Assembly: GCA_038087875.1 (NCBI GenBank)
Contig: CM075988.1
Location: forward strand, 24,492,001 to 24,556,000
DNA from: Malacoraja senta
Lineage: Eukaryota
Length of the DNA stretch: 64,000 bases
Reading direction: 5' to 3'
Part shown: positions 1 to 64,000 of the stretch, in pieces
How positions within the stretch are numbered: position 1 is the stretch's first letter
How the letters are laid out: every line of letters begins with the position of its first letter
Notes under the pieces: model-generated
Seen by the model: the letters and a program-made list of their open reading frames with translations, nothing else
Told to the model about the DNA's origin: nothing
Database searches by the model: none
Translations under genes and position numbers: made by a program

Positions 1-203
1 GCAGCATCTCTGGATTGAAGGACTGGGTGACGTTTTAGCTCATATATGGAAGGGTAAGGTGTAAGGGGAGGGTAACATTTACCTTTCCATATCTCTGTGT
101 GTCCCCCTCCCCTGACTCTCAGTCTGAAGAAGGGTCACGACCCGAAACGTCACCCTTTCCTTCTCTCCAAAGATGCTGCCTGTCCCGCTGAGTTACTCTT
201 CCA
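1..203. mobile_element. Penelope-like element pseudo-LTR fragments as an inverted pair, containing a hammerhead-like motif
   Basis: Same unit as the sequence following the GIY-YIG coding end at 34520-34605; minus copy at 1-35 and plus copy at about 100-203. Confidence 0.75.
124..151 (+). ncRNA. Minimal type I hammerhead ribozyme motif, Penelope-associated
   Basis: CTGAAGA-A-GGGTC-AC-GACCC-GAAAC-GTC: CUGANGA box, stem II, GAAA box, palindromic ACGT mini stem III and GUC triplet. Confidence 0.65.
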
Positions 204-836
204 CTAGTGGAAACATCCTCTCCACACCCACTCTATCCAGGCATTCTCGAGGTGTTTATCGTCATTTATTGTTCCTTAGCTGGCCTTGGAAATTGATCGC
301 GAGTACTCAGCTTGATTCGCTGCAGTTTATGTTGTGGTCGCACAGACCTGCCAGAGATTGAATGATTTGCAAGCTGGTCAATCAATGAAAATTACATCCT
401 CATTAATCGCCCATATTATGAACAACTGTAGATGCTGAGTTTCATTCCACTTCTGTCAAACTCAATTGAAATGATTTGTCATTCAGAAAACAATTGACGC
501 TCCTTGGGAAAGGGACGTAATCCCTCAAACCCAGAAACCAGTGACAAAAGGTGAGATAGATTAGGAAGTGGCAAGAAGCCTGCAGATTGCACAAGGAAAA
601 TTAATGGATCATGTTCGGCGAAATTATTTCCACGGAATGATTCCTTTTTCTGCCAGTCTTAGTCATTTGTTGTCTGTCTAGGTTCGAAGATGGAAGGAAC
701 TGCCATCCTTTCAGACGTGTTCAAAGGGTTCCAAAACACCACTTCTGATGGGATATGAATGAAAATACATCGTTGATGAACAGAAGGTTCTTCCAATCAG
801 CCTGACATTTGCAATTGTTGAACATTATCTGGACCT

Positions 837-1105
837 CCCCGTGGTCACCCCTGTCAACTGACCTCAGTCAGGCAAACGACAACAAACAGAGACAGCAGCA
901 GAATTAACAACGAACGAACAACAACAGCTTGCAGCCTTAATGCAACCTCAGTCGCCGCAGCTTGGCGCCAACCCGGAGCATGCACCCTTTTTAGGGCGGC
1001 CACCTACGGATGTCGAACCGGATGGCGTCATCCTGCTGCAGCTGAATGTAAGGATTCAGCTGGAGGGCGTTACATAACTTCTGCTGCCTCAAATGCAAGA
1101 AGAAG
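837..1105 (+). mobile_element. Short non-autonomous retroposon (family C) with (GAA)n tail and 5'-truncated HDV-like ribozyme
   Basis: Direct repeat AACATTATCTGGACCT at 821-836 and 1106-1121; tail CAAGAAGAAG; internal hairpin CAGCTGAAT-GTAAGG-ATTCAGCTG at 1039-1062. Confidence 0.8.
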
Positions 1106-1206
1106 AACATTATCTGGACCTTTTCCAAGTTCAGAATATTGTACATTATATCGGGGTAACCAAAACAGAGTGTGGTCCCCTGGATAGACACAAAATGCCG
1201 GAGTAA

Positions 1207-1379
1207 AGGGCGTGTCGCACTTGGGCATCATTTGTGCGTAATTTACGCAACATCATTTACGCGCGCATTGTGCTTGGTGGCGTAGGCAGTGACGCGCGGT
1301 CGCTCGCGGCGCCCCAGGATTTTGGGATGTACAAAATCTTCGCGTGCCATCTGCGTGACGCGCAAGTGGGACAGGCCCT
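1207..1379. mobile_element. PIF/Harbinger-like MITE inserted in a Penelope pseudo-LTR fragment
   Basis: TIRs AGGGCGTGTCGCACTTG / CAAGTGGGACAGGCCCT; flanks TAA/TTA; splits GGAGTAA|CTCAGCGGGACAGG. Confidence 0.8.
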
Positions 1380-1607
1380 TTACTCAGCGGGACAGGCAGC
1401 ATCTCTGGATAGCAGGAATGGGTGACGTTTAGGGTCGAGAGATCAAAGGGGACAAGGATAAAGGAAAATGTAGATCATTGTCAGGTGACAATGAGGCACA
1501 CAATCAGTAAAATGGTTCATCTTTGTTGTAAACCAGCCTCTGTAATTCCCTCCTACACATGTACAGTAGGCCCCTGAATTTGGTCAGAGCAGAGGCCTTC
1601 ACAAGAT

Positions 1608-1740
1608 GATTAGTACCGGTATCAGGGGTTATGGGGTGAAAGCAGGAGAATGGGGTTGAGAGGGAAAGATAGATCAGCCATGATTGAATGGCGGAGTAGA
1701 CTTAATGGGCTGAATGGCCTAATTCTGCTCCTAGAACATG
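1608..1740 (+). mobile_element. CR1 LINE 3' end fragment
   Basis: GGTATCAGGGGTTATGGGG...GATCAGCCATGATTGAATGGCGGAG...AATGGCCTAATTCTGCTCCTA matches the other CR1 3' ends. Confidence 0.75.
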
Positions 1741-2068
1741 AATGAGTTGCCACCTATGTGTTGTTTGGGTCAAAATGATCAAAGTGAAAAGTAGGCTTTG
1801 GTACAAAGCTTTTGCCACTGTCTTTACTCATTGACTTCTTGACATTCTGTCTATGAAATGGATGATAAACCTAATCATTATTCAGTAACTTCTATCGGCA
1901 CCAGAATAATTCCATCACTGATTATTAACAAGACCCAAAATCTAGCTCACTGACCTGTATTGTTAGCTCTTCACATGATGCCCGACGAGCGGTGTGTTTG
2001 AGCATTTATTACTCTTATCTGCTTTAAAAATAAATGTTCATAGTTCTATTGCCAATGGCCTTCCAAGC

Positions 2069-2247
2069 TGATTAACCTACAAACCCGTACGTCTTTGGAG
2101 TGCGGGAGGAAACGGAAGATCTAGGAGAACGCAGGTCACAGGGAGAACGTACAAACTCCGTACGGACAAGCACCCGTAGTCAGGATCGAACCCGGGTCTC
2201 TGGCGCTGTAAGGCAGCAACTGTTCCGCTGCTCTACCGTGCTGCCCC
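2069..2247 (-). mobile_element. HE1-type V-SINE (5' part)
   Basis: Reverse complement of tRNA-like head (GGTTCGATCC B box) and V domain. Confidence 0.8.
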
Positions 2248-2544
2248 CTGTTTCAGAATGCTTAGTCTCTGAACTGGTCGCCACAGAATGCACGTGGCTG
2301 ATCCTGCTTAGTTTATGCTCAGTGGTGATTCTGAGAATGTTAACGGTTGGGGGAGGGATTTGCCAGTGGCGGTGCGGTGTGATATGAAGCCGAGCTCGTT
2401 GGCCACACTCCTTGTTTGGAGAGATTGCAAAGGGAGTGGTGCACCCTGCATCAGCGTGCAATCCGCCCCATTTCTGACATGGCGGAGAGATGGCCACTGA
2501 TGCAGGAGATAAAGCTCTCCCTGTAGAACACTTGCACTCATATT

Positions 2545-3150
2545 CTGTGTTTGAGATAATTGGTCTCCAATAAACAAAACCATCTTCCTCCGTCACGCAA
2601 TACTCCAATTCACTTCCTATTCATTTTGGTGTTCCCAGGGCTACTTGATATCACACTTGAACAAATGCTGTCCAGGCGCCAAGGGCAATTGCTCACACTT
2701 CACCTCCAGAATTCAGTTCCTGTCTGCATTTACACCAGAGCTGCAATATCTGGTGCTGAGTGGTCCTAGCAGAACACATACTGAGCTTCAGTGAGCAGGT
2801 TATTGGTAGGCATGTGTTGTTCCATAGCAATATCAGTGACATTTTTCCATCATTTCACTGATGACTGAGAGTAGATTGATTGATCCTATTTTTGGTGGAC
2901 ATGACATACCTCGGCAATTTTACACATGGCCAGGTAGACGTAAGTGTTGTAATTGTTCCGGAGCGGCTTGGCTAGAGGTGCAATTACTTCTGAAGTGCAG
3001 GCTTTCAGCTCTGCAGCCCAGAAATTGTCTGGTCACGTAGCTTTTATTGTTTCCAGTGTCCTCACTTGATATTGCGATGAGTGAATCAAAATTGGCCGAT
3101 GCACCAGTAATGATGTCAAGCCCAGCAGGAGGCTGAGATCAATCATCCAC
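2545..3150 (-). mobile_element. Old, heavily degraded non-LTR retrotransposon RT fragment
   Basis: Minus strand shows eroded RT-like coding text (NLLTEAQY-like segment, frame-broken); family not firmly assigned. Confidence 0.45.
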
Positions 3151-3286
3151 ATGCTAGACAAAAGATGGAAGCAGTAACTCCAACCTTTAACTTCCACGTT
3201 CATCTGCTGATAAAGCTGATGTCAGAAGGGAGGAGCTTCACGCAGAGCATAAACTTGTTGGGATTCAATGAAATTCTACATAATTC

Positions 3287-3572
3287 TTATGTTCACAAGT
3301 GATAGGAGCAGAATTAGGCCATTCGGCCCATCAAGTCTACTACCATTCAATCATGGCTGATCTATCTCTCCCTTCTAACCCCATTCTCCTGCCTTCTCCT
3401 CATAAGCCCTGACACCCATACTAATCGAGAATTTATCTATCTCTGCCTTAAAAACATCCATTGTCTTGGCCTCCACAGACTTCTTTGGCAATGAATTCCA
3501 CAGATTCACCACCCTCTGACTTAAGAAATTCCTCCTCATCTCTTTTCTAAAGGAAAGTCCTTTAATTCTGAA
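3287..3572 (-). mobile_element. CR1 LINE 3' end
   Basis: ORF 3375..3707 ends FRKEMRRNFLSQRVVNLWNSLP...FKAEID, the CR1 ORF2 C-terminus, followed by 3' UTR. Confidence 0.85.
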
Positions 3573-4870
3573 GCCAGCAAGGAATTTTGAGGAAACAAAT
3601 ATGGAAACTGTGGAGTTATTGTAAACACATTTAGTAGATCCTGGAAAAACCAAAGTCCAGCTAGATGAACAATCCGCCATATTATCAATACTGAGCATCA
3701 GCCACAATTATTCACTGCAGTATTTGTATTGGTTCTTGCAGTTGATACAACACTATAGATATTGGGCCCACAATTTGTAAAGCCAAATATATTTAAACAT
3801 GTAATTTGTACAAAAGGAAGAAATCTGAGACAATGGTGGAAGAACTTGGTTCAAAGCTAACCTGTGGATTGTTGTTACATATTCTCATTGACACTTCATT
3901 AACAAGGGAAATTTGGCATTACCTAATGTAACGTTGCTCTCTATCCCATTAGTACATTCAGTCTAACTTAGATGAGCTCGTCCATCCATTTGTTACCATT
4001 ACACAGTGGTTGGCAGTACATATGACCATACCAGGCCAACGATGACAATGTCGGCAGCAAGGTAGGGTGAGATGTGCGATAGCTAGCAGGTGCATGAAGG
4101 ACATCATCACCAGCCTCCATAAGCTCTCTCAGTTTACAATTACACATATAAAACCCTGAGTGAGTTGCAATCTAGATTTAGAACACAGTCTTCCAACAGT
4201 AACCCGAGTTTATTTAATTGATTAAAGAACATCAGGAAGATCTCATTTAAGAATTCCACATGAGAAAGAGCAGGTTTCTATCACAAAGAGGCACCACTCA
4301 ACTTGGCAACTAAAGACTTAAGTGATAACTTGAAAATCAGCAGTGCAAAGATTGAGGATCATGACTGGAAGAGATATAAAGAACAACAAAAGGTGGCCAA
4401 ATGAACATTAATAATGATAAAATGAAACTTTCAAAATGCAAGCTATTTTGTTTAATTCATTTGTTAAAATAAGAAGGTCATGAGCAAAGTGGACCACTTG
4501 AAGTGGTGATTGTGCAGGTGAAAATTTGGAAATGGCAGCAAAGTTGAATATTTACTTTGTTTCAGTCTTTGATGAGGATGGCGTGCGTAATGGATGGGGA
4601 AAATCATGGAGCTTTAACTGTGTTCTCACCTCACAGATGCTGCATGCTGGTTCTCACCTCACTGTGTTCCCACCTTACAGACGTTCGGTGCTGGCTCAAA
4701 GGGCCGATTGGCCTCCTCCTGCACCTATTTTCTATGTTTCTATGTTTCTATGTTTCTATGCTGTGCAGTGGACTTCCAGTGTTTCTGTTCTTAGTTGACA
4801 AAATAAACATCCCGAAAAAAACTGAAACTGCATCAGAAATAGGAACTGACCGTTGCAGATGGTCACGTTC

Positions 4871-5187
4871 GGCCCGGTGTTGCAGCGGTAGAGTTGCTGC
4901 CTTTCAGCGCCAGAGACCCGGGTTCGATCCTGACTCCTGGTGCGGAGTTTGTACGTTCTCCCCGTGACCACGTGGGTTTTTCCCGGGTGCTCCGGTTTCC
5001 TCCCACACTCCAAAGACGTACAGGTTTGGCGGATGATTTGGCCTTGGTAAAAATTGTAAATTGTCCCTTGTCTGTAGGATAGCTTTAGAGTTCAGGGATT
5101 GCTGGTCGGCACTGACTCGGTGGGCTGAAGGGCCTGTTTCCATGCTGTATCTCTAAATAAATTAAACTACACTATATTAAACTAAAC
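4871..5187 (+). mobile_element. HE1-type V-SINE, near full length
   Basis: tRNA-like A/B boxes, V domain GTTCTCCCCGTGACC...GGTTTCCTCCCACACTCCAAAGAC, CR1-type tail GGGCCTGTTTCC...TGTATCTCTAAA. Confidence 0.85.
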
Positions 5188-6049
5188 TTAAGCAAAATAA
5201 AGAGTGATAAATTCCTGCGATCAAATGTCAGCCATCTCAAGACCCTACAGGTATTACATGAGAATATTGCAGATATTCAACATAAGTCCTGAGGCAAGGC
5301 CGCGACCTGAAATGCCCACCATCCCTCTGTCTCCACTGGTGATGCTGGCCCCAAACACGCATTTTTTTGTCATAATGTTGTGAAATTCTCATGATTTTGA
5401 GAACCATTCTCAAATTGAGTGTTATAAAGATGGACATATTTTTTAATATGGCCTCACATGTGACACTGTTGGTTAAACCCAAAACTCAAGTGTGTTGAGG
5501 GCAAATTATTTTCATGATTAGGAAATTGACGGAGAAGCAGGAGTGGCGATAATGGCATGCTCCCACATTGGCATAGGGTGACCAGTGGCTATTTGTAAGG
5601 TTCTACATGAGGGCTGGAGTTGTGGAGAATATTAAGCAACGGTCGGCAGATCCACATCTGTCATGTCCAGATTCTCCTCTGAGGTTTCAAGGAGAGGCGG
5701 CACTCTAAGCTGCATAGATGGAAGCATTAAATTATAAAGGAATTTCAATAGATTAAACTAATACGCAAAATCAGTTTCAAACAAGGCAAGTCCAAAGTCA
5801 ACATTTTTGACATAAAGAGGACTGAATAATGTATTTTCTAATTGATGAAAAGCAAAAGTGGAGTTTGAAGGTGGCTTGGCTTACCATGTGTAAAGACCAT
5901 TAAAATTATCATGGATAGAGAGAAAGTAATTGAGGTAGATCTGTGGAATGTTGTCTTTTGTTTTCTCCAGACTAGAATACTCAGAATAGCAAAAACTGTG
6001 ACTTCCAGTGACTGAAGGACAAACCGGTAACCCACTGGTGGCCTAGACA

Positions 6050-6272
6050 AGTGATGTGGGTGGTGGGAATCCCATTATGGCAGCTGGACAACTTAAATTC
6101 AATTGATGAAATAAATCTGGAACAAAAAGCTAGTATCAGCAATGGTAATCATGAAATTTGTGAATGGTTGTAAAAAAACTTTCTGCTGCATATTTGGTGA
6201 AGGAAATCTATCACCCTCAGCCAGTCTGGACAATGGGAGACTCAAGTCCGACGACACTATGGTTGACCCTTA
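6050..6272 (+). mobile_element. Older degraded SINE-like repeat
   Basis: Diverged reverse-complement copies at about 45127-45380 and 46316-46390. Confidence 0.45.
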
Positions 6273-6563
6273 CAAAAACACAAGGCAGGACACAGAAATA
6301 CCAAAATAAAGAGTAAAATGCTCAAAATCCTCAGCAGCATCATTGGTGGGAAAATTACATTTTTTCAGAACTGGGAACAGTTAGAGAGCCTTTTCCAACA
6401 AATAGAGTCAGGCTTTGATGGAGCAACATTAGTCAACGTTTCTTCATGAATAATGCGATCGGAATTTGCAATTTCATTTTCCAATTGATAGTTATAAATG
6501 ATTATATTTTTGTGTGATGCGGACCAAATGTTAAATGGAGTTAAGATCAGCCATGATGGACAA

Positions 6564-6871
6564 CACCATTACATCGATGATCCCATGGACGTCCCTGGCC
6601 AGGACCTGCCCCGAAAGCAGTGGACAACCCTTAACCGCTTGAGGACAGGCATCGGACGCTATGGAGTAGCGATGAAGAGGTGAGGCCTCGTGGACAGCGC
6701 CTCCTGCGAGTGTGGGGACCCAACACAGACAGTGGAGCACATAGTCACCAGTTGCCCCAAACACCGGCCACCGAATGGTGAACGAGGTCTGATTGACCTG
6801 GACGATGACACGTTGGCCTGGCTCGCCTCAATGGAGCTGCAGGTCTAAAAGACACACGACAGAAGAAGAAG
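6564..6871 (+). mobile_element. 5'-truncated Vingi/Ingi-clade LINE 3' end
   Basis: Translates PGQDLPRKQWTTLNRLRTGIGR...*GLVDSASCECGDPTQTVEHIVTSCP...LQV* (C-terminal CCHC knuckle); (GAA)n tail; TSD ATGATGGACAA at 6553-6563 and 6872-6882. Confidence 0.8.
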
Positions 6872-6937
6872 ATGATGGACAAACTGGTCTAACCCATTTG
6901 CCATTCTCTTGGACTCCTACTGTAAGAACATGTCTTG

Positions 6938-7235
6938 GTTTAGTTTAGTTTAGAGATACAGCGCAGAAACAGGCCTTTGCCCCACCCAGTCCGCGCCGAC
7001 CAGCGATACCTGCACATCAACATTATTCGACACGCACTCGGGACATTTTACATTTTTACCAAGCCAATTAACCTACAAATCTGTACGTCTTTGGAGTGTG
7101 GGAGGAAACCAGAACTCCCAGGGAAAACCTATACAGGTCACGGGGACCATGTACAAACCCTGTACAGACAGCAACAGTAGGCAGTATCGAACCTGGGCCT
7201 CTGCCGCAACTCTACCCGCTGTGCCATCGTGCCAC
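6938..7235 (-). mobile_element. HE1-type V-SINE
   Basis: (TTTAG)n tail on plus strand, V domain and tRNA-like head in reverse. Confidence 0.8.
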
Positions 7236-8419
7236 ACAAATGCTTATGTTTAAGAGAGTTACTGATCATAAGATTCCTTGTTGAATAGGGATCATACTGT
7301 CAAGCACTTGTTTAAAATTTCTTGAAAGGTCCGAAGCTATGAAAATGTCGATTGCCTTGTTATTATTTTCTGATTCTGGTCATGTAGGAAGGAATGATAT
7401 TTCAGTTTAGTGCTGGGAAGGTGAAGGAAATAGTCAGAGAGACAGACAAGAATTATTTCCAACTACAGCAGGTAGCAAAGGATGGGAAACCATCAGTAAA
7501 TTGAATTGAGAAAGATGTTCTTTGTGCATTTGCCGTAATGACCAGTTTGTTTTCCTCCACATTTACAGCTTTCCATTAATGAATGTTGTGACATCCCTTC
7601 ACTTTATTAAATGTCAGTGTCCCGGGAAGATGTGAATGATATGGAAATATATTTAAAGTGATAACTATACTGACGGACACATTTCCGAAGTAATCGTCCA
7701 CTGTGAAATGAGCCGAAGAGATTACAGCCGGGGTTCTCTTATCCTGATGGTGTGTTTTCAGCTGTCTGGTGTTAAGGCTGAGATAAATCTGACAGGATTG
7801 TCATTCTGGGCAATCACAGCTCAAATTGTAATCTATATGGGTTGAAATGATTGTGCGTCTATGTGATGTTGGGAGGAAATTGAACTCAACTTATTTCTCT
7901 GCATCTTTGATGAACCTTTGACGTGTCGAGTCTGCCAGAGAGACTATTAAATGCAGAGCCTGCCGAGATGTGTCATTACGTTTGGTAGGCAGATGGGTCT
8001 GGCTGACTTTCTTATCAGGCCCGGTGCCTCATCTGTGCAGTATCACTTAGGAGTTATTCTTTCAATAATGTTTTCATATTACTTGCAATCATGAGATATT
8101 GATCAGTCCCACGGTCCTCTCAGGTTTCGGAACAGCTTGGGGAGAGAATGAAAGGATTTACAGCAGGCTGTATCAGCCTGATTGTGTTGTGTGACATCGG
8201 TGCACCCATCACGAGGAAAAGGGAAATGCCACTCAGTATGAGTAGCTCAAAGCTTCTAATGCGTTCGTACATCCTCTTTCATCGACTGTCCCGATAGCAA
8301 TGCCATGAGTCTACTTTGATTTGATCACTCCATCCCTAAACAGAGGGTGTGGTGGAAGGGTGGAGGTTATTCTGGCTGGAGGTCTGTGAACAGTGGACTT
8401 GGGATTATATTCTCTCTTT

Positions 8420-9100
8420 GTTGATGGGTAGGGAAATGGCAGACAGAGTTTAATCTGAGCAAGTGTGACATGTTGCACTTTGGGAGGTCGAATGTATGGG
8501 AAAGTGTTTCGTTAATGGCAAGACCCTGAACAGCACTGATGTACAGAAGGATCTTGAGGTCCATGTTCATAGCACCCTCAAAGTGGCAACACAAGTGGTA
8601 GAGAAGGTGTATTGTCTGCTTACCTTCATTGATTGGGCCATTGAGTATAAGTCAAGAAGTCATGTTGAATCTTTTAGGACTTTGGTTAGGCCATATTTGC
8701 AGTATTGTATGTAGTTCTGGTCACCCCTATGCAGTATGGAAAGGGTGCAGGGAGAGGTTTATTAAAATACTGCCTTGATTAGAGAGTATTTGCTATAAGG
8801 GATAAGCCTACTCCTGCACCTATTGTCTATTGTCTATTGTCTATTGTCTAAGAAGAGGATAGTTTTCTCTTGTACTTTGGACGCTGAGAGATGACCTGTT
8901 AGACGTATACAGAAATTATGAGGCATAGATATGATAGACAGTCAGAACCTTTTCCCCAGGGTGGAAATGTCGAAGACTAGACGGCATAGGTTTGAGATGA
9001 GAGGAGCAAAATATAAAGGAGTAATTATTTTTAATACAGAATGTGGGTGCCTGAAATGCTCAGACAGGGATGGTGATGAAGGCAGATACAATAGTGGCTT
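8420..9100 (+). mobile_element. Degraded CR1 LINE RT C-terminal region, with a short CR1 tail inserted at about 8806-8849
   Basis: ORF fragments VQKDLEVHVHSTLKVATQV, LVRPYLQYC and NLFPRVEMSKTRRH. Confidence 0.75.
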
Positions 9101-9809
9101 TCTGGTTTATCACATATATTTGCAGGGAATGTGGATGTACCATCCCGAATGGTTAACTTACGAATACGCGCGGCAGCATCCCTGCCAACCAGGAATGTCA
9201 CGTGCGCAGTAGATTGGAAACATGTCCAAAACATAATCAGGGTTACACAAAATCGCAGGCTATAGTGCTATGAACCATGTAGAGATTATACATTTACAAA
9301 CACAGCAAGCAGATTTATACCAGTTGGTTTACAGCAAAATTATCCCTGAATGATCTATGTTCACTGGCATTCGTATTTATTTATTTTTGTTCCTAATCAT
9401 AAATTTGTGGGGAATAAATTGTAAAACCAGGAAATTTATACTAAAATTACATTAAAAGCATGAATGAATTTTGCTTTATTGATCTAATAATTGTTCAGTG
9501 TCTCAGCTATGACCTGTTAGACATGAAACAAATCTTAAGTGTTATTGCAGTGAATTCCTGCTTCTATAAACCGTCTGCTCGAAGCCGTGGATTAATAAAG
9601 TGTTGGATGCAGCAATGTAAAAATTTCACTATGAAACTTGAGCAGAGTTACCCATGAAGAAACACGAAGCATAACAGTGTAATGGACCATTTTGATTACC
9701 GAAGTAAAAAGGTAACATGGGTAGCAACGTGCGGACTGACCATTTAATCTGTTTCGTGTTTAATGATGGTGGTTAAAGAGTTCTATTGAATAAGTTCTGT
9801 TCATTAAAG

Positions 9810-10030
9810 AGTGCTGAACTACTATCTACCTCTTTGATGACCATCGGACTACCCTTGATCAGACTTTGCTGGCCTTACCTTGCACTCAACTTTATTCCCT
9901 GATCATGTATCTACACACTAAAAATGGATAGATTGTAATCATGTATTATATTTCTGCCGACTGGTTAGCACGCAACAGAAAGCTTTTCACTGCCACTGTA
10001 CGTGACAATCAACTAAACTGAACTGAACTG
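9810..10030 (+). mobile_element. LINE 3' UTR fragment (Rex1-like) with (CTGAA)n tail
   Basis: Reverse-complement copy at 20428-20725. Confidence 0.5.
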
Positions 10031-10320
10031 TAAGGTACAACTGGAACAAGATCTCCAGTGCTAATGACCTCACTCAGCACAGAGCTGGAAGCATAAGATC
10101 ACAGAGAAGGAATACATCTGTGCCGTTCCCAATACCATCCACTGTGAGTGGGCCAATTTCAACAAACTCACCTGTTTATCAGAATTCGCCTTTAACAAGA
10201 TTTAAATACAATAATGCTCTGATATTAGCTAAGTTTTATACATTGCTATTAGGATCACTTTCCCATGCCCTGTCCCCATATCTAGGTTCAGTGGGAATTT
10301 CTACCTAGTATTTCCTATCA

Positions 10321-10735
10321 ACACAAAAAGCTGGAGTAACTCAGCATCTCTAGAGAAAAGGAATAGGTGAAGTTTCGGGTCGAGACCCTTATTCAGACTG
10401 CATGGACCTCAGAGGCAGCATCTCTGGAGAACATGGATACGTGTAATTTTGGGTCGTGACCTTCTACAATCCGAAGAAAGGTCATGACCTGAAACTTTAC
10501 CTATCCATGTTCTCCAGAGATGCTGCCTGACCCGCAGAGTTACTCCAGCATTTTGTATTTTTCTCTGACCTATCCTACCCTAGCCTAGCCTGATCAAGCT
10601 TGAGTTGTTGTATGACAGACACAAAAAGCTGGAGTAACTCAGCGGATCAGGCAGCATCTCTGCAGAAAAGGAATAGGTGACATTTTGGGTCGAGACCTTT
10701 CTTCAGACTGAGAGTCAGGGGAAAGGGGAACAAGG
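10321..10735. mobile_element. Cluster of Penelope pseudo-LTR fragments including an inverted pair at about 10413-10560
   Basis: Repeated GCTGGAGTAACTCAGC / GAGACCCTTCTTCAGACTG units on both strands. Confidence 0.75.
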
Positions 10736-11235
10736 GAGTACTTAGGACCAACTGTTGTGTTGCTGTATCTTGGCTTAGCCTAGTGCAGCCTCACTTGGCC
10801 TGACCTGGTCTCTTTACTTCTATCCTGGTGGTCTACAGGTGCTTAGAATTCTCTGTTGAGCTTTTCCAAACAGAAGCCACATGTCTCGTATGTATTTCTG
10901 ACAGATAAGGAGTCGACCTCGACCTTTCTTGATGATTGCACTACCTTCTATTTTCTTCTTTCTCTTGTTTGCTGAGAGCAATCAGCAGTTTGAACGAGGT
11001 CCAGTTTGCCTTCAGTCAATAATATCTGACTCATGACAACTTGATCCACAGACAGATTACACAACGCACCACAACAGTTTGAGCCTAACTCTATTTCCAG
11101 AGCAAATGAATCAATCGAAAATCAGTTGAATCTATGGGAACTCAGAAGAAACTGATGGATCAATTGCACTTCCTGTTCATCACACTTTACATGCCCCATA
11201 GCAGCTAACACGAATTGCAGTCTAGAGGCGATATA

Positions 11236-11944
11236 ATAGAAACATAGAAACTTAGAAACATAGAAAAATAGGTGCAGGAGTCAGCCATTCAGCCCTTCGA
11301 GCCAGCACCGCCATTCAATATGATCATGGCTGATCATCTAAAATCAGTACTCCGTTCCTGCTTTTTCCCCATTTCCCTTGATTCCTTTAGCCCTATGAAC
11401 TAAATCTTAAAGCCCTGTCCCACGGTACGAGTTCATTCCAAGAGCTATCCCGAGTTTGCCCTGATTCGAACTCGGAGATTTACGGTAATGGCCACTCGTC
11501 GGTACTCGGGGCTCTCGTGGACATTTTTCAACATGTTGAAAAATCTTCACGAGTCTTCCCGAGCTTACCTGCGAGTCTTCCTGAGTACCTGCCGTTAGTG
11601 TTACGAGCCGTTAAGAGACGTCCCCGAGCTCCGACGTACCCGTTACGTTCATTCTCCGTGCTTACCACGAGCTCGATTTTTTTTAAACTCGGGAGAGCTC
11701 TTGGAATGAACTCGTACTGTGGGACAGGGCTATAACTCTCTTTTTAAAACATCCGGTGAATTGGCCTCCACTGCCTTCTGTGGCAGAGAATTCAACAGAT
11801 TCACAACTCTCTGGTTGAAGAAGTTTTTCCTCATCTCAGTCCTAAATGGCTTACCCCTTATTCTTAAACTGTGACCACTGGTTCTGGACACCCCCAACAT
11901 GGGGAACATTTTTCATGCATCAAGCCTGTCCAATCCCTTAAGAA
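11236..11944 (-). mobile_element. CR1 LINE 3' end interrupted by a Harbinger-like MITE
   Basis: (TTTCTATG)n tail; CR1 3' text resumes exactly across the MITE. Confidence 0.85.
11410..11732. mobile_element. PIF/Harbinger-like MITE, family H1
   Basis: About 45-bp TIRs (AAGCCCTGTCCCACGGTACGAGTTCATTCCAAGAGCT...), TTA/TAA flanks; four copies in the window. Confidence 0.85.
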
Positions 11945-12213
11945 TAGAACAGAGGCACAATTTGTCATGCAAAAATTCACAAGCATCAGAACATTCGGCA
12001 TCCATCATGTCTGCAGCTTCTTTGTTGACCTCAGCATGAATTCTGCCAGTGTTTACTGACCATAAATTTGGACTCTAACGAGACAGATACCTTTCATTAG
12101 CAGCAGAATACTGCAGTGTTGCCTTTAGCTTTGATGAAGATTCAAATTGGACATATGCTGGGGATTTGGTTGGAAGGGGGAAGGTGCAGGGAATGATTCC
12201 TGAGCTTGGATAG

Positions 12214-12377
12214 TCTTCTTCTTATCGAGTCCATACACAAGATTAGAAGTTGTTCAGCCAGAGATGAAAACACTTCTCGGCAATTGCATACAATGGTGTC
12301 TGTCTTGCGCTTCTTGTTCATCTTGTACGTGGTGGTGGAAAGATTGGTGGAAACAGGGCCACTCTTTCCTTGACCCC
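12214..12377 (-). mobile_element. Short (GAA)n-tailed retroposon, family B, with 11-nt deletion in the ribozyme
   Basis: TSD AGCTTGGATAG (12203-12213) / AGCTTGGATGG (12378-12388); homologous to 54907-55063. Confidence 0.85.
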
Positions 12378-12509
12378 AGCTTGGATGGTGGCATGCAAAG
12401 TTTCACATAGATCTGAAATGTTTTGGATCTGAAATCTTTTGAGTTGGTGAGCTCTGGCGCGGTAGGGTAGAAATTGCTGTTGTTCTGGACAGGTGAATGG
12501 CAAAGGCAC

Positions 12510-12718
12510 TCATAAGGTCATAGGTGATAGGAGCAGAATTAGGCCATTCAGCCCATCAAGTCTACTCCACCATTCAATCATGGCTGATCTATCTCTCCCT
12601 CCTAACCCCATTATCCTGCCTTCTCCCCAGAGCCCCTGATATCCGTAGTAATCCGTACTAATCAAGAATCTATCTATCTCTGCCTTAAAACATCGATTGA
12701 CGGCCTCCACAGCCTCCA
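12510..12718 (-). mobile_element. CR1 LINE 3' end
   Basis: AVEA...FKAEIDRFLIS followed by CR1 3' UTR. Confidence 0.8.
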
Positions 12719-12899
12719 CTCCTCATCCTTCCAACTTTGCATTCAAGTGAATGTATTTTCATCGCATTCTGATGAATGTGCTTCATCTAAAGTCCAGGCC
12801 TTTAGTAGATTGCCTCTTGAACATTGACGTTTTAAGAGGGGGCCCTGCAATTCTAGAGGCATAAGAGACTACCGATGCCTTTATCTGTAACTAATAAAG

Positions 12900-13215
12900 G
12901 AGAGTGACTGGAGGAAGTCTGTGGGGTCAGAGAGCAGGGTGTGGTTAGATGGGAAGAGATATTTGATCCAAGTTCTTGCTGAGAGAGTGGTCTCCAGGGA
13001 AAGGAGAAAGGAGTTGGGGACGGGGAGATGTTGCTGGTGGTGGGATCACACTGAAGGTGGGGAACTGTCAGAGAATGATGTGTTGGATGTGGAGGCAACC
13101 CTACCGCTGCGCCACTGTGCCGCCATTTTAATTTTCCCTCCCATTCCCACACCGAGTTGCCCCACCGCAGCCTCCGTGTCTGACACGGTGAGACCAAACA
13201 CCAATTGGCGGAAAG
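12900..13215. mobile_element. Degraded Penelope-like ORF fragments (RT-endonuclease linker on minus, GIY-YIG piece on plus)
   Basis: Minus strand reads LHIQHIIL...HLQCDPTTSNI; plus strand is an eroded match to 34260-34350. Confidence 0.55.
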
Positions 13216-13772
13216 CCCCTGAAACTCTAGACCTGTATATTAATTTGAAAAATGTACCCGTCCTGTCATCAAAACATTTAACCATCATCACCATTGCTGG
13301 GGGGTTTCCCAGGTAACTCAAATGGACACATTTTCTGTCTGACACACCTGATGTGATAACATACCTGAAGCACATTTCTGAGAAAGAACATGCCGACATA
13401 CCAATATCTGCAACACATTTTCATCAGGCAAATGTGAAATTATTATTTTTATGTCAGCAACAAAGCACAACTTCTTGGACAATCCACTCTGAAAAAGTGT
13501 CACTTGTGAAGTATTTTGTGAAATATTTGCATCTTCTCTGTGAATTGGTTGTATATTAGGCAATCTGCAAATTCTAACGTTGAAAATGTGGTTGAAATAA
13601 CAAAATTACAGAGAAATGAAGGGATGATCGTGCAAGCTATCTATCATGATTAGATAGAGTAGGTCAAGAAATTATTTCCTCTTGAGGGTGAATCATAAAG
13701 GGGCTCCATTTTAAAGTTAGAGCACTGACAATTCAGACTGATGAGTGGGTGAGGTTCTCAATTACCCCCCTT

Positions 13773-14422
13773 GTTTAGTTTAGTTTAGTTTAGAGATACA
13801 GCACAAAAACAGGCCCATTGGCCCACGCCGACCAGCGATCTGTGCATAACAACACTATCCTACACACACTAGGGACTATTTATATTTATATTAAGCCAAT
13901 TAGCCTACAAATCTGTACGTCTAGGGTGGTATGGTGGCGCAGTGGTAGAGTTGCTGCCCTACAGCGCTTGCAGTGCCAGAGACTGGGGTTCGATCCCGAC
14001 TACGGGTGCTGTCTGTAAGGAATTTGTGTGTTCTCCCCATGACCACGTGAGTTTCCTTCGAGATCAGTTTCCTCCCACACTCCAAAAATGTACAGGTTTG
14101 TAGGGTTAACTGGCTTGGATTTGTATACTTGGTATAAGTGTACATTGTCCCCAGTGTGTGTCGGCTTGTTTTAATGTGCGGGGATCACTGGTTGGTGCGG
14201 ACTCGATTGCCGTAGGGCCTGATTCTGCGCTGTATCTCTAATCTAAACTAAAATAAACTAAACTATGTATCGTGGGAGGAAACAGGAGCTTCCCGGAGAA
14301 AACCCACGCAGATCATGCGGAGAACATACAAACTCCGTACATACAGCACCCGTAATCAGGGTCGAACTCGGGTCTCTGGCGCTGCAAGGCAGCAACTCTA
14401 CCGCTGCGCCATCGTGCTGCCC
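13773..14422 (-). mobile_element. HE1-type V-SINE with a second HE1 copy nested in opposite orientation at about 13924-14264
   Basis: Outer copy split within the V domain; inner copy has A/B boxes and (CTAAA)n tail. Confidence 0.8.
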
Positions 14423-14890
14423 GGAGTTATTCTGGAATTGTGCTGAATGATGTGTTTGTTCAGGGAGTTTGACAACTTAGATGCTTCTCTGGAGAATGAA
14501 ACCTCGTGGAATTTCAGAGTTAGACAATCAAATTAGATTTCAATTGGTTTTACTTACAATTTTTATAACTTGCCGTGTGCTCTGAAAGTGATACAAATTA
14601 CATGTAAACTTTGGTTAGAAGTTTCTTGCCATTATTTTATTTTGAATCGATGGAATTTACCCGAGTTTTTTCTGTGCTTGACATTATGGGGAAACCACAG
14701 GAGGAAAGTTTATTTCAATATTACTCATCCTTAAATTTTTCTATTATTTTGTGTTCTGCCTTTTATTGTTAAATCCATCTCACCGTAGGACAGCATTCAA
14801 ATATCTTATTTGGGATTAGGTAATGTTGAGACACACAGTGATAACATTCACCGAAGCCCAATGTCACGTGAGCAAAGGTGATGTGAATAA

Positions 14891-15427
14891 GCAGCGGTAG
14901 AGTTGCTGCCTCACAGCGCCAGAGACCCGGGTTCGATCGTGACTACAGGTGCCGTCCGTATGGAGTTTGTACGCTCTCACCGTGACCTGCGCGGGTTTTC
15001 CCCGGGATCCCTTGTTTCCCCTCACACTTCAAAGACGTACAGGTTTGTAGGCTACACAAAAATGCTGGAGAAACTCAGCGGGTGCAGCAGCATCTATGGA
15101 GCGAAGGAAATAGTCAACGTTTCAGGCTGAAACCCTTCTTCAGACCAGACCTGAGTCTGAAGAAGGTTTTCGGCCCGAAACGTTGCCTATTTCCTTTGCT
15201 CCATAGATGCTGCTGCACCCGCTGAGTTTCTCCAGCGTTTTTGTGTACCTTCGATTTTTCAGCATCTGCAGTTCCTTCTTAAACAGGTTTGTAGGCTAAT
15301 TGGCTTGGTATAATTGTAAATTGTCTCTAGTGTGTGTGGAATAGTGTTAGTGTGCAGGGATTGCTGGTCAGCGCGGACTGGGTGATCCGAAGGACCTGTT
15401 TCCGCACTGTATCTCTAAACTAAACTA
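14891..15427 (+). mobile_element. HE1-type V-SINE interrupted by a Penelope fold-back insertion
   Basis: SINE sequence resumes after duplicated ACAGGTTTGTAGGCTA. Confidence 0.85.
15055..15282. mobile_element. Penelope-derived inverted (fold-back) mini-insertion with 16-bp TSD
   Basis: Arms of about 90 bp (about 15053-15145 and 15155-15247); TSD at 15039-15054 and 15283-15298. Confidence 0.85.
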
Positions 15428-16454
15428 TATCTGTGTGGGAACTAAACTAGACTAAACCAAACCCTGCGTAGGAAGGAACTGCGGATGCTGGTTTAAACCA
15501 AAGACAGACACTAAAAGCTGGAATAACTCAGCAGGAGCGAAGGAATGGGTGACGTTTCGGGTCGAGACCCTTCACCAGACTGAGAGTCAGAGAAAAGAGA
15601 AAGGAGAGCTATAGAACAAATGTATGAAAGTTATGCAAAAAAAGTAACGATGATAAAGGTGTTTCATCTCCTGCCGTTGCACTTCTGCCTGAACCAAAAT
15701 GCCTCACGTTGTTGCAGATAGTGATGAGCCATGTTACCTCACCTCAGCTGCAAATATCCTCTTTAAATCACTTCTTTCAACTGTCCAAACATTGTTTGCT
15801 GGTAAATATTATACAGAGTATTCCAAAACACTTTGCATAAAATACATACATCTAACCATCTGAAGCTTGCAGCTGAATTATGTGGCTTGAATTTTTTTGT
15901 AAACTGCTGCTCCCAAATACAGTTTAAAACCAGTATGTTATTGAGTGTTGTGTGATAACAGACAGAATGCATATATATCAACATTGTATCTAAAAAAAAG
16001 TTTCATCAAAATGGTTCTTTTCTTTTTGGACCTGATCCAGGAATTACTGAGGAAGGGACTCAACTCGATATGTCACCTATTTCTTTTCTATAGAGATGCC
16101 GCCTGACCTGCTGAGTTACTCCAGCTTTTGTGTCTATCTTCAGTTTAAACCAGCATCAGCAGTTCCTTCCTGCATGACAAAATGAGGATCAGGCTTGTGA
16201 CTGCTAGAGCTTCTAAACTGCGGGTGCTGTGTTTGCCTGACCCGGTGGAATCGTTCAGTAAATCTAGACCTGATTTTTCTAATGTGTTTTACTGGACAGC
16301 CTCACATCCAAGACTCTGGTATGTCCACATGACCTCAGGTTGTGGCTTTGCACAACCTAATCCTACCTCCATGACTGACCTCAAGATACAAGCAGACCAA
16401 CCCCATCTCTACCCGAGATCAGTATGTAACCAAACGCAACACTCCACTGAATGA

Positions 16455-16820
16455 TGTCTGGATGTGGATAAGCATATGCATGAGGGGATGTTTCCATTAG
16501 TGGGAGAGTCCAGAACTAGAGGTCACAGCCTCAGAATTAAAGGACGTTATTTTAGGAAGGAGATGAGGAGAAATTTCTTTAGTCAGAGGGTGGTGAATCT
16601 GTGGAATTCTTTACCACAGAAGGTTGTAGAGGCCAAGTCAGTGAATATTTTTTAAGGCAGAGTTAGATAGATTCTTGATGAGTACGGGTGTCAGGGGTTA
16701 TGGGGAGAAGGCAGGAGAATGGGGTTAGGAGGGAGAGATAGATCAGCCATGATTGAATGGCGGAGTAGACTTGATGGGCCGAATGGCCTAATTCTACTCC
16801 TATTTCTTATGACCTTATAA
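16455..16820 (+). mobile_element. CR1 LINE 3' end
   Basis: MFPLVGESRTRGHSLRIKGRYFRKEMRRNFFSQRVVNLWNSLPQK followed by 3' UTR. Confidence 0.85.
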
Positions 16821-16923
16821 CTCGTGTACATGGACATATAGCGGTTCCTGTTCCTGTATCGATTTCACTTCCCTCTGTGCTCTTACTGCTCAGGAGAATT
16901 TACCAAGCTGGTTTTATTGTCAT

Positions 16924-18516
16924 ATAGAAACATAGAAACATAGAAAATAGGTGCAGGAGTAGGCCATTCGGCCCTTCGAGCTTGCACCGCCATTTGATAT
17001 GATCATGGCTGATCATCCAACTCAGTATCCCATCCCTGCCTTCTCTCCATACCCCCTGATCCCTTTAGCCACAAGGGCCACATCTAACTCCCTCTTAAAT
17101 ATAGCCAATGAACTGGCCTCAACTACCTTCTGTGGCAGAGAATTCCACAGATTCACCACTCTCTGTGTAAAAAATGATTTCCTCATCTCGGTCCTAAAAG
17201 TCTTCCCTCTTATCCTTAAACTGTGACCCCTAGTTCTGGACTTCCCCAACATCGGGAATAATCTTCCTGCATCTAGCCTGTCCAACCCCTTAAGAATTTT
17301 GTAAGTTTCTATAAGATCCCCCCTCAGTCTTCTGAATTCCAACGTGTGCAAGCCGAGTCTATCCAGTCTTTCCTCATATGAAAGTCCTGCCATCCCAGCA
17401 ATCAGTCTGGTGAACCTTCTCTGTACTCCCTCTATGGCAAGAATGTCTTTCCTCAGATTAGGAGACCAAAACTGTACGCAATACTCCAGGTGTGGTCTCA
17501 CCAAGACCCTGTACAACTGCAGTAGAACCTCCCTGCTCTTATACTCAAATCCTTTTGCTATGAATGCTAACATACCATTTGCTTTCTTCACTGCCTGCTG
17601 CATCTGCATTCCTACTTTCAATGACTGGTGTACCATGACACCCAGGTCTCGTTGCATCTCCCCTTTTCCTAATCGGCCACCATTCAGATAATAGTCTACT
17701 TTCCTGTTTTTGCCACCAAAGTGGATAACCTCACATTTATCCACATTATACTGCATCTGCCATGCCTTTGCCCACTCACCCAACCTATCCAAGTCACCTT
17801 GCAGCCTCCTAGCATCCTCCTCACAGCTAACACTGCCCCCCAGCTTCGTGTCATCCGCAAACCTGGAGATGTTGCATTCAATTCCCTCATCCAGATCATT
17901 AATATATATTGTAAATAGCTGGGGTCCCAGCACTGAGCCTTGCGGTACCCCACTAGTCACTGCCTGCCATTCTGAAAAGGACCCGTTTACTCCTACTCTT
18001 AGCTTCCTGTCTGCCAGCCAGTTCTCTATCCACATCAATACTGAACTCCCAATACCATGTGCTTTAAGTTTGTATACTAATCTCTTATGTGGGACCTTGT
18101 CGAAAGCCTTCTGAAAGTCCAGATATAACACATCCACTGGTTCTCCCTTATCCACTCTACTAGTTACATCCTCGAAAAATTCTATAAGATTCGTCAGACA
18201 TGATTTACCTTTCATAAATCCATGCTGACTTTGTCCAATGAACTCACCACTTTCCAAATGTGCTGCTATCCCATCTTTAATAACTGACTCCAGAATTTTC
18301 CCCACCACCGATGTTAGACTAACTGGTCTGTAATTCCCCGTTTTCTCTCTCCCTCCCTTTTTAAAAAGTGGGGTTACATTAGCTACCCTCCAGTCCTCAG
18401 GAACTACTCCAGAATCTAAAGAGTTTTGAAAAATTATCACTAATGCATCCACTATTTCTGCGGCTACTTCCTTAAGTACTCTGGGATGCAACTTATCCGG
18501 CCCTGGGGATTTATCA
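16924..18516 (-). mobile_element. 5'-truncated CR1-clade (HER1-like) LINE
   Basis: (TTTCTATG)n tail at about 16924-16947, 3' UTR, uninterrupted RT frame. Confidence 0.95.
17022..18516 (-). CDS. CR1 ORF2 reverse transcriptase domain, 5'-truncated, no internal stops
   Basis: KSPGPD, NYRPVSLTS, QHGF, YLDFQKAFDKVPH, QGSVLGP, FADD, RPHLEYC, WNSLP motifs. Confidence 0.9.
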
Positions 18517-18774
18517 CAAGTACGATGAGGTGCAGGTACAATAAAAACCTTGCTTACTGCAACACCACAGGCACATCGACTCACACAACACACAAACTTA
18601 AATTATACATCAATTCTACAAGACAGTGTGGAGAAAAAGACTGCAAAAGGAAAAACAAGACTTTAGTGCAAGGAATTCCCAGTTGGAAAACAAGTCCAAA
18701 CATAAATTATACATAAAATACACAGATAAACTTCTTCAAGGCTGTAAAAAGAAAGAAAAGAATGTAAAAAGACA

Positions 18775-19255
18775 GTGGTGAAGCGGCAGACAGTGGAGCC
18801 GCTACCTCACAGCGGCAGAGACACGGATTTGTTCCTGACTAAGGGTGCCGTCCATACGGAGTTTGTACGTTCTCCTGTGACTGCGTGGGTTTTCTCGGGG
18901 TGGTCCGGTTTCCTCCCACATTCCAAAGTCACACAGGTTTGTAGATTAATTGGCTTTTGTAAATCGTCCCTAGTGTGTAGGAATGCAAAAGTGGTATAAC
19001 ATACAACTAGTGTAGTGGTAGCTACAGCTCAAGAGAGAGCTAGATAGGGCTCTTAAAAACAGCGGAGTCAGGGGATATGGGGAGAACGGGGTACTGATTG
19101 GGGATGATCAGCCATGATCACATTGAATGGCGGTGCTGGCTCGAAGGGCCGAATGGCCTACTCCTGCACCTATTGTCTATTGTAATCGATGGTCGGCGTG
19201 GATATGATGGGCCGAAGGGTCCGTTTGCACGGTGTATCTCTCTAAACCCGAAACC
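18775..19255 (+). mobile_element. HE1-type V-SINE with CR1 3' fragment inserted at about 19030-19182
   Basis: Degenerate A/B boxes and V domain; CR1 (CTATTGT)n tail inside. Confidence 0.7.
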
Positions 19256-20427
19256 GTTAGAATGGAAAGCTTCCTTCCCATCCCAAGATGTAGTACTACT
19301 CTGATTGTGGGGTGTCTTGCACACCCCCAACTTGAAATGTTCCACGACTATCAGCAGTGCTTTCCATCGCTTGCCCCCTTCTGTTTACTCACTAAGTTAC
19401 TTCATTCACTTTAGTTTCAAAAAAGTCTGTTGTCCCCTTATAGTTCAATGCTGATATTTTTTGATAATTTTGATAATTTTGATGTATTTTGATATATGGT
19501 TAATTCCAGCACGCCTCTAGTAATTTATGAATATTACAGGAATGATTCAAGATTCAAGATTCAAGAGATTCAATGGGGGGCATTTGAAGTAATCACCGTC
19601 CAATGCACTCTGAGACGCCTGACCCTGGAGTGTATGCATGGTCCACTGGCAAGTCTTTTAGATTGCTGGTTCCAAATGGACTCTGCACCCAATGATGGAG
19701 GTCCATGTTATAGGTCACGCTAGGATGAGCCACCCGCCATCTGGAAACTGTGGACTTCTGTCTGAAGCTTGAAAGACCCAGGTGCGTTCCTCAAAAGTTT
19801 GCAGGTGAGTGATCACTGCAGTGTATTTATAGTGAGACTAGTATTTCTCTTTCCTGTACTGTACTATGGTCAGAGTGACATTGGCAAACCTATATCTCCC
19901 GACCCAGTTTATAGACACATTCCTCTGTTGTTAGCTCTTTGCACCTGGCTAAGCCCCAGTCATAAATCCAGCTCCAACCCGCTCCACACACTTACTTTGG
20001 ACATTTCACCGAGAGGCCGTTTAATGCAAGTTTTGTTGCTTTATTTCTGCTTGTGAGGGAAGCAGAGATGATGGAAATCAATGAAGGCTGCGTCTTTTCA
20101 CAAACTGTTTCTGGAGGTTAAAGCGGCCAAAAGATCTCCACCAGATATCGCTGGGAACCATGTCGAAAGAAAATGGGAAAATGCCCAAGTAAGCATTTCC
20201 ATTCGAGAGAAGCATTGTGACAGCTCCACGAACAACCAGTGCACTTTGGAGGGGCTTAAGATCATGTTACATGTGAGAGCTCTTGGTGTGCTAAGCAGAA
20301 AATCCCACCTATTGAATGCACAGTCTGATTGATATAAACTAAACTGCAGCAAAAGCTGGAGATCTTTGAAATCATGTCCATTGATATTCAGATATGGCTC
20401 AGTTGGTAGAACTGCATCAAGAGTCAT

Positions 20428-20725
20428 CAGTTCAGTTTAGTTTATTGTCACGTGTACCGAGGTACAGTGAAAAGCTTTTTGTTGCGTGCTAACCAGTCAG
20501 CAGAAAGACGATACATGATTACATTCGAGCCATTTGCAGTGTATAGATACATGACAAGGGAATAACGTTTAGTGCAAGGTAAAGCCAGCAAAGTCTAATC
20601 AAGAATGGTCTGAGCATCACCAATGAGGTAGATAGTAGTTCAGCGTTGCTCTCTGGTTGTGGTAGGATGATTCAGTTGCCTGATAACAGCTGCGCAGAAA
20701 CTGTCTCTGAACCTGGAGGTGTGCA
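20428..20725 (-). mobile_element. LINE 3' UTR fragment (Rex1-like)
   Basis: Homologous to 9810-10030; (CAGTT)n tail on the plus strand. Confidence 0.5.
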
Positions 20726-20845
20726 AAGTTCATTGATTCCAGATCCAGTCCAAAGAGTTTGAATGTGTAGGAAGGAACTGCAGATGGACACAAAAAGCTG
20801 GAGTAACTCAGCGGGACAGGCAGCATCTCTGAGGGAAGGAATGGT

Positions 20846-23253
20846 ATCTTAAACTGTGGCCCCTGGTTCTGGACTCCCCCAACATCGTTTTTTCCTGCAT
20901 CTAGCGTGTCCAATCCCTTAATAATTTTATATGTTTCTATAAGATTCCCTCTCATCCTAAATTCCAGTGAATACAAGTCATTCAATTCTTTCATCATGTG
21001 ACAGTCCCGCCATCCCGGGAATTAACCTTGTAAACCTACGCTGCACTCCCTCAATAGCAAGAATGTCATTCCTCAAATTAGGGGACCAAAACTGCACACA
21101 TTACTCCAGGTGTGGTCTCACCAGGGCCCTGTACAACTGCAGAAGGACCTCTTTGCTACTATACTCAAATCCTCTCGTTATGAAGGCCAACATGCCATTC
21201 GCTTTCTTCACTGCCTGCTTCACCTGCATGCTTACTTTAAGTGATTAATGTACAAGTAGCAATGTTACAAAATTTTGAGATTTTAAAAATAAAGTCTGTA
21301 ATTTATCCCATCAGATAAAGCATAAAAATAAGTTTAATTTGACACCTAATTCACTTTCATATCTTCAGTATTAAAAAAGTTATGGCCATTTTCATACTCG
21401 GAAATTAGCATCTTGTTCCCTATTGCTTTTCCATTGACTTAACACAAAAGCTGTGATCGAGGACAGTCAAAAGCCCATAACTTTCTTAAAAATTATGATA
21501 ACTGAAAGAAATTTTCAGTTATTATAGATTGAAGCATTCTGAAACAAATATGAAACAATCTTACTTAGATGACATGAAATTAAAGTATATAATTAGTTAG
21601 TTACCTAATTGTAGCTAATTACAAAATTCAATTACTAGATCTAAACATCTATCAATTTCTTAAGAATAGATTAACATTTTTAAATAGCCTAAGTGTCCAA
21701 ATAACATTCACACAAGAATTCACAATATAACATAATTTTTTTATCTCATTGTCATGGATTTACAGGCCAAATGGAAGAAATTGAATGTTTAATACCTGTA
21801 AATTAATGGGAATTTATATCATCTTGCGAGTGAGGATTTCTGGAACGCGATCTTTTGGAACGTTCATTTGCGGTGAATTTAACCCCGTATTGGCTTGAAA
21901 ATTATTGCCGTTAGTTCGGGGGGAAAAATCACCGTGTCGCATGTAAAAATGTGAATTAAAGGCTTCTTAAGGAGAACGTTTATACATAAAAATAAAGCAC
22001 TTTCGTTTACCTGTCCCGTGTGTGAAATCCGTCCCCGTTGTTGGCGTTGACGGGTTCAGAAGATGATTTTAAAATGATTCCAACGCTGAACTTGTCGGGA
22101 GATTTTTAAAACTAAATATTCAAAACGTCCCTTAGAACGATTCTTTCGCAAAAGCTTGTACTCCAACAAAATACAATTCAGGACAAGGTAGGAGAAACCC
22201 GCGTTTTAACCCCGCCCCCCCCTTAAAGGCGCCAAAATCGCGCACACGGCCAGTGACAGAATTACAGCGCGACTGAAGGCAAGTATTGTAACATACCTAG
22301 TACAAGCACTCCCAGGTCTCGTTGTACTTCCCCTTTTACTAATCTGACACCATTCAGATAATAATCTGAGTTCTTGTTCTTGCCAACAAAGTGGATAACC
22401 TCACATTTATCCACATTATACTGCAACTGCCATGCATCTGCCCACTCACCCAACCTGTCCAAGTCACCCTGCATCCTCACAGCATCCTCTCCACAGTTCA
22501 CACTGCCACCCAGCTTTGTGTCATCTGCAAATTTGCTAATGTTACTTTTAATTCCTTCATCTAAATCATTAATATATTACAAATAGCTGCGGTCCCAGCA
22601 CCGAACCTTGCAGCACCCCACTAGTCTCTACCTGCCATTCTGAAAGGGACCTGTTAATCCCTACTCTGTTTTTCCTGTCTGCCAACCAATTTCCCATCCA
22701 TGTCAGTACCCTGCCCCCAATCCCATGTGCTCTAATTTTGCCCACTAATCTCCTGTGTGGGACCTTATCAAAGGCTTTCTGACAGTCCAGATACACTACA
22801 TTCACTGGCTCTCCCTTATCCATTTTACTTGTTACATCCTCAAAAAATTCCATAAGATTAGTCAAGCAAGATTTCCCCTTTGTAAATCCATGCTGACTTG
22901 GACCGATCCTGTTACTGCTATCCAAATGCGCCGAAGCAAGGAACATCTTTAATAATGGACTCCAGCATCTTACCCACCACCAGTGTCAGGCTAACTGGTC
23001 AATAATTCCATGCTTTCTCTCTCCCTCTTTTCTTAAAAAGTGGGATAGCATTAGCTACCCACCAATCCACAGGAACTGATCCTGAATCTATAGAACATTA
23101 GAAAATGATCACCAATGCATCCACGATTTCTAGAGCCACCTCCTTGAGTACCCTGGGATGCAGACCATCAGGCCCTGGGGATTTATCAGCCTTCAGTACC
23201 ATCAGTCTACCCAACACCATTTCCTGACTAATGTGAATTTCCTTCAGTTCCTC
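20846..23253 (-). pseudogene. Frameshifted CR1 RT region interrupted by a DNA transposon
   Basis: ORF pieces KADKSPGPDGLHPRVLKE, QHGFTKGKSCLTNL...QGSVLGP and QGDLDRLGEWA. Confidence 0.9.
21257..22299. mobile_element. Non-autonomous DNA transposon, 1043 bp, TAG...CTA termini, 7-bp TSD (hAT-like)
   Basis: TIRs TAGCAATGTTACAAAATTT / AAGTATTGTAACATACCTA; TSD GTACAAG at 21250-21256 and 22300-22306; CR1 host rejoins when it is removed. Confidence 0.85.
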
Positions 23254-24134
23254 CAAATGATGTACTTGGGGATTGCACAATACAGCATTAAAAAAAAAAT
23301 TGGACAGGTGCATGGGCAGGAAGGGTTTAGAGGGACATTAGCCAAACCGGGCAGGTGGCACCAGCGTAGATGGGGCATCCTGGTCAGCATGGGCAAGTTG
23401 GGCTGAAAGCCCTGTTTCCGTGCTGTGTGACTATGATTCTAAGAAGATAGATGTCGCTTTGATGTAATGACTCTGACCATCTCTCTGGACAATGGCCTGA
23501 ATTAAGGGCTCAAGCCTTGGGAGAAGAACTTGAACCCACAACTTAATAAGAGGAACTTAATAAGAGACACTAGGCAGGTGAGCTTCATGATTAGGTTTCA
23601 CCAGATTCCTTGTTTGTCTGTATATATCAGGCCTTCAATCACTAACAATAATTCCCTCCCACTGCGTGGCATAGCTGCTGTAATAATGCAATGTCTTACC
23701 GACCAATTCAGTTAAAGAATTCCTCCTTCAGTAGGTTCTGATTGAAACTGTAACCCGTGAGTAGGCAGCTGAAAGTGAGAGTTTCACTCCACACTATCCA
23801 GTGCAAACCTCATGGGTTGACTTAATGAAGCAAGGAACATCAATGCCTATTGCAAGGGAGAAGCAGACAGCCTGCCGCAGCAAGTCTCAGCCGACTGCAG
23901 AGCTGAAAATTAAAACTACATTGCTTTGCCGAGAGTAGGTTTTCTGGCCTGTGAGGTGCTTATTGAATATTGATGCTGAAACTATTTCTATTCTCTGGGC
24001 ACAGTTCAACAGCTACAGGTTTACCTCTGTTCCCTCATCCAAGTGAACAGTTATGATGAGTGAGACATGAATGTGAGTGTTGACAAGCTACTAAACTGTA
24101 AGTGCCTCACCAGTGATCGAAAGCTAAATGATCG

Positions 24135-24340
24135 AGAACCAGAGGACATGGGTTTAAGGTGAAGGGGGAAAAGATTTTAATAGGAACCTTTAATGAGGGG
24201 TAAGTTTTATAGGAATCTTTAATGAGGGGTAACTTTTTCCACACAAAGGGCGGTGGGTGTATGGAACAAGCTGCCAGAGGAGGTAGTTAAGACAGGGACT
24301 ATTGCAAATTTAAGAAACAATTAGACAGGTACATGGATGG
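24135..24340 (+). mobile_element. CR1 3' fragment with internal tandem duplication of about 29 bp
   Basis: ATAGGAACCTTTAATGAGGGGTAA repeated twice; GVWNKLPEEVV-coding text follows. Confidence 0.65.
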
Positions 24341-24749
24341 GAGGAGGAGAGGGAACATTGTTTGTACGTTAGTTACCTAAAATTGGAGAATTTCATTCAA
24401 ATATACTAACCCAACGTGGATCTTGCCATCACTGAATGCAACCTTATGTACACGTCACATCAGAGCTGCAGGCTCCACTCAGTGCCGCCTCATCAGCCCA
24501 CTTCACGCAGCGGTATGGGAGTCGATCATTGTGCCGCAATTTGGCCACACGCACAGGTCACCGAGTCCCCTGTCCCCTGCATTTTCCATCACATTATTAC
24601 GCAGCTGCTCTGTAGCTGGCATGGGTTGAGAAGGGTCTCGACCTGAAACGTCACCCATTCCGTCTCTCCAGAGTTGCTGCCTGTCCCGCTGAGTTACCCC
24701 AGCGTTTTGTGTCTATCTTATGGGCTTGGCATCTTTCCCAGTAATCAGC

Positions 24750-24802
24750 GGGGTGGGAAATTGCAACCTTCACGTGGTCCGCCCTGTTTCGACGAATGCA
24801 AT
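24750..24802 (+). ncRNA. Minimal HDV-like ribozyme fold
   Basis: P1 GGGGTGG/CCGCCCT, P2 ATTGCA/TGCAAT, P3 ACC/GGT, L3 TTCACGT, minimal P4 region with TTCG, J4/2 CGAA. Confidence 0.8.
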
Positions 24803-24895
24803 CAACCTGGCTGGCACAATCAAATAAGATCAAATAGAACAAGTTGTCCTACAACTTTAGGCTGTGCACGCCATACGCAAGAAGAAGAAGAAGAA
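24750..24895 (+). mobile_element. Short (GAA)n-tailed retroposon, family A
   Basis: Starts GGGGTGGG and ends CATACGCAAGAAGAAGAAGAAGAA; homologous to 46722-46860; no clear TSD. Confidence 0.85.
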
Positions 24896-24933
24896 CCATG
24901 GCAGCAACATGGTGGCTGCGTGTGTTCTTCATG

Positions 24934-25126
24934 CACTGCTCAACTACATAGGTCACAATTTAGCACAGAGATCTTATTTGCACTCAAAGATATGTGCTAA
25001 ATTGTGACCTGTGTACTTGGATCACCTACGCAAATCTGCAAAATTTGCCACAAAGATGTTGAAAAACATTTAACAATTTTTTGGGCAAATTTTGCAGATT
25101 TGTGTAGGTGTTCCAAATGAGCAGCA
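24934..25126. repeat. Double-hairpin (Y-shaped) palindromic element
   Basis: Hairpin 1 at 24945-25015 and hairpin 2 at 25017-25116, closed by CTGCTCA/TGAGCAG. Confidence 0.75.
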
Positions 25127-25339
25127 GTTTCACAACCTCACCATCCACTTTCCAGATAAGAGTTCAAGAAGGAACTGCAGATGCTGGAAAATCGAAAATC
25201 CTTCGCTCCTTAGATGCTGCCACACCCGCTGAGTTTCTCCAGCATTTTTGTCTACCTTCCAGATAAGAGTGTTAACAAGTGACAGGAATTGACGTGCCTT
25301 TGAAGGTGGTGAGGAGGTGAGGTGGGTTTAGGAGGAGGA

Positions 25340-25895
25340 ATAAACAACAGACAATAGGTGCAGGAGTAGGCCATTTGGCCCTTCGAGCCAGCACCGCCAT
25401 TCACTGTGATCATGGCTGATCATCCACACTAAGTACTCCGTTCCTGCCTTCTCCTCATATCCCCTGATTCCGCTATCTTTAAGAGCTATATCCAACTCTC
25501 TCATGAAAGCATCCAGAGAACCGGCCTCCACTGCCCTCTGAGGCAGAGAATTCCACAGATTCACAACCCTCTGTGTGAAAACGTTTTTCCTCATCTCCGT
25601 TCTAAATGGCTTACCCCTTATTCTTAAACTGTGGCCCCTGGTTCTGGACTCCCCCAACATCGGGAACATGTTTCCTGCATCTAGTGAGTCCAAACCATTA
25701 ATAACCTTATGTGTCAATAAGATTCCCACTCATCCTTCTAAATTCCAGAGTGTACAAGCCCAGCCGCTCCATTCGATCAACATTTGACAGTCCCGCCAGC
25801 CCGGGAATTAACCTTGTGAACCTACGCAGCACTCCCTCAATAGCAAGAATGTCCTTCCTCAAATTTGGAGACCAAAACTGCACACAATACTCCAA
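25340..25895 (-). mobile_element. CR1 LINE 3' portion
   Basis: LEYCVQFWSPNLRKDILAIEG...RVVNLWNSLPQRAVEA followed by 3' UTR. Confidence 0.9.
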
Positions 25896-27109
25896 AGACT
25901 GGAGGACAGGAGTCAAAGGAGGACGTGTGAACAGTGTCAGGAGGGGACCTGAAAGAAAAGGTGTTTGCAGACGTTGAGGGTCTGCTGAGGATCGATGGGA
26001 AATGGTGGGGGCAGTTCTAGCTACAGCGGATAGAAAACATTGGGTTTGATATTGATAGTGTAAATGAAGCTCGTAGCAACAGATAGTGAAGGGAAATGGC
26101 CACTGCATGATGAAGATGAATGGTGACGGCATCTTGAATGAGTGGGGAGGGGGGTGGGGGGGGCGGACACGACAAAGGCTAGAGATCTGGTGTTGACATT
26201 AAACATTTAGAATATTATTTTGACAGGCAATACTTGAAAGAAGAAATGAGAGTATTCACCGAAGGGGTTATTGCCTTGAAACAAAGCTCATTCTTTCTTT
26301 TGTCTGGCTGTGAGTGATTAGTATTCCACAGCAGGCAATGTACCTCAACAAAAATCAATACCAGACTCCACTATAAACTTTAATAGGAACTATAATGAGT
26401 GCTTTACAGTCAATAATTATAGAAAATAGGTTTGCCAGGTCAGGTTGAGGTACTGTAGTGTGGAGGGGTGTATGGAACAGATACAGATCATTTCAAGTAT
26501 ATACATTAATAAAAGTAAAAGCACTCTGCATCATATCACGGTTGGAATGTCAGTTCCGTCGGTACACTTGTTAATCCCACAGGCATTTCTCAGGAGACGT
26601 TTGTATTGAAAGTTTACAACTAGTCGACTTGTCAATGCAATGGACTAATAAAGAAATCTCCCACGTGAAGTATCCTAAGAGCCAGAGGGGCAAGAGAGGA
26701 ATATTGTGCACATCAGCACCAGCTGTTGACTCCCAGTCAGGGAGTGGCTGGTATAAACAGGTGATCTGCCAACAGTGCATAGAGTGGTACAAAGATCAGG
26801 AAAATGCAGCCCTGGGCAGGCATCCTTTGAAGTTCAGACTGCTAAAAAAATCGAAAGATCTTTCCAACAGCAGAATAGCATTAAAAAAAATCGCCCTTAA
26901 ACTACTGGGCAGTTTTCCAATTTTTTTTCGCCACTCAGGTATGACTTTTTCCCTCACTCCAATGAATGACTTATTTTTACAACACTTCAATGATATCTCC
27001 CCGTATAATTTCCCCTGGTCTAAAGGAAGCAGCAGAGAGGCCGACTCTTGGCCACACCAAGCTTGTGTTTCCATGGCCAGCTGAAATGCAGGCAGAGTGG
27101 AAAATTTAA

Positions 27110-27365
27110 TAGGACCTACCTTCAGAAAGGAGATGAGGAGGAATCACTTTAGCCAGAATCTGTGGAATTCATTGCCACAGACGGCTGTGGAGGCCAAGAC
27201 TTTGGGTATTTTTAAAGTGGAGATTGACAGGTTCTTGATTAGTAATGTTCTCAAGGGTGATGGGGAGAGGCCAGAGAATGGGGTTGAGAGGGAAAGATAC
27301 ATCAGCCATATTTGAATGGCGGAGTAGACTTGATGGGCCTAATAACACAATTCTGCTCCTAATAA
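27110..27365 (+). mobile_element. CR1 LINE 3' end
   Basis: TFRKEMRRNHFSQNLWNSLPQTAVEA. Confidence 0.8.
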
Positions 27366-28134
27366 CCTAATTCTGCTTCTCTGACATTTTTTTCAAACAA
27401 TTGGCCCCAAGCTAACCTCCCTATTTATTTCAAATTCTGTGCAAACTTTCCATTCTTTTTTGTCCAAGACACACTGCAACACTGCTCTCCTTGTTACCAG
27501 TGTGAGTTATGTGTAGCTGTACTTATAGTTCATTCTCTTTCCTCATCTTTGTTATCTTTGACATCACTGACCATCCCATCCTTAGTGTCAGACCTTGCTA
27601 GTCCATCTTTCTGGCTGTGCTCTCGCTTGAAGTTGGAACAAAGAAATCATCTCTGTGATATGGAATGTTGATTAGACTCTGCTCAGAGCTCCGTGCAGAG
27701 TTCTGAACTCCGAGTACACAGGGACAAGAGAGAAGCTGCAAATAATATATTTATAAGGAGAATAACAAAGCTGATGGATTATGTGGAGCAGGATGGAATG
27801 AACATGCCAGGATTCTTTCCTTCCTTATAGAGCATGACCGAGCTGATCGTATTTATAAATAGAAAGAAAATGTGTAGATAGGACATGTTGGTTGGTGTGG
27901 GCAGGTTGGGCTGAAGGGCTGGTTTCCACGCTGTATGACTACGACTGTACAATTCTATAACTGTACAATAGGGTAAATATAGATGTTTGCACTCTGACAG
28001 GTGTATAAGTATAAGATAATATTACTCCACGCAAGAAACGCCTCTTAACCGTCTAAATGTATTAAGACGAAGATTCGTTGAGATGAATAGCATATTAGGT
28101 GTGTAAAGGGAGACCCCAAATAAATACAAAAAGA

Positions 28135-28875
28135 TATGAAAATAGAAGCATAGAAAATAGATGCAGGAGTAGGCCATTCGGCCCTTTGAGCCAGCACCAC
28201 CATTCAATATGATCATGGCTGATCATCCAAAATCAGTACCCCGTTCCTGCTTTTTCCCCATATCCCTTGATTCTGTTAGCCCTAAGCTAAACTCTCTCTT
28301 GAAAACATCCAGTGAATTGGCCTCCACTGCCATCTGTGGCAGAGAATTCCACAGATTCACAACTCTTTGGGTGAATACAGCTCCATCAATCAGTGTAGGA
28401 AAGAACTACAGATGCTGGTTTAAATCGAAAGGTAGACACAAAAAGCTAGAGTAACTCAGCGGGACAGGCAGCATCTCTGGAGAGAAGGAATGGGTGACGT
28501 TTCGGGTCGAGACACTTCTTCAGGGTCTCAACCCGAAACTTCACCCATTCCTTCACTCCAGAGATGCTGCCTGTCCCATTGAGTTACTCCAGCTTTTTGT
28601 GTCTATCTTCGGAGGAAGCAGGCCCTTCGGCCTACCGAGTCCGCGCCAATTAGCGATCACCCCTACACTAGCACTTTCCTACACACTAGGGACAGTTCAC
28701 AATTTTACTGAAGCCACTTAACCTATAAACCTGAACGACTTTGGAGTGTGGGTGGAAACCGGAGCACCCGGAGAAAACCCACACAGTCACAGGGAGAATG
28801 TACAAACTCCATACAGTCAGCACCCGGGTCTCTGGCGCTGCAGGGCAGCAATTCTACCACTGCACCACTGTGCCT
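28135..28875. mobile_element. Composite of CR1 3' end (minus, to about 28375), Penelope inverted pair (about 28392-28610) and HE1 SINE (minus, about 28618-28875)
   Basis: Homology to the other in-window copies. Confidence 0.75.
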
Positions 28876-29429
28876 CCTGACATCTTCTCCTTATTTTCTT
28901 CAGTCAGGTAGCATTTGCGGAAGGAATGTTTCCAACATTTTTGGCTTATATTTGATCTCTCCAGAAGCATCTGGCAGAGGAAGAGACAGAGCCATCTTTA
29001 TACTAAATAACTAGGTTTGGCTTTTGATTCTGGAATCCTGATACTGCCCAAAATGAGGACACTTAGCTCATTAATGGAAACATCCATTTAATTCCCTTTT
29101 CTGATTCCCCCCCGCGGACCTGTTTATTATTCGCTTTATGTATTCATCTAATTCCCTCGTGAATATTGTCATTAATCCTCTGTCATCTCCCTTCCAGTAA
29201 CTCCAATCCAAATAACTGTGTTAAGAAAAGATTTGCTAATGCTATCCCTGATTCTTCTGGCAATCGCACTAACGGCATGTCCTGTCAATGACTCCTCTTC
29301 CACTGAATCCAATTTGTCTTATTTTTATCTCAGAAATGATTCAGGAATCTCAACATGACTATCACGTTTCTCCACAACAGTCTATGCTGTAGGAAGAACC
29401 ACCAAGCCTCTCCAGCCTCTCCACAAACC

Positions 29430-30140
29430 TAAATGAGTTTTTTGAAGAAGTAACCAAAAAGGTAGATGAGGGCAAAGCTGTAGACATTGCTACATGAACT
29501 TCGGCAAGGCATTTAATAAGGCTGGCTGCTCTGGAAGGTTAGATTGCATGGGATCCAGGGAGAGACAGATGACCAGATGGAGAATTGCCTTCATGGAAAG
29601 ATGCAGATGGTGATGGTAAAAGGCTGTTTTTTTGGGACTGCTGGCCTGTGACTAGCGGCGTCCCTCAGGTATCTGTGCTGGGACCATATACTGTTTGCAG
29701 TTTATATCATTGATTTAGATAATGAATATAGAAGGCATGATTAGTAAGTTTGCAGATGACACTAAAGTGGATGATATCATAGATAGCGAAGATGGTTATC
29801 AAAATTTACAGCAGGATCTTGATCATTTGGACAAGTTTGCTGAGGAATGCTTAATGGAGTTAAATGCAAATAAGTGCAAGGTGTTGTATTTTGGGAAGTC
29901 AGACCAGGGCAGAACTTTCACCATGAATGGTAGGGCACGGGGGAGTGTTGTAGAGCAGAGGGATCGAGGAGTGCAGGTACAGAGTTATTTGAAAGTGGCG
30001 TCACAGGTAAATAGGGCGGTCAAGTAGGCTTTCGGTACGTTGGCAGGTTCAGTCAGGTTATTGAGTATAGAATTTGGGATGTTATGTTACAGTTAGCAAT
30101 GGCAAGTTGGACCAAAGGGCTTGTTTCCATGCTGTATGAC
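29430..30140 (+). pseudogene. Degraded CR1 RT fragment
   Basis: SGVPQVSVLGP-like text and ISKFADDTKV...QNLQQDLD. Confidence 0.8.
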
Positions 30141-30767
30141 TTGATATCTGCGGTCTCTTATCTTTGGCAGCATTCTGGTAAGTTGCTGCTTCATTGACAC
30201 CAGAGACCTGACATTCTTCATGTAGCGCTCAGAATGAACATAATATTCAACCTAAGACGCAATTAACATTTTATAAAAGTTCTGAATGTTTTGTCTTTGT
30301 TTTCCAATGGCAGTATTAATAATACCATTTGCTTTCATGGCAACTTTTCTGTTTATCCCAATTCCTCCAGGGTCTCAAACGAAGTACACTCCTTCAAACC
30401 CTTTGATTCCTGTACCCATTCTAAAGTTGATTCAATTAGTTTACATGGCTGCTTCCTATTCTTTCTCATTATTTTTTTTCTCCCTTTTCTAGTCCAAAGA
30501 CATTGAATGGCATTTCTATAATGATTATCACATCGTAAAAAAAAAAGGATACTTATGCCAACAGTTATACGTCCTGACTTTTTGGTGGATATTTAATGAC
30601 CAATTAAAATGACAATTCAAAAAAGTCAATAAAACAACCCAATGCTTCTGAGGGTGGGATGCCACCGTGTGAACCAAATAGCAGATGGAGTAAATCGAGC
30701 GGAGAATATTGGAGATTCACAATCTACATTGAATTGTTTTATCTTCTCAGCTTCTGCAGGCACTGCG

Positions 30768-31190
30768 CCTGTACTTGCTGGAGTTTAGAAGGATGAGGGG
30801 GGACCTCGTTGAAACGTACAGAATAGTGAAAGGCTTGGATAGAGTGAATGTGGAGAGGATGTTTCCATTAGTGGGAGAGTCTAGGACCAGAGGACATACG
30901 TAGCCTCAGAATACAAGGACCTTCTTTTAGGAAGGAGATGAGGAGAAATTCCTTTAGTCAGAGGGTGGTGAATCTGTGGAATTCTTTGCCTCAGAAGGCT
31001 GTGGAGGCCAAGTCAGTGGATATTTTTAAGGCAGAGATAGATAGATTCTTGATTAGTATGGGTGTCAGAGGTTATGGGGAGAAGGCAGGAGAATGGGGTT
31101 AGGAGGGAGAGATTGATGAGCCATGATTGAATGGCGGCGTAGACTGGATGGGCCGAATGGCCTAATTCTACTCCTATCACTTATGATCTT
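30768..31190 (+). mobile_element. CR1 LINE 3' end
   Basis: LEFRRMRGDLVETY...WNSLPQKAVEA followed by 3' UTR. Confidence 0.85.
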
Positions 31191-32309
31191 CTGACCTACT
31201 TGGCCGATTTGCTCATTAATGCTGGAATGATGCACTGATATTTTTCTTGAAGAATTTGGCCCAATGACTTTTGGGATCAGTACGAAGGTTAGGTTAGCAA
31301 CAATGGATAAATTGCAAGTACTCGAAACCTGAAGTAAACATAGAGCTTGATGGAAATGCACAGTAGATCAGTCAGCATTGAAGGGTAAAAATGTCAATGA
31401 GCGGATGAAGATAGCACAGTACACAGATTCACACAGTGCAGAAAGCAGTACATGGATTTATACAGCACCTAAAACAGCCACATCCCCCCAGAAATCCATG
31501 GCAACCATCAAATGCCAAACTTCTGTTAATTCCATTTAATTCACCCACTGTCGTGTAAGGAGCCGGTAGAGACAGATAGAGGGTTCAGAGGCAGGAGGGG
31601 GAAGTAGAATGGAAAAGAGAGAGAGGAGCAATCAGAGGTGAAGGGAGAGGGAACCACAGAACAGGCAGAGAGAAGGTTGTAGGGAAGGCATGGAAAGGAG
31701 AAAAACAAGGGTGAGGCGGACAGGCACAGTAACAAGGTGCAAACTGAAGATAGACACCAAAAGCTGGAGTAACTCAGCGGGACAGGCAGCATCTCTGGAG
31801 AGAAGGAATGGGTGACGTATCGGGTCGAGATCCTTCTTCAGACTTTGATCAGTGATGCTGCCTGTCCCATTGAGTTACTCAGGCTTTTTGTGTCTATCTT
31901 CGGTTTAAACCAGCATCTGCAGTTCCTTCCTACACAATGACGTGCAAATGTTGGACATTTAAAAAATGACAAGAAAATGACAATATCTGTGAGGCTCAGC
32001 TAAACTATGTGTCTTCACAGCTTTGTTTAGCCTGAACGAAAGATCGGATGGGAGGATAAAATGAGATTAAAACAGAAAACCTGAAGCTCAGACAGGCTTC
32101 ATCTGTTCACTGGTGTCTTTATCTGCCTGTCTCTTTGTCTATCTGCCTGTCTGTGTCTATCAGTTGTATATCTGTCTGCCTCTGTCTGTTCCACATACGT
32201 TTATCTGTCTGTCTGTTTCCGCTGTGTTTTGTCCATCTGCCTGCATTCTACCCAATCACATGCTGAATTGTCAGAAACGCACCAGGAAATCTACTGCCCA
32301 CGGAAAAAT

Positions 32310-32780
32310 TAGTTTAGTTTAGACAGTGTGGAAATAGGCACTTCAGCCCACCGAGACCGCACCGACCAGCAATCCCCACACATTAACACTATCCCACACA
32401 CTAGGGACAATTCTCAGCCAATTAACCTGCAAAACCTGTGCATCTTTGGAGTGTGGGGGGAAACCGAAGATCTCGGTAAAAAACTCTCGTGGGGAGAACG
32501 TACAAACTCCGTACAGACAGCACCTGTGGTCGGGATTGGACCCGTGTCTCTGACACTAAAAGCGCTGTAAAGTGCCTGTCCCACTTACGTGATTTTTTTC
32601 ACCGACTGGGTGACGCCTGTATGGCCGTGAGTAGTCGCCCAAAGAGTCGTACCTTTTTCTGGTCGTTGCTGGATTTTCAACATGTTGAAAATTTTCGGCA
32701 ACCTGCTGCGACTATGACGGGGTGCCGGCAAGTTGCCGAAAAAATCGCGTAAGTGGGAACTCTATTGCTGCGCCACCGTG
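32310..32780 (-). mobile_element. HE1-type V-SINE interrupted by a Harbinger-like MITE at 32571-32758
   Basis: MITE begins TAA|AGTGCCTGTCCCACTTACG and ends CGTAAGTGGGA (right end clipped). Confidence 0.75.
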
Positions 32781-33305
32781 TAACGTGAACTGAATGCCTG
32801 GTCACTTCACATTACAGTGGTCCCAAATGAAAGAGGTCAGCGTGGTGCAGGTGGATTCTCCACTACACAACACCATCTGTGGACAATTAACTGGGATTGT
32901 AAAACAGTTATTCCCCTTCTCATATAGTGTAATGTAGTGATTAAATTACTGGATGAGTACCCAGAAGTAGTCAAAATACTGAATGGTGTTGATAGAATAA
33001 AGAGAAAATGTTTAGAGGGAATGGTAAACAGAACATGGTGCTGGCTCGACATGGCTCGAAGGGTCGAATGGCCTACTGCTGCACCTATTGTCTATTGTCT
33101 AACATGCAAAATTAGGGTTTTTGGCAAAAGAACCAGATGCAGTTTGAGAGAACTAAATTGACTTCTTAAATAGGCCTTCAACATCAAGGATGCCTGACCT
33201 TCTCTGTTTTTTTTGGTTCCAAGATGATACAGAGGCCAGCGTGGAATGCAGACTCTTCCATACTTAGTGTCGTTGCTAGGCAAAGGTTGGCGGGGTGGCT
33301 GGTTA

Positions 33306-33636
33306 TGGCCCTGTCCCATGGTACGAGTTCATTCCAAGAGCTCTCCCTGGTTTAAAAAAAAATCAAACTCGTGGTAGGCACGGAGAATGCACGTAGCGGG
33401 TACGTCGGAGCTCGGGGACGTCTCTTAGCAGCTCGTAACGCTAACGGCAGGTACTCGGGAAGACTCGCTAACGGCAGGTAAGCTCGGGAAGACTCGTGAA
33501 GATTTTTCAACATGTTGAAAAATGTCCACGAGAGCCCCGAGTACCGACAAGTGGCCATTAACGTAAATCTCCAGGTTCGAATCAGGGCAAACTCGGGAGA
33601 GCTCTTGGAATGAACTCGTACCGTGGGACAGGGGTT
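33306..33636. mobile_element. PIF/Harbinger-like MITE, family H1
   Basis: Long TIRs; TTA TSD at 33303-33305 and 33637-33639. Confidence 0.85.
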
Positions 33637-33984
33637 TTAGTTTGTGAGGTTGTCTAGAGTTTATGTGTTGCCTCGAGGATCTCAGTCCCATCACGGATTT
33701 GTCTTCTCTACCTGCAGCAGTGATGGGTCTGAGATTCCTCTAAGTCATTGGAGATGTAGTATATCTTCAAGGTGGTTTTGAACTTTGAATCTTTCCCTCT
33801 GGCTGCCTCATATAAAAACATCTGAAAAATAGTTTGTTTTATGACCATCGGGCTATTAAACGCCAAACCTCCAAATAGGCTCTGAACTATATAGACTTTG
33901 GGGCATTATTTTATACTTTGCCCTGTCATTGTTTATTTGTCTGTCTGTCTCTTTATATACAGTATATACACACATACACACATA

Positions 33985-33986
33985 TG

Positions 33987-34077
<91 letters not shown>
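33985..34077. repeat. (TA)n(TG)n compound microsatellite within a LINE 3' UTR-like segment (about 33840-34198)
   Basis: Direct reading; segment ends CAATAAAACACTCTTGACACTTGA like 37098-37168 and 59227-59300. Confidence 0.95.
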
Positions 34078-34080
<3 letters not shown>

Positions 34081-34200
34081 CACATATACATATACATGCG
34101 GGTGTATGTGTGCCTGTGCGTGTATAATCATAATATTTATATACATACATACATGTCCCGTTGGGGACATCAGACAATAAAACACTCTTGACACTTGAAC

Positions 34201-34605
34201 ACTATCGCCCACCACCTCCGCTCAGTTCGCAATAACCAACCTGATCTCCCGGTGGCTCAGCACTTTAACTCCCCCTCGCATTCCGAATCCGACCTTTCTG
34301 TCCTGGGCCTCCTCCGTGGCCAGAGCGAGTCGCACCACAAATTGGAGGAACAGCACCTCATATTTCGCTTGGGTAGTTTACACCCCAGCGGTATCAACAT
34401 TGACCTCCAATTTCAGGTAGTCCTTGCTTTCTCCCTCCTTCCCCTCCCCTTCCCAGCTCTCCCACAGCCTACTGTCTCCACCTCTTCCTTTCTTCTTCCA
34501 GCCCCCCCCACCCCCACATCAGTCTGAAGAAGGGTCTCGACCCGAAACATCACCTATTCCTTCGCTCCATAGATGCTGCCTCACCCGCTGAGTTTCTCCA
34601 GCTTT
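34201..34605 (+). mobile_element. Penelope-like element 3' end: GIY-YIG endonuclease C-terminus plus pseudo-LTR with hammerhead-like motif
   Basis: HLRSVRNNQPDLPVAQHFNSPSH...EEQHLIFRLGSLHPSGINID; CTGAAGAAGGGTCTCGACCCGAAAC at 34524-34548. Confidence 0.85.
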
Positions 34606-35239
34606 TTGGCAAGTGGCTGGGTTCAGGACAATTTGGGATGCACTAGCCAGTGATGTCCGCTCTCTGTAAATGATTATTTCTGCTGAATCTGCTTCCATTA
34701 TGCTTTCAAGTCATGCATTCCAGATAACAATATGCCTCTGTGTAAACAAACACACCCTCACAGCACTTTTGCCAATCACCTTAAATCTCTATTCAGTGTT
34801 CATTGATCTTTCTGACCCCGCTCATTATTTTGAGCAGCTCCATTTTGAGCAAACCTCCTTCACCTCTCTTCTCCAAGCTGAGGTATCCCAGCTTGAAACC
34901 CCTTATCCTTCATATATGTCTTCTGCATTCTCATTAAAGCCTTGATAGTCTTTTAAAGGGGTGATGCTTTAGAATGAACAGAATACTTTAGCTGAGGTCC
35001 AACTGGTGCTTTACACAAGTTGACGCTAGGCTGTAGTTGACTCTGGCAGTACACTTTATGACGATTTCTAATCCAAGAATCCCATCTATGTTTCTTGCAG
35101 CATTTTCAGCCTGTATAGTCACCTGCAAAGGTTTGTCTATTAACAATCAGTGGGTTGTTTTTTTTCCCACACTCACCATCCCTCTAACAAGCTGTCAAAT
35201 GAATGACCCAAGTTTGGCTTCTCCCAACAATACTTTGGC

Positions 35240-35462
35240 TTTGACTTTGACATCGGGAGGAGAATGGGGAGTGCAGGGGAGAGACAAGACTTGCCTTCCA
35301 TCACAGTGAGGAGGAGATTCACTGTGATGGATGTTTGTGTAAATTGTGTTGTGTCTTGGTTCTTTTCTTGTTGTATGACTGCAGGAACCAAATTTCGTTT
35401 GAACTTCATTTGAGGTCCAAATGATAATAAACGGTATTGTATGGTATTGTATTGTATTGTAC
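35240..35462 (+). mobile_element. LINE-type 3' end with AATAAA and (ATTGT)n tail
   Basis: Related copy at about 36870-37040. Confidence 0.5.
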
Positions 35463-36322
35463 TACTGTAATGCTGAACAATAATCATATAACTTGTATTA
35501 ATCCAGCATCTTTAATGCAGGATTTGTCAAAAACATGCTTCACACAGAGCGTTGTGAAATGTAAGAAAGTTAGATTTTACAGAACAGCAGAGAGAGGGGT
35601 ACAAAAGAGAAGGGAATTGAGGCCAACGATAGAGCAATGGAAATCATAAAAATGCTTGATGTCTGAATAAGAACAACAGAGACTCCAAGGACTGTAGGGT
35701 GGGTGGAAGTTCTAGACATGGGGAGTGGGCTATCACTTCTTTTGATTTATCTACTTATTTTCCGACTCATGTTGAGGCCCTCCTCTATGAGCCTCAAGCT
35801 TTTTTTTTGCAGGGATCTCAGCAAATAAATAACACATTTCATACATTGTATCCTGTGTGTCATTAAAATCCACCCTGGGGCTCCAGCAGTGAAGGTAGCA
35901 GGTGCAGGCAGCTTCAAGGGGAAGGTGTCCCCACTGCATTGTGTCTATCCCTTCTGAAGTGTGTTCATCTTTCTCCAATCCCTATTAACTTGATGAAACG
36001 TTTGATGTATCCGAGCATGTTTAGCAGTAGATTGCTAATGAAATCAGACGCGAGTTTGTCAGAAGTAATTCCATTTGATTTGGTTTGCATTAAAAGATTG
36101 GACCTGGTCAACTGCTTACAACAAATTCTGAATTTTAAAATGCTGCGGTGCTTCTTATTCACAGCATTAACTTCCTGCTTAATCTTCGACTCAAGTTCAC
36201 CTCAGCTGCTTGCGTTATGGGGGAATTCCCTCGTACTGTTAACCCACTCGTCATCCCTTATTTCATTGGTGCTTGTGGGTTCGTGCTGGGTGAAAATTGC
36301 AACATTTCTGTATATTCTCTTA

Positions 36323-36648
36323 AAGCCCTGTCCCACGGTACGAGTTCATTCCAAGAGCTCTCCCGAGTTTTAAAAAAATCCAACTCGTGGTAAGCACGGA
36401 GAATGAACGTAGCGGGTACGTCGGAGCTCGGGGACGTCTCTTAGCGGCTCGTTACGCTAACGGCAGGTACTCGGGAAGACTCGCTAACGGCAGGTAAGCA
36501 CGGGAAGACTCGTGAAGATTTTTCAACATGTTGAAAAATGTCCACGAGAGCCCCGAGTACCGACGAGTGGCCATTACCGTAAATCTCCGAGTTCAAATCA
36601 GGGCAAACTCGGGAGAACTCTTGGAATGAACTCGTACCGTGGGACAGG
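36323..36648. mobile_element. PIF/Harbinger-like MITE, family H1
   Basis: Same TIRs; left flank TTA, right end slightly clipped. Confidence 0.85.
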
Positions 36649-37284
36649 TGGCTGCATCTTCAAAACACTTCACTGACTCCACACGTCAGAAGAGTGAAAG
36701 GCACTATATCAATGCAGTACTTCAGAGACCATTAGGATATGGATGGTAGATGCAATGCATTGTCCAAAATGTTTGTTTGTTTTTTATGTGTACGTATGCG
36801 TGTGTGCGTTCTTGGCTACGGGAGCCAAGATCGTCCCATGAACGGAAGGCTCGAGGCTCCCAACCGCGGTAGAACCCATCACAGTAAGGAATGTGGAGGA
36901 GTCACTGTGGTGGATGTTTACGTTAAAATGTATTTTGTGTGTCTTGTTGCTTTTTATTGGTATGACTGTATGGCAAATCAAATTCCTTGTATGTTGCAAT
37001 ACATACTTGGCGAATATAGTACGATTACAATTATGATTATGACACAACTTTTGTTCTCCATTATTATATTGTTTAAAGTGCACTATGTTTACATATTCTG
37101 CTGCGAGTAAGAATTTCATTGCCCTATCTGGAACATTTGAGAATAAAGCGCTCTTGACTTGACTCTTGAAAAAAGAGCAAGAGAAACTGTTCAGGGAAAA
37201 TAAAGAGTTCAAGTTCAAGTATAGTGCAGCATAGGTACAATGAAAAATCTTGCTTGCAACAGCATTGCAGGCATAAAGACTCAG

Positions 37285-37775
37285 ACATAGAACATAGATT
37301 AGTACAGCAAAGGGACAGGTCTTTCGGCCCACAATGTTTATGCAGAACACGATGCCATTAAACTGATGTCATCGGCCTGTACGATCCATATCCTTCTATT
37401 CCTTGCACTTCCATGTGTATTTCTGAAAGCCACTTAAATGCCACTATTGTATCAGCCTCCACCATCACCCCAGGCAATGTGTTTCAGACCCCCACTACTC
37501 TCTGTATAAAACACCTTCCCCGCACATCTCCATAAAACTTCCCCCCTCTTATTTTATAGCGTTGGACATTTCCACCCGGGAAAAAGGTTATGATTGTGTC
37601 TACACTACTCTGCCTCTCATAATTTTATCTGCTTCTATCCAGTCTCCCCTCAACCTCTGACGTTCCAGAGAAAACGATCCAAGTTTACCCAACATCTCCT
37701 TGAAGCTGAAACCCTCAAATCCAGACAGTATTCCGGTGAACCTCCTCTGTACCCTCCCCAGAATCTCCACGTGTT
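37285..37775 (-). mobile_element. Degraded CR1 3' portion
   Basis: LGRVQRRFTGILSG...LERQRLRGDWIE. Confidence 0.75.
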
Positions 37776-39239
37776 CCCATAATGGGAAGCCAAACACAGA
37801 AGAGAAACACACACAAAAGAAATCATGAATCATGCATGAATTACACATAAAATTTGAAAGAGAGAGATTGCAAAAACATTAATTCAGAAATATAATTTGA
37901 AAAAAAAAAGAAGCAGGTTCCTGGGTCATAAATATTAACTGCTTCTTTTTCCAGTTATGCTGCCGAATTCACTGAATGTTTACAGAATGTTCATGTTGTG
38001 GAGCAAACGAGGGGGTTTTAATAAATTGTTCGTTAAAAATGTGTTTGCAAATTTAAATATGGCCATAAAAAGTCTAAAAGGAATGAATGGAGGTGGAGAA
38101 TACAAAATTGAAAGTAACATTGAACTTGTTCGACCAATGGCTTTACTGTGCTTCATCTAGGTGCCGATTATTGAAAGGATATTAAAGCTAGAGAATGATG
38201 TCAGTCATGGGCAGGAACACAGAGATATCATGTGGAAATCAAGGGACTTTGCATTGCAAAGCAATCTCAAGGGGTACATGATCTACTTCCTCTTCCCATT
38301 CTTTCCTTCCTTAGCACCAACGTGGTGCCATTCCAGACTGCAATGGATGATTCATGGGATGCAATCAGAAATAGCAGGTGGGATGGACAAAAAATAAAAA
38401 AGGGCCAGAGAAGAGGGAGGAAAAGGATGCTGCAAAAAGAGCCAGGGTAACATCTTACTATGTTTTAGAATCGTCTATGTTTTATTTTAGGAATATGGGA
38501 ATGTAATATTATGGTCCATCTTAATTGCCTCTGGCCTAGCCAACTAGTTTCAAGAGACAGTAATGGTGAAATTATTCTCTAATTATCCCAATGATTTGCT
38601 ATCCCCGTATCATTAACCAGGATACATCTCCATTTCTGAGACTTAATTGGGTTTGGTGCCACAAACCTGGTCTCCATTCCATTGGAGACATGTCTCTCTT
38701 TTTCCACTCTGGCCCTTCTCCATAATTTAAAACACATTTGTTTTCCCCACATTTTCACTCTGTCATTGACTTGAAAGACTAATTATGTTTTTGCTTTCAG
38801 AGGCTGCAGAGTATTTCCATTTTTTTCTTCTTCGTTTCAGATTTCCAACATCTGCAGTTTTTGCTCTTCAATCGCTGGCCGGCATTCTACTTATGGGTGG
38901 GCACCTCTGGACCATTGTTCCACATTTCCTACTTCTTCCAAGCTGTAGCCATTGATTAAATTACTTAGATAGAGTATTTCAAAACATTATTTCAAACATC
39001 TTAACATAGATTGAAAAAATCTATCTAATTGCATTTGAATGAATCAATATGACTACTCCCACCAGCTTGTTGGGGAATCTGCTTCACAGGCAGACAGATT
39101 GAAATTGCATTTTGAGAAATGTTTTTAATTCACCCTCTTCGATCACACTGGCTGTGTCCTTCTGGACAAGGTGAAACAACCTGTCATAATCTATATTGTA
39201 GAGAACCGTTAGAATTTTAAAAGCAGTAATCATATCACC

Positions 39240-39742
39240 TAAGATAGACACAAAATGCTGGAGTAACCCAGCAGGTCAGGCGGTATCTCTGGAGAAAAAG
39301 AATAGGTGATGTTTCGGGTCAGAACCCTTCTTCAGACCGTCTGAAGGGAGATAGACACAAAACGCTGGAGTAACTTATCGGGACAGGCAGCATCTCCGGA
39401 GAGAAGGAATGGGTGATGTTCCGGTTCGAGACCCTACTTCAGACTGAGAATCGGGGTCGAGGGAAACTGGTGATATGGAAGGGTACAAATAGCATGTAAG
39501 GTGTGAAAAGGACAGATCAAAAACAAACGATGATTAAGGAAATGTACAATGGTTTGTTGTTAGCTGAGGGGAAGGTGACAATGAGGCATACAAACAATAA
39601 GGTTAATCACAAGGACAGTGAGAGTAGTTCCGACCCAAAATGTTGCCTATTATTTTTCTCCACAGATACTGCCTGACCCACACAGTTACTCCAGTATTTT
39701 GTGTCTATCTTCGATGTAAATCAGCATCTGCAGTTCCTTCCT
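39240..39742. mobile_element. Penelope pseudo-LTR cluster with tandem and inverted units
   Basis: Two tandem minus units and a closing plus unit. Confidence 0.75.
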
Positions 39743-39884
39743 AATCATATCTCCTCTCAACTTTCTGTTCCCAATGTGAACGAGCCCAGCCTTCTATACC
39801 TTCTTTAACTTCTGTGATATCTTTTTCACATCGACTGGACAAACCATCCTAAATATTCTTAATATAGTGATCTATAATGGGGCC

Positions 39885-40131
39885 AAGTCAAGTCACTTTT
39901 ATTTCTATAGCACATTTAAAAAACAACTCTCGTTGGCCAAAGTGCTTCACATTGGTGGAGGTACTAACGTTATACAACAGTGGTTCATAGATTAAGCACA
40001 TCCATAAATACATACATAAAGACTTGAGAGTAAAGATGATTTTTCAGTCTCGACTTAAAGGAGTCGATGGAGGGGGCAGTTCTGATGGGAAGAGGGATGC
40101 TGTTCCACAGTCTAGGAGCTGCAAATGCAAA
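39885..40131 (-). mobile_element. L2-clade LINE 3' end
   Basis: Minus strand translates FAFAAPRLWNSIPLPIRTAPSIDSFKSRLKNHLYSQV; (CTTGA)n tail. Confidence 0.8.
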
Positions 40132-42562
40132 GTCACCATGAGAAAGCTAAACCTCATTCAGGAGATGGCAGCCTGTTTGAGTGGCATCTCCTCCACCCCC
40201 ATAAACATGCATTCCCTCCGCACCAGTGTACCATGGCTGCAATGTCTTCCTTCTATAAAATGCACGTTACAGCTCTAGGCTACTCGGGCAATATCTCACA
40301 AATGTAGCATCTCTATCTACAAGCAGGACAGGGACAGCTTGCAACCTGTCAGCTCAAACATAATCCTGACTGGTTAATATTCATGTGTAGAAAGGAACTG
40401 CAGATGCTGGTTTATACCAAAGAGAGACAAAAGCCATTGTGGTGACTCGGTGAGTCAGGCAGCATCTGTGGAGAAAAAGGATGGGTGATGTTTTGGCTCG
40501 GAACCCTTCTTCAGACTGAATATACCAGCCAGCATTCAACAAAAGCATTCAGCCATTCAGGCCTGCTCCACCATTCAACAAGATGACAGATGATTATCCA
40601 CTTCAGACCCAGTTCCTGCCTTCCCCTCATATTCTTGATGCCTTTCGTTTTCAGAAATGTATCTACTTCTTCCTTGAATGTCTTGGCCTCCACTGCCTTC
40701 TGGGGTGGAGAATTCCAGATGATGGAATTTCTCCTGATTTCAGTTTTAAGCGTAGGGAGGCTGTGACCCCTAGTTCTATGTACCCCACCCACGAGGAAGA
40801 CTCTTGCTGCACCTCATTTGTCTTTGTCCTGACTTGTTGCTGCTTCTGTTGTGAAAATGGTTTCAATCTTCATATTCAGAAGAGGAGTTCAGCAAGTCCC
40901 AGGTGGAATGCAGGCTTCGGTGGATAGAATTGATCCTGGAGGTTTCACAACTACAGAGGTGCTTTGTGCACAGATCTGCTCAGGAGCATAGATTTCCTTG
41001 CAACTGTTCGGCACTCTTCCTTCAAGAATCAATTGCTTGTGTAGAACATTGGCAGAAGACAGCAGACAATGTAGAGGTAGAAACAAAGAACTGCAGATGC
41101 CGGTTAATACACAAAAGGGCACAAAGTGCTGGAGTAACTCAGCAGGCCATGCAGCATCTCTGGAGAATACGAACAGGCAACATTTTGGGTCGAGACCCTT
41201 CTTCAGAATCTGCCTTTCTATATTTGAAGGAGGGTCTCAACCCGAAACATTGCCTGCCCATGTTCTCCTGAGATGCTGCCTGACTTGCTGAGTTACTCCA
41301 ACATCAAACAGGATCATTTTAATCTCAAGGCTACCACTTTGGGAGAACTCAGATGAGGATGGCCGAATTGAGCAGTTACAAATGTTAGAGTGCCCAAAGA
41401 CGCTGGCCTTAATCCTGACCTTGATGCATGCCCTCGTTGAGACTGAAGCCCATAAGAAGCCTATCTCCTGGAGATTGGAGTGGCAGTTATGCAAGTAAAT
41501 CAGTTTGTCCCAGCGGTGAAAGATAAACCAAAGGCAATGAACTGGAATGACCAACTGCTCCCGGAGTGAGTGTCACAGGTCGACTAACAATGCAATGAAT
41601 GAGAGTTGCAGATCAGACTATGAATATGGGTGATATATGGTCTAGGTGAAACTGATGAATGGTGAACAGCACACAGAATAGTAGTCACAGGCTAAATGAC
41701 ACACTATACATGGACTGAGGGTCTGTCACAGATGTGGGTAAATGACATTTTAGGGACCGATTTGCAGAAATCACTTGGTGTTTACACAATTTCAGGAATT
41801 AATGCAGAGGGATTTTAATGTTATGCAATGATGCTTGTAAACTAGGTAGCAGTGTTAAATGTGTTTTAAAAAATACTAATGGAAACTATTCTTACTAACT
41901 TGGGGTTTAATTGTTTTTGTGTTGTGAGGCAGGAATGCAATATAATTGGATCTGTGCAGATAATGAGGGCAGAGGGTCCAGTGAAATCACAACCACACTC
42001 CTCCAGGCTGGTTCTAGTCAACTGCACCATCAAATGAGAAATTAATTCCCGGAGAGAACAAATGGTTATTAGAATTTTCTAAAGAAATCAACTTGCTTTG
42101 GTATAAAGTTATTCAAGTCAAGATTGTTCCTAAGTGAAAAGCTCACATACTGTGACACTTTGCTTATCTAGACTGGAAATTGTGCCTCATTCCCGTGTTA
42201 ATTATGCATTGCTGCAAATGTCTGTTGTTGATTTTACATTCATTTACGCTTTGTGTCTGCAATTTCCGACTGCATTTTGTTGGGGAGATCAACCCCTCTT
42301 CACCGTGCTGGGGTTTCAATGACGTGTTGTGCTTGCTGTGTTTCATATGAACTCCTTTTGGATCATTTCTGAAGTGTCTGTTTTGGTGCGGTTTTTAAGA
42401 TTATTAATCTGAGAAAACAAACACTGCAGTAAAATAGACTGTTTGCAGCAGGTCTTGTCATAAGTTCTACCTAATTCCATCTCAGTCTCCGGTGCATTGG
42501 TGTCAATACACTCTCAAGTGAAAGACCTCCCCGGCTCAATTGTTTAGCTTAGATGTGGCTGA

Positions 42563-42781
42563 AGGGCCTGTCCCACTTGGCGATTTTTTCGGTGACTGCC
42601 GGCATCACTGACCGACGTATCAGGTCACCGAAAAAATTTACGGCGTGATGACGCGCGGTGCTTTTTCAAGTGTCGCAACATTTTTTTTGTCGCCGTTGAA
42701 TTTTTGAAATGTTCAAAATCTTTCGGAGACACTGGTATGACGCCAGCAGTCGCCGAAAAAAATAGCCGTGGGTCAGGCCCT
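42563..42781. mobile_element. PIF/Harbinger-like MITE
   Basis: TIRs AGGGCCTGTCCCAC / GTGGGTCAGGCCCT; flanks TGA/TAA. Confidence 0.8.
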
Positions 42782-43469
42782 TAATGATCCCAAGGGTGAA
42801 CCTGCTCCAAATCTCACTAGTGGCTGTCAGCTAACTCAAGGGCCGAAATGGACCAGCCCACGGGCTGTCTATTTTGGACAATAAAGCACAGAATTTAATC
42901 TCCAGATTAACTAACTGTGCATAATGTCAGTCATGCCGAATACGACTGTAGGTAATCATTGCCTCGAACTACACAGAAGTCCTGCAAATGTTAATGATCC
43001 ATGGGGATTGTGAAGGAGAGGAGGAGCCCCGGGCGATACAGCGTGCAGCCCTTCCAGGGGCCGATCACTAATCCGACAGCCACAGTGTATTTTCTGTGGC
43101 AGGACATTATTAGCTTTCAAAAGTTAATTGCAGTACCCGAGTACCTGGATGCACAGTGTCAGGGGTTAGTATATTTTCATTTATACAGGAGTTCTTGAAT
43201 GGCTCCTTGTGCAATGAGTGCATCACAAGAATTAAACAAAACTGACAGTACAATCCATTCCCCTTACCCATCTCTTTACTCATGGTTTAAATTTTATGGA
43301 TCAAACACAGCACCTGATCTAAACAACACCAAGCCACAATAATCGTACATGGTTTTGTATGTTCAGCAAAAGTCATGGTGATAGCAGACTACAGCAAATG
43401 GTGCCTCTGGGGATCAGTACTGGGTCTCTAGCTTTTAACTACATTTATCGAAGGCTTAGACAAAGTCTT

Positions 43470-44310
43470 CAGTGCAGGCCTTGGCACACAGACGCCCGTC
43501 GGTCGTGGCCAGACTTGCATGCTATAACAGGCTACAAAGCATAAGTTGTGGCAGAATCGCTGTCAACAACGCATCCGTCCTTGGCGAGTTCAAAGACTTC
43601 TATGCTCATTTTGTGCAGAAGGTCAGTGGATTAATGTCACCCGCCCGACAGCCTCGGGTGCACAAGTTGTAGATGTCAGATTAGCCTTCCTGGTAGTGAA
43701 CCCATGGAAAGCAATTGGCCTTGATGGAGTCTCCGGCTGTGTTTTCAGAACCTGAAGATACGACACCAAATGCGAGAGTAACTCAGCGGGACAGGCAGCA
43801 TCTCTGGAGAGAAGGAATGGGTGACGTTTCGGGTCGAGACCCTTCTTCTGACTGCAGGCTTCGGAACCTGTGCGGAGCAGCTGGCAGGAGCATTTGTGGA
43901 CATCTTTACCCCCTCCCTATTCCACTCCGAGGTTCCCTGTGACTACAATCATTCCAGTGCCATAGAAAAACAAGGTAGCATGCTCTACTGAACACTGTCT
44001 AGTGGTTCTCCATCCACCATGACAAAGTGATTCAAGAGGCTGCTTATGGAACACTATTCGAACCTCCCAGTAAGTCTTAATTCACCATTTGCCTACCACT
44101 TCAACAGGTCCATGTCAAACACCATCTCCATGGCCCTATAGTCATCCCTGGAACATCTGGAACAAATTCCTGTTTGTTGATTATAGCTCTACCTTCACCA
44201 CCATAATTCCAACCAAACTCATCTCCAAACATCTGGACCTAGATCTCAACAGTCATTTCTGCAACTGGATCCTTGGCTCATCCATAGGCTGCAATCTGTA
44301 AGGATAGACA
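43470..44310 (+). pseudogene. Degraded Rex1/Babar LINE RT fragment with Penelope mini-insertion at about 43755-43859
   Basis: VNPWKAIGLDGVSGCVFRT, CAEQLAG and LFVDYSSTFTTIIPTKLISK...CNWIL; insertion flanked by TTCAGAACCTG / TTCGGAACCTG. Confidence 0.75.
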
Positions 44311-45875
44311 ACACACATCCTGCTGGGTTTCCTCAATGCCTTTCAGGATGCTCCTTCTCCAGTTTGAGCCGTACAAAGCCAGCGATCCCTGCAAGTTGGT
44401 GGGAATGGTACACTCACTCATGGAGCTTTGAGAACGTCCTGGCACTGTTACACTCCTGATACAACCCGGGTCGCCGGCGCTGCAAGCACTGTAAGGCAGC
44501 GACTCTACCTCTGCGCCACAGTGGCCCCCAGGTGTGGAGTTAATTGGTGGATACAGAAATACCCTGGTGCAGCTGTTAACCCTGAAGGGGACATAATCAT
44601 AAAATCAATGTGAGACCATTCAAGAATAATGTCCAGGAACACCTTCAAAAAGCTACATTCTCTGTACCAATACAAAATAAGTTATCACCCTATAACAATT
44701 TCTGAATGATTATGGAATGAGATTCAACAATTTCATTTCCACTTTCTAGACTAGAAAGATTGTTTGCCATTTTTTAAAAATCATTCCTAAATTAGACTTC
44801 AAAGCAAAATACGTTGCGTGTCCGTTGCGTGTCCATCGAACGGCTTGCTCGGACACTTGTAGGGGTGGCATTTATAAGCAAGGAGCATACTGTTGTTCCC
44901 CTATCAATGCATGTGTTTACACTGATCTTATTTACAGCAGATTCATATAATGTGCTGCATCTCAAACAATGTAATGGTTTCAGGCTTTCACTTTGCAGAA
45001 TAATGCTTAGAGACCCCACATGTAAAGAGTTAGTCTGCTGCCTTGCAAATAAATCTCCCCTCCGTTTGGATATTATTGCTACGATGCAATGTTTTCTGTA
45101 GAAATTACACAGGAGAAATCAAGAATCAACCACATTAATAAATCTGAAGTCAGACCACATACATATGGATTATTTCCTCCGCTAACAGACATTAATAAAC
45201 CAAATGCGTTTTAATACAACCTTTTAGTTTCTTAATCAAATTACTGATATTAGCTTTTTGTTCCAGAGTTAATTAATTACTTGAATTTAAATTCCCAGCA
45301 GTCCAGTAGGATTTGAATTTATGGCTCTGGATTAATAGTCCAAACCTCTGAATAGTAGTCCAATAATTTTATCTGTATGCCATTCTATGTCAAGAAAGCT
45401 CCTCATTTAAAAAAAGTCCTCTTTGCTAAGATCCAATCTAAGATTTATGTGGCAAGTTAATGGATAATTAATGTGCAGAATACATCAATTTTCTTGTAAC
45501 TCACATTGATGATGAGGGTGCTCTTGCAAAGACGGGGTTTTTTTGTTATTCATTCACAGGACATGAACATCACTGACAATGTTGGCAGTAATTCTCCGTT
45601 CCTAATTACACATGAACTGAGAAAGCAGTTAAGGATATGGTGTTACATAGTGTCGTACAGCTCAGAAGCACGCCCTTTGGCCCATCGCCTCCATGCAGAC
45701 CGTCAGTAATGCATTGAAGATAAGACACAAAGTGCTGGAGTAGTTACTCAGCGGGACTTGCAGCATCTCTGGAGATATACTTATCCTATTTACTTGCACT
45801 TGGTCCATTAGCTTCTCGGCCTTGGCAATTCACATGATGAACTGGATACTTCGTGAAATCAGCTGAACCAAGTAA

Positions 45876-46207
45876 TGACCCTGTCCCACAGTACGAGTTC
45901 ATTCCAAGAGCTCTCCCGAGTTTGCCCTGATTTGAACTCAGAGATTTACGGTAATGGCCACTCGTAGGTACTCAGGGCTCTCGTGGACATTTTTCAACAT
46001 GTTGAAAAATCTTCACGAGTCTTCCCGTGCGTACCTGCCTTTAGCGAGTCTTCCCGAGTACCTGCCGTTAGTTTTACGAGCCGCTAAGAGACGTCCCCGA
46101 GCTCCGACGTACCCGCTACGTTCATTCTCCGTGCTTACCACGAGTTTGATTTTTTTTTTAAACTCGGGAGAGCTCTTGGAATGGACTCGTACCGTGGGAC
46201 AGGGCCA
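45876..46207. mobile_element. PIF/Harbinger-like MITE, family H1
   Basis: Same TIRs; flanks TAA/TGA. Confidence 0.85.
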
Positions 46208-46218
46208 TGAGGATATTT

Positions 46219-46246
46219 CTGAAGAAGGGTCTCGACCCGAAACGTC
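46219..46246 (+). ncRNA. Minimal hammerhead ribozyme motif in a Penelope pseudo-LTR
   Basis: CTGAAGA-A-GGGTC-TC-GACCC-GAAAC-GTC; 5' strand of stem I appears lost. Confidence 0.55.
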
Positions 46247-46414
46247 ACCCATCCCTTCTCTCCAGAGATGCTGCCTGTCCCGCTGAGTTACTCCAGCTTT
46301 TTGTGTCTATCTAAGGATATTTCTTTCCCTGAAGGGTATTAGTAAATTAGTTGGGTTTTCACAACAATCTGGTAGATTCATGGTCACTATTCCCCCTGTA
46401 GTGTGTTTTTTTTT

Positions 46415-46710
46415 AAAGATACAGAGTTGAAACAGACCCATTGACCCATTGGCCCACTGACCAACGACCACTGCACACGAGCTCTGTGTTATCACATCTT
46501 TGCATCCTACACACTAGGGACAATTTACAGAAGCCAATTAATGTACAAACCCGCACGTCTTCAGAATGTGGGTGGAAACCAGAGCACCCAGAGAAAACCC
46601 ATGTGGTTATTGAGAGAATGTACAAACTCCATACAGACAGAACTTGTGGTCAGGATTGAACAAAAGTCCCTGGCACTGTAAGGCACCAACTCTCCCACTG
46701 CACCACTGTG
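46415..46710 (-). mobile_element. HE1-type V-SINE, diverged
   Basis: V domain and tail in reverse. Confidence 0.7.
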
Positions 46711-46721
46711 TCTTTGGATTG

Positions 46722-46860
46722 CTTCTTCTTCTTGCGTATGGCGTGCACAGCCTAAAGTTGTAAGACAACTTGTTCTGTTTGATCTTCTGTTTGTGCACGC
46801 CAAGTTGATTGCATTCGTTGAAACAGGGTGGACCACGTGAAGGTTGCAATCTCCCACCCC
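46722..46860 (-). mobile_element. Short (GAA)n-tailed retroposon, family A, full length
   Basis: Perfect TSD TCTTTGGATTG(C) at 46711-46721 and 46861-46871. Confidence 0.9.
46807..46860 (-). ncRNA. Minimal HDV-like ribozyme fold
   Basis: GGGGTGG GA GATTGCA ACC TTCACGT GGT CCACCCT GTTTCAAC GAA TGCAATC; P1 (G-U at +1), P2 and P3 all pair. Confidence 0.85.
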
Positions 46861-47088
46861 TCTTTGGATTGCAATAGTGGGATATGAACTCTTGTCTCCA
46901 GATCAATAGTCCATGCTTCTAGTTTAGTGAAGTTTAGAGATACAGCGAGGAAACTAGATACTAATTCAGTAATCTAACTATAATGTTACTGTGCCTTCAA
47001 TGGCAGAACAATGCAAGTTGTTCATCTACTTGTGCTGACTAATAACTCCGTATTTCTCACATTCACACAACACCTTATGGATTTAAAT

Positions 47089-49312
47089 CAGCGGTTCTTA
47101 ACCTGGGGGTCGTGACCCCCATGGGGGTTATTTGGGGGTTTTCTGGGGGTCATGAAGTGGTCATAAATAACATATCAATTTGTTGAGCCCATTTTTAGGA
47201 ACCTAACAAAGGTACATACCACACACAGTATTTTGTTTGCGTATGCGCGTATGTATACACACACACAAACTGTGTGTGTTGTGAAACATGTCTGCCAAGA
47301 ATCGCACGTCTAGTGAAGCATTTTTTTATTTTTTTATTTATCATTACACTTATGGGCGCCTTTCAAAGACTCTCAAGGACGCCTTGCAGATAAGCAGATT
47401 ACAAAACATATAAGCAGAATAAAAAATTAAAAAAATAGTAGGGACATCAACAACATCACAATGCACAAATTAAGGACAAAATTCATTCCAAAGGCACAAA
47501 AAAGAAAATCAGAAACACAATTTCTCATATTCGGCTTCACAAGCATTGTTCAAAAACCCGTGGTCAAGTCACAATGTGTTATCTGTGCCAAGGTTTTGAG
47601 CCATGAGAGCATGAAGTCCAGCAAACTGAAGATCCATTTGGAGTCTTGTCACAGCAACCTGGCGGGGAAGGGCGTGGACTATTTCAAACGAAAAGAAGCT
47701 GCACTCAAGGGTTCGACGGGTCACTGCGCTCATCAAAATGAAGCAGCGTTGGAGGCTTCATACCGGATTGCTTATCGAATTGCACAGACTAAGAAACCTC
47801 ACACCATCGGTGAAGAGCTTATCAAACCATGCCTTCTCGAAGCAGCGAAATTGGTGCTAGGGGAACAGCAAGTTCAGGCAGATTTCCCCTTCGAATAACA
47901 CAGTCAAAAGTCGAATCTCGGATATGAGTAATGATATTCTGCTGCAAGTAGTGAGCGTTGTGAAGAGCAGTCCAGTGAATTCACTGCAACTGGACGAGTC
48001 AACAGATGTTGCCTCATGTTCCCAACTGCTAGTCTACGTTCGTTACCTCGACGGAGAAGCCATGAAGGAGGAGTACCTGTTCTCGGAGCCATTGGCTACT
48101 ACCACTCGGGGAGAAGATGTGTTCTGAATGTTGGAAGCCTTCCTCATCAAACATGAGCTTGGCTGGGAACGACTTGTCGGGGTGTGTACAGATGGGGCAC
48201 CTTCCATAGTTGGATGCAGATCTGGCTTCAAAACTTTTGTGAACGATGTCGCTCCCCATGTCTCCTTCACCCACAGCATGATGCATCGCCATGCTTTAGC
48301 GATGAAGACTCTCCCTCCCGGTCTTCGAGAAGTGCTTTCAGATGTGGTGAAGATTATGAAACACATCCGAGGGAGCGCAACAAATGCAAGAATCTTCAAA
48401 GCGATGTGTGAAGAAATGGGCGCCGATTTCACTGTTCTGATATTCCACACAGAGGTGCGCTGGCTTTCGCGTGGTAACGTTCTCAATCGTGTGATTCAAC
48501 TTCGAGAGGAAATAGCACTGTTCTTGGAGGGAGGGTGTACTGAGAAGGAGAATCAGCTTCATGAAAAGATGCAGCATGAACTGTTCGTGATGAAGGTTCA
48601 CTTGGCTGACTTCAAGGATACTTCCTGATGCTACACACGGCTCGTGACAAAGAGGCAGCGTTCAGGAGGAAGATTCCTGAAGAGTCCAGGATGGTGGCAC
48701 GACTATCTTCCCTGAGATGACGACTCCCCTGGATGCTACACCAGATGCTTAATGCCACTTCCACGAGGAGATCTCAACCCACCTTCTGGCAATTAATGAA
48801 GCCATAGAACGTTACTTGCCCGGACTGGACGACCGCTCTCCGACCCTTTTCCATTGAAGACGGTGCCATCAGAGATACTGACGTGGTTGCAAAGGTCGAA
48901 TTTTACCGAATTCGTGAAGATGCGCAGCTCAAGAGTGACTTCATGGAACAAGAGCTTAGCCACGTTTTAGCTGAAAGTGAAGGACCGTCCTGTCCTTTTG
49001 AAGAGGGCCCTGACCCTATTGGACCAGTGCCCTTCAACCTATCACTGTGAGGCTGTATTCTCAACCATGGTAACTCTGAAAATGGAATAGGCTTGTGATC
49101 GACACTGGCATGAGGTGCTGTCTGTCGAGCATTCGTCCTCGTTTTGATCGCCTGATGGCTGCGAAGCAATTTCAGCCATCCCATTGATTGTGTATTAGCA
49201 GACATGTTTTAATAAATCAGGCTGGGTTTTTTTCAATTTTTGTTTCGGGGGTCACGGTACTGACCAAGAATATCTGATAGGGCCATGGGGCCAAAAAGGT
49301 TAAGAACCACTG
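47089..49312 (+). mobile_element. hAT transposon, Buster/Charlie type, both ends present
   Basis: TIRs CAGCGGTTCTTAACCT / AGGTTAAGAACCACTG; 8-bp TSD ATTTAAAT / AGTTAAAT with central TA. Confidence 0.92.
47520..49187 (+). pseudogene. Decayed hAT Buster-type transposase (ZBED5/SCAND3/GTF2IRD2-like)
   Basis: BED finger CVIC...[52 protein letters not shown] and terminal KQFQPSH*; several stops and frameshifts. Confidence 0.9.
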
Positions 49313-51808
49313 AGTTAAATGGTGAGAGCTATCCAACTCCCAGAAGATACACACAAAAAGCTGGAGTAACTCAGCGGGACAGGCAGCATCTCAAGAGAGA
49401 AGGAATGGGTGACGTTTCGGGTCGAGACCAGATCCTTCATCAAACTCTCATGTCAATGAAATCAAGAGCTTTCTGTACATTTTTCTTAGTCCGCTGGTTT
49501 GAAGACTTGCATCTATGAGATTGGGTTTCGTGTGTGTGTGTCAGACCAACTAATCAAATACAAATTTAAGTTATTGCCTGAGGATCTGAGAGTCCTTTTA
49601 AATTGGGAGAATAGCAACCCTTCGCCAGTGAGCAAACTGTTAGAAAAGACCCAAGGGGATATCTGACTCTCACTCTCCCATCTGTTTGGAGGAGAGCAAG
49701 GACGAAAGATAAAATCTAAAACTCAGTAGCTAGCTGCTGGCTCTTGTAAGAGGAGGTGATGGGTTGAGTTTGTTTCTCCAGATAGTCATCTGTCATTTCA
49801 GGCTGAAAGGTTTCTTTGCTCAGAGGTTTGCTAATCTAAGGAATTCTCCAGCTCACAAGGTAGTGGTTACTCATACATTGATCACATTTAAAAAGATCAA
49901 TAAATAGAATTAATGTTAAAAAAAACCAGCCATAAACTGATTGATAGGTACACAAACTCAAGAGGCAAAAAGTTGACTTGCACTTCTACTTTTTATGCCA
50001 AAGTAAAGCTCAGATGAGCGGGTTCCAGGAGAAAAGCAGTATTTCATCCCCAAGGCAATAATATATACAATAATTGTAAATGCATCCAGCATACTAATCC
50101 AAGGGATGTCAGGAATATGCTCCAAAGGTGCAAAGGCACAAGGGAAAAGCAAGTGCACTGAAAACGCAATGGGATCAAGTGGCAGGCCTCCAGAGACTTA
50201 CCTGGAGCTGTCCAAAAACTAGGCTCATCTCAGGACACCACGACAAGCAAAATGGTAAAAATCTACTCGGGCATTAAAACCGTCCTTTTCTTTTCATGCT
50301 CAGTTTTACAGCAGAGATATTATTGAACTAGAAAATGGTTGCCTTAAAATTAGATATATTGGTGTGAGGAATTCATTAAAAGCAATTAATTAAACATCAT
50401 TATGTCCATTGGGAAACTTGCGCAGGCACTTAGGTGTGCAACTCAGCTGAGTGAGGGAGTTTGGCATCCAGCGATGTCGCAAAGCATGTGCTACACATTT
50501 CCTCTCTCTCTGGATGAAACTTTGTTAAAAACTAACCCAAAACACTAGAAGCACAACTTGCTGAGTCCACCAATTGTAGGAACTCTTGATTTAATATCAA
50601 CATCTCGCACAAATCATCTGTCGGTCTCAGTTTTCAAAGCTCAGGATATTTGAACACTCACCACTGATTGCTCCATCACTGATCATAGCCACGGTATTCT
50701 ACGTACATCAAAGCCGTGCTTCATGATCTCTTCCTCGCTGGTCATTCCACATCTCACAGGGGTGTGGAGCCGCTCAAGGCAGAGAGTTCCTACAGGCCAG
50801 AAGATTGCATGGATTGTGGTAAAAAAGATTGAAAAGTTTACCCCTCTCCCCTCCTTGGGTGTATTGTGTGCACCTGTACTATGGTTGCCATTGGAAGGGG
50901 CCCCATTTAAAGTCTGATGATCTTTCCCATGACAAGCATGCCAATGCCAGGGCAGTCGTGAACTTGTCATGTACCTTTTAGACTTTCGAGATACTGTGCG
51001 GAAACAGGCCCTTCGGTCCACCGATTCCGCGCCAACCGATGTAGACCAATGTCCGCGCCAACCATATAGACTAACAACACCCTACACACTAGGGACAATT
51101 TGCAATTTTACCAAAGCCAATTAACCTACAAACCTGTACGTTTTTGGAGTGTGGGAAAAAAACGGAGCAAACCCATTGGGAATTAGCACGCTATGTTGTA
51201 CATGCTTAAAGTTTGTAAAGTTTCTTTGCAAGACCAGCTTGAGGTGAGATTGAACCTGTCGAGTAATCACTCAGTACACCAGGCTCACTGTAACCCCTGT
51301 GGAGTGGGGAGCACATGCAGTGTCCTCAGAAATGAGGATCTCCGATTTCAAAGTACAGTTCGCCTCAAAGTTCACTTGAGTGCCTCTGATACATCTTTCA
51401 TTGATGTTTTGTCCTGTTCCAGGCACAGGAAGAGTGGGGTTTGACCATGTTAAGAAAGCTGGTTGAGTTTGGTGAATGTGTTAGAAGGTTATACGTCAGC
51501 TGTAAAGACCACTTGTTGAGTTCCATCTCTATTTTATTGAGTCGGGGGGGAAATGGTGTACAGTACTCTAGGATCTGTGTGGCCTTGGCAGGTGACGACA
51601 CAGCTGGCAATAGTGATTAAAACCAGACAAAAGTGGTGAAAACCCTTTGAACCAACATCTTGGGGGCGAGGGTTCTAAGGCTGGAATGTTGTAACAGAGA
51701 TATCATGGTAAAGCCATGGAATGTCTGAGAACACATATGGGAATCAATATTTTGCTGACCAGGAGCCAATGAGTATCAGGGAAATTGATGAAGAAAGCTA
51801 GTAAGGAG

Positions 51809-52213
51809 CAAAGATCCTATAGCGGAGCAATATAGACCACTCCTGCTAAATGCAATGGGCTGACGTGTAGTACGCAACGGAGCGGAACGTGGGCCTTTTT
51901 TTCATCCATTTCAGTAACCCAACCCTACCCGACTCGCAGTGTAATAAATGTTGCGGGGGAACAGTTTGTGTTAATAAATTATAATTCTGAAAATGATGAA
52001 AAGATTTTTACCAAAGAACTTTTATTTTTACGAGGATGTTTCCGTAACCGGCTTCCGTCTCCGCACTAGTTATCTTTGCTCCGCTATGGGATCTTTGGTG
52101 CGGAGACGGAAGCCGGTTACGGAAATGGGGCCGAAAATTACCCATGAATCTGCCCATGACCGTACTACGTCTTTTTCGTCGAGTGCTCTATCTTGCTTGC
52201 TATAGGATCTTTG
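51809..52213. mobile_element. Non-autonomous DNA transposon (P- or hAT-like) with 8-bp TSD and internal palindrome
   Basis: TIRs CAAAGATCCTATAGC... / ...GCTATAGGATCTTTG (about 33 bp, imperfect); TSD GTAAGGAG / GTTAGGAG. Confidence 0.85.
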
Positions 52214-53172
52214 GTTAGGAGTTAGGATGCCAGGAACAGAGTGTTGGATGAACTAAACACTAACAGGAAGCAGAAGATGGAAATAACAATAGCCTGAATG
52301 TCAGTTTCAGGAGTAAATGGATGGAAGGATGGTACAATGGTACAATTCTCGTTACTGAGGAAGGGCTCTGGGGATGATGTTAGCTGGCCATTTCCCCCCA
52401 TCAATAAACCTAGTCTATAAGATTCACCAGTCTGTGGTCTGTGGTGGGCCTGTGAGGGTAACGAAACTGGAGAACAAGTTACAGAGTTAGCAGATAGATT
52501 GGTTTCAGAAATTTAAGTACAGTTTCTGGGCATTAATGCACATTGAATGGGGCTGATTGATGGTGATTTTAAGAAGGAAATTGCAGTGGATCAATGCGAA
52601 CACCACAGTACATGAATCATCAGAGCTTATCCAATCTATTAACATGTAAATCAAAATAATGAACTATTGATGTTCAGAAAGGACCTTCATTCACTCACAC
52701 TTCATCATTTAACACATTGCCCTCTTATCACTGCCCAAAAAACTGATCAGAGAAGACACCACCACATCCTTAGAAACCATACACTGGGACAGTGCGAACT
52801 TGTCCCAGGCAGCGTTAAGGTTCAATCTCAACTCCACTCACAAGCTTTCTATTCATGTGTAAGAACGAACTGCAGATGCTGGTTTAAATCGAAAGTAGAC
52901 AAAATGCTGGAGTAACTCAGCGGGACAGGCAGCATCTCTGGAGAGGTTGAATGTATTCATTCCTGTTCAGCAACCTCTCCATCCCCTCCGCATCATCTGA
53001 GATGCCAACATCAATATCTGCCAACATTAATTACTCTCCACTGCCTGGCTGATTCCCTCATCGACCCCCGCCCCTCCCACCAGCCCACCCTCGCCATGTA
53101 ATGGTGGAGTGAAGTCACAGCCTGCCTGAGCTCAAATATCTGTTCCTGACAATAAACAGCAGAGCACCCTGA

Positions 53173-53593
53173 TCTCCGTGGATTGTCACCTTGTCGTGGT
53201 GGAGAAGCTTGTGTGGACCTGAGAGCGATGCCGTCTGGAGCCATGGCTATGGTAGGGCCACACATGGCGATAAGATCGAGGGGGGGGGTCTCTGACAAAG
53301 AGCAATCCAACCAAGACCTCAACGGTGGAACAGGCGAAGGACGATGGCTGACCTTAGTGGAGCGTCACAACGGCTGGGAAGGCGGATGAAGGCTGCAGCA
53401 GAAAAGGGTCTCCGGTCATCTTGGACTCCATGCCACTGGATCCTGACCCAGATCTGTCAAGGACCGTGGGGTGGCTGTCTGTGCACCAGTCTCCCCACGT
53501 TAAACAAAGTCACGCACAGGCGTCCTCCATATAGGGAATAGCACCCTGGAGACACCCATGGTCAGCCATGACCGAGGGGGGCCTAAGAATAAG
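53173..53593 (+). mobile_element. Internally deleted (bipartite) RTE-type retroposon
   Basis: RTE/BovB-like 5' signature CACCTTGTCGTGGTGGAGAAGCTTG; RTE-like 3' hairpin GGTCA-GCCA-TGACC with short TAAG tail; no RT coding between. Confidence 0.6.
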
Positions 53594-53994
53594 ATCTTAT
53601 GCGGAGGGGTGGGGGGCTGAAGATGGATTGGGTGAGTTACTCCAACTCCTTGCCCTTCATTGTCATCCTGATGGCATCTCTGCGTTGAAGAACCATCAAG
53701 TCGTGCAGCATGGAAACAGGTCCTTCGGCCCAACCCATCCATGCTGACCAAGATGCCCATCTAAGACAGACACAAAATGCTGGAGCAACTCGGCTGGATG
53801 GGCAGCATCTCTGGATAGAAGGAATGGGTGACGTTTGGGTCTCGACTCGAAACACTACCCAATCCTCTCCAGAGATTCTGCCTATCCCGCTAAGTTACTC
53901 CAGCATTTTGTGTCTATCTTTGGTGTAAACCAGCATCTGCAGTTCCTTCCTACACACGGCCCATCTAAGATATTAACATTGGCCCATGGTTTAC

Positions 53995-54575
53995 TCATAT
54001 CCCTCTAAACCTCTCCTCTCTATGTTCTTATCCAAACATCTTTCAAACATTGCTATTGTACTTGCCTCAGTCTTCGCCTTAGTCTGCCAGCTCTTTCCAT
54101 ATACATAGCACCTTCTGTGTGAAAAGGTGGCTCCTCAGGGCGCTATTAAACCTTCCCCCTCTACCTTAAAACATGTCCTCTAGTTCTTGCCCTCTCCCTA
54201 ACCCTGAGAAAAAAAACACTTTAAAATTCTCCCTATCTATTCCTCTCGTGATTTTATACACCTGTATAAGATCACCCCTCAGTTTCTTATGCTCCAAGGA
54301 ATGAGGTCCTAGACTACCAACCTCTCCCTGTGACTCGGTCGCTCAATTCTTGGCAATATCCTGGTAAATCTTTTCCACAGACTTTCCATCTTAATGACAT
54401 CTTTCCTATAGACGGCTGACCAAAAGTGACCAGAATAGTCCAAGTACAGCCTCACTGACATCTTGTACAACCACAGCATACTTCTATACAATACCCTGAC
54501 TGATGAAGGACAGCTTGCCAAAAGCCTTCTTCACCACCCTGGGAACCTGTGATGCCCCATTTAGCAAACTATGTG
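53995..54575 (-). mobile_element. Degraded CR1 3' portion
   Basis: LYKMSVRLYLDYSGHFWSAVYRKDVIKMESLWKRFTRILP. Confidence 0.75.
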
Positions 54576-54906
54576 CTTGTAGGCCTTGGTGACTTCTCTC
54601 AGTGCCTTCTCCCTAAACATTATACCCTCACTGAGAGTCTGGTGGGGTGCAGTATTCTGCTCCTATTTACAAGCCGGCTCTCAGCAGTTTAAAATCCCCG
54701 ATTACATTATCTTCTTTGCTCTGATCACTCAGTTAAGCTCTGTCTCACAGGCTGAAGGATTAAAATAATTTCAGACCATAACAACTATTTCCAGACTCTC
54801 AGCGAGCTGGTGCTGAGAATAATTCTAGTTAACAATGAAACCTACCACTAGATTTCTGAAGGGAACTGGAAAAAGACTTGAAGAAACTTGAAGTGATAAG
54901 AGACAG

Positions 54907-55063
54907 TCTTCTTCTTATCGAGTCCACACACAAGATTAGAAGTTGTTCAGCCAGAGCTGAACACACTTCTCAGCATCTGCATACAATGGTGTCTGTCTTG
55001 TGCGTGGTGGTGGAAAGATTGGTGGAAACAGGGCCGCGACATGAACGCTCTTTCCTTGACCCC
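54907..55063 (-). mobile_element. Short (GAA)n-tailed retroposon, family B
   Basis: TSD ATAAGAGACAG (54896-54906) / ATCAGAGACAG (55064-55074). Confidence 0.88.
55012..55063 (-). ncRNA. Minimal HDV-like ribozyme fold
   Basis: GGGGTC AA GGAAAGA GCG TTCATGT CGC GGCCCT GTTTCCAC CAA TCTTTCC: P1 6 bp, P2 7 bp, P3 3 bp. Confidence 0.75.
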
Positions 55064-55697
55064 ATCAGAGACAGATAGTGAATGGGATTAACTGGGTTTA
55101 GAGTTGTGCAGCATGGAAACAGATTCTTCAGCTCATAAAGTCCAAGCCAACTGTTAAGCACCCAGTTACATTAAACCAACACTAGCCCAGTTTATATTCT
55201 CCCTGCATCCCATCATTTCCAAAGGATGTGCTAGTCGGTAGGTTATGCGTCTGATGTACATTGCACAAGAGGGAGGTAGGTGAATCAGGGGGCATTGATG
55301 GATATTTGGGTGGGAATAAGTGATAGGCAGTGAGACTGATACATTTGCTCTGGTAGCTGACATTGATTCAATAGGCCAAATGACAAATGAAATGTGGGAA
55401 ATATACACTTCTTCCACCCCAAAATGTACAGAACTCCATTCCAAACGCACACAATGTGCAACGTTCTCCCAAAACACACACTCTCCTTCTGAAGAGTTCA
55501 TGTTTCCCCACACCGACCAACATTCCCCATCTACACTAGTCCCACCTACCTGCGTTTGGCTCATTTCACTCTAAACCCATCCCATGTACCTGTCTATATG
55601 TGTCTTAAGCATTTCAATAGTACCTGCCTCAACTACATCCTCCGGGAACTCGTTCCATACACCCACCACTCTTGCGTAAGTTATGATGTGAAGTTAT

Positions 55698-55925
55698 GAA
55701 TAGACAATAGACAATAAACAATAGGTGCAGGAGTAGGCCATTCGGCCCTTCGAGCCAGCACTGCCATTCACTGTGATCATGGCTGATCATCCCCAATCAG
55801 TACCCCGTTCCTGCCTTCCCCCCATATCCCCTGACTCCGCAATTTTTAAGAGCCCTATCTAGCTCTCTATGAAAGCATCCAGAGAACCTGCCTCCACCGC
55901 CCTCTGAGGCAGAGAATTCCACAGA
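55698..55925 (-). mobile_element. CR1 3' end, (CTATTGT)n-tail subfamily
   Basis: Closely similar to 25340-25560 and 56202-56405. Confidence 0.85.
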
Positions 55926-56201
55926 CTTTGAAGAAACCAGAGTTGGCAATCCCAGTCAATAATAATAACAACGGGACATGAAGCAACATCAGCACACTAT
56001 ATTCTACCACTGAATATAATACAGAATAGAATCTCCATCAAATTCTGCCACTTGTGTCCACCACATTTTGACCAGGGATAAATTTCAGCCCCGCACCAGG
56101 CTGAGCACGCGACCAGGAATACTCAAGAGGGCAGGAGACCCAGGAAATATGACGTCACAACACACAAAGGGTGGTGGGTGTATGGAACAAGCTGCCAGAT
56201 T

Positions 56202-56405
56202 GACAATAGACAATAGACAATAGGTGCAGGAGTAGGCCATTTGGCCCATCGAGCCAGCACCGCCATTCAATGTGATCATGGCTGATCATCCCCAATCAGT
56301 ACCCCGTTCCTGCCTTCTCCCCATATCCCCTGACTCTGCTATTTTTAAGAGCCCTATCTTGAAAGCATCCATAGAACCTGCCTCCACCGCCCTCTGGGGC
56401 AGAGA
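56202..56405 (-). mobile_element. CR1 3' end, (CTATTGT)n-tail subfamily
   Basis: Closely similar to 55698-55925. Confidence 0.85.
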
Positions 56406-57409
56406 TTGGTTTTCTAGATAAGTGTTCTTTATAAACATTGGCAGAAGTAGTTAAGAAAAATGTATTTAAGTCAACAAACTGTAGTGCGCTGTCTGAAAGG
56501 ATGGTAGAAAGAAGCCTTCAGCATTTTTTAAGGAAGTATAGGAATCAGCAGTCCAAGAGATACAAAATGCAGATTCATGGACTTTGAGCTAGGATACATT
56601 ATTTAGACTGTATGGGTGGGTGTTGGGAAAGTGGGGGTTGTGGTTGGGGTGGTAGAGCAATGAGCAGAGCAGTGGGGAAAGTGCAATTAATAGTCGGGTG
56701 AAGACATTCAGTGATGATATCAGAAAACAACCCTTCACACACAGAAAACACACTGCTGCAGGAACTCAATGGATTGGGCAGCAACCTTAGGCAGAGGGAA
56801 GTGGGATGACATTTTGGGTCGGATCCCTTCTTTAGACTGACGGAGTAGAGGAGAGTTAGCTGGTAGAGTCATACAGTACGGAAACAGGCACTCAGTACAA
56901 CCCGTCAATGCCAACCATGATGCACCTTTTATGCTAGTCCCATTTGCCGGCTTTTTGGTCCATATCCCTAAACCTTTCCTCTCTATCTACCTGTCCGTGT
57001 TTCTTTTACATGTTGTCATTGTACCAGCCTTGACTACCTCCTCTTGCAGCTTATTCCATATGCCCACCGCCCTCTGAGGTGAGGAGAAGGGGTGGTAAGT
57101 GATAGGTGGATACATGGAGAGGTAGATTGGCAGATGAGTCAGGTGAGGGAGAGAGAAAACCTGACCGAGGCTGGAGGTGATGCATGGAGAAGACAAAAGG
57201 GTGCAAATGGTAGGAACTAATAAGGAAAGAAGATGGGGAGTGAAATAGTGAACCAGAGAGTAGGAAGAAGGGAAAAGGATGGAAGGATATAGGGAAATGG
57301 GGTTCCAGAGTAGGGAAGGGTGGATGATGAGCAGATGGAGTAGGTGAAAGGTGGAAGATGTGCATGGGGGCTGGGGGGGAGGGGGGCTACATATATGAGA
57401 AGGAGGGAG

Positions 57410-58175
57410 GATGCTTATGTGAAATTAGAGAATTGAATGTTCCTTGGGTTGTAGGCTACCCAAACGGAACATGAGATGTTCCTAGCAAACAGCTAACAAT
57501 GGCCTGTTTCCTTTATCATCATTACTTTTTTGCATATCTTTCACTCATTTGTTCTATCTCTCTCTGCATCACCGTCTATGTCTCTCATTCCCCCCCCCCC
57601 CCCGACTCTCAGTCTGAAGAAGGGTCTCGACCCAAAATGTCACCCATTCCTTCTCTCCAGAGATGCTGCCTGTCCCGCTGAGTTACTCCAGCGCTGAGTC
57701 TATGAGATGCTGTTCTACAGTTTGCGCGTGGCCTCACTCTGGCAATGGAAGAGGCCAAGGACAGACAGGTCAGTGTGAAGCAAGGGAAGGGGGTATTAAA
57801 ATGGTGAGCAACCGGGATCTCCAGCTCGCCCTGGTGGTCAGAGCGCAAGTGGTCAGCAAAATCGATGCATTGTCTCACCAATGTGGAGGAGATGGGGAAA
57901 AGGCAGGCACGGGTTATTGATTGGGGACGATCAGCCATGATCACAATGAATGGCAGTGCTGGCTTGAAGGGCCAAATGGCCTCCTCCTGCACCTATTTTC
58001 TATGTTTGTATGAGATCTCATTGAGATCACTGAATGCAAAAGGTTGGCGGAGGTGCATGTAAACCTCCGTCTCACCTGGGAGATTTGTTTGGCTCCCTGA
58101 ATGGATATGTTGGACAAAGTGGATGGACAGGTGGGCAAGTGTTGCATCTCCTGTGGTTGCAAGAGAAGGTACCTG
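57410..58175 (-). pseudogene. Fragmented Penelope-like ORF (Zn-finger linker and GIY-YIG) with nested pseudo-LTR (about 57482-57692) and CR1 tail (about 57880-58005)
   Basis: GTFSCNHRRCNTCP, IQGAKQISQVRRRFTCTSANL, FADHLRS...PVAHHFN and HLMFRLGSLQP. Confidence 0.75.
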
Positions 58176-59309
58176 GTGTAACTCAGTGGGTCAGGCAGCA
58201 TCTATGGAGGAAGGAAAGGGGTAGGTTTATGTTGGGAGGGATATGCAAACGAATGAATCACAGGTACCATCATCAGTCTCTTGTATCTCAATTATTCCCA
58301 CAAATTTGAAACTCTTCCAAAAAACTGTTGAGGCTGGAAGTCTTTGGATAATTTAAATCCTGACACCGACCTCTTATTGGCAATTGAGTTAAAGAACCAA
58401 GGTAGATAAATTAAGTACAATAAAAAACACGGAACATTGGAAGAAAGCAGCGGGATAAATTAAGTAATTTGCTGATCAGCCCTGCACTTAATTGAATTGT
58501 AGATGAGTTGAGGGGACGGAGTGACCTACTCCCATTCTGGTGTCTGCGCAGTCTCTCCCTGAAGCTCGGTTCCAGCTTTGGACCAAGTACGCCAACTTCT
58601 CCGGTGCCAAATCCTGCTGAACTGCTGCCCTCTGCAGACCGCAGCTGGTACTGCCCGGGGCAGCCACCGTTCTCACAAATCGGATTGGACTGCGGCTATA
58701 GTATCCACTGCTGTCTGTCAGGGTTAGTTGATTGTATTTGATGCCAGAAGCAAAGTTGCAATGTCAAGGTCATTCTGTCATTCCTGTGTTATCTATTTCC
58801 TTTGCCCAAGGATTTTATTTTAATTTTGAAGCTCACATGACAAGGACCTGGTAGAAGTTATTAAAAATATTCCGTTTGCTCCAAAAATCAAACAAAGAAC
58901 TCTGTGATTTAGTTGGTAAACACCTCTGTCGGTTGTTAACCCACGACTTTCTCTGTTGATATCTTTAGTTCAATCCTTCCATTACCTGTGATTTTATCCT
59001 TATTAACCCATAACTGTCTCTGGATACTCTCCGACTTTGTCGATGGTCTCCCTGCCTTGTAGAAGTTGGTGTTCAGTCATTCGGGGATGAAGGAGGCCGC
59101 TGAGGGGTGAAGGTTTGCTGTCATGTTAACTAAATACTATGTGTCATGTTGCATTAGAACTAATAGTGGAGAAATGTTTAGATGCCAAACACAGAGCAAA
59201 ACTCATCCAATGGCTATGAGTCATTGCTGCAGCAAGTAAGAATTTCATTGTTCTATCTGGGACACATGACAATAAAACACACTTGACCCTCTTGACTCTT
59301 GAGATCACC

Positions 59310-59445
59310 CCTGACTTTGGTTTCTCGCCTGTGATGATTTTCAGGGCCTGCCACAATCACCTGGCAGTCAGATCTCTACACGATAGCCTTGGGTACATCG
59401 CACTTGGCCTTCTTGCACAGTGCGAGATCGTCCTTCAAAAAAGCC
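59310..59445 (-). mobile_element. Rex1-like LINE fragment
   Basis: WQALKIITGEKPK resembles the Rex1 pre-RT region. Confidence 0.5.
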
Positions 59446-59479
59446 TTGGATCTGAACTTTAGCAGACAGGGAGTCTCCT

Positions 59480-59768
59480 TGTTTAGTTTGGAGATACAGC
59501 GCGGAAACAGGCCCTTGGGCCCACTGAGTCTGCATGATCAGCGATCCCCGCACATTAACACTATCCTGCACACACATAATATGTCATTATACCAAGCCAA
59601 TTGACCTACAAACCTGTACGTCTTCGGAGTGTGGGAGGAAACCGGACAAAAACCCACACGGTCACAGGCAGAATGTACAAACTCCATACAGACAGCACCC
59701 ATAGACAGGGTCGAACGCAGGTCTCTGGCACTGTTAGGCAGCAACCGTACCGCTGTGCCACCGTGCCT
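59480..59768 (-). mobile_element. HE1-type V-SINE
   Basis: tRNA-like head, V domain and tail in reverse. Confidence 0.8.
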
Positions 59769-60331
59769 CCTCCATGTTCATCTAAGATTTCTAGTCCGGC
59801 TAGACCCTAATTGTCTCTGTCTGATTTCTGTACAAAACAGTGATGACTGGTGCATACTCGTACTAATTGGATGAAGTGGTGGTGAACATGTTCAGTCCAA
59901 CTCAAGGCAGTCCTAACGAAGACCATCGGTCAAGCCCGAGTGCTGCTTTATTACACTTTTCGCTGATGCCTCTCATTTCAGTCTGTCTGTAAGCACTATC
60001 TGATGATCAGCCTGGCCAAAACAAGGAATGGAGCGATCGGCATACTAGACGAGTGTGTTTTGCTAATACTGCTGCAGATGCCAAAAGTTTAATTACATCC
60101 CACACTGAGTCTGCATAAAGGCCATCTCCCTCATGTCTGCACCATCACAGGGGGCACAGATGCGTTTCCATGGCAGCTCAGATTCAGCTGCTGTGAGGGA
60201 TGAAACAGCGATCGACCCTTTACTCTCCAACTTGTTTGGGTATGAAACTGCACCCTGTATTTTGTGAGTATCAGCGGGGTCAGTGACAGCAAGAAGATGA
60301 GCAGCTGGCAAAATATACAGCAGAAGCTGTT

Positions 60332-60648
60332 GGGCAGCACGGTGGCGCAGCGGTAGAGTTGCTGCCTCACAGCGCCAGAGACCCGGGTTCGATCCTGACT
60401 TTGGGTGCTGACTGCATGGAGTTTGTACGTTCTCCCCGTGACCTGCGTGGGTTTTCCCCAGGATCTCCAGTTTCCTCCCACACTCCAAAGAGGTGCAGGT
60501 TTGTAGGTAAATTAGCTTGGTATAATTGTAAATTGTCCCTAGTGCGTGAAGGATGGTGTTAGTGTGCGGAGATCGCTGGTCGGCGCGGACTCGTTGGGCC
60601 GAAGGGCCTGTTTCCGCGCTGTATCTCTAAACAAAGCTGAAACTAAAC
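60332..60648 (+). mobile_element. HE1-type V-SINE, full length
   Basis: A box TGGCGCAGCGG at 60343-60353, B box GGTTCGATCC at 60386-60395, V domain, CR1-derived tail. Confidence 0.9.
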
Positions 60649-60827
60649 GCCACGGCTGCCAATAGTGGAGTGATTAACATCACTGCTGTGCAATAAGTCA
60701 TAATTGGAGAACAGAGAACTGAGATGATTACATTGCAGAAGATGGTGACAAATATAGGGAAGAAAGAAGCTAAGGAGGGATTTGAAAATATTTATTCATC
60801 AGTGCTCTGATGAGACCAGGGACCAAC

Positions 60828-60955
60828 ACAGGAACAGCACCTCATATTTCGCTTGGGTAGTTTAGACCCCAGCAGTATGAACATTGGCTTCTCTAATTTT
60901 AGATAGCCCTTGCTTTCTCCCTCCTTCCCCTCCCCCTTCCCAGTTCTCCCACAAG
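60828..60955 (+). mobile_element. Penelope-like GIY-YIG C-terminal fragment
   Basis: EQHLIFRLGSLDPSSMNI; matches 34345-34470. Confidence 0.75.
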
Positions 60956-62104
60956 TCGTACTTGTGTGGGAGGAAACCGAAAATCTATGAGAAAACCCAC
61001 GCGGTCACGGGGAGAACGCACAAACTCGGTACAGAAAGCTCCCGTAGTCGCCAATTCCTTCTCTCCATAGATGCTGCCGCACCCGCTGAGTTTCCACAGC
61101 ATTTTTTGTCGACCTTCGATTTTTCCAGCATCTGCAGTTCTTTCTTAAACAGGATTCAACAACTTGTGCACAGGTCACCGTAAAGAGTAGGGAATATATT
61201 CTGGTGAATTGCAATGTATGGACAGTGCAAGGTGAACTGGCTGGGAAAGGAAAAAACAAAGGTTTTGGCAGCCAGTAGGCTGAGGGCGAGTCAGATGGTG
61301 CTGTAACAACGCAAGGACAATGGGGTCTCAACTGTAAACTGGTGAAGAACATGTGTGGCCATTGCAATGTGATTTGGCCCAAGGTGACGCAGGCATGCTC
61401 CAAATCACACATGGAGCCAGGACTGTAATTGTGCTGTTGATTACATTGGTGCTGTGTCAAATCCAGCTAACTTACAATGATTAAAGGCAGACGGTGGCTC
61501 TTAGAGACAATGTGCAATATAGCCAGAACTAATGGAAGCCAATTCAGATTCATTGCAGCTCGCCAGCGGAGATGCTACGACATGGTGCACCATCCTTCAA
61601 TGATCCAACGATTCAATATATTTTATTGCACATGTACTTGGGTACAGTGAAACGCTTGGTTTTGGATACAGCCCAGTAAAATCACATAGCAGTCTGAAGA
61701 AGATTCCTTGAACTTGAAACCTCATCCGTCCATTTCCTTAAAACTAGAGGTCATATGTTTTAGGAAAAAAGGGGGAAAAATGTAAAGTGTACTGAGACAA
61801 CGTTTTTGAGAGAAGGGCAGTGGGTACATGGAATGAGATGACAGATGAAGATGTAGAGGCATGTATAATTATAATATGTAAAAGACATTTGGACTGGGAT
61901 GTGGAAAGAAAATATTTAGAGGGGTATGCCGAAACAGGCTTGTGGGATAAGGCCCAGTAAACATCTTGGTTGGCACGGACGAGTTGGGCACATTTCCGCA
62001 TTGATTCCATGACTTTATTTATGATATTATTCAAAAAGAATAAAGAAGTTCCCCCCAAGTCCTGGCCAATGCTCATTTTCCAACCTACACCAAACAATGA
62101 GGTT

Positions 62105-62562
62105 TGTTGGAAGGAACCGCAGATGCTGATTTACACCGAAGGTAGGCACAAAATGCTGGAGTAACTCAGGGGACATTTCTGGAGAGAAGGAATGGATGAC
62201 CTTTTGGGTCGAGACCCTTCTTCAGAATGAAAGTCACGGGAAAGGGAAACGAGAGATATAGACGATGATGTAGAGAGATAAAGAACAATGAATGCAAAAG
62301 GAAACAGGCCATTGTTAGCTGTTTGTTGGGTGAAAACGAGAAGCTGGTGACATCAGTCCACTGAAAAGCGGTGGTGTAGAGGGGAAGCCAATATGATGAA
62401 CGATGAATCATCATTGGATGAGCAGAGGATCTCAGAACAAATAGCATCTCTGAAGAGAAGGAATGGGTGACGTTTCGGGTTGACCCAAAACGTCATCCAT
62501 TCTTTTTCTCCAGAGCTGCTGCCTGTCCTGCTGAGTTACACCAGCTTTTTGTGTCTATCTTC
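62105..62562. mobile_element. Penelope pseudo-LTR cluster with inverted pair at about 62440-62562
   Basis: Homology to the other pseudo-LTR units. Confidence 0.7.
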
Positions 62563-62770
62563 CAAACAGTGAGGTTATCTGAAAAATTATCAGTGCTATT
62601 TGCTGGAGGATGCAGTGTATGAATTGGCACTTACATATCCTACATTCTAGTAGGATCTGTACTTCAAAACAAAATGTGCCTCGTTGATTGTAAAGCACCC
62701 TGTGAAGTCCAGAGGTAATGGAAGGCTGTGTGGCAGTAAAGTATTTTATCTTTGAATAAAATTAATTTTA

Positions 62771-63188
62771 GGTTTAGAGATATAGCATGGAAACAGGCCC
62801 TTCAGCCCACTGAGTCCACACCGACCATTCAGCACCATCCATCACCCAGTTCTATATTATCCCATTTTCTCATCCACTTCCGACACACCAGGGGCAACAA
62901 TTAACAATTACAAAGGCCAATTAACTTACAAACCCGCAAATCTCTGGGATGTGGGAGAAAACTGGAGCACCTGAAGAAGACACATGTGGTCACAGGGAGA
63001 ATGATCGTGGATGATCAGCCATGATCACATTGAATAGAAGGGCCAAATGGCCTACTCCTGCACCTATTGTCTATTGCCTAATGAGAACGTGCAAACTCCA
63101 CACAGACAGCACCCACGTTCAGGATCGAACCCGTGTCTCTAGTGCTGTGCTGCAGCAGCTTTGCCAGTTGCGCCACTCTGCTGCACCA
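62771..63188 (-). mobile_element. HE1-type V-SINE with a short CR1 tail inserted at about 63002-63081
   Basis: SINE V domain split at GAGAA. Confidence 0.7.
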
Positions 63189-64000
63189 TCGTTGGAACGG
63201 TTCCAGGCAACCTTAGCCTCAATAACCAAGAGGATCAATAAAATGACCTTGCAGTCTGGGCCAGGCTCAGTCCTAGAACATGGAGACCCATACATGGGTT
63301 GGGTTTGTACATTTGAGATGGATGGTAGGAGGTGCACTTTGGGTCTAGTGGAATGTCCCAAAACCTCTGTTTGGAAATGATGCATCTTGATGTCTATATA
63401 CAGTAAAAGAATGATGGGAAACACTTACAGTTCATGTGAAATAGACTGAAACATAACCATAGAAGCAAACAGAATTGATTTGCAGGGGATCTGATCAATC
63501 CAAGCTTTGGTCGCCTACCTGCCGTGATTTCATCGACTGACTTTGCTTGAAGGTAGGGGGTGAAAGTTGCACGGTTTGCACCAGTAATAAAACTTGTCTC
63601 AAGTGTCTTTCAAAGTTCAACTGAAGGTCATACATGTTTCTGCAAAAGAAAAACAGTCATTAAAGATGCTATCAGACCAAGCAATAGCAAAGTAGCGAAG
63701 AACTGTCAATTTAAATCAGTACTCAAAGGTCATTTAGAAATTTTCTATCGACGGTAAATGAGCAATACACCCAAGAATCTGAATTCTTATTTTATTTCAT
63801 AAACGAAGCCACCTTCAAAATTGGCCTTAATTTGACTGCTAAAATTGCAAAGAGTTTAATGCCGTGCATTGCTATTAGTGTTTAAATAAGACAAGAATTT
63901 ATGATGGGCGAGTGGTATCTCAGAAGGCTATGGAAACCAGCATCTGCAGTTCCTTGTTTCTACATGTATGTCTATCCTATGCGTTTTAAGATGCCCATCA

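Follow-up and report, generated by a model that had tools for sequence, protein, structure and literature searches.

An old Vingi-like LINE copy of Malacoraja senta, truncated at its 5' end, and the predicted HDV-like fold that heads its family

A short insert near the start of a 64,000-nucleotide stretch of Malacoraja senta DNA ('the window': positions 24,492,001 to 24,556,000 of contig CM075988.1, assembly GCA_038087875.1) is most probably an old copy of a Vingi-like LINE. On this reading, which we put at roughly 0.78, a 3.26-kb element is here reduced to its two ends and has also lost 15 bases from the start of a ribozyme-like head, the truncated end having likely been made by joining of cDNA to target through the shared bases GACCT. 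A first-pass annotation of the window drew attention to the copy for its truncation and for the few bases matched at its joint; of more weight is the family to which it belongs.

THE COPY IN THE WINDOW

Two 17-bp direct repeats flank an insert of 268 bp (Table 1). The 16-bp repeats reported earlier (821-836 and 1106-1121) are indeed present, and nowhere else in the window, and they reach one base further left, which takes the insert from the 269 bp first given to 268; the (GAA)n tail noted at its end is an AAG tail at 1097-1105. All the pieces of the fold that had been named are in place: ACC at 833-835, TCCCCGT at 836-842, GGT at 843-845, CACCCCT at 846-852, CTGAC-CTCA-GTCAG at 858-871, GCAAA at 872-876 and CGAC at 877-880. 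Two details need amending. P1 is separated from P4 not by a single G but by five bases, GTCAA (853-857), and target and element have in common not the four bases of ACCT but the five of GACCT. In addition the 3' strand of P2 extends beyond CGAC, to CGACAACA.

The 5' strands of both P1 and P2 are absent, as had been claimed, the first 15 bases of the element being missing. The best 5' partner for P1 in the upstream sequence (533-826) makes 5 of 7 pairs; partners for P2 with 6 of 7 pairs exist, but none adjoins P3. As it lacks both strands, the copy is predicted from the fold to be one that should not cleave. At gathering score there are no Rfam matches over the window, and a scan of the copy by E-value gave no ribozyme family either. 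The cytosine C873 stands at what we take, from HDV, to be the catalytic position.

Table 1. Features of the insert and of other parts of the window
Feature	Position	Strand	Remarks
Left target-site duplication, 17 bp	820..836	+	starts after TT, the family preference
GACCT, common to target and element positions 16-20	832..836	+	
P3 (ACC/GGT) and L3 (TCCCCGT) of HDV-like fold	833..845	+	
P1 3' strand	846..852	+	private G-to-C changes at 846 and 848; 5' partner absent
J1/4 (GT), CAA and P4 hairpin CTGAC-CTCA-GTCAG	853..871	+	G853 is the P1.1 partner
J4/2 with cytosine C873, and P2 3' strand	872..884	+	P2 5' strand absent
Remaining 5' leader and first endonuclease codons (…LLQLN)	885..1053	+	long-element type, not N2
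Internal deletion junction	1039..1062	+	about 3.0 kb gone; 9-bp perfect inverted repeat
3' end of long element	1060..1105	+	final codons with the stop at 1075-1077, then a short trailer and the AAG tail
Right target-site duplication, 17 bp	1105..1121	+	
Four related short tandem units	11550, 33439, 36455, 46016		22-27 bases; part of a dispersed repeat
Reverse transcriptase frame, 526 aa	17022..18602	-	presumably CR1/L2, from its look
Short family copy	24750..24890	+	minimal HDV-like head without P4; same AAG tail
Short family copy	about 46720..46860	-	minimal HDV-like head without P4; same AAG tail
Two frames	47431..48628	+	taken by us, from their look, for a broken hAT-type transposase

THE FAMILY HEAD

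The window copy is 84-93% identical to many other copies, which is more than chance would give; the DNA search of the 1.94-Gb genome from which these come scored 40 of 1156 candidates and yielded 41 matches. A pattern for the head containing GAGCCCT has 288 exact matches genome-wide; with the CACCCCT of the window it has one, the window itself. Ninety of the 288 loci make up a 5'-anchored set. Since membership of that set requires an intact core, a 3'-anchored set was also taken, comprising 90 of the 108 exact matches to the 3' junction of the short form N1 (see below), and 11 loci are common to the two.

Column by column, conservation in the 5'-anchored copies is at background upstream of the first G, here G1, and rises to 80% right at that base, and 77 of the 90 start at base 1 or 2. 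The 3'-anchored copies are less uniform: 48 start at base 1 and 54 at bases 1-3, while the other 36 begin deeper in the element, an effect of internal variants in some cases. Just one of these 90 begins at the same base as the window copy, and the upstream sequence that the window copy lacks forms a 7-bp P1 and an 8-bp P2. As had been supposed, the window copy is a 5'-truncated member of a family that carries an HDV-like fold at its head.

In the full head P1 is GGGGCTC/GAGCCCT, P2 is TGTTGTCG/CGACAACA and P3 is ACC/GGT, with L3 TCCCCGT, P4 CTGAC/GTCAG and J4/2 GCGAA. The GTCG strand foreseen immediately before ACC is found in full-length copies. The start foreseen, GGGGGTG, is not: full copies begin GGGGCTC, and the prediction went astray because it was based on two G-to-C changes, at 846 and 848, that had arisen later.

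Full-length heads fit a nested double pseudoknot with a 7-bp P1, P2, a 3-bp P3, P1.1 and P4. In ten heads from four families all 110 cells of P1, P3 and P1.1 pair, both sides have changed in 7 of the 11 pairs, none of 500 shuffles reaches the score, and controls slid along the sequence pair at 51-56%; as the rows are related families of this one genome and the structure was drawn from the same sequences, this support is strong but not independent. The single pair of P1.1 covaries from C-G to U-A in three of the ten rows, and P2 is perfect over 6-8 pairs in all seven heads examined. In HDV ribozymes G1 forms a wobble pair with U at the cleavage site, and J4/2 contains a cytosine; the wobble is present in 9 of 10 heads and the cytosine in 77 of 90 copies. 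One full-length copy matches the Rfam model HDV-F-prausnitzii (RF02682) over its whole length at 29.1 bits (E 0.001), which does not reach the gathering score of 44, and the CPEB3 model RF00622 is absent from the matches listed for the head of this family. We regard the head as likely to be a self-cutting HDV-like RNA, the sharp start at G1 being an observation and cleavage a prediction from the fold.

THE PARENT ELEMENT AND ITS SHORT FORMS

Long relatives carry the head and tail of the window copy around endonuclease and reverse transcriptase frames, one of them (L177) spanning 3262 bases. All the long copies translated here are broken; read together with intact database relatives they give a layout of a single ORF with an APE endonuclease followed by RT. 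The nearest database proteins, of about 1000 aa with APE and RT, are 68% and 63% identical over two parts and bear no clade label. No RNase H match was found in the C-terminal 366 aa of the element, nor in the database proteins P0002 and P0007, and the domain was detected in the control, P0077. The parent is likely a Vingi-like non-LTR retrotransposon, an assignment made from domain layout and not from a tree holding a named Vingi sequence; in naming it we also leaned on motifs that we take to be those of Vingi. Full-length copies prefer TT followed by a purine, and their duplications are mostly of 11 bp (14 of 30) or 12 bp (9 of 30); in a count of 46 targets, T stands at -2 in 32 and a purine at the first base in 43.

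Two consecutive Vingi pieces make up part of a multi-copy segment that is 95-99% identical between copies and is spread over dozens of unplaced contigs (L003, L006-L027, L029, L030; L172-L173). Many of its copies keep open an endonuclease frame of about 350 aa and have a head in which A replaces G1 as the first base, and two of them (L172-L173) lie 9.64 kb apart on contig C2310.

The window copy holds both ends of the long element with about 2990 bases missing between them, and so shows what marks a two-ended non-autonomous LINE: the ends of a parent, an internal deletion, a duplication and a tail. Loci with internal deletions represent independent events, each retaining some 115-260 bases at the 5' side and 30-75 at the 3' side. 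Many of their 5' breaks lie near the codons for LLQLN, though selection by the search may explain part of this. In a tally of 92 two-ended loci, which includes some duplicate loci, 60 are N1 (about 200 bases), 17 are N2 (about 300 bases) and 15 are other forms, some of these being decayed N1. Both N1 and N2 have multiplied, the N1 3' junction having 108 exact matches. Even with one mismatch allowed, the internal junction of the window copy has no second occurrence in the genome, and its form has not multiplied. Descent from the 300-base N2 form was considered and rejected, the window copy keeping the leader of the long element without the N2 replacement. Judged by its sequence, it is a one-off deletion form that belongs to neither of the common short subfamilies.

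At the deletion junction six inserted bases (1054-1059) are the reverse complement of 1042-1047, for which the chance is about 0.014, and they complete a perfect 9-bp inverted repeat (1039-1062). Polymerase theta is known to carry out templated extension in cis (PMC4912351), and by analogy this fold-back insert likely had a polymerase theta-type origin.

AGE OF THE INSERTION

Two orthologous contigs from organisms B and C (X3 and X4) differ from the left flank at 27 and 24 of 421 letters respectively, hold about 54 extra bases, and then match 817-845 with 0 and 1 differences. They continue GAGTG…GCC…TGTCAAC, with the same truncated joint and with GAG, not CAC; at the CAC site these relatives also have four extra bases. 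Since they carry both the truncated joint and GAG, insertion and truncation predate the split, and CAC arose later in the window lineage. The site is filled in organism A also (X1, X2). No RNA run was among those listed, which speaks neither for nor against expression. No empty target site was seen among X1-X5, where the X5 contig ends before the site. The window copy is, on these sequence comparisons, old. As to its surroundings, the roughly 54 bases of the relatives are absent just left of the window duplication (817-820), and 11 bases at 775, present in X1 and relatives, are absent from the window and X2 and are likely polymorphic.

THE TRUNCATED JOINT

A five-base match at a joint has a chance of 0.0045 (0.45% of joints). 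Among other members of the family, 36 copies, truncated or oddly aligned, start at base 4 or later, and for 10 of them a duplication was found, the 26 without one being left out. The matches at those 10 joints are of 1, 0, 4, 2, 5, 1, 0, 1, 0 and 3 bases, where 0.65 bases on average would be expected by chance; for the summed length P is about 0.003. At least three bases match in 3 of these 10 automatically found truncated joints (chance 5% each; P about 0.011), and in 5 of 14 once four copies, picked by eye from the 5'-anchored set and two of them lacking only 2-3 bases, are added by hand (P about 0.0004); the window copy is left out of these counts. As matches make a duplication easier to detect, and 26 copies were dropped, the enrichment is inflated. 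Sixteen truncated long copies were read by eye as well; most are without a clear duplication, and none entered the counts. The earlier proposal, a 5' truncation resolved by microhomology, draws support from the enrichment of matches at truncated joints of the family and is probably right.

The length of the window duplication, 17 bp, is the chief difficulty. The duplications of the 10 truncated copies are of 7-12 bp and those of full-length copies mostly of 11-12, and 17 minus 5 is 12, a common length. This is just what would be expected if the same element had been truncated in the same way and joined bluntly, leaving a normal 12-bp duplication beside which GACCT happened to match the next bases of the target. 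Such a blunt joint is further favored by there being no other examined truncated copy with a duplication longer than 12 bp, and by a genome so rich in truncated copies that a reader will select the striking one. Against it, a 17-bp apparent duplication with a five-base match should arise by pure chance at only about 0.02% of joints (some 0.0002 per junction), other truncated copies show an excess of matches, and one of them, L236, also has a match of five bases. By our rough estimate joining through the match is several times likelier than chance, and we consider a blunt joint unlikely. Could the head instead have been lost from a full-length copy after it was inserted, by deletion or by conversion with an empty allele, perhaps along with the interior? 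In favor of this, the insertion is old, with 24-27 of 421 flanking letters changed, and a flank from which both the 54 bases and the 11 at 775 have gone looks deletion-prone. The truncated form was, however, already there in both of the orthologous contigs that reach the joint, and a plain deletion cannot reach target bases beyond the duplication, so that either an original 17-bp duplication or the same chance match would still be needed; later loss is quite unlikely.

As regards the separate short family that had been proposed, with a head GGGGGTG pairing with CACCCCT, the window copy does read CACCCCT, but the single exact match in 1.94 Gb is the window itself, the orthologues read GAG, and the internal junction is single-copy. 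A CACCCCT subfamily is refuted for this assembly by that single match, with room only for unassembled copies, and we give the proposal next to no credence.

For an old truncated and internally deleted Vingi-like copy, our preferred reading, the course of events was likely as follows. Copies of the family would be transcribed by read-through from host transcripts, and the 5' fold would cut the RNA just before G1, thereby setting the sharp start of most copies. The protein encoded by a full element would nick the target at TT/purine and, with priming on the AAG tail, reverse-transcribe the RNA; the insertions leave a duplication of 11-12 bp, as copies of the family show. In the case of the window copy, copying likely stopped 15-20 bases short of the end of the RNA and end joining used GACCT. 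The loss of 3.0 kb with its fold-back insert likely reflects template-switching end joining of the polymerase theta type, either during insertion or earlier, in a parent copy of which nothing else remains, with the change to CAC arising after insertion.

SISTER FAMILIES AND THE CPEB3 RIBOZYME

Heads with the same spacing are found in two further Vingi-like families (L183, L190 and L191; L181, L182, L184 and L196) and in the short family with copies at 24750 and 46860 of the window, for which no parent was found among 20 Vingi-like loci. In the second of the two, U-A replaces C-G at P1.1 and P3 is GCC/GGC. The first 16 bases of the head are tandemly repeated at L191:599-630, as a 5' template jump would give. 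E-value scans of the L191 and L181 heads matched no ribozyme family.

Another sister family (L290-L295 and L297; for example G000:C21:8958106-8958189, minus strand) resembles the CPEB3 ribozyme. With the CPEB3 model, RF00622, 59 candidates were scored, giving 51 matches, 39 of them over the cut-off of 35 and the best at 64.2 bits, and there were no matches in 14 control genomes. In five of the eight best loci the head is followed by an APE frame, with about 33% identity to P0002. What the matches show is likeness, not descent, and they concern this Vingi-like sister family, not that of the window.

A wider reading is that Vingi elements as a rule begin with an HDV-like ribozyme, that the ribozyme of mammalian CPEB3 is a relic of a Vingi insertion, and that the window copy records two polymerase theta-type joints of one insertion, with the match setting the second nick. 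It is built on the 7-9-3-7-3-7 head, with covarying stems, shared in this single genome by four Vingi-like families and the parentless short family, and on the score of one of these families, far over the CPEB3 cut-off; we hold it tentatively, at a little under even odds. The CPEB3-like sister family does make the origin of the CPEB3 ribozyme testable.

COMPARISON WITH KNOWN SYSTEMS

Microhomology at the truncated ends of LINEs is well known, and the event in the window is ordinary. Matches of this kind occur in about 80% of L1 truncations and in roughly half of the L2 copies of zebrafish, and 5'-truncated L1 and ZfL2-2 share with the window copy a short match between the end of the duplication and the element at the 5' joint; their truncated copies tend to short duplications, whereas that of the window is 5 bp longer than usual (PMC2912911, PMC2666801).

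Active HDV-like heads have been described on L1Tc, NARTc and R2 (PMC4035085, PMC6765202). The NARTc/L1Tc and RIME/ingi pairs of trypanosomes (Pr77/L1TcRz) belong to a sister clade whose short two-ended derivatives keep a ribozyme at base 1, with the P1, P2, P3, P1.1 and P4 layout of the family head described here; on the other side, the trypanosome heads have been shown to cleave, Pr77 is also a promoter and L1Tc has RNase H (PMC4035085, PMC6765202). R2 is likewise a LINE that begins with an HDV-like ribozyme, and it too has short internally deleted forms; polymerase theta microhomology joining has been reported for its cDNA (PMC13708176), but it has an RLE nuclease and a single rDNA target where the present family has APE and dispersed sites.

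For Vingi itself, a single ORF (PMC3894237) and a layout without RNase H (PMC13708176) are on record. RTE, Ingi, Vingi and R2 are named in PMC5786205 as sources of two-ended elements, and in its list of ribozymes, which covers six clades, Vingi is not among them. No paper in the literature covered by our search assigns a ribozyme to Vingi; self-cutting heads, reported for Ingi, RTE and R2, seem little described on Vingi-type elements. Vingi-1, with its native 5' UTR retained, is in use as a tool for gene insertion (PMC13708176), and a self-cutting Vingi head would bear on the processing of the RNAs of that tool. Non-autonomous Vingi derivatives with internal deletions are known from Vingi-1_EE (Kojima 2011, as cited in PMC5786205). 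Like the short forms here they join both ends of an element that has a single APE-RT ORF and lacks RNase H, and they show many deletion forms, a microsatellite tail and short duplications; the window copy differs from them in being a single deletion form that is 5'-truncated as well.

What the first reader, a model, noticed from the sequence alone, without database searches (positions are those of the whole stretch)
46722..46860. 139-bp retroposon that is essentially a minimal HDV-like ribozyme plus a (GAA)n tail (family A)
Seen: the minus strand begins exactly at the TSD boundary with GGGGTGG-GA-GATTGCA-ACC-TTCACGT-GGT-CCACCCT-GTTTCAAC-GAA-TGCAATC. This gives the HDV nested double pseudoknot: P1 7 bp with a +1 G-U wobble, P2 7 bp, P3 3 bp, a 7-nt L3 whose C can pair with the G after P1 (P1.1), a vestigial P4, and C-GAA before the P2 3' strand. 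A hairpin AAGTTGT-CTT-ACAACTT and a CATACGCAAGAAGAAG tail follow, and the TSD is a perfect 11-12 bp. There are no pol III A/B boxes. Known: HDV-like ribozymes process the 5' ends of R2, RTE and L1Tc/Ingi elements. Inference: a promoter-less SINE-like parasite that cleaves its 5' end out of read-through transcripts and borrows a Vingi-type RT. I am not aware of this being described in chondrichthyans, but could not search.
Basis: partly seen in the sequence, partly recalled or inferred. Interest (0 to 1): 0.92.

Follow-up and report, generated by a model that had tools for sequence, protein, structure and literature searches.

The report
Mini retroposon headed by HDV-like ribozyme
A 139-base jumping element, present in thousands of copies in this animal genome, begins exactly with a stripped-down self-cutting RNA fold of the hepatitis-delta type that it shares with the larger jumping genes it probably depends on.

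Summary
On the minus strand, 46860-46722 is a 139-nt retroposon with a 12-bp target-site duplication. It has at least 2,409 exact tail matches and 1,280 exact ribozyme-core matches in the 1.94-Gb genome.

Its first 54 nt fit the HDV nested double pseudoknot. This is not chance. Three LINE families of the same genome (B, C, D) and two LINE families in unrelated metagenome records (E, F) carry the same architecture at their first base. Across 18 sequences, 97.2% of pair cells are paired, against 41-51% when the partner is slid. 15 of 18 pairs change on both sides, including P1.1.

Family A lacks P4 and is closest to family D. The two share 16 of 17 core bases, an ATG at the J4/2-P2 junction, and 15 of 16 terminal bases before (GAA)n.

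It is best read as an ultra-short bipartite non-autonomous LINE, like the R2 SIDEs and NARTc. It probably cuts its own 5' end out of host transcripts.

Not shown here: catalysis, absence of a promoter, and the "Vingi" label. I rate it a new variant of a known kind, of moderate interest.

The parts
46861..46872 (-). Upstream copy of the target-site duplication, GCAATCCAAAGA
   Evidence: (12 of 12 identical to the downstream copy)
46854..46860 (-). P1 5' strand GGGGTGG (element nt 1-7). The proposed cleavage site is 5' of G46860.
   Evidence: It pairs with 46825-46831. 5 of 7 P1 pairs change on both sides across families.
46845..46851 (-). P2 5' strand GATTGCA (nt 10-16)
   Evidence: Perfect 7-bp complement to 46807-46813. 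All 7 P2 pairs change on both sides in alignment A3.
46832..46844 (-). P3 (ACC/GGT) closing the 7-nt loop L3, TTCACGT (nt 17-29). L3 C22 is the P1.1 partner of G37.
   Evidence: P1.1 column pair: CG 12, UA 5, UG 1, none unpaired. L3 positions 1 (T) and 5 (C) are invariant and position 6 (G) is nearly invariant.
46825..46831 (-). P1 3' strand CCACCCT (nt 30-36)
   Evidence: The older subfamily has CCGCCCT, which keeps the pair as U-G.
46814..46824 (-). J1/4 G37, the 6-nt linker TTTCAA where other families carry a P4 hairpin, then C44 (candidate catalytic C) and GAA (J4/2)
   Evidence: Alignment A1/A3 places the P4 hairpins of families B-E in a gap of family A. A C lies 4 nt before P2' in 16 of 18 rows and 3 nt before it in the other two.
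46807..46813 (-). P2 3' strand TGCAATC (nt 48-54). A47 plus T48 G49 form an ATG.
   Evidence: The same junction ATG opens the LINE ORF in families C and D. In A it opens only 20 codons.
46739..46802 (-). Structured middle domain: an 11-bp stem (nt 59-69 with 112-122) enclosing the hairpin AAGTTGT-CTT-ACAACTT (nt 90-106). Its origin is unknown.
   Evidence: RNAfold MFE. No similarity to LINE families B, C or D.
46722..46740 (-). 3' terminal motif CATACGCAAG followed by the (GAA)n tail
   Evidence: 15 of 16 bases match the end of LINE family D, CATTCGCAAGAAGAA. Tails in 31 copies are 8-19 nt.
46711..46722 (-). Downstream copy of the target-site duplication. Its first G is shared with the tail.
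24750..24895 (+). Second family-A copy, from an older subfamily. Its ribozyme is at 24750-24803 and has one A-C mismatch in P2.
837..1107 (+). Family-B non-autonomous element, made of the LINE 5' 212 nt plus the 3' end. This copy is 5'-truncated inside L3. It has a (GAA)3 tail and a TSD (AA)CATTATCTGGACCT.
6563..6870 (+). 5'-truncated 3' end of a family-C LINE: the C-terminal Cys/His motif of the ORF, a short 3' UTR and a (GAA)n tail
   Evidence: 92% identical to L070 element nt 2799-3098

Best explanation
Family A is an ultra-short, bipartite, non-autonomous LINE derivative, of the same type as the R2 'SIDE' elements. It has three parts.

1. A 54-nt HDV-like ribozyme without P4 sits at its very first base.
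2. A stem-loop domain of about 65 nt follows. Its origin is unknown.
3. The element ends in a 16-nt motif plus (GAA)n, which it shares with a compact APE+RT LINE family of the same genome (family D).

Proposed mechanism (inferred):
- The element has no recognisable promoter of its own and is transcribed as part of host or read-through transcripts.
- The ribozyme folds and cleaves 5' of G1. This gives an RNA that starts exactly at the element's first base and is headed by a compact double pseudoknot.
- The LINE protein recognises the 3' motif and (GAA)n repeats, and copies the RNA into a new site by target-primed reverse transcription. This leaves TSDs of about 8-14 bp.

Shown here: the fold is conserved and covaries; the LINEs carry it at base 1; 5' ends coincide with G1; the 3' ends are shared.

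Inferred: catalysis in the P4-less form, dependence on read-through transcription, and which LINE supplies the protein.
For: (1) Retroposon. The DNA search gave 2,930 first-look candidates, and the 40 that were scored are 98-100% identical. There are 1,280 exact matches to a 28-nt ribozyme-core word and 2,409 to a 28-nt tail word. The tail-only sites inspected are older subfamily copies or truncated copies (5 full copies, 1 truncated, 1 interrupted, of 7).

(2) 5' ends. 31 copies were examined and 25 have a TSD. The TSD abuts G1 in 15. It lies +1 or +2 in 3, ambiguous because the next target bases are G. It lies -1 or -2 (extra bases) in 7.

(3) Same architecture at base 1 of LINEs.
- Family B continues into an APE ORF.
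- Family C is 3.1 kb, with TSDs flanking G1 and (GAA)n in L068, L070 and L071.
- Family D is about 3.3 kb.
- Families E and F come from metagenome records. The motif lies 190-210 nt upstream of the ORF match in 4 of 19 loci whose match reaches the N-terminus.

(4) Covariation. On MAFFT alignment A1 (15 rows), 98.9% of cells pair against 40-52% when slid, and 13 of 18 pairs change on both sides. On A3 (18 rows), 97.2% pair against 41-51%, 15 of 18 pairs change on both sides, 0 of 500 shuffles reach the covariation score, and P1.1 is CG 12, UA 5, UG 1.

(5) Rfam. Family B aligns end to end to RF02682, an HDV ribozyme model, at 32.6 bits and E = 0.014, with no non-canonical pair flagged. Family A aligns from model position 1 at G46860, at 16.5 bits.

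(6) Link of A to D.
- 16 of 17 identical bases at the same element positions, 14-30.
- The same J1/4 G-TT.
- The junction ATG that opens the ORF in C and D.
- The D end CATTCGCAAGAAG in 359 exact sites, one of which reads CATAC as A does.

(7) The RNAfold MFE of the whole element forms P1 and P3 and leaves both P2 strands free.

(8) P4-less HDV-like ribozymes cleave in vitro. This was shown for minimal drz and theta ribozymes (passages read of bioRxiv 10.1101/2023.06.13.544163).

(9) Changes between the old and young A subfamilies inside the ribozyme fall in unpaired positions (8, 42, 45), or turn U-G into U-A (position 32).
Against: - No cleavage assay exists, and no RNA evidence was obtained.
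- Family A scores far below Rfam's gathering threshold (16.5 against 44 bits). Even family B is below it (32.6 bits).
- No LINE carrying the A-type ribozyme itself was found. Among 18 sites where the A ribozyme is followed by non-consensus sequence, none looked like a LINE. That pattern would pass only about a quarter of true LINE copies.
- Only the last 16 nt plus the repeat are shared with family D. The middle 65 nt match no LINE.
- A 5' end at G1 is also what a transcription start at base 1 would give. In L1Tc the same 77 nt are both promoter and ribozyme (abstract of PMC3383444).
- 7 of 25 junctions carry 1-2 extra bases. 3 copies have non-G bases at positions 1-2.
- The sequences for families C-F were found with a structure descriptor, which biases towards paired cells. 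The alignment itself was made by MAFFT without structure, and the hits lie where LINE 5' ends are expected.
Confidence: 0.75

Rival explanations
1. The fold is real and inherited from the LINE 5' end, but in its P4-less form it no longer cleaves. The 5' end at G1 would then be set by transcription initiation from an internal promoter overlapping the first ~55-80 nt, as with Pr77/L1TcRz of L1Tc. The fold would be kept for another reason, such as 5' protection, protein binding or full-length cDNA completion.
For: - In L1Tc and NARTc the same first 77 nt act as both an internal promoter and an HDV-like ribozyme (abstracts of PMC3383444 and PMC3185411).
- A family with thousands of copies and several successive subfamilies usually needs a portable promoter.
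- A double-pseudoknot fold is said to give cap-like protection against 5' exonucleases in R2-based templates (passage of PMC13708176).
- Family A has lost P4 and scores only 16.5 bits against the Rfam model.
Against: - No pol III boxes and no tRNA head are present.
- All core features needed for catalysis are kept in A: the G-U at +1, L3 U and G, the P1.1 pair, and C44 followed by GAA.
- P4-less HDV-like ribozymes are active in vitro.
- The helices stay intact from the old to the young subfamilies.
Confidence: 0.17
2. A is mobilised not by family D but by another (GAA)n-tailed LINE (family B or C, or an unseen one). Alternatively it is an independent lineage whose 5' and 3' ends only converge on the LINE features.
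For: - All LINE families seen end in (GAA)n with related last bases: B CAAATGCAAGAAGAAG, C ACACGACAGAAGAAG, D CATTCGCAAGAAGAA.
- No LINE with the A-type head or A-type body was found.
Against: D is the closest at both ends: 16 of 17 bases in the core, and 15 of 16 at the terminus against 13 of 16 for B. D is also abundant and little diverged, with 359 exact 29-nt 3' ends. This rival changes the partner, not the nature of the element.
Confidence: 0.2
3. The HDV-like fit is a chance resemblance in a short GC-rich retroposon head.
For: The strict descriptor hits about 0.05 times per simulated 64-kb window. That implies on the order of a thousand chance hits in 1.9 Gb. The Rfam score for A is not significant (E = 1.7).
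Against: Six sequence families share the architecture at the same place, with 15 of 18 pairs changed on both sides and 97% of cells paired against 41-51% in slid controls. One family reaches E = 0.014 against an HDV ribozyme model.
Confidence: 0.02

Closest known systems
R2 SIDEs (Short Internally Deleted Elements) of Drosophila (Eickbush and Eickbush 2012, PMC3414825; abstract and outline read)
   Same: Both are non-autonomous elements made of the LINE's 5' HDV-like ribozyme joined to a LINE 3' end. Both are propagated by target-primed reverse transcription using the autonomous element's protein.
   Different: - SIDEs insert site-specifically in rDNA and are described as rare.
- Family A is dispersed on all large contigs and has at least 2,400 copies.
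- A's ribozyme lacks P4.
- A's partner is an APE-type LINE, not the restriction-like-endonuclease R2.
- Only 16 nt plus the repeat are shared at the 3' end.
NARTc / L1Tc with L1TcRz, and other Pr77-bearing trypanosomatid elements (PMC3185411, PMC3383444, PMC4035085; abstracts read)
   Same: [quoted passage not shown]
   Different: - The host there is a protist, and the ribozyme is 77 nt.
- The same sequence is a proven internal promoter there. No promoter evidence exists here.
- The tail there is poly(A)-type, whereas here it is (GAA)n. This point is recalled and was not checked.
Bipartite non-autonomous LINEs of the Vingi and RTE clades, such as Vingi-1_EE derivatives and Bov-A (Kojima 2018, PMC5786205; passages read)
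   Same: These are ORF-less elements that keep only the extreme 5' end and the 3' end of a compact single-ORF LINE. The LINE size is similar: Vingi-2_Gav is 3,128 bp, against 3.1-3.3 kb here.
   Different: [quoted passage not shown] The clade of the present LINEs was not determined. A's middle part is not LINE-derived.
Minimal (P4-less) HDV-like ribozymes: drz-Mtgn-1 and theta ribozymes of gut phages (bioRxiv 10.1101/2023.06.13.544163; passages read)
   Same: Both have the double-pseudoknot core with the P4 domain missing. Such RNAs self-cleave in vitro and are inactivated by changing the catalytic C to U.
   Different: Those are found next to phage tRNA genes and trim tRNA 3' trailers. In that study's first motif search of two bacteriophage-genome databases, the hits came only from phages of human gut metagenomes. 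Here the setting is the 5' end of an animal retroposon.
Mammalian CPEB3 ribozyme
   Same: From memory only: a similar 7-nt L3 and a C-GAA junction before P2'.
   Different: It is a single-copy intronic ribozyme with a P4 helix. No Rfam match other than RF02682 was reported for this region at E up to 10. Overlapping matches within one clan are merged, so this test is weak.

Membership tests
HDV-like (delta-like) self-cleaving ribozymes | Nested double pseudoknot: P1, P2 (crossing P1), P3 and P1.1 in the canonical order | tested here: met
   Segments are in canonical order in A-F. 97.2% of 324 pair cells are paired. 15 of 18 pairs change on both sides. Slid controls give 41-51%.
HDV-like (delta-like) self-cleaving ribozymes | Cleavage-site G at +1, typically in a G-U wobble closing P1 | tested here: met
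   G1-U36 in the window copy. Column pair counts are GU 13, AU 2, GC 2 and other 1, of 18 rows.
HDV-like (delta-like) self-cleaving ribozymes | Cytosine in J4/2 a few nt before the P2 3' strand (the general acid) | tested here: met
   A C lies 4 nt before P2' in 16 of 18 rows. It lies 3 nt before in the other two, both degraded family-C copies. In A it is C44 followed by GAA. 7 of 30 copies read CAAA.
HDV-like (delta-like) self-cleaving ribozymes | P4 helix between J1/4 and J4/2 (present in most members, absent in 'minimal' ones) | tested here: not met
   A has only the 6-nt linker TTTCAA. B (CTGAC/GTCAG) and E (GCATTTC/GAAATGC) have clear hairpins. P4 is not required for activity in minimal drz.
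HDV-like (delta-like) self-cleaving ribozymes | Site-specific, divalent-ion-dependent self-scission, abolished by changing the catalytic C to U | not testable with these tools
   This needs a bench assay.
Rfam RF02682 (HDV-F-prausnitzii model) | Score at or above the gathering threshold of 44 bits | tested here: not met
   A scores 16.5 bits with E = 1.7. B scores 32.6 bits with E = 0.014. C and D gave no hit at E up to 10.
Canonical SINE (pol III, tRNA / 7SL / 5S head) | Small-RNA-derived head with internal A and B boxes | tested here: not met
   ARAGORN finds 0 genes. No A or B box within 2 mismatches on either strand of two copies. No Rfam small-RNA hit.
Bipartite non-autonomous LINE / SIDE | The 5' end and the 3' end both derive from an autonomous LINE, with no ORF | tested here: inconclusive
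   The 5' end has the same architecture, 16 of 17 identical core bases and the junction ATG shared with family D. At the 3' end, 15 of 16 bases plus (GAA)n are shared. Against this, nt 55-120 match no LINE, and no LINE with an A-type head was found. Family B in the window does meet the definition, with a 212-nt 5' part plus the 3' end.
Vingi clade of non-LTR retrotransposons (for the partner LINEs) | Compact single ORF with APE and RT and no RNase H domain | tested here: met
   Elements of 3.1-3.3 kb. Pfam gives Exo_endo_phos, Exo_endo_phos_2 and RVT_1 only, in the 5 ORF pieces scanned. Homologues are about 1,000 aa with the same domains. The published description is in passages of PMC13708176.
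Vingi clade of non-LTR retrotransposons (for the partner LINEs) | Phylogenetic placement of the RT with named Vingi references, sister to Ingi | not tested
   No named reference sequences (Repbase or Dfam) are reachable with these tools. One NCBI homologue is auto-named 'from transposon X-element', which does not identify a clade.

The most novel reading that the evidence does not exclude
A whole clade of compact, (GAA)n-tailed APE-type LINEs, possibly Vingi, uses a 5' HDV-like ribozyme. In some families the P2 3' strand carries the ORF's start codon. The clade has relatives named from teleosts, a tunicate, a starfish and insects. From such a LINE, a 139-nt parasite evolved whose 54-nt P4-less ribozyme is still catalytically active. 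If so, it would be the first natural minimal delta-type ribozyme known in a eukaryote. It would also be one of the smallest retroposons that define their own 5' end by RNA catalysis rather than by a promoter.
Probability: 0.5. Interest if true: 0.68.

Novelty: new variant of a known kind. Interest (0 to 1): 0.55.

Why it matters
- It would extend HDV-like ribozyme processing to another group of LINEs. [quoted passage not shown]
- It offers a reason why some LINE clades so readily spawn 'head plus tail' non-autonomous derivatives: a self-cleaving head removes the need for a portable promoter.
- It provides a natural minimised (54-nt, P4-less) delta ribozyme from an animal genome. Thousands of copies and several sister families are available for comparative work.
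- It gives a compact 5' and 3' module set for LINE-based template RNAs.
- In two LINE families the start codon sits in the J4/2-P2 junction. This makes the link between ribozyme folding and translation initiation directly testable.

Tried and rejected
- RNA evidence. The look-up of sequencing runs listed no holder on record as RNA. 17 small-share rows marked 'RNA? (a guess)' and one raw RNA run were listed. Nothing can be said about expression, RNA ends or occurrence in other organisms.
- A LINE with the A-type head. A pattern asking for the A ribozyme end followed by non-A bases gave 18 sites, all of which look like A copies with small deletions. A pattern asking for the A terminus preceded by non-A bases gave 21 sites. 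20 look like A copies with indels, and one is a family-D LINE end.
- Earlier findings of this scan. There was nothing near the place or by sequence. The word search gave only unrelated cases.
- MAFFT alignment A4 (16 rows) put the P2 3' strands out of register, so it was not used. In A3 two rows (E_L131, F_L107) are partly out of register in P1, because their J1/2 and helix lengths differ. They were kept and count as unpaired cells.
- Whole-element RNAfold gives a z-score of only -1.44. Nested folding energy alone does not single the element out.
- Clade naming by literature. Kojima et al. 2011 and Ruminski et al. 2011 are not held. A search combining Vingi with shark, skate and related words listed 15 papers, none of them containing 'Vingi'.
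- Literature searches for prior description found ribozyme-bearing non-autonomous elements only for R2 and L1Tc-type elements. They found no paper linking HDV-like ribozymes with Vingi; the one co-occurrence, PMC13708176, mentions the ribozyme for R2 only. Repbase and Dfam could not be consulted.

Full report
OBSERVATION

On the minus strand the element runs from 46860 to 46722. It reads GGGGTGG-GA-GATTGCA-ACC-TTCACGT-GGT-CCACCCT-GTTTCAA-C-GAA-TGCAATC. A structured middle part follows, and it ends in CATACGCAAGAAGAAGAAG. The 12-bp duplication GCAATCCAAAGA flanks it.

RNAfold on the whole 139 nt forms P1 and P3 and leaves both P2 strands single-stranded.

There is no tRNA. There is no A or B box within two mismatches. 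Rfam gives only a weak hit, to an HDV ribozyme model (RF02682, 16.5 bits, E = 1.7); the hit starts at model position 1 on G46860.

A strict structural descriptor hits this element once in the window and twice in 40 simulated windows. So the fold alone is not proof.

IT IS A HIGH-COPY RETROPOSON

The genome holding the window is 1.94 Gb in 6,182 contigs. A DNA search gave 2,930 first-look candidates, and the 40 that were scored are 98-100% identical. Exact 28-nt words occur 1,280 times for the ribozyme core and 2,409 times for the tail.

Seven tail sites were inspected, six of them lacking the exact core word:
- five are full copies, four of them of an older subfamily (J1/2 often AA, P1 3' strand CCGCCCT, a different middle part);
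- one is truncated;
- one is interrupted by another repeat.

A second, older copy lies at window 24750-24895.

I examined the 5' junction in 31 copies. 25 have a detectable TSD.
- The TSD abuts G1 in 15.
- It lies at +1 or +2 in 3, where the next target bases are G, so the call is ambiguous.
- In 7 copies, 1-2 extra bases sit between the TSD and G1. In L017, L024 and the L019/L030 pair these are GT. L019 and L030 are one insertion on duplicated DNA.
- Three copies have A or TA in place of the first G or first two Gs.

Tails are 8-19 nt long.

THE SAME FOLD HEADS THE LINES OF THIS GENOME

The window holds two other (GAA)n-tailed elements.

The first, at 837-1107, is family B. This copy is 5'-truncated within L3. 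Full copies elsewhere begin GGGGCTC-AT-GTTGTCG-ACC-TCCCCGT-GGT-GAGCCCT-G-TCAA-[CTGAC-CTCA-GTCAG]-G-C-AAA/GAA-CGACAAC. This is the same plan with a real P4 hairpin. In many contigs the first 212 nt continue into an ORF with an AP-endonuclease N-terminus. The 271-nt window element is therefore a head-plus-tail deletion derivative of a LINE.

A protein search with that APE region found more distant LINE families at 43-48% identity. I fetched 24 stretches and scanned them.

- Family C (L064, L065, L068, L070, L071, L085) reads GGGGGAG-AC-AAAGACA-GCC-TTTACGC-GGC-CTCCTCT-A...-TGTCTTT.
- Family D (L066, L067, L069, L084) reads GGGAGAG-AT-GTCGGCA-ACC-TTCTCGT-GGT-CTCTCCT-G-TTAA...-C-AGA-TGCCGAT.

In both, the motif lies just upstream of the ORF. 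Family C elements are 3.1 kb. Their TSDs flank G1 on one side and a (GAA)n tail on the other in L068, L070 and L071. The window's 6563-6870 is a truncated 3' end of this family. Family D is about 3.3 kb and ends ...GCTTCATTCGCAAGAAGAA.

Pfam finds only endonuclease and RVT_1 domains in the ORF pieces scanned, and no RNase H. Database homologues are about 1,000 aa, with the same domains, on contigs of 3.1-3.5 kb. The named ones come from teleosts, a tunicate, a starfish, an aphid and a moth.

I also scanned public metagenome records with a profile of these homologues. 19 loci have a match that reaches the N-terminus. Four of them (L141, L131 and L109 as family E, and L107 as family F) show the motif 190-210 nt upstream of the ORF match. 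The other 15 showed none with my descriptor. Many of them are degraded or cut.

COVARIATION

MAFFT was run without structural information. It put P1, J1/2, P2, P3, L3 and the P2 3' strand of 15 sequences from families A-D into register.

On that alignment:
- 98.9% of 270 pair cells are standard pairs, against 40-52% when the 3' partner is slid by 1-3 columns;
- 13 of 18 pairs change on both sides;
- the covariation score is 0.739, against 0.13-0.19 for the slid controls.

With families E and F added, for 18 rows of which two are partly out of register:
- 97.2% of 324 cells pair, against 41-51% when slid;
- 15 of 18 pairs change on both sides, including all seven of P2;
- 0 of 500 shuffles reach the observed covariation score.

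The single P1.1 pair, L3 position 3 with the first base after P1, is C-G in 12 rows, U-A in 5 (family C) and U-G in 1. It is never unpaired. L3 positions 1 (U) and 5 (C) are invariant, and position 6 (G) is nearly invariant. A C lies four bases before P2' in 16 of 18 rows.

Family B aligns end to end with the Rfam HDV model at 32.6 bits, E = 0.014, with no non-canonical pair flagged. This is below the curated 44 bits.

One caveat applies. Families C-F were located with a pairing descriptor, which favours paired cells. However, the hits lie exactly where LINE 5' ends are expected, and family B was found by sequence similarity alone.

WHAT FAMILY A IS

In the alignment, A differs from its relatives by a clean absence of the P4 hairpin: G-TTTCAA-C-GAA in A, against G-TCAA-[hairpin]-G-C-AAA in B and G-TTAA-[...]-C-AGA in D.

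A is closest to D on four counts:
- 16 of 17 identical bases at the same element positions, 14-30;
- the same P3 and a nearly identical L3;
- the ATG made of the last J4/2 base and the first two P2' bases;
- the 3' terminus.

In families C and D that ATG opens the LINE ORF in frame with the endonuclease domain (MSLPRL... and MPITRN...). In A it opens only 20 codons.

At the 3' end, a 29-nt word of family D occurs 359 times. It reads CATTCGCAAGAAG in 99 of the 100 sites listed, and CATAC, as in A, in one. So 15 of A's last 16 non-repeat bases, plus the (GAA)n repeat, are shared with D.

The middle 65 nt of A match none of the LINEs. No LINE carrying the A-type head was found.

Between the old and young A subfamilies, the changes inside the ribozyme fall in unpaired positions (8, 42, 45) or convert U-G to U-A (position 32). 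The middle part changed at six or more sites plus an indel.

MECHANISM

The best-supported reading has three steps.
1. The element is transcribed within longer host transcripts.
2. The 54-nt head folds and cleaves 5' of G1.
3. The freed RNA is copied into new sites by the protein of a (GAA)n-tailed LINE, most likely family D, which recognises the short 3' motif and repeat.

Established here are the conserved, covarying fold, its position at base 1 in both LINEs and derivatives, and the shared termini. Cleavage itself is inferred. The inference rests on all core features being kept and on published activity of P4-less HDV-like ribozymes (passages). Read-through transcription and the identity of the partner are also inferred.

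The main rival is that G1 is a transcription start set by an internal promoter overlapping the fold, as in L1Tc (abstracts), with the fold kept for protection or protein binding (passage). This rival is not excluded.

COMPARISON AND NOVELTY

HDV-like ribozymes at LINE 5' ends are established. So are head-plus-tail non-autonomous derivatives: the R2 SIDEs (PMC3414825), NARTc, and the bipartite RTE and Vingi derivatives (PMC5786205). The kind is therefore known.

Four things look new:
- the P4-less form in an animal retroposon; in the study read, minimal forms were found in phages;
- the very small size and high copy number;
- the presence of the ribozyme across several families of a compact APE+RT LINE group, which the 2018 survey does not list among ribozyme-bearing clades if it is Vingi;
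- the start codon embedded in the J4/2-P2 junction.

The clade name remains unverified. My searches found no prior description, but Repbase, Dfam and the two key subscription-journal papers could not be read.

Noticed in passing
L065:801-808, L070:891-898, L066:820-827; window 46812-46814 (minus strand): In LINE families C and D the ORF's first ATG is formed by the last J4/2 base plus the first two bases of the P2 3' strand. The ribozyme and the start of the coding region therefore overlap. Family A keeps this ATG but only 20 codons follow. Families B, E and F lack it.
   Followed up: partly
L033-L062, L076-L080, L086 (many small unplaced contigs of the genome): Dozens of contigs hold the same family-B LINE copy behind an identical upstream flank (...ttttatataacacat|AGGGCTC..., with G1 changed to A). 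The same 352-codon truncated frame is present each time. About 1.3-1.4 kb upstream lies a second partial copy whose ribozyme has lost J4/2 and the P2 3' strand by an internal deletion. It looks like a LINE fragment amplified as part of a tandem or segmental repeat, not by retrotransposition.
   Followed up: partly
L017, L019/L030, L024 (and possibly L020): 5' junctions of family A: In three independent insertions the same two extra bases, GT, lie between the TSD and G1. L020, which has no detectable TSD, also has GGT before G1. This could reflect non-templated addition, or RNAs that start 2 nt upstream.
   Followed up: no
L066:723-754: The first 16 nt of this family-D LINE (GGGAGAGATGTCGGCA) are directly duplicated in front of the element.
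   Followed up: no
window 837-1107: This family-B derivative starts inside L3 of its ribozyme, so it was 5'-truncated on insertion, yet it has a clear 14-16-bp TSD. The ribozyme head is therefore not needed for integration itself.
   Followed up: partly
L093 (G000:C1:96600630-96601000): A family-A copy is interrupted between its middle part and its hairpin by an unrelated repeat of about 200 nt.
   Followed up: no
TSDs of family A (L001-L030): Most TSDs can be extended by 1-3 purines (AG, AA or GA) into the (GAA)n tail. This suggests microhomology between the nicked target and the repeat tail at priming.
   Followed up: no

What the first reader, a model, noticed from the sequence alone, without database searches (positions are those of the whole stretch)
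54907..55063. Second, sequence-unrelated mini-retroposon (family B) with the same ribozyme fold and fully covarying stems
Seen: minus strand GGGGTC-AA-GGAAAGA-GCG-TTCATGT-CGC-GGCCCT-GTTTCCAC-CAA-TCTTTCC. Relative to family A, P2 changes from GATTGCA/TGCAATC to GGAAAGA/TCTTTCC and P3 from ACC/GGT to GCG/CGC. L3 (TTCAYGT), the +1 G-U pair and the C-N-A-A strand are kept. Compensatory change on this scale argues for a selected structure. The element has an 11-bp TSD and a (GAA)n tail. The 3' half reads LYADAEKCVQLWLNNF*, possibly the last codons of a parent LINE ORF (inference), which would make it an internal-deletion derivative.
Basis: partly seen in the sequence, partly recalled or inferred. 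Interest (0 to 1): 0.85.

Follow-up and report, generated by a model that had tools for sequence, protein, structure and literature searches.

The report
Mini-retroposon headed by HDV-like ribozyme
A 157-base mobile-element copy, one of roughly 1,800 in this animal genome, starts with a very small RNA fold of the hepatitis-delta self-cutting type that probably trims its own front end; the principle is known, but this stripped-down version closely resembles the ribozyme in the mammalian CPEB3 gene.

Summary
The sequence and its segmentation are as described. Window 54907-55063 (-) is a complete 157-nt retroposon with a 10-of-11 target-site duplication and an (AAG)3 tail.

Its first 52 nt fit the HDV-like double pseudoknot, with no P4 helix. 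That 52-mer occurs 1,772 times in the 1.94-Gb genome at up to 3 mismatches, against 0 for the reversed pattern. Copies start at the predicted cleavage-site G. Rfam's best match is the CPEB3 ribozyme at 27-28 bits, below the cut-off of 35.

Five ribozyme versions keep the fold with different stems: mini-families A, B and C, and the 5' ends of LINE families C, D and E. Within family B there are no compensatory changes, only decay.

Corrections:
- A and B are not unrelated.
- The supposed ORF tail lies in a stable 3' stem-loop domain.
- No parent LINE for B was found, though sister family C is a LINE's first 212 nt joined to a separate short 3' segment.

Verdict: a real bipartite non-autonomous LINE with a minimal HDV-like ribozyme. 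Cleavage itself is untested.

The parts
54907..55063 (-). Whole family-B element: 157 nt, made of ribozyme, spacer, 3' stem-loop domain and tail
   Evidence: Contigs of other sequencing runs cover only 54906-55065.
55064..55074 (-). Upstream target-site duplication CTGTCTCTGAT, abutting G1
   Evidence: It matches the downstream copy at 10 of 11 positions.
55058..55063 (-). P1 5' strand GGGGTC. G1 at 55063 is the predicted first nucleotide after cleavage and forms a G-U pair with 55030.
   Evidence: Rfam alignment.
55049..55055 (-). P2 5' strand GGAAAGA, preceded by J1/2 AA at 55056-55057
55046..55048 (-). P3 5' strand GCG
55039..55045 (-). L3 TTCATGT. The commonest form in the genome is TTCACGT; the T at 55041 is a CpG decay.
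55036..55038 (-). P3 3' strand CGC
55030..55035 (-). P1 3' strand GGCCCT
55019..55029 (-). Joiner GTTTCCACCAA. GT is the inferred P1.1 partner. A short linker stands where P4 would be. J4/2 is CCAA, with the presumed catalytic C at 55022.
   Evidence: Alignment to the CPEB3 model. C42, A44 and A45 are invariant in the 25 copies of A2. Assignment of the catalytic C is an inference.
55012..55018 (-). P2 3' strand TCTTTCC (pseudoknot partner)
54996..55007 (-). 5' strand of the 12-bp outer helix of the 3' domain. In other copies the spacer around it holds 1-3 units of a 9-nt repeat.
54938..54970 (-). Inner hairpin of 6+8 bp with loop TCTG. It contains most of the supposed 'ORF tail'.
54924..54935 (-). 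3' strand of the outer helix
54907..54916 (-). (AAG)3A tail
54896..54906 (-). Downstream target-site duplication CTGTCTCTTAT

Best explanation
Family B is a bipartite, ORF-less, non-autonomous non-LTR retroposon. Closest analogues are the R2 SIDEs and NARTc.

Proposed mechanism:
1. The element has no recognisable promoter of its own, so it is probably transcribed as part of longer host or neighbouring transcripts (inferred).
2. Its first 52 nt fold into a minimal, P4-less HDV-like double pseudoknot that cleaves just 5' of G1. This gives the template RNA a precise 5' end (inferred from fold, covariation and the positions of copy 5' ends; cleavage not shown).
3. The 3' stem-loop domain plus the (AAG)n tail are recognised in trans by the reverse transcriptase of one of the co-resident compact APE-RT-CCHC LINEs that end in the same (AAG)n tail. 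Those LINEs carry HDV-like ribozymes at their own 5' ends. Target-primed reverse transcription then makes full-length, TSD-flanked copies (inferred).

The window copy is a slightly decayed insertion with one CpG change in L3, not a master copy.
For: Fold:
- The descriptor fits at nt 1, with 0 of 20,000 shuffles doing so.
- Among Rfam's HDV-like families, only CPEB3 matched B at E <= 10. It scored 27.0 bits in this copy and 27.9 bits in the commonest form, with P1, P3, L3 and J4/2 aligned. A 19-nt run reads the same as the model consensus.

Comparative support:
- Five versions (A, B, C, D, E), each at nt 1 of its element, keep P1, P2 and P3.
- Compared with B, at least one other family differs on both sides at 7 of 7 comparable P2 positions, 2 of 3 P3 positions, and P1 positions 4-6.
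- C scores 33 bits on the HDV-F-prausnitzii model with P4 aligned.
- Two LINE-D 5'-end variants, GGGGGAG...CTCCTCC and GGAGGAG...CTCCTCT, both pair.

5' ends: of the 24 copies in which the script located a ribozyme 5' end, 13 have an exact TSD of 7 nt or more ending 0 nt (9 copies) or 1 nt (4 copies) before G1.

Abundance and youth:
- 1,772 matches against 0 in the control, at least 100 of them exact.
- The 3' 80 nt are 99-100% identical in all 40 scored hits.

Machinery:
- LINE-D has APE and RT domains, a C-terminal Cys/His motif and an (AAG)n tail. Its 3' ends are 98-99% identical in the 39 listed hits other than the window's own.
- LINE-E also ends in an AAG tail.

Bipartite origin is shown for sister family C.

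3' domain: z = -3.95 for B and -3.31 for A, with the same architecture.

Against: - No cleavage assay and no RNA 5'-end data exist.
- No Rfam family reaches its gathering score, either in the whole window (0 hits) or locally (27-28 bits against 35).
- Within family B there is no compensatory change: 0 pairs, and 93.5% of cells paired against 93.8% in shuffles. All covariation evidence therefore rests on five lineages.
- The element lacks P4.
- The nested MFE fold pairs GGAAA of P2 with TTTCC of the joiner, a competing structure.
- LINE-D's version is less canonical: G1-C in one variant, and AC rather than GT after P1'. It scores only 19.9 bits.
- No LINE shares B's 5' or 3' sequence. The trans-mobilising partner is inferred only from the common tail and a weak likeness of the last bases before it.
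- This window copy carries a T in L3, so its own activity is unknown.
Confidence: 0.8

Rival explanations
1. The conserved 5' pseudoknot is real but is kept for another job, not for self-cleavage. Candidates are an internal promoter at the DNA level (as Pr77 in L1Tc), a binding site for the LINE protein, or protection of the RNA end.
For: - In L1Tc the same 77 nt act as both promoter and ribozyme (PMC3383444, abstract and passages).
- R2 protein binds the ribozyme region (PMC6765202, passage).
- The mini-elements have no other visible promoter; ARAGORN finds no tRNA-like head.
- Cleavage is untested.
Against: - The conserved unpaired positions are those of catalytic HDV-like cores as aligned by Rfam: L3, the G-U at +1, and C-N-A-A before P2'.
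- Stems covary while these positions stay fixed.
- Copies begin exactly at G1, which is what cleavage predicts.
- These roles are not exclusive of cleavage.
Confidence: 0.1
2. Family B is an ordinary SINE or a decayed LINE fragment, and the pseudoknot reading is a coincidence of a G-rich 5' end.
For: - A loose descriptor also hit about a dozen unrelated places in the 64-kb window.
- There is no Rfam hit at gathering score.
- There is no within-family covariation.
Against: - 0 of 20,000 shuffles fit at nt 1.
- Five independent stem sets share one architecture, always at element nt 1.
- HDV-type Rfam models are the top hit for B, C, D and A.
- There is no tRNA-like head.
Confidence: 0.03
3. The direction is reversed. 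A cellular CPEB3-type ribozyme was captured by a retroposon, so family B is a retro-copied host RNA rather than a LINE-derived 5' end.
For: Only B matches the CPEB3 model, through identical P3, L3 and most of P1'. No LINE with B's 5' end was found.
Against: - The co-resident LINE families C, D and E carry their own HDV-like ribozymes at nt 1.
- A and B are distant homologues over the whole element.
- Family C shows the LINE-to-mini route.
Confidence: 0.04

Closest known systems
R2 SIDEs (short internally deleted elements) of Drosophila
   Same: ORF-less elements made only of the LINE's 5' HDV-like ribozyme and a 3' segment recognised by the LINE machinery. The 5' end is set by self-cleavage of a co-transcript (PMC3774820 and PMC6765202, passages read).
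   Different: SIDEs insert site-specifically in 28S rDNA and use the restriction-like-endonuclease R2 machinery. Family B is dispersed, with variable TSDs and an (AAG)n tail. Its likely partners are APE-type LINEs, and its ribozyme lacks P4.
L1Tc / NARTc (and RIME / Ingi) of trypanosomes
   Same: A dispersed APE-type LINE and its bipartite non-autonomous derivative share a 5'-terminal HDV-like ribozyme (PMC3383444, PMC5786205, passages read).
   Different: L1TcRz is 77 nt and has a P4 (PMC3383444, figure legend). L1Tc has an RNase H domain. The host is a protist with polycistronic transcription. B is 52 nt and P4-less, in a 1.94-Gb animal genome.
Mammalian CPEB3 ribozyme (Rfam RF00622)
   Same: It is the best Rfam match. 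P3, L3 and most of the P1 3' strand read the same as the model consensus over 19 nt, followed by the same UGU and a C-N-A-A-U junction.
   Different: The score is below the gathering cut-off (27-28 against 35 bits). B has no P4, a different P2 and a 6-bp P1. It is a repeat of about 1,800 copies, not a single intronic locus.
Minimal (P4-less) HDV-like ribozymes, including phage theta ribozymes
   Same: A double pseudoknot without the P4 domain.
   Different: In the passages read of PMC10879173, minimal forms came from metagenomes, and nearly 99% of hits were in Caudoviricetes phages, often next to tRNAs. Here the minimal form heads a eukaryotic retroposon.
Vingi-clade LINEs and their internally deleted derivatives
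   Same: [quoted passage not shown] LINE-D is about 3.2 kb by my estimate, and has APE, RT and a C-terminal Cys/His motif.
   Different: Clade membership of the LINEs here was not tested, because no reference sequences are on hand. PMC5786205 does not list Vingi among the clades with a known 5' ribozyme.

Membership tests
HDV-like self-cleaving ribozymes | Nested double-pseudoknot order P1-P2-P3-L3-P3'-P1'-(P4)-J4/2-P2' | tested here: met
   Descriptor scan: P1 6 bp, P2 7 bp, P3 3 bp, L3 7 nt. 0 of 20,000 shuffles fit at nt 1.
HDV-like self-cleaving ribozymes | G at +1 closing P1 with a G-U wobble; C-N-R-A junction with the catalytic C before P2' | tested here: met
   G1-T34 and C42-C43-A44-A45, aligned to the corresponding CPEB3 model positions. 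That these features are defining is established knowledge recalled by me.
HDV-like self-cleaving ribozymes | Stems supported by compensatory change among homologues | tested here: met
   Met between five families. Not seen within family B: 0 compensatory pairs in 25 distinct copies.
HDV-like self-cleaving ribozymes | Curated Rfam score cut-off of any HDV-type family | tested here: not met
   0 hits at gathering score in the window. Best is RF00622 at 27.0-27.9 bits against 35.
HDV-like self-cleaving ribozymes | Site-specific self-cleavage | not testable with these tools
   Indirect only: copies start at G1.
Mammalian CPEB3 ribozyme (RF00622) | Single conserved locus in a CPEB3 intron, with a P4 helix and a score at or above 35 bits | tested here: not met
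   1,772 dispersed copies, no P4, and 27-28 bits. It resembles the family but is not a member.
Bipartite non-autonomous LINE (SIDE / NARTc type) | No coding capacity, flanking TSDs, and a LINE-type 3' tail | tested here: met
   157 nt, variable TSDs and an (AAG)n tail. The same tail occurs on LINE-D and LINE-E.
Bipartite non-autonomous LINE (SIDE / NARTc type) | 5' and 3' parts identical to the ends of an autonomous LINE | tested here: not met
   - No LINE with B's ends appeared among the loci examined.
- For sister family C the 5' part is met: mini-C nt 1-212 lie upstream of APE-coding hits.
SINE with a pol III head (tRNA / 5S / 7SL) | A small-RNA-derived 5' head | tested here: not met
   ARAGORN found 0 genes in 54600-55400. 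Rfam gave no tRNA, 5S or 7SL match at E <= 10.
Vingi clade (for the partner LINEs) | RT phylogeny placing the element beside Ingi, and no RNase H domain | not tested
   Only APE and RT were confirmed by Pfam, on three ORF pieces. No clade reference sequences are available.

The most novel reading that the evidence does not exclude
The mammalian CPEB3 intronic ribozyme descends from the 5' end of a vertebrate retroposon of this lineage. On this reading, a ribozyme-headed LINE or bipartite derivative inserted in the intron and was co-opted.

Family B would then be the closest non-mammalian relative found so far. It would also show that P4-less 'minimal' HDV-like ribozymes are a natural, highly amplified module of animal retroposons, not only of phages.
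Probability: 0.15. Interest if true: 0.85.

Novelty: new variant of a known kind. Interest (0 to 1): 0.6.

Why it matters
- The element gives a natural 52-nt, P4-less HDV-like ribozyme with about 1,800 genomic copies. Four sister versions have different stems. This is a ready-made covariation series for a very small self-cleaving RNA.
- It extends ribozyme-headed LINEs and their bipartite parasites to compact APE-type LINEs of a large animal genome.
- It suggests why such LINEs spawn ORF-less derivatives so readily: the 5' end is self-defining.
- Its near-identity to the CPEB3 core makes the origin of that mammalian ribozyme testable by comparison.

Tried and rejected
1. **RNA evidence.** The look-up of sequencing runs listed no holder on record as RNA. 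The four runs laid were Logan contigs only, labelled 'RNA?' by guess. They show the element's boundaries and its presence in runs of three other coded organisms, but nothing about expression or RNA 5' ends.
2. **Parent LINE for B.**
   - The 3' 80-nt query gave 40 hits, and 30 loci were cut from them. The script's motif search located the 3' core in 28 of these 30 loci. Of these, 26 are mini-elements, L034 is 5'-truncated, and L018 is a B copy split by an insertion with inverted ends.
   - The 3' ends of LINE-D and LINE-E differ from B's.
3. **Family C pattern.** An exact pattern built from the window's family-C copy found nothing. That copy proved to be 5'-truncated and mutated.
4. **Cross-family alignment.** MAFFT alignment A1 misplaced B's gaps, so it was not used for pair counts. 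A script table was used instead.
5. **L084-L086.** These gave only a wobble-rich descriptor hit, which I regard as chance.
6. **ORF-remnant reading.** Rejected as unsupported; see the first-reader field.
7. **tRNA-like head.** None found.
8. **Earlier findings of this scan.** Three look-ups returned nothing.
9. **Papers not held.** Ruminski 2011, Kojima 2011, Webb 2009 and Webb & Luptak 2011 could not be read. Their content is cited only as relayed by papers I did read.
10. **Literature searches.**
   - A search for drz-style names of vertebrate ribozymes returned 0 papers.
   - Searches combining HDV-like, minimal, retrotransposon, SINE and vertebrate listed no paper on a vertebrate P4-less retroposon ribozyme.
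   - Repbase itself could not be searched.

Full report
**What is there**

The parts, in order, are:
- an upstream target-site copy CTGTCTCTGAT (55074-55064);
- the element itself, starting GGGGTC at 55063 and ending in AAGAAGAAGA (54916-54907);
- a downstream target-site copy CTGTCTCTTAT (54906-54896).

The duplication matches at 10 of 11 positions, and 8 nt are exact.

The window lies in a 1.94-Gb assembly of 6,182 contigs. It is an animal-type genome full of LINEs, SINEs and Tc1-like transposons. I did not try to name the organism.

**It is a high-copy, young retroposon**

- The whole 157 nt has 1,135 first-look candidates. The 40 scored are 91-100% identical over the full length.
- The commonest form of the first 52 nt has C where this copy has T in L3. 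It occurs 1,772 times at up to 3 mismatches (864 forward, 908 reverse), against 0 for the reversed pattern. The 100 rows listed are all exact matches.
- The last 80 nt are 99-100% identical in all 40 scored hits.
- Copy lengths range from 156 to 182 nt. By eye, copies carry one to three units of a 9-nt repeat in the spacer.
- Logan contigs of three runs, labelled with three other coded organisms, cover only 54906-55065. That is the element and not its flanks.

**The 5' end is at the predicted cleavage site**

My script located a ribozyme 5' end in 24 copies.
- In 13 of the 24, an exact duplication of 7 nt or more ends 0 nt (9 copies) or 1 nt (4 copies) before G1.
- Two of the nine, L016 and L031, share their flanks and are one duplicated locus.
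- By eye, several others, including the window copy, reach G1 if one mismatch is allowed.
- In six further rows my motif did not find the 5' end. These are mutated, truncated or interrupted copies.

Family A in the window behaves the same way: its duplication CAATCCAAAGA abuts GGGGTGG.

**The fold**

A descriptor for the HDV-like double pseudoknot parses the first 52 nt as follows:

| Part | Sequence |
|---|---|
| P1 | GGGGTC / GGCCCT, with G1-T wobble |
| J1/2 | AA |
| P2 | GGAAAGA / TCTTTCC |
| P3 | GCG / CGC |
| L3 | TTCATGT |
| Joiner (11 nt) | GTTTCCACCAA |

- Anchored at nt 1, the descriptor was met by 0 of 20,000 shuffles.
- There is no P4 helix.
- A looser version of the descriptor also hits about a dozen unrelated places in the window. 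The fold alone would therefore not be convincing.

**Rfam**

- At gathering thresholds Rfam finds nothing in the window.
- In a local search of 54850-55150 at E <= 10, the only ribozyme match is the mammalian CPEB3 ribozyme. It scores 27.0 bits against a cut-off of 35, with E = 2.7e-5 for that 301-nt search.
- A copy with the commonest form scores 27.9 bits.
- P1, P3, L3 and the junction before P2' are aligned. Nineteen consecutive letters (AGCGUUCACGUCGCGGCCC) read as in the model's consensus line, followed by the same UGU.

**Covariation comes from sister families, not from copies of B**

Twenty-five distinct B ribozyme copies were aligned without trouble (alignment A2).
- 93.5% of pair cells form standard pairs, the same as in shuffles (93.8%).
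- No pair has changes on both sides.
- The changes are mostly CpG decay. The middle P3 pair is broken in 7 of 25 copies.
- This is what dead copies of a young family should look like. It says nothing for or against the structure.

The evidence lies between families. I found five ribozyme versions, each at nt 1 of its element:

| Version | Where | P1 | P2 | P3 | L3 |
|---|---|---|---|---|---|
| A | mini-element | GGGGTGG / CCACCCT | GATTGCA / TGCAATC | ACC / GGT | TTCACGT |
| B | mini-element | GGGGTC / GGCCCT | GGAAAGA / TCTTTCC | GCG / CGC | TTCACGT (commonest form) |
| C | mini-element and LINE-C 5' end | GGGGCTC / GAGCCCT | TGTTGTCG / CGACAACA | ACC / GGT | TCCCCGT |
| D | LINE-D 5' end | GGGGGAG / CTCCTCC | AAAGACA / TGTCTTT | GCC / GGC | TCTACGC |
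| E | LINE-E 5' end | GGGAGAG / CTTTCCT | TGTCGGCA / TGCCGATA | ACC / GGT | TTCTCGT |

- C has a real P4, CTGAC / GTCAG.
- Compared with B, at least one other family differs on both sides at 7 of 7 comparable P2 positions, 2 of 3 P3 positions and P1 positions 4-6. All remain paired.
- Shuffles of each 5' end met the descriptor 0-3 times in 20,000.
- C scores 33.1 and 32.6 bits on Rfam's HDV-F-prausnitzii model (cut-off 44), with P1, P3 and P4 aligned. D scores 19.9 bits. A scores 16.5 bits. All are below the cut-off.
- LINE-D's 5' segment recurs 35 times at up to 3 mismatches, against 0 in the control. Two variants both keep P1 paired, and one of them has the canonical G1-U.
- In at least nine cases the D segment lies about 400 nt upstream of an APE-coding hit on the same strand (my comparison of coordinates).
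- Two decayed copies, A at 24750 and E in L087, fail the strict descriptor.

**A and B are related, not unrelated**

- The ribozymes share 35 of 52 positions, nearly all the unpaired ones.
- The remaining 83 and 105 nt align with a score of 49, against a shuffle mean of 23.7 (sd 6.8, maximum 44 of 300).
- A pattern built only from the shared unpaired segments, with free stems, matches 3,740 places and 0 in the control. Almost all the 100 listed are family A. The free N in C-N-A-A takes all four bases.

**The 3' half is a structured RNA domain**

- Nt 57-140 of B fold into a 12-bp outer helix enclosing a 6+8-bp hairpin: -37.6 kcal/mol, z = -3.95, with 0 of 200 shuffles as stable.
- Family A's 3' part has the same architecture with other sequence, z = -3.31.
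- The reading LYADAEKCVQLWLNNF* lies across this hairpin. The frame is open through the whole element (my reading).
- I see no likeness to the C-termini of LINE-D or LINE-E. I treat the ORF-remnant idea as unsupported.
- The domain is more likely the part recognised by the reverse transcriptase (inference, by analogy with LINE and SINE 3' stem-loops).

**The LINEs**

- The window holds a 5'-truncated 3' end of LINE-D at 6563-6872.
- LINE-D has an APE domain and an RT domain and a C-terminal Cys/His motif.
- Its 3' UTR is very short, followed by an (AAG)n tail.
- The 39 listed 3' ends other than the window's own are 98-99% identical.
- One copy, L075, is complete at its 5' end. It starts with the D ribozyme inside a Tc1-like transposase frame, about 75 nt before the ORF's first ATG.
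- From I estimate a length of about 3.2 kb with a single ORF.
- LINE-E ends in an AAG tail as well.
- The clade was not determined. The features fit what I read about Vingi in PMC13708176 (compact, single ORF, no RNase H). Membership is untested.

**Bipartite origin is shown for family C, not for B**

- The window's family-C copy (837-1106, with a 16-bp duplication) is 5'-truncated inside L3.
- Its nt 1-212 match, at 91-92%, 36 of the 41 listed hits, all on small contigs. Those I compared by coordinate lie some 230 nt upstream of APE-coding hits on the same strand.
- Three of the hits (on C1, C5 and C6) cover essentially the whole 270 nt.
- Mini-C is therefore a LINE's first 212 nt joined to a separate 3' segment of about 58 nt.
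- For B no such LINE was found. Most loci with B's 3' end are mini-elements. L034 is truncated. L018 is a B copy interrupted by an insertion with inverted ends.

**How it most likely works**

The element is probably read through from outside promoters. No tRNA-like head is present. The proposed steps are:
1. The ribozyme cuts 5' of G1.
2. The 3' domain and tail recruit the reverse transcriptase of a co-resident (AAG)n-tailed LINE.
3. Target-primed reverse transcription yields full-length copies with variable duplications.

Shown here: the anatomy, the copy number, the 5' boundaries, the between-family covariation and the existence of the LINEs. Inferred: cleavage, read-through transcription and which LINE mobilises B. 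The last bases before the tail are somewhat alike in B and LINE-D by eye, which is a weak pointer only.

**Comparison with what is known**

[quoted passage not shown] Bipartite ORF-less derivatives are reported for RTE, Ingi, Vingi and R2 (PMC5786205, passages).
- R2 SIDEs and NARTc are the direct analogues (PMC3774820, PMC6765202, PMC3383444, passages).
- Different here are the 52-nt P4-less core, the host and the likeness to CPEB3. In the passages I read of PMC10879173, minimal P4-less forms came from metagenomes and almost wholly from phages.
- My literature searches listed no paper on such a vertebrate element. Repbase and several key papers could not be consulted, so prior annotation cannot be excluded.

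**Verdict**

The finding is real and mostly correctly read. It is a new variant of a known kind.
- Confidence in the ribozyme-headed bipartite retroposon reading is 0.8.
- The boldest reading still open is that the CPEB3 ribozyme descends from this retroposon lineage. I put that at about 0.15.
- The shared L3 and P3 could also be convergence within a tightly constrained core. Only B, and not A, C, D or E, matches the CPEB3 model.

Noticed in passing
window 12214-12377 (-): A second family-B copy. Its ribozyme has lost P3 and L3 by an internal deletion (GGGGTCAAGGAAAGAGTGGCCCTG...). Its duplication is CCATCCAAGCT / CTATCCAAGCT.
   Followed up: partly
window 46724-46860 (-) and about 24750-24896 (+): Two family-A copies. 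The pattern of shared unpaired segments matches 3,740 places genome-wide. The P1 partner of T5 alternates between A and G among the listed copies, so the pair is kept either way.
   Followed up: partly
window 837-1106 (+), duplications at 821-836 and 1107-1122: A family-C mini-element truncated inside L3 of its ribozyme. Full-length relatives carry a complete HDV-like ribozyme with P4 (L081-L083).
   Followed up: yes
window 6563-6872 (+): The 5'-truncated 3' end of LINE-D: a C-terminal Cys/His motif, a stop codon, a 13-nt UTR and an (AAG)n tail.
   Followed up: yes
L076-L080 (small contigs C1421, C5848, C4688, C4845, C2607): LINE-C copies on many small unplaced contigs share the same roughly 80 nt of upstream flank. 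They begin AGGGCTC, AGCGCTC or AGGACTC instead of GGGGCTC. This looks like one insertion amplified within a larger repeated unit, or a site-specific insertion.
   Followed up: no
L018:869-1600 (+): A family-B copy interrupted by an insertion of about 550 nt bounded by inverted repeats, like a miniature DNA transposon.
   Followed up: partly
L075:1-2622: The full-length LINE-D copy sits inside a Tc1/mariner-like transposase frame.
   Followed up: no
L088:189-220: The first 16 nt of LINE-E (GGGAGAGATGTCGGCA) are present twice in tandem at the 5' junction.
   Followed up: no
window 46600-46720 (-): Directly downstream of the family-A copy lies a repeat that I recall as resembling tRNA-derived SINEs of cartilaginous fishes. 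This is recall and was not tested.
   Followed up: no
window 55051-55055 with 55024-55028 (-): In the nested MFE fold, GGAAA of P2 pairs with TTTCC of the joiner. This is a possible misfold competing with the ribozyme. It is not possible in family A.
   Followed up: no
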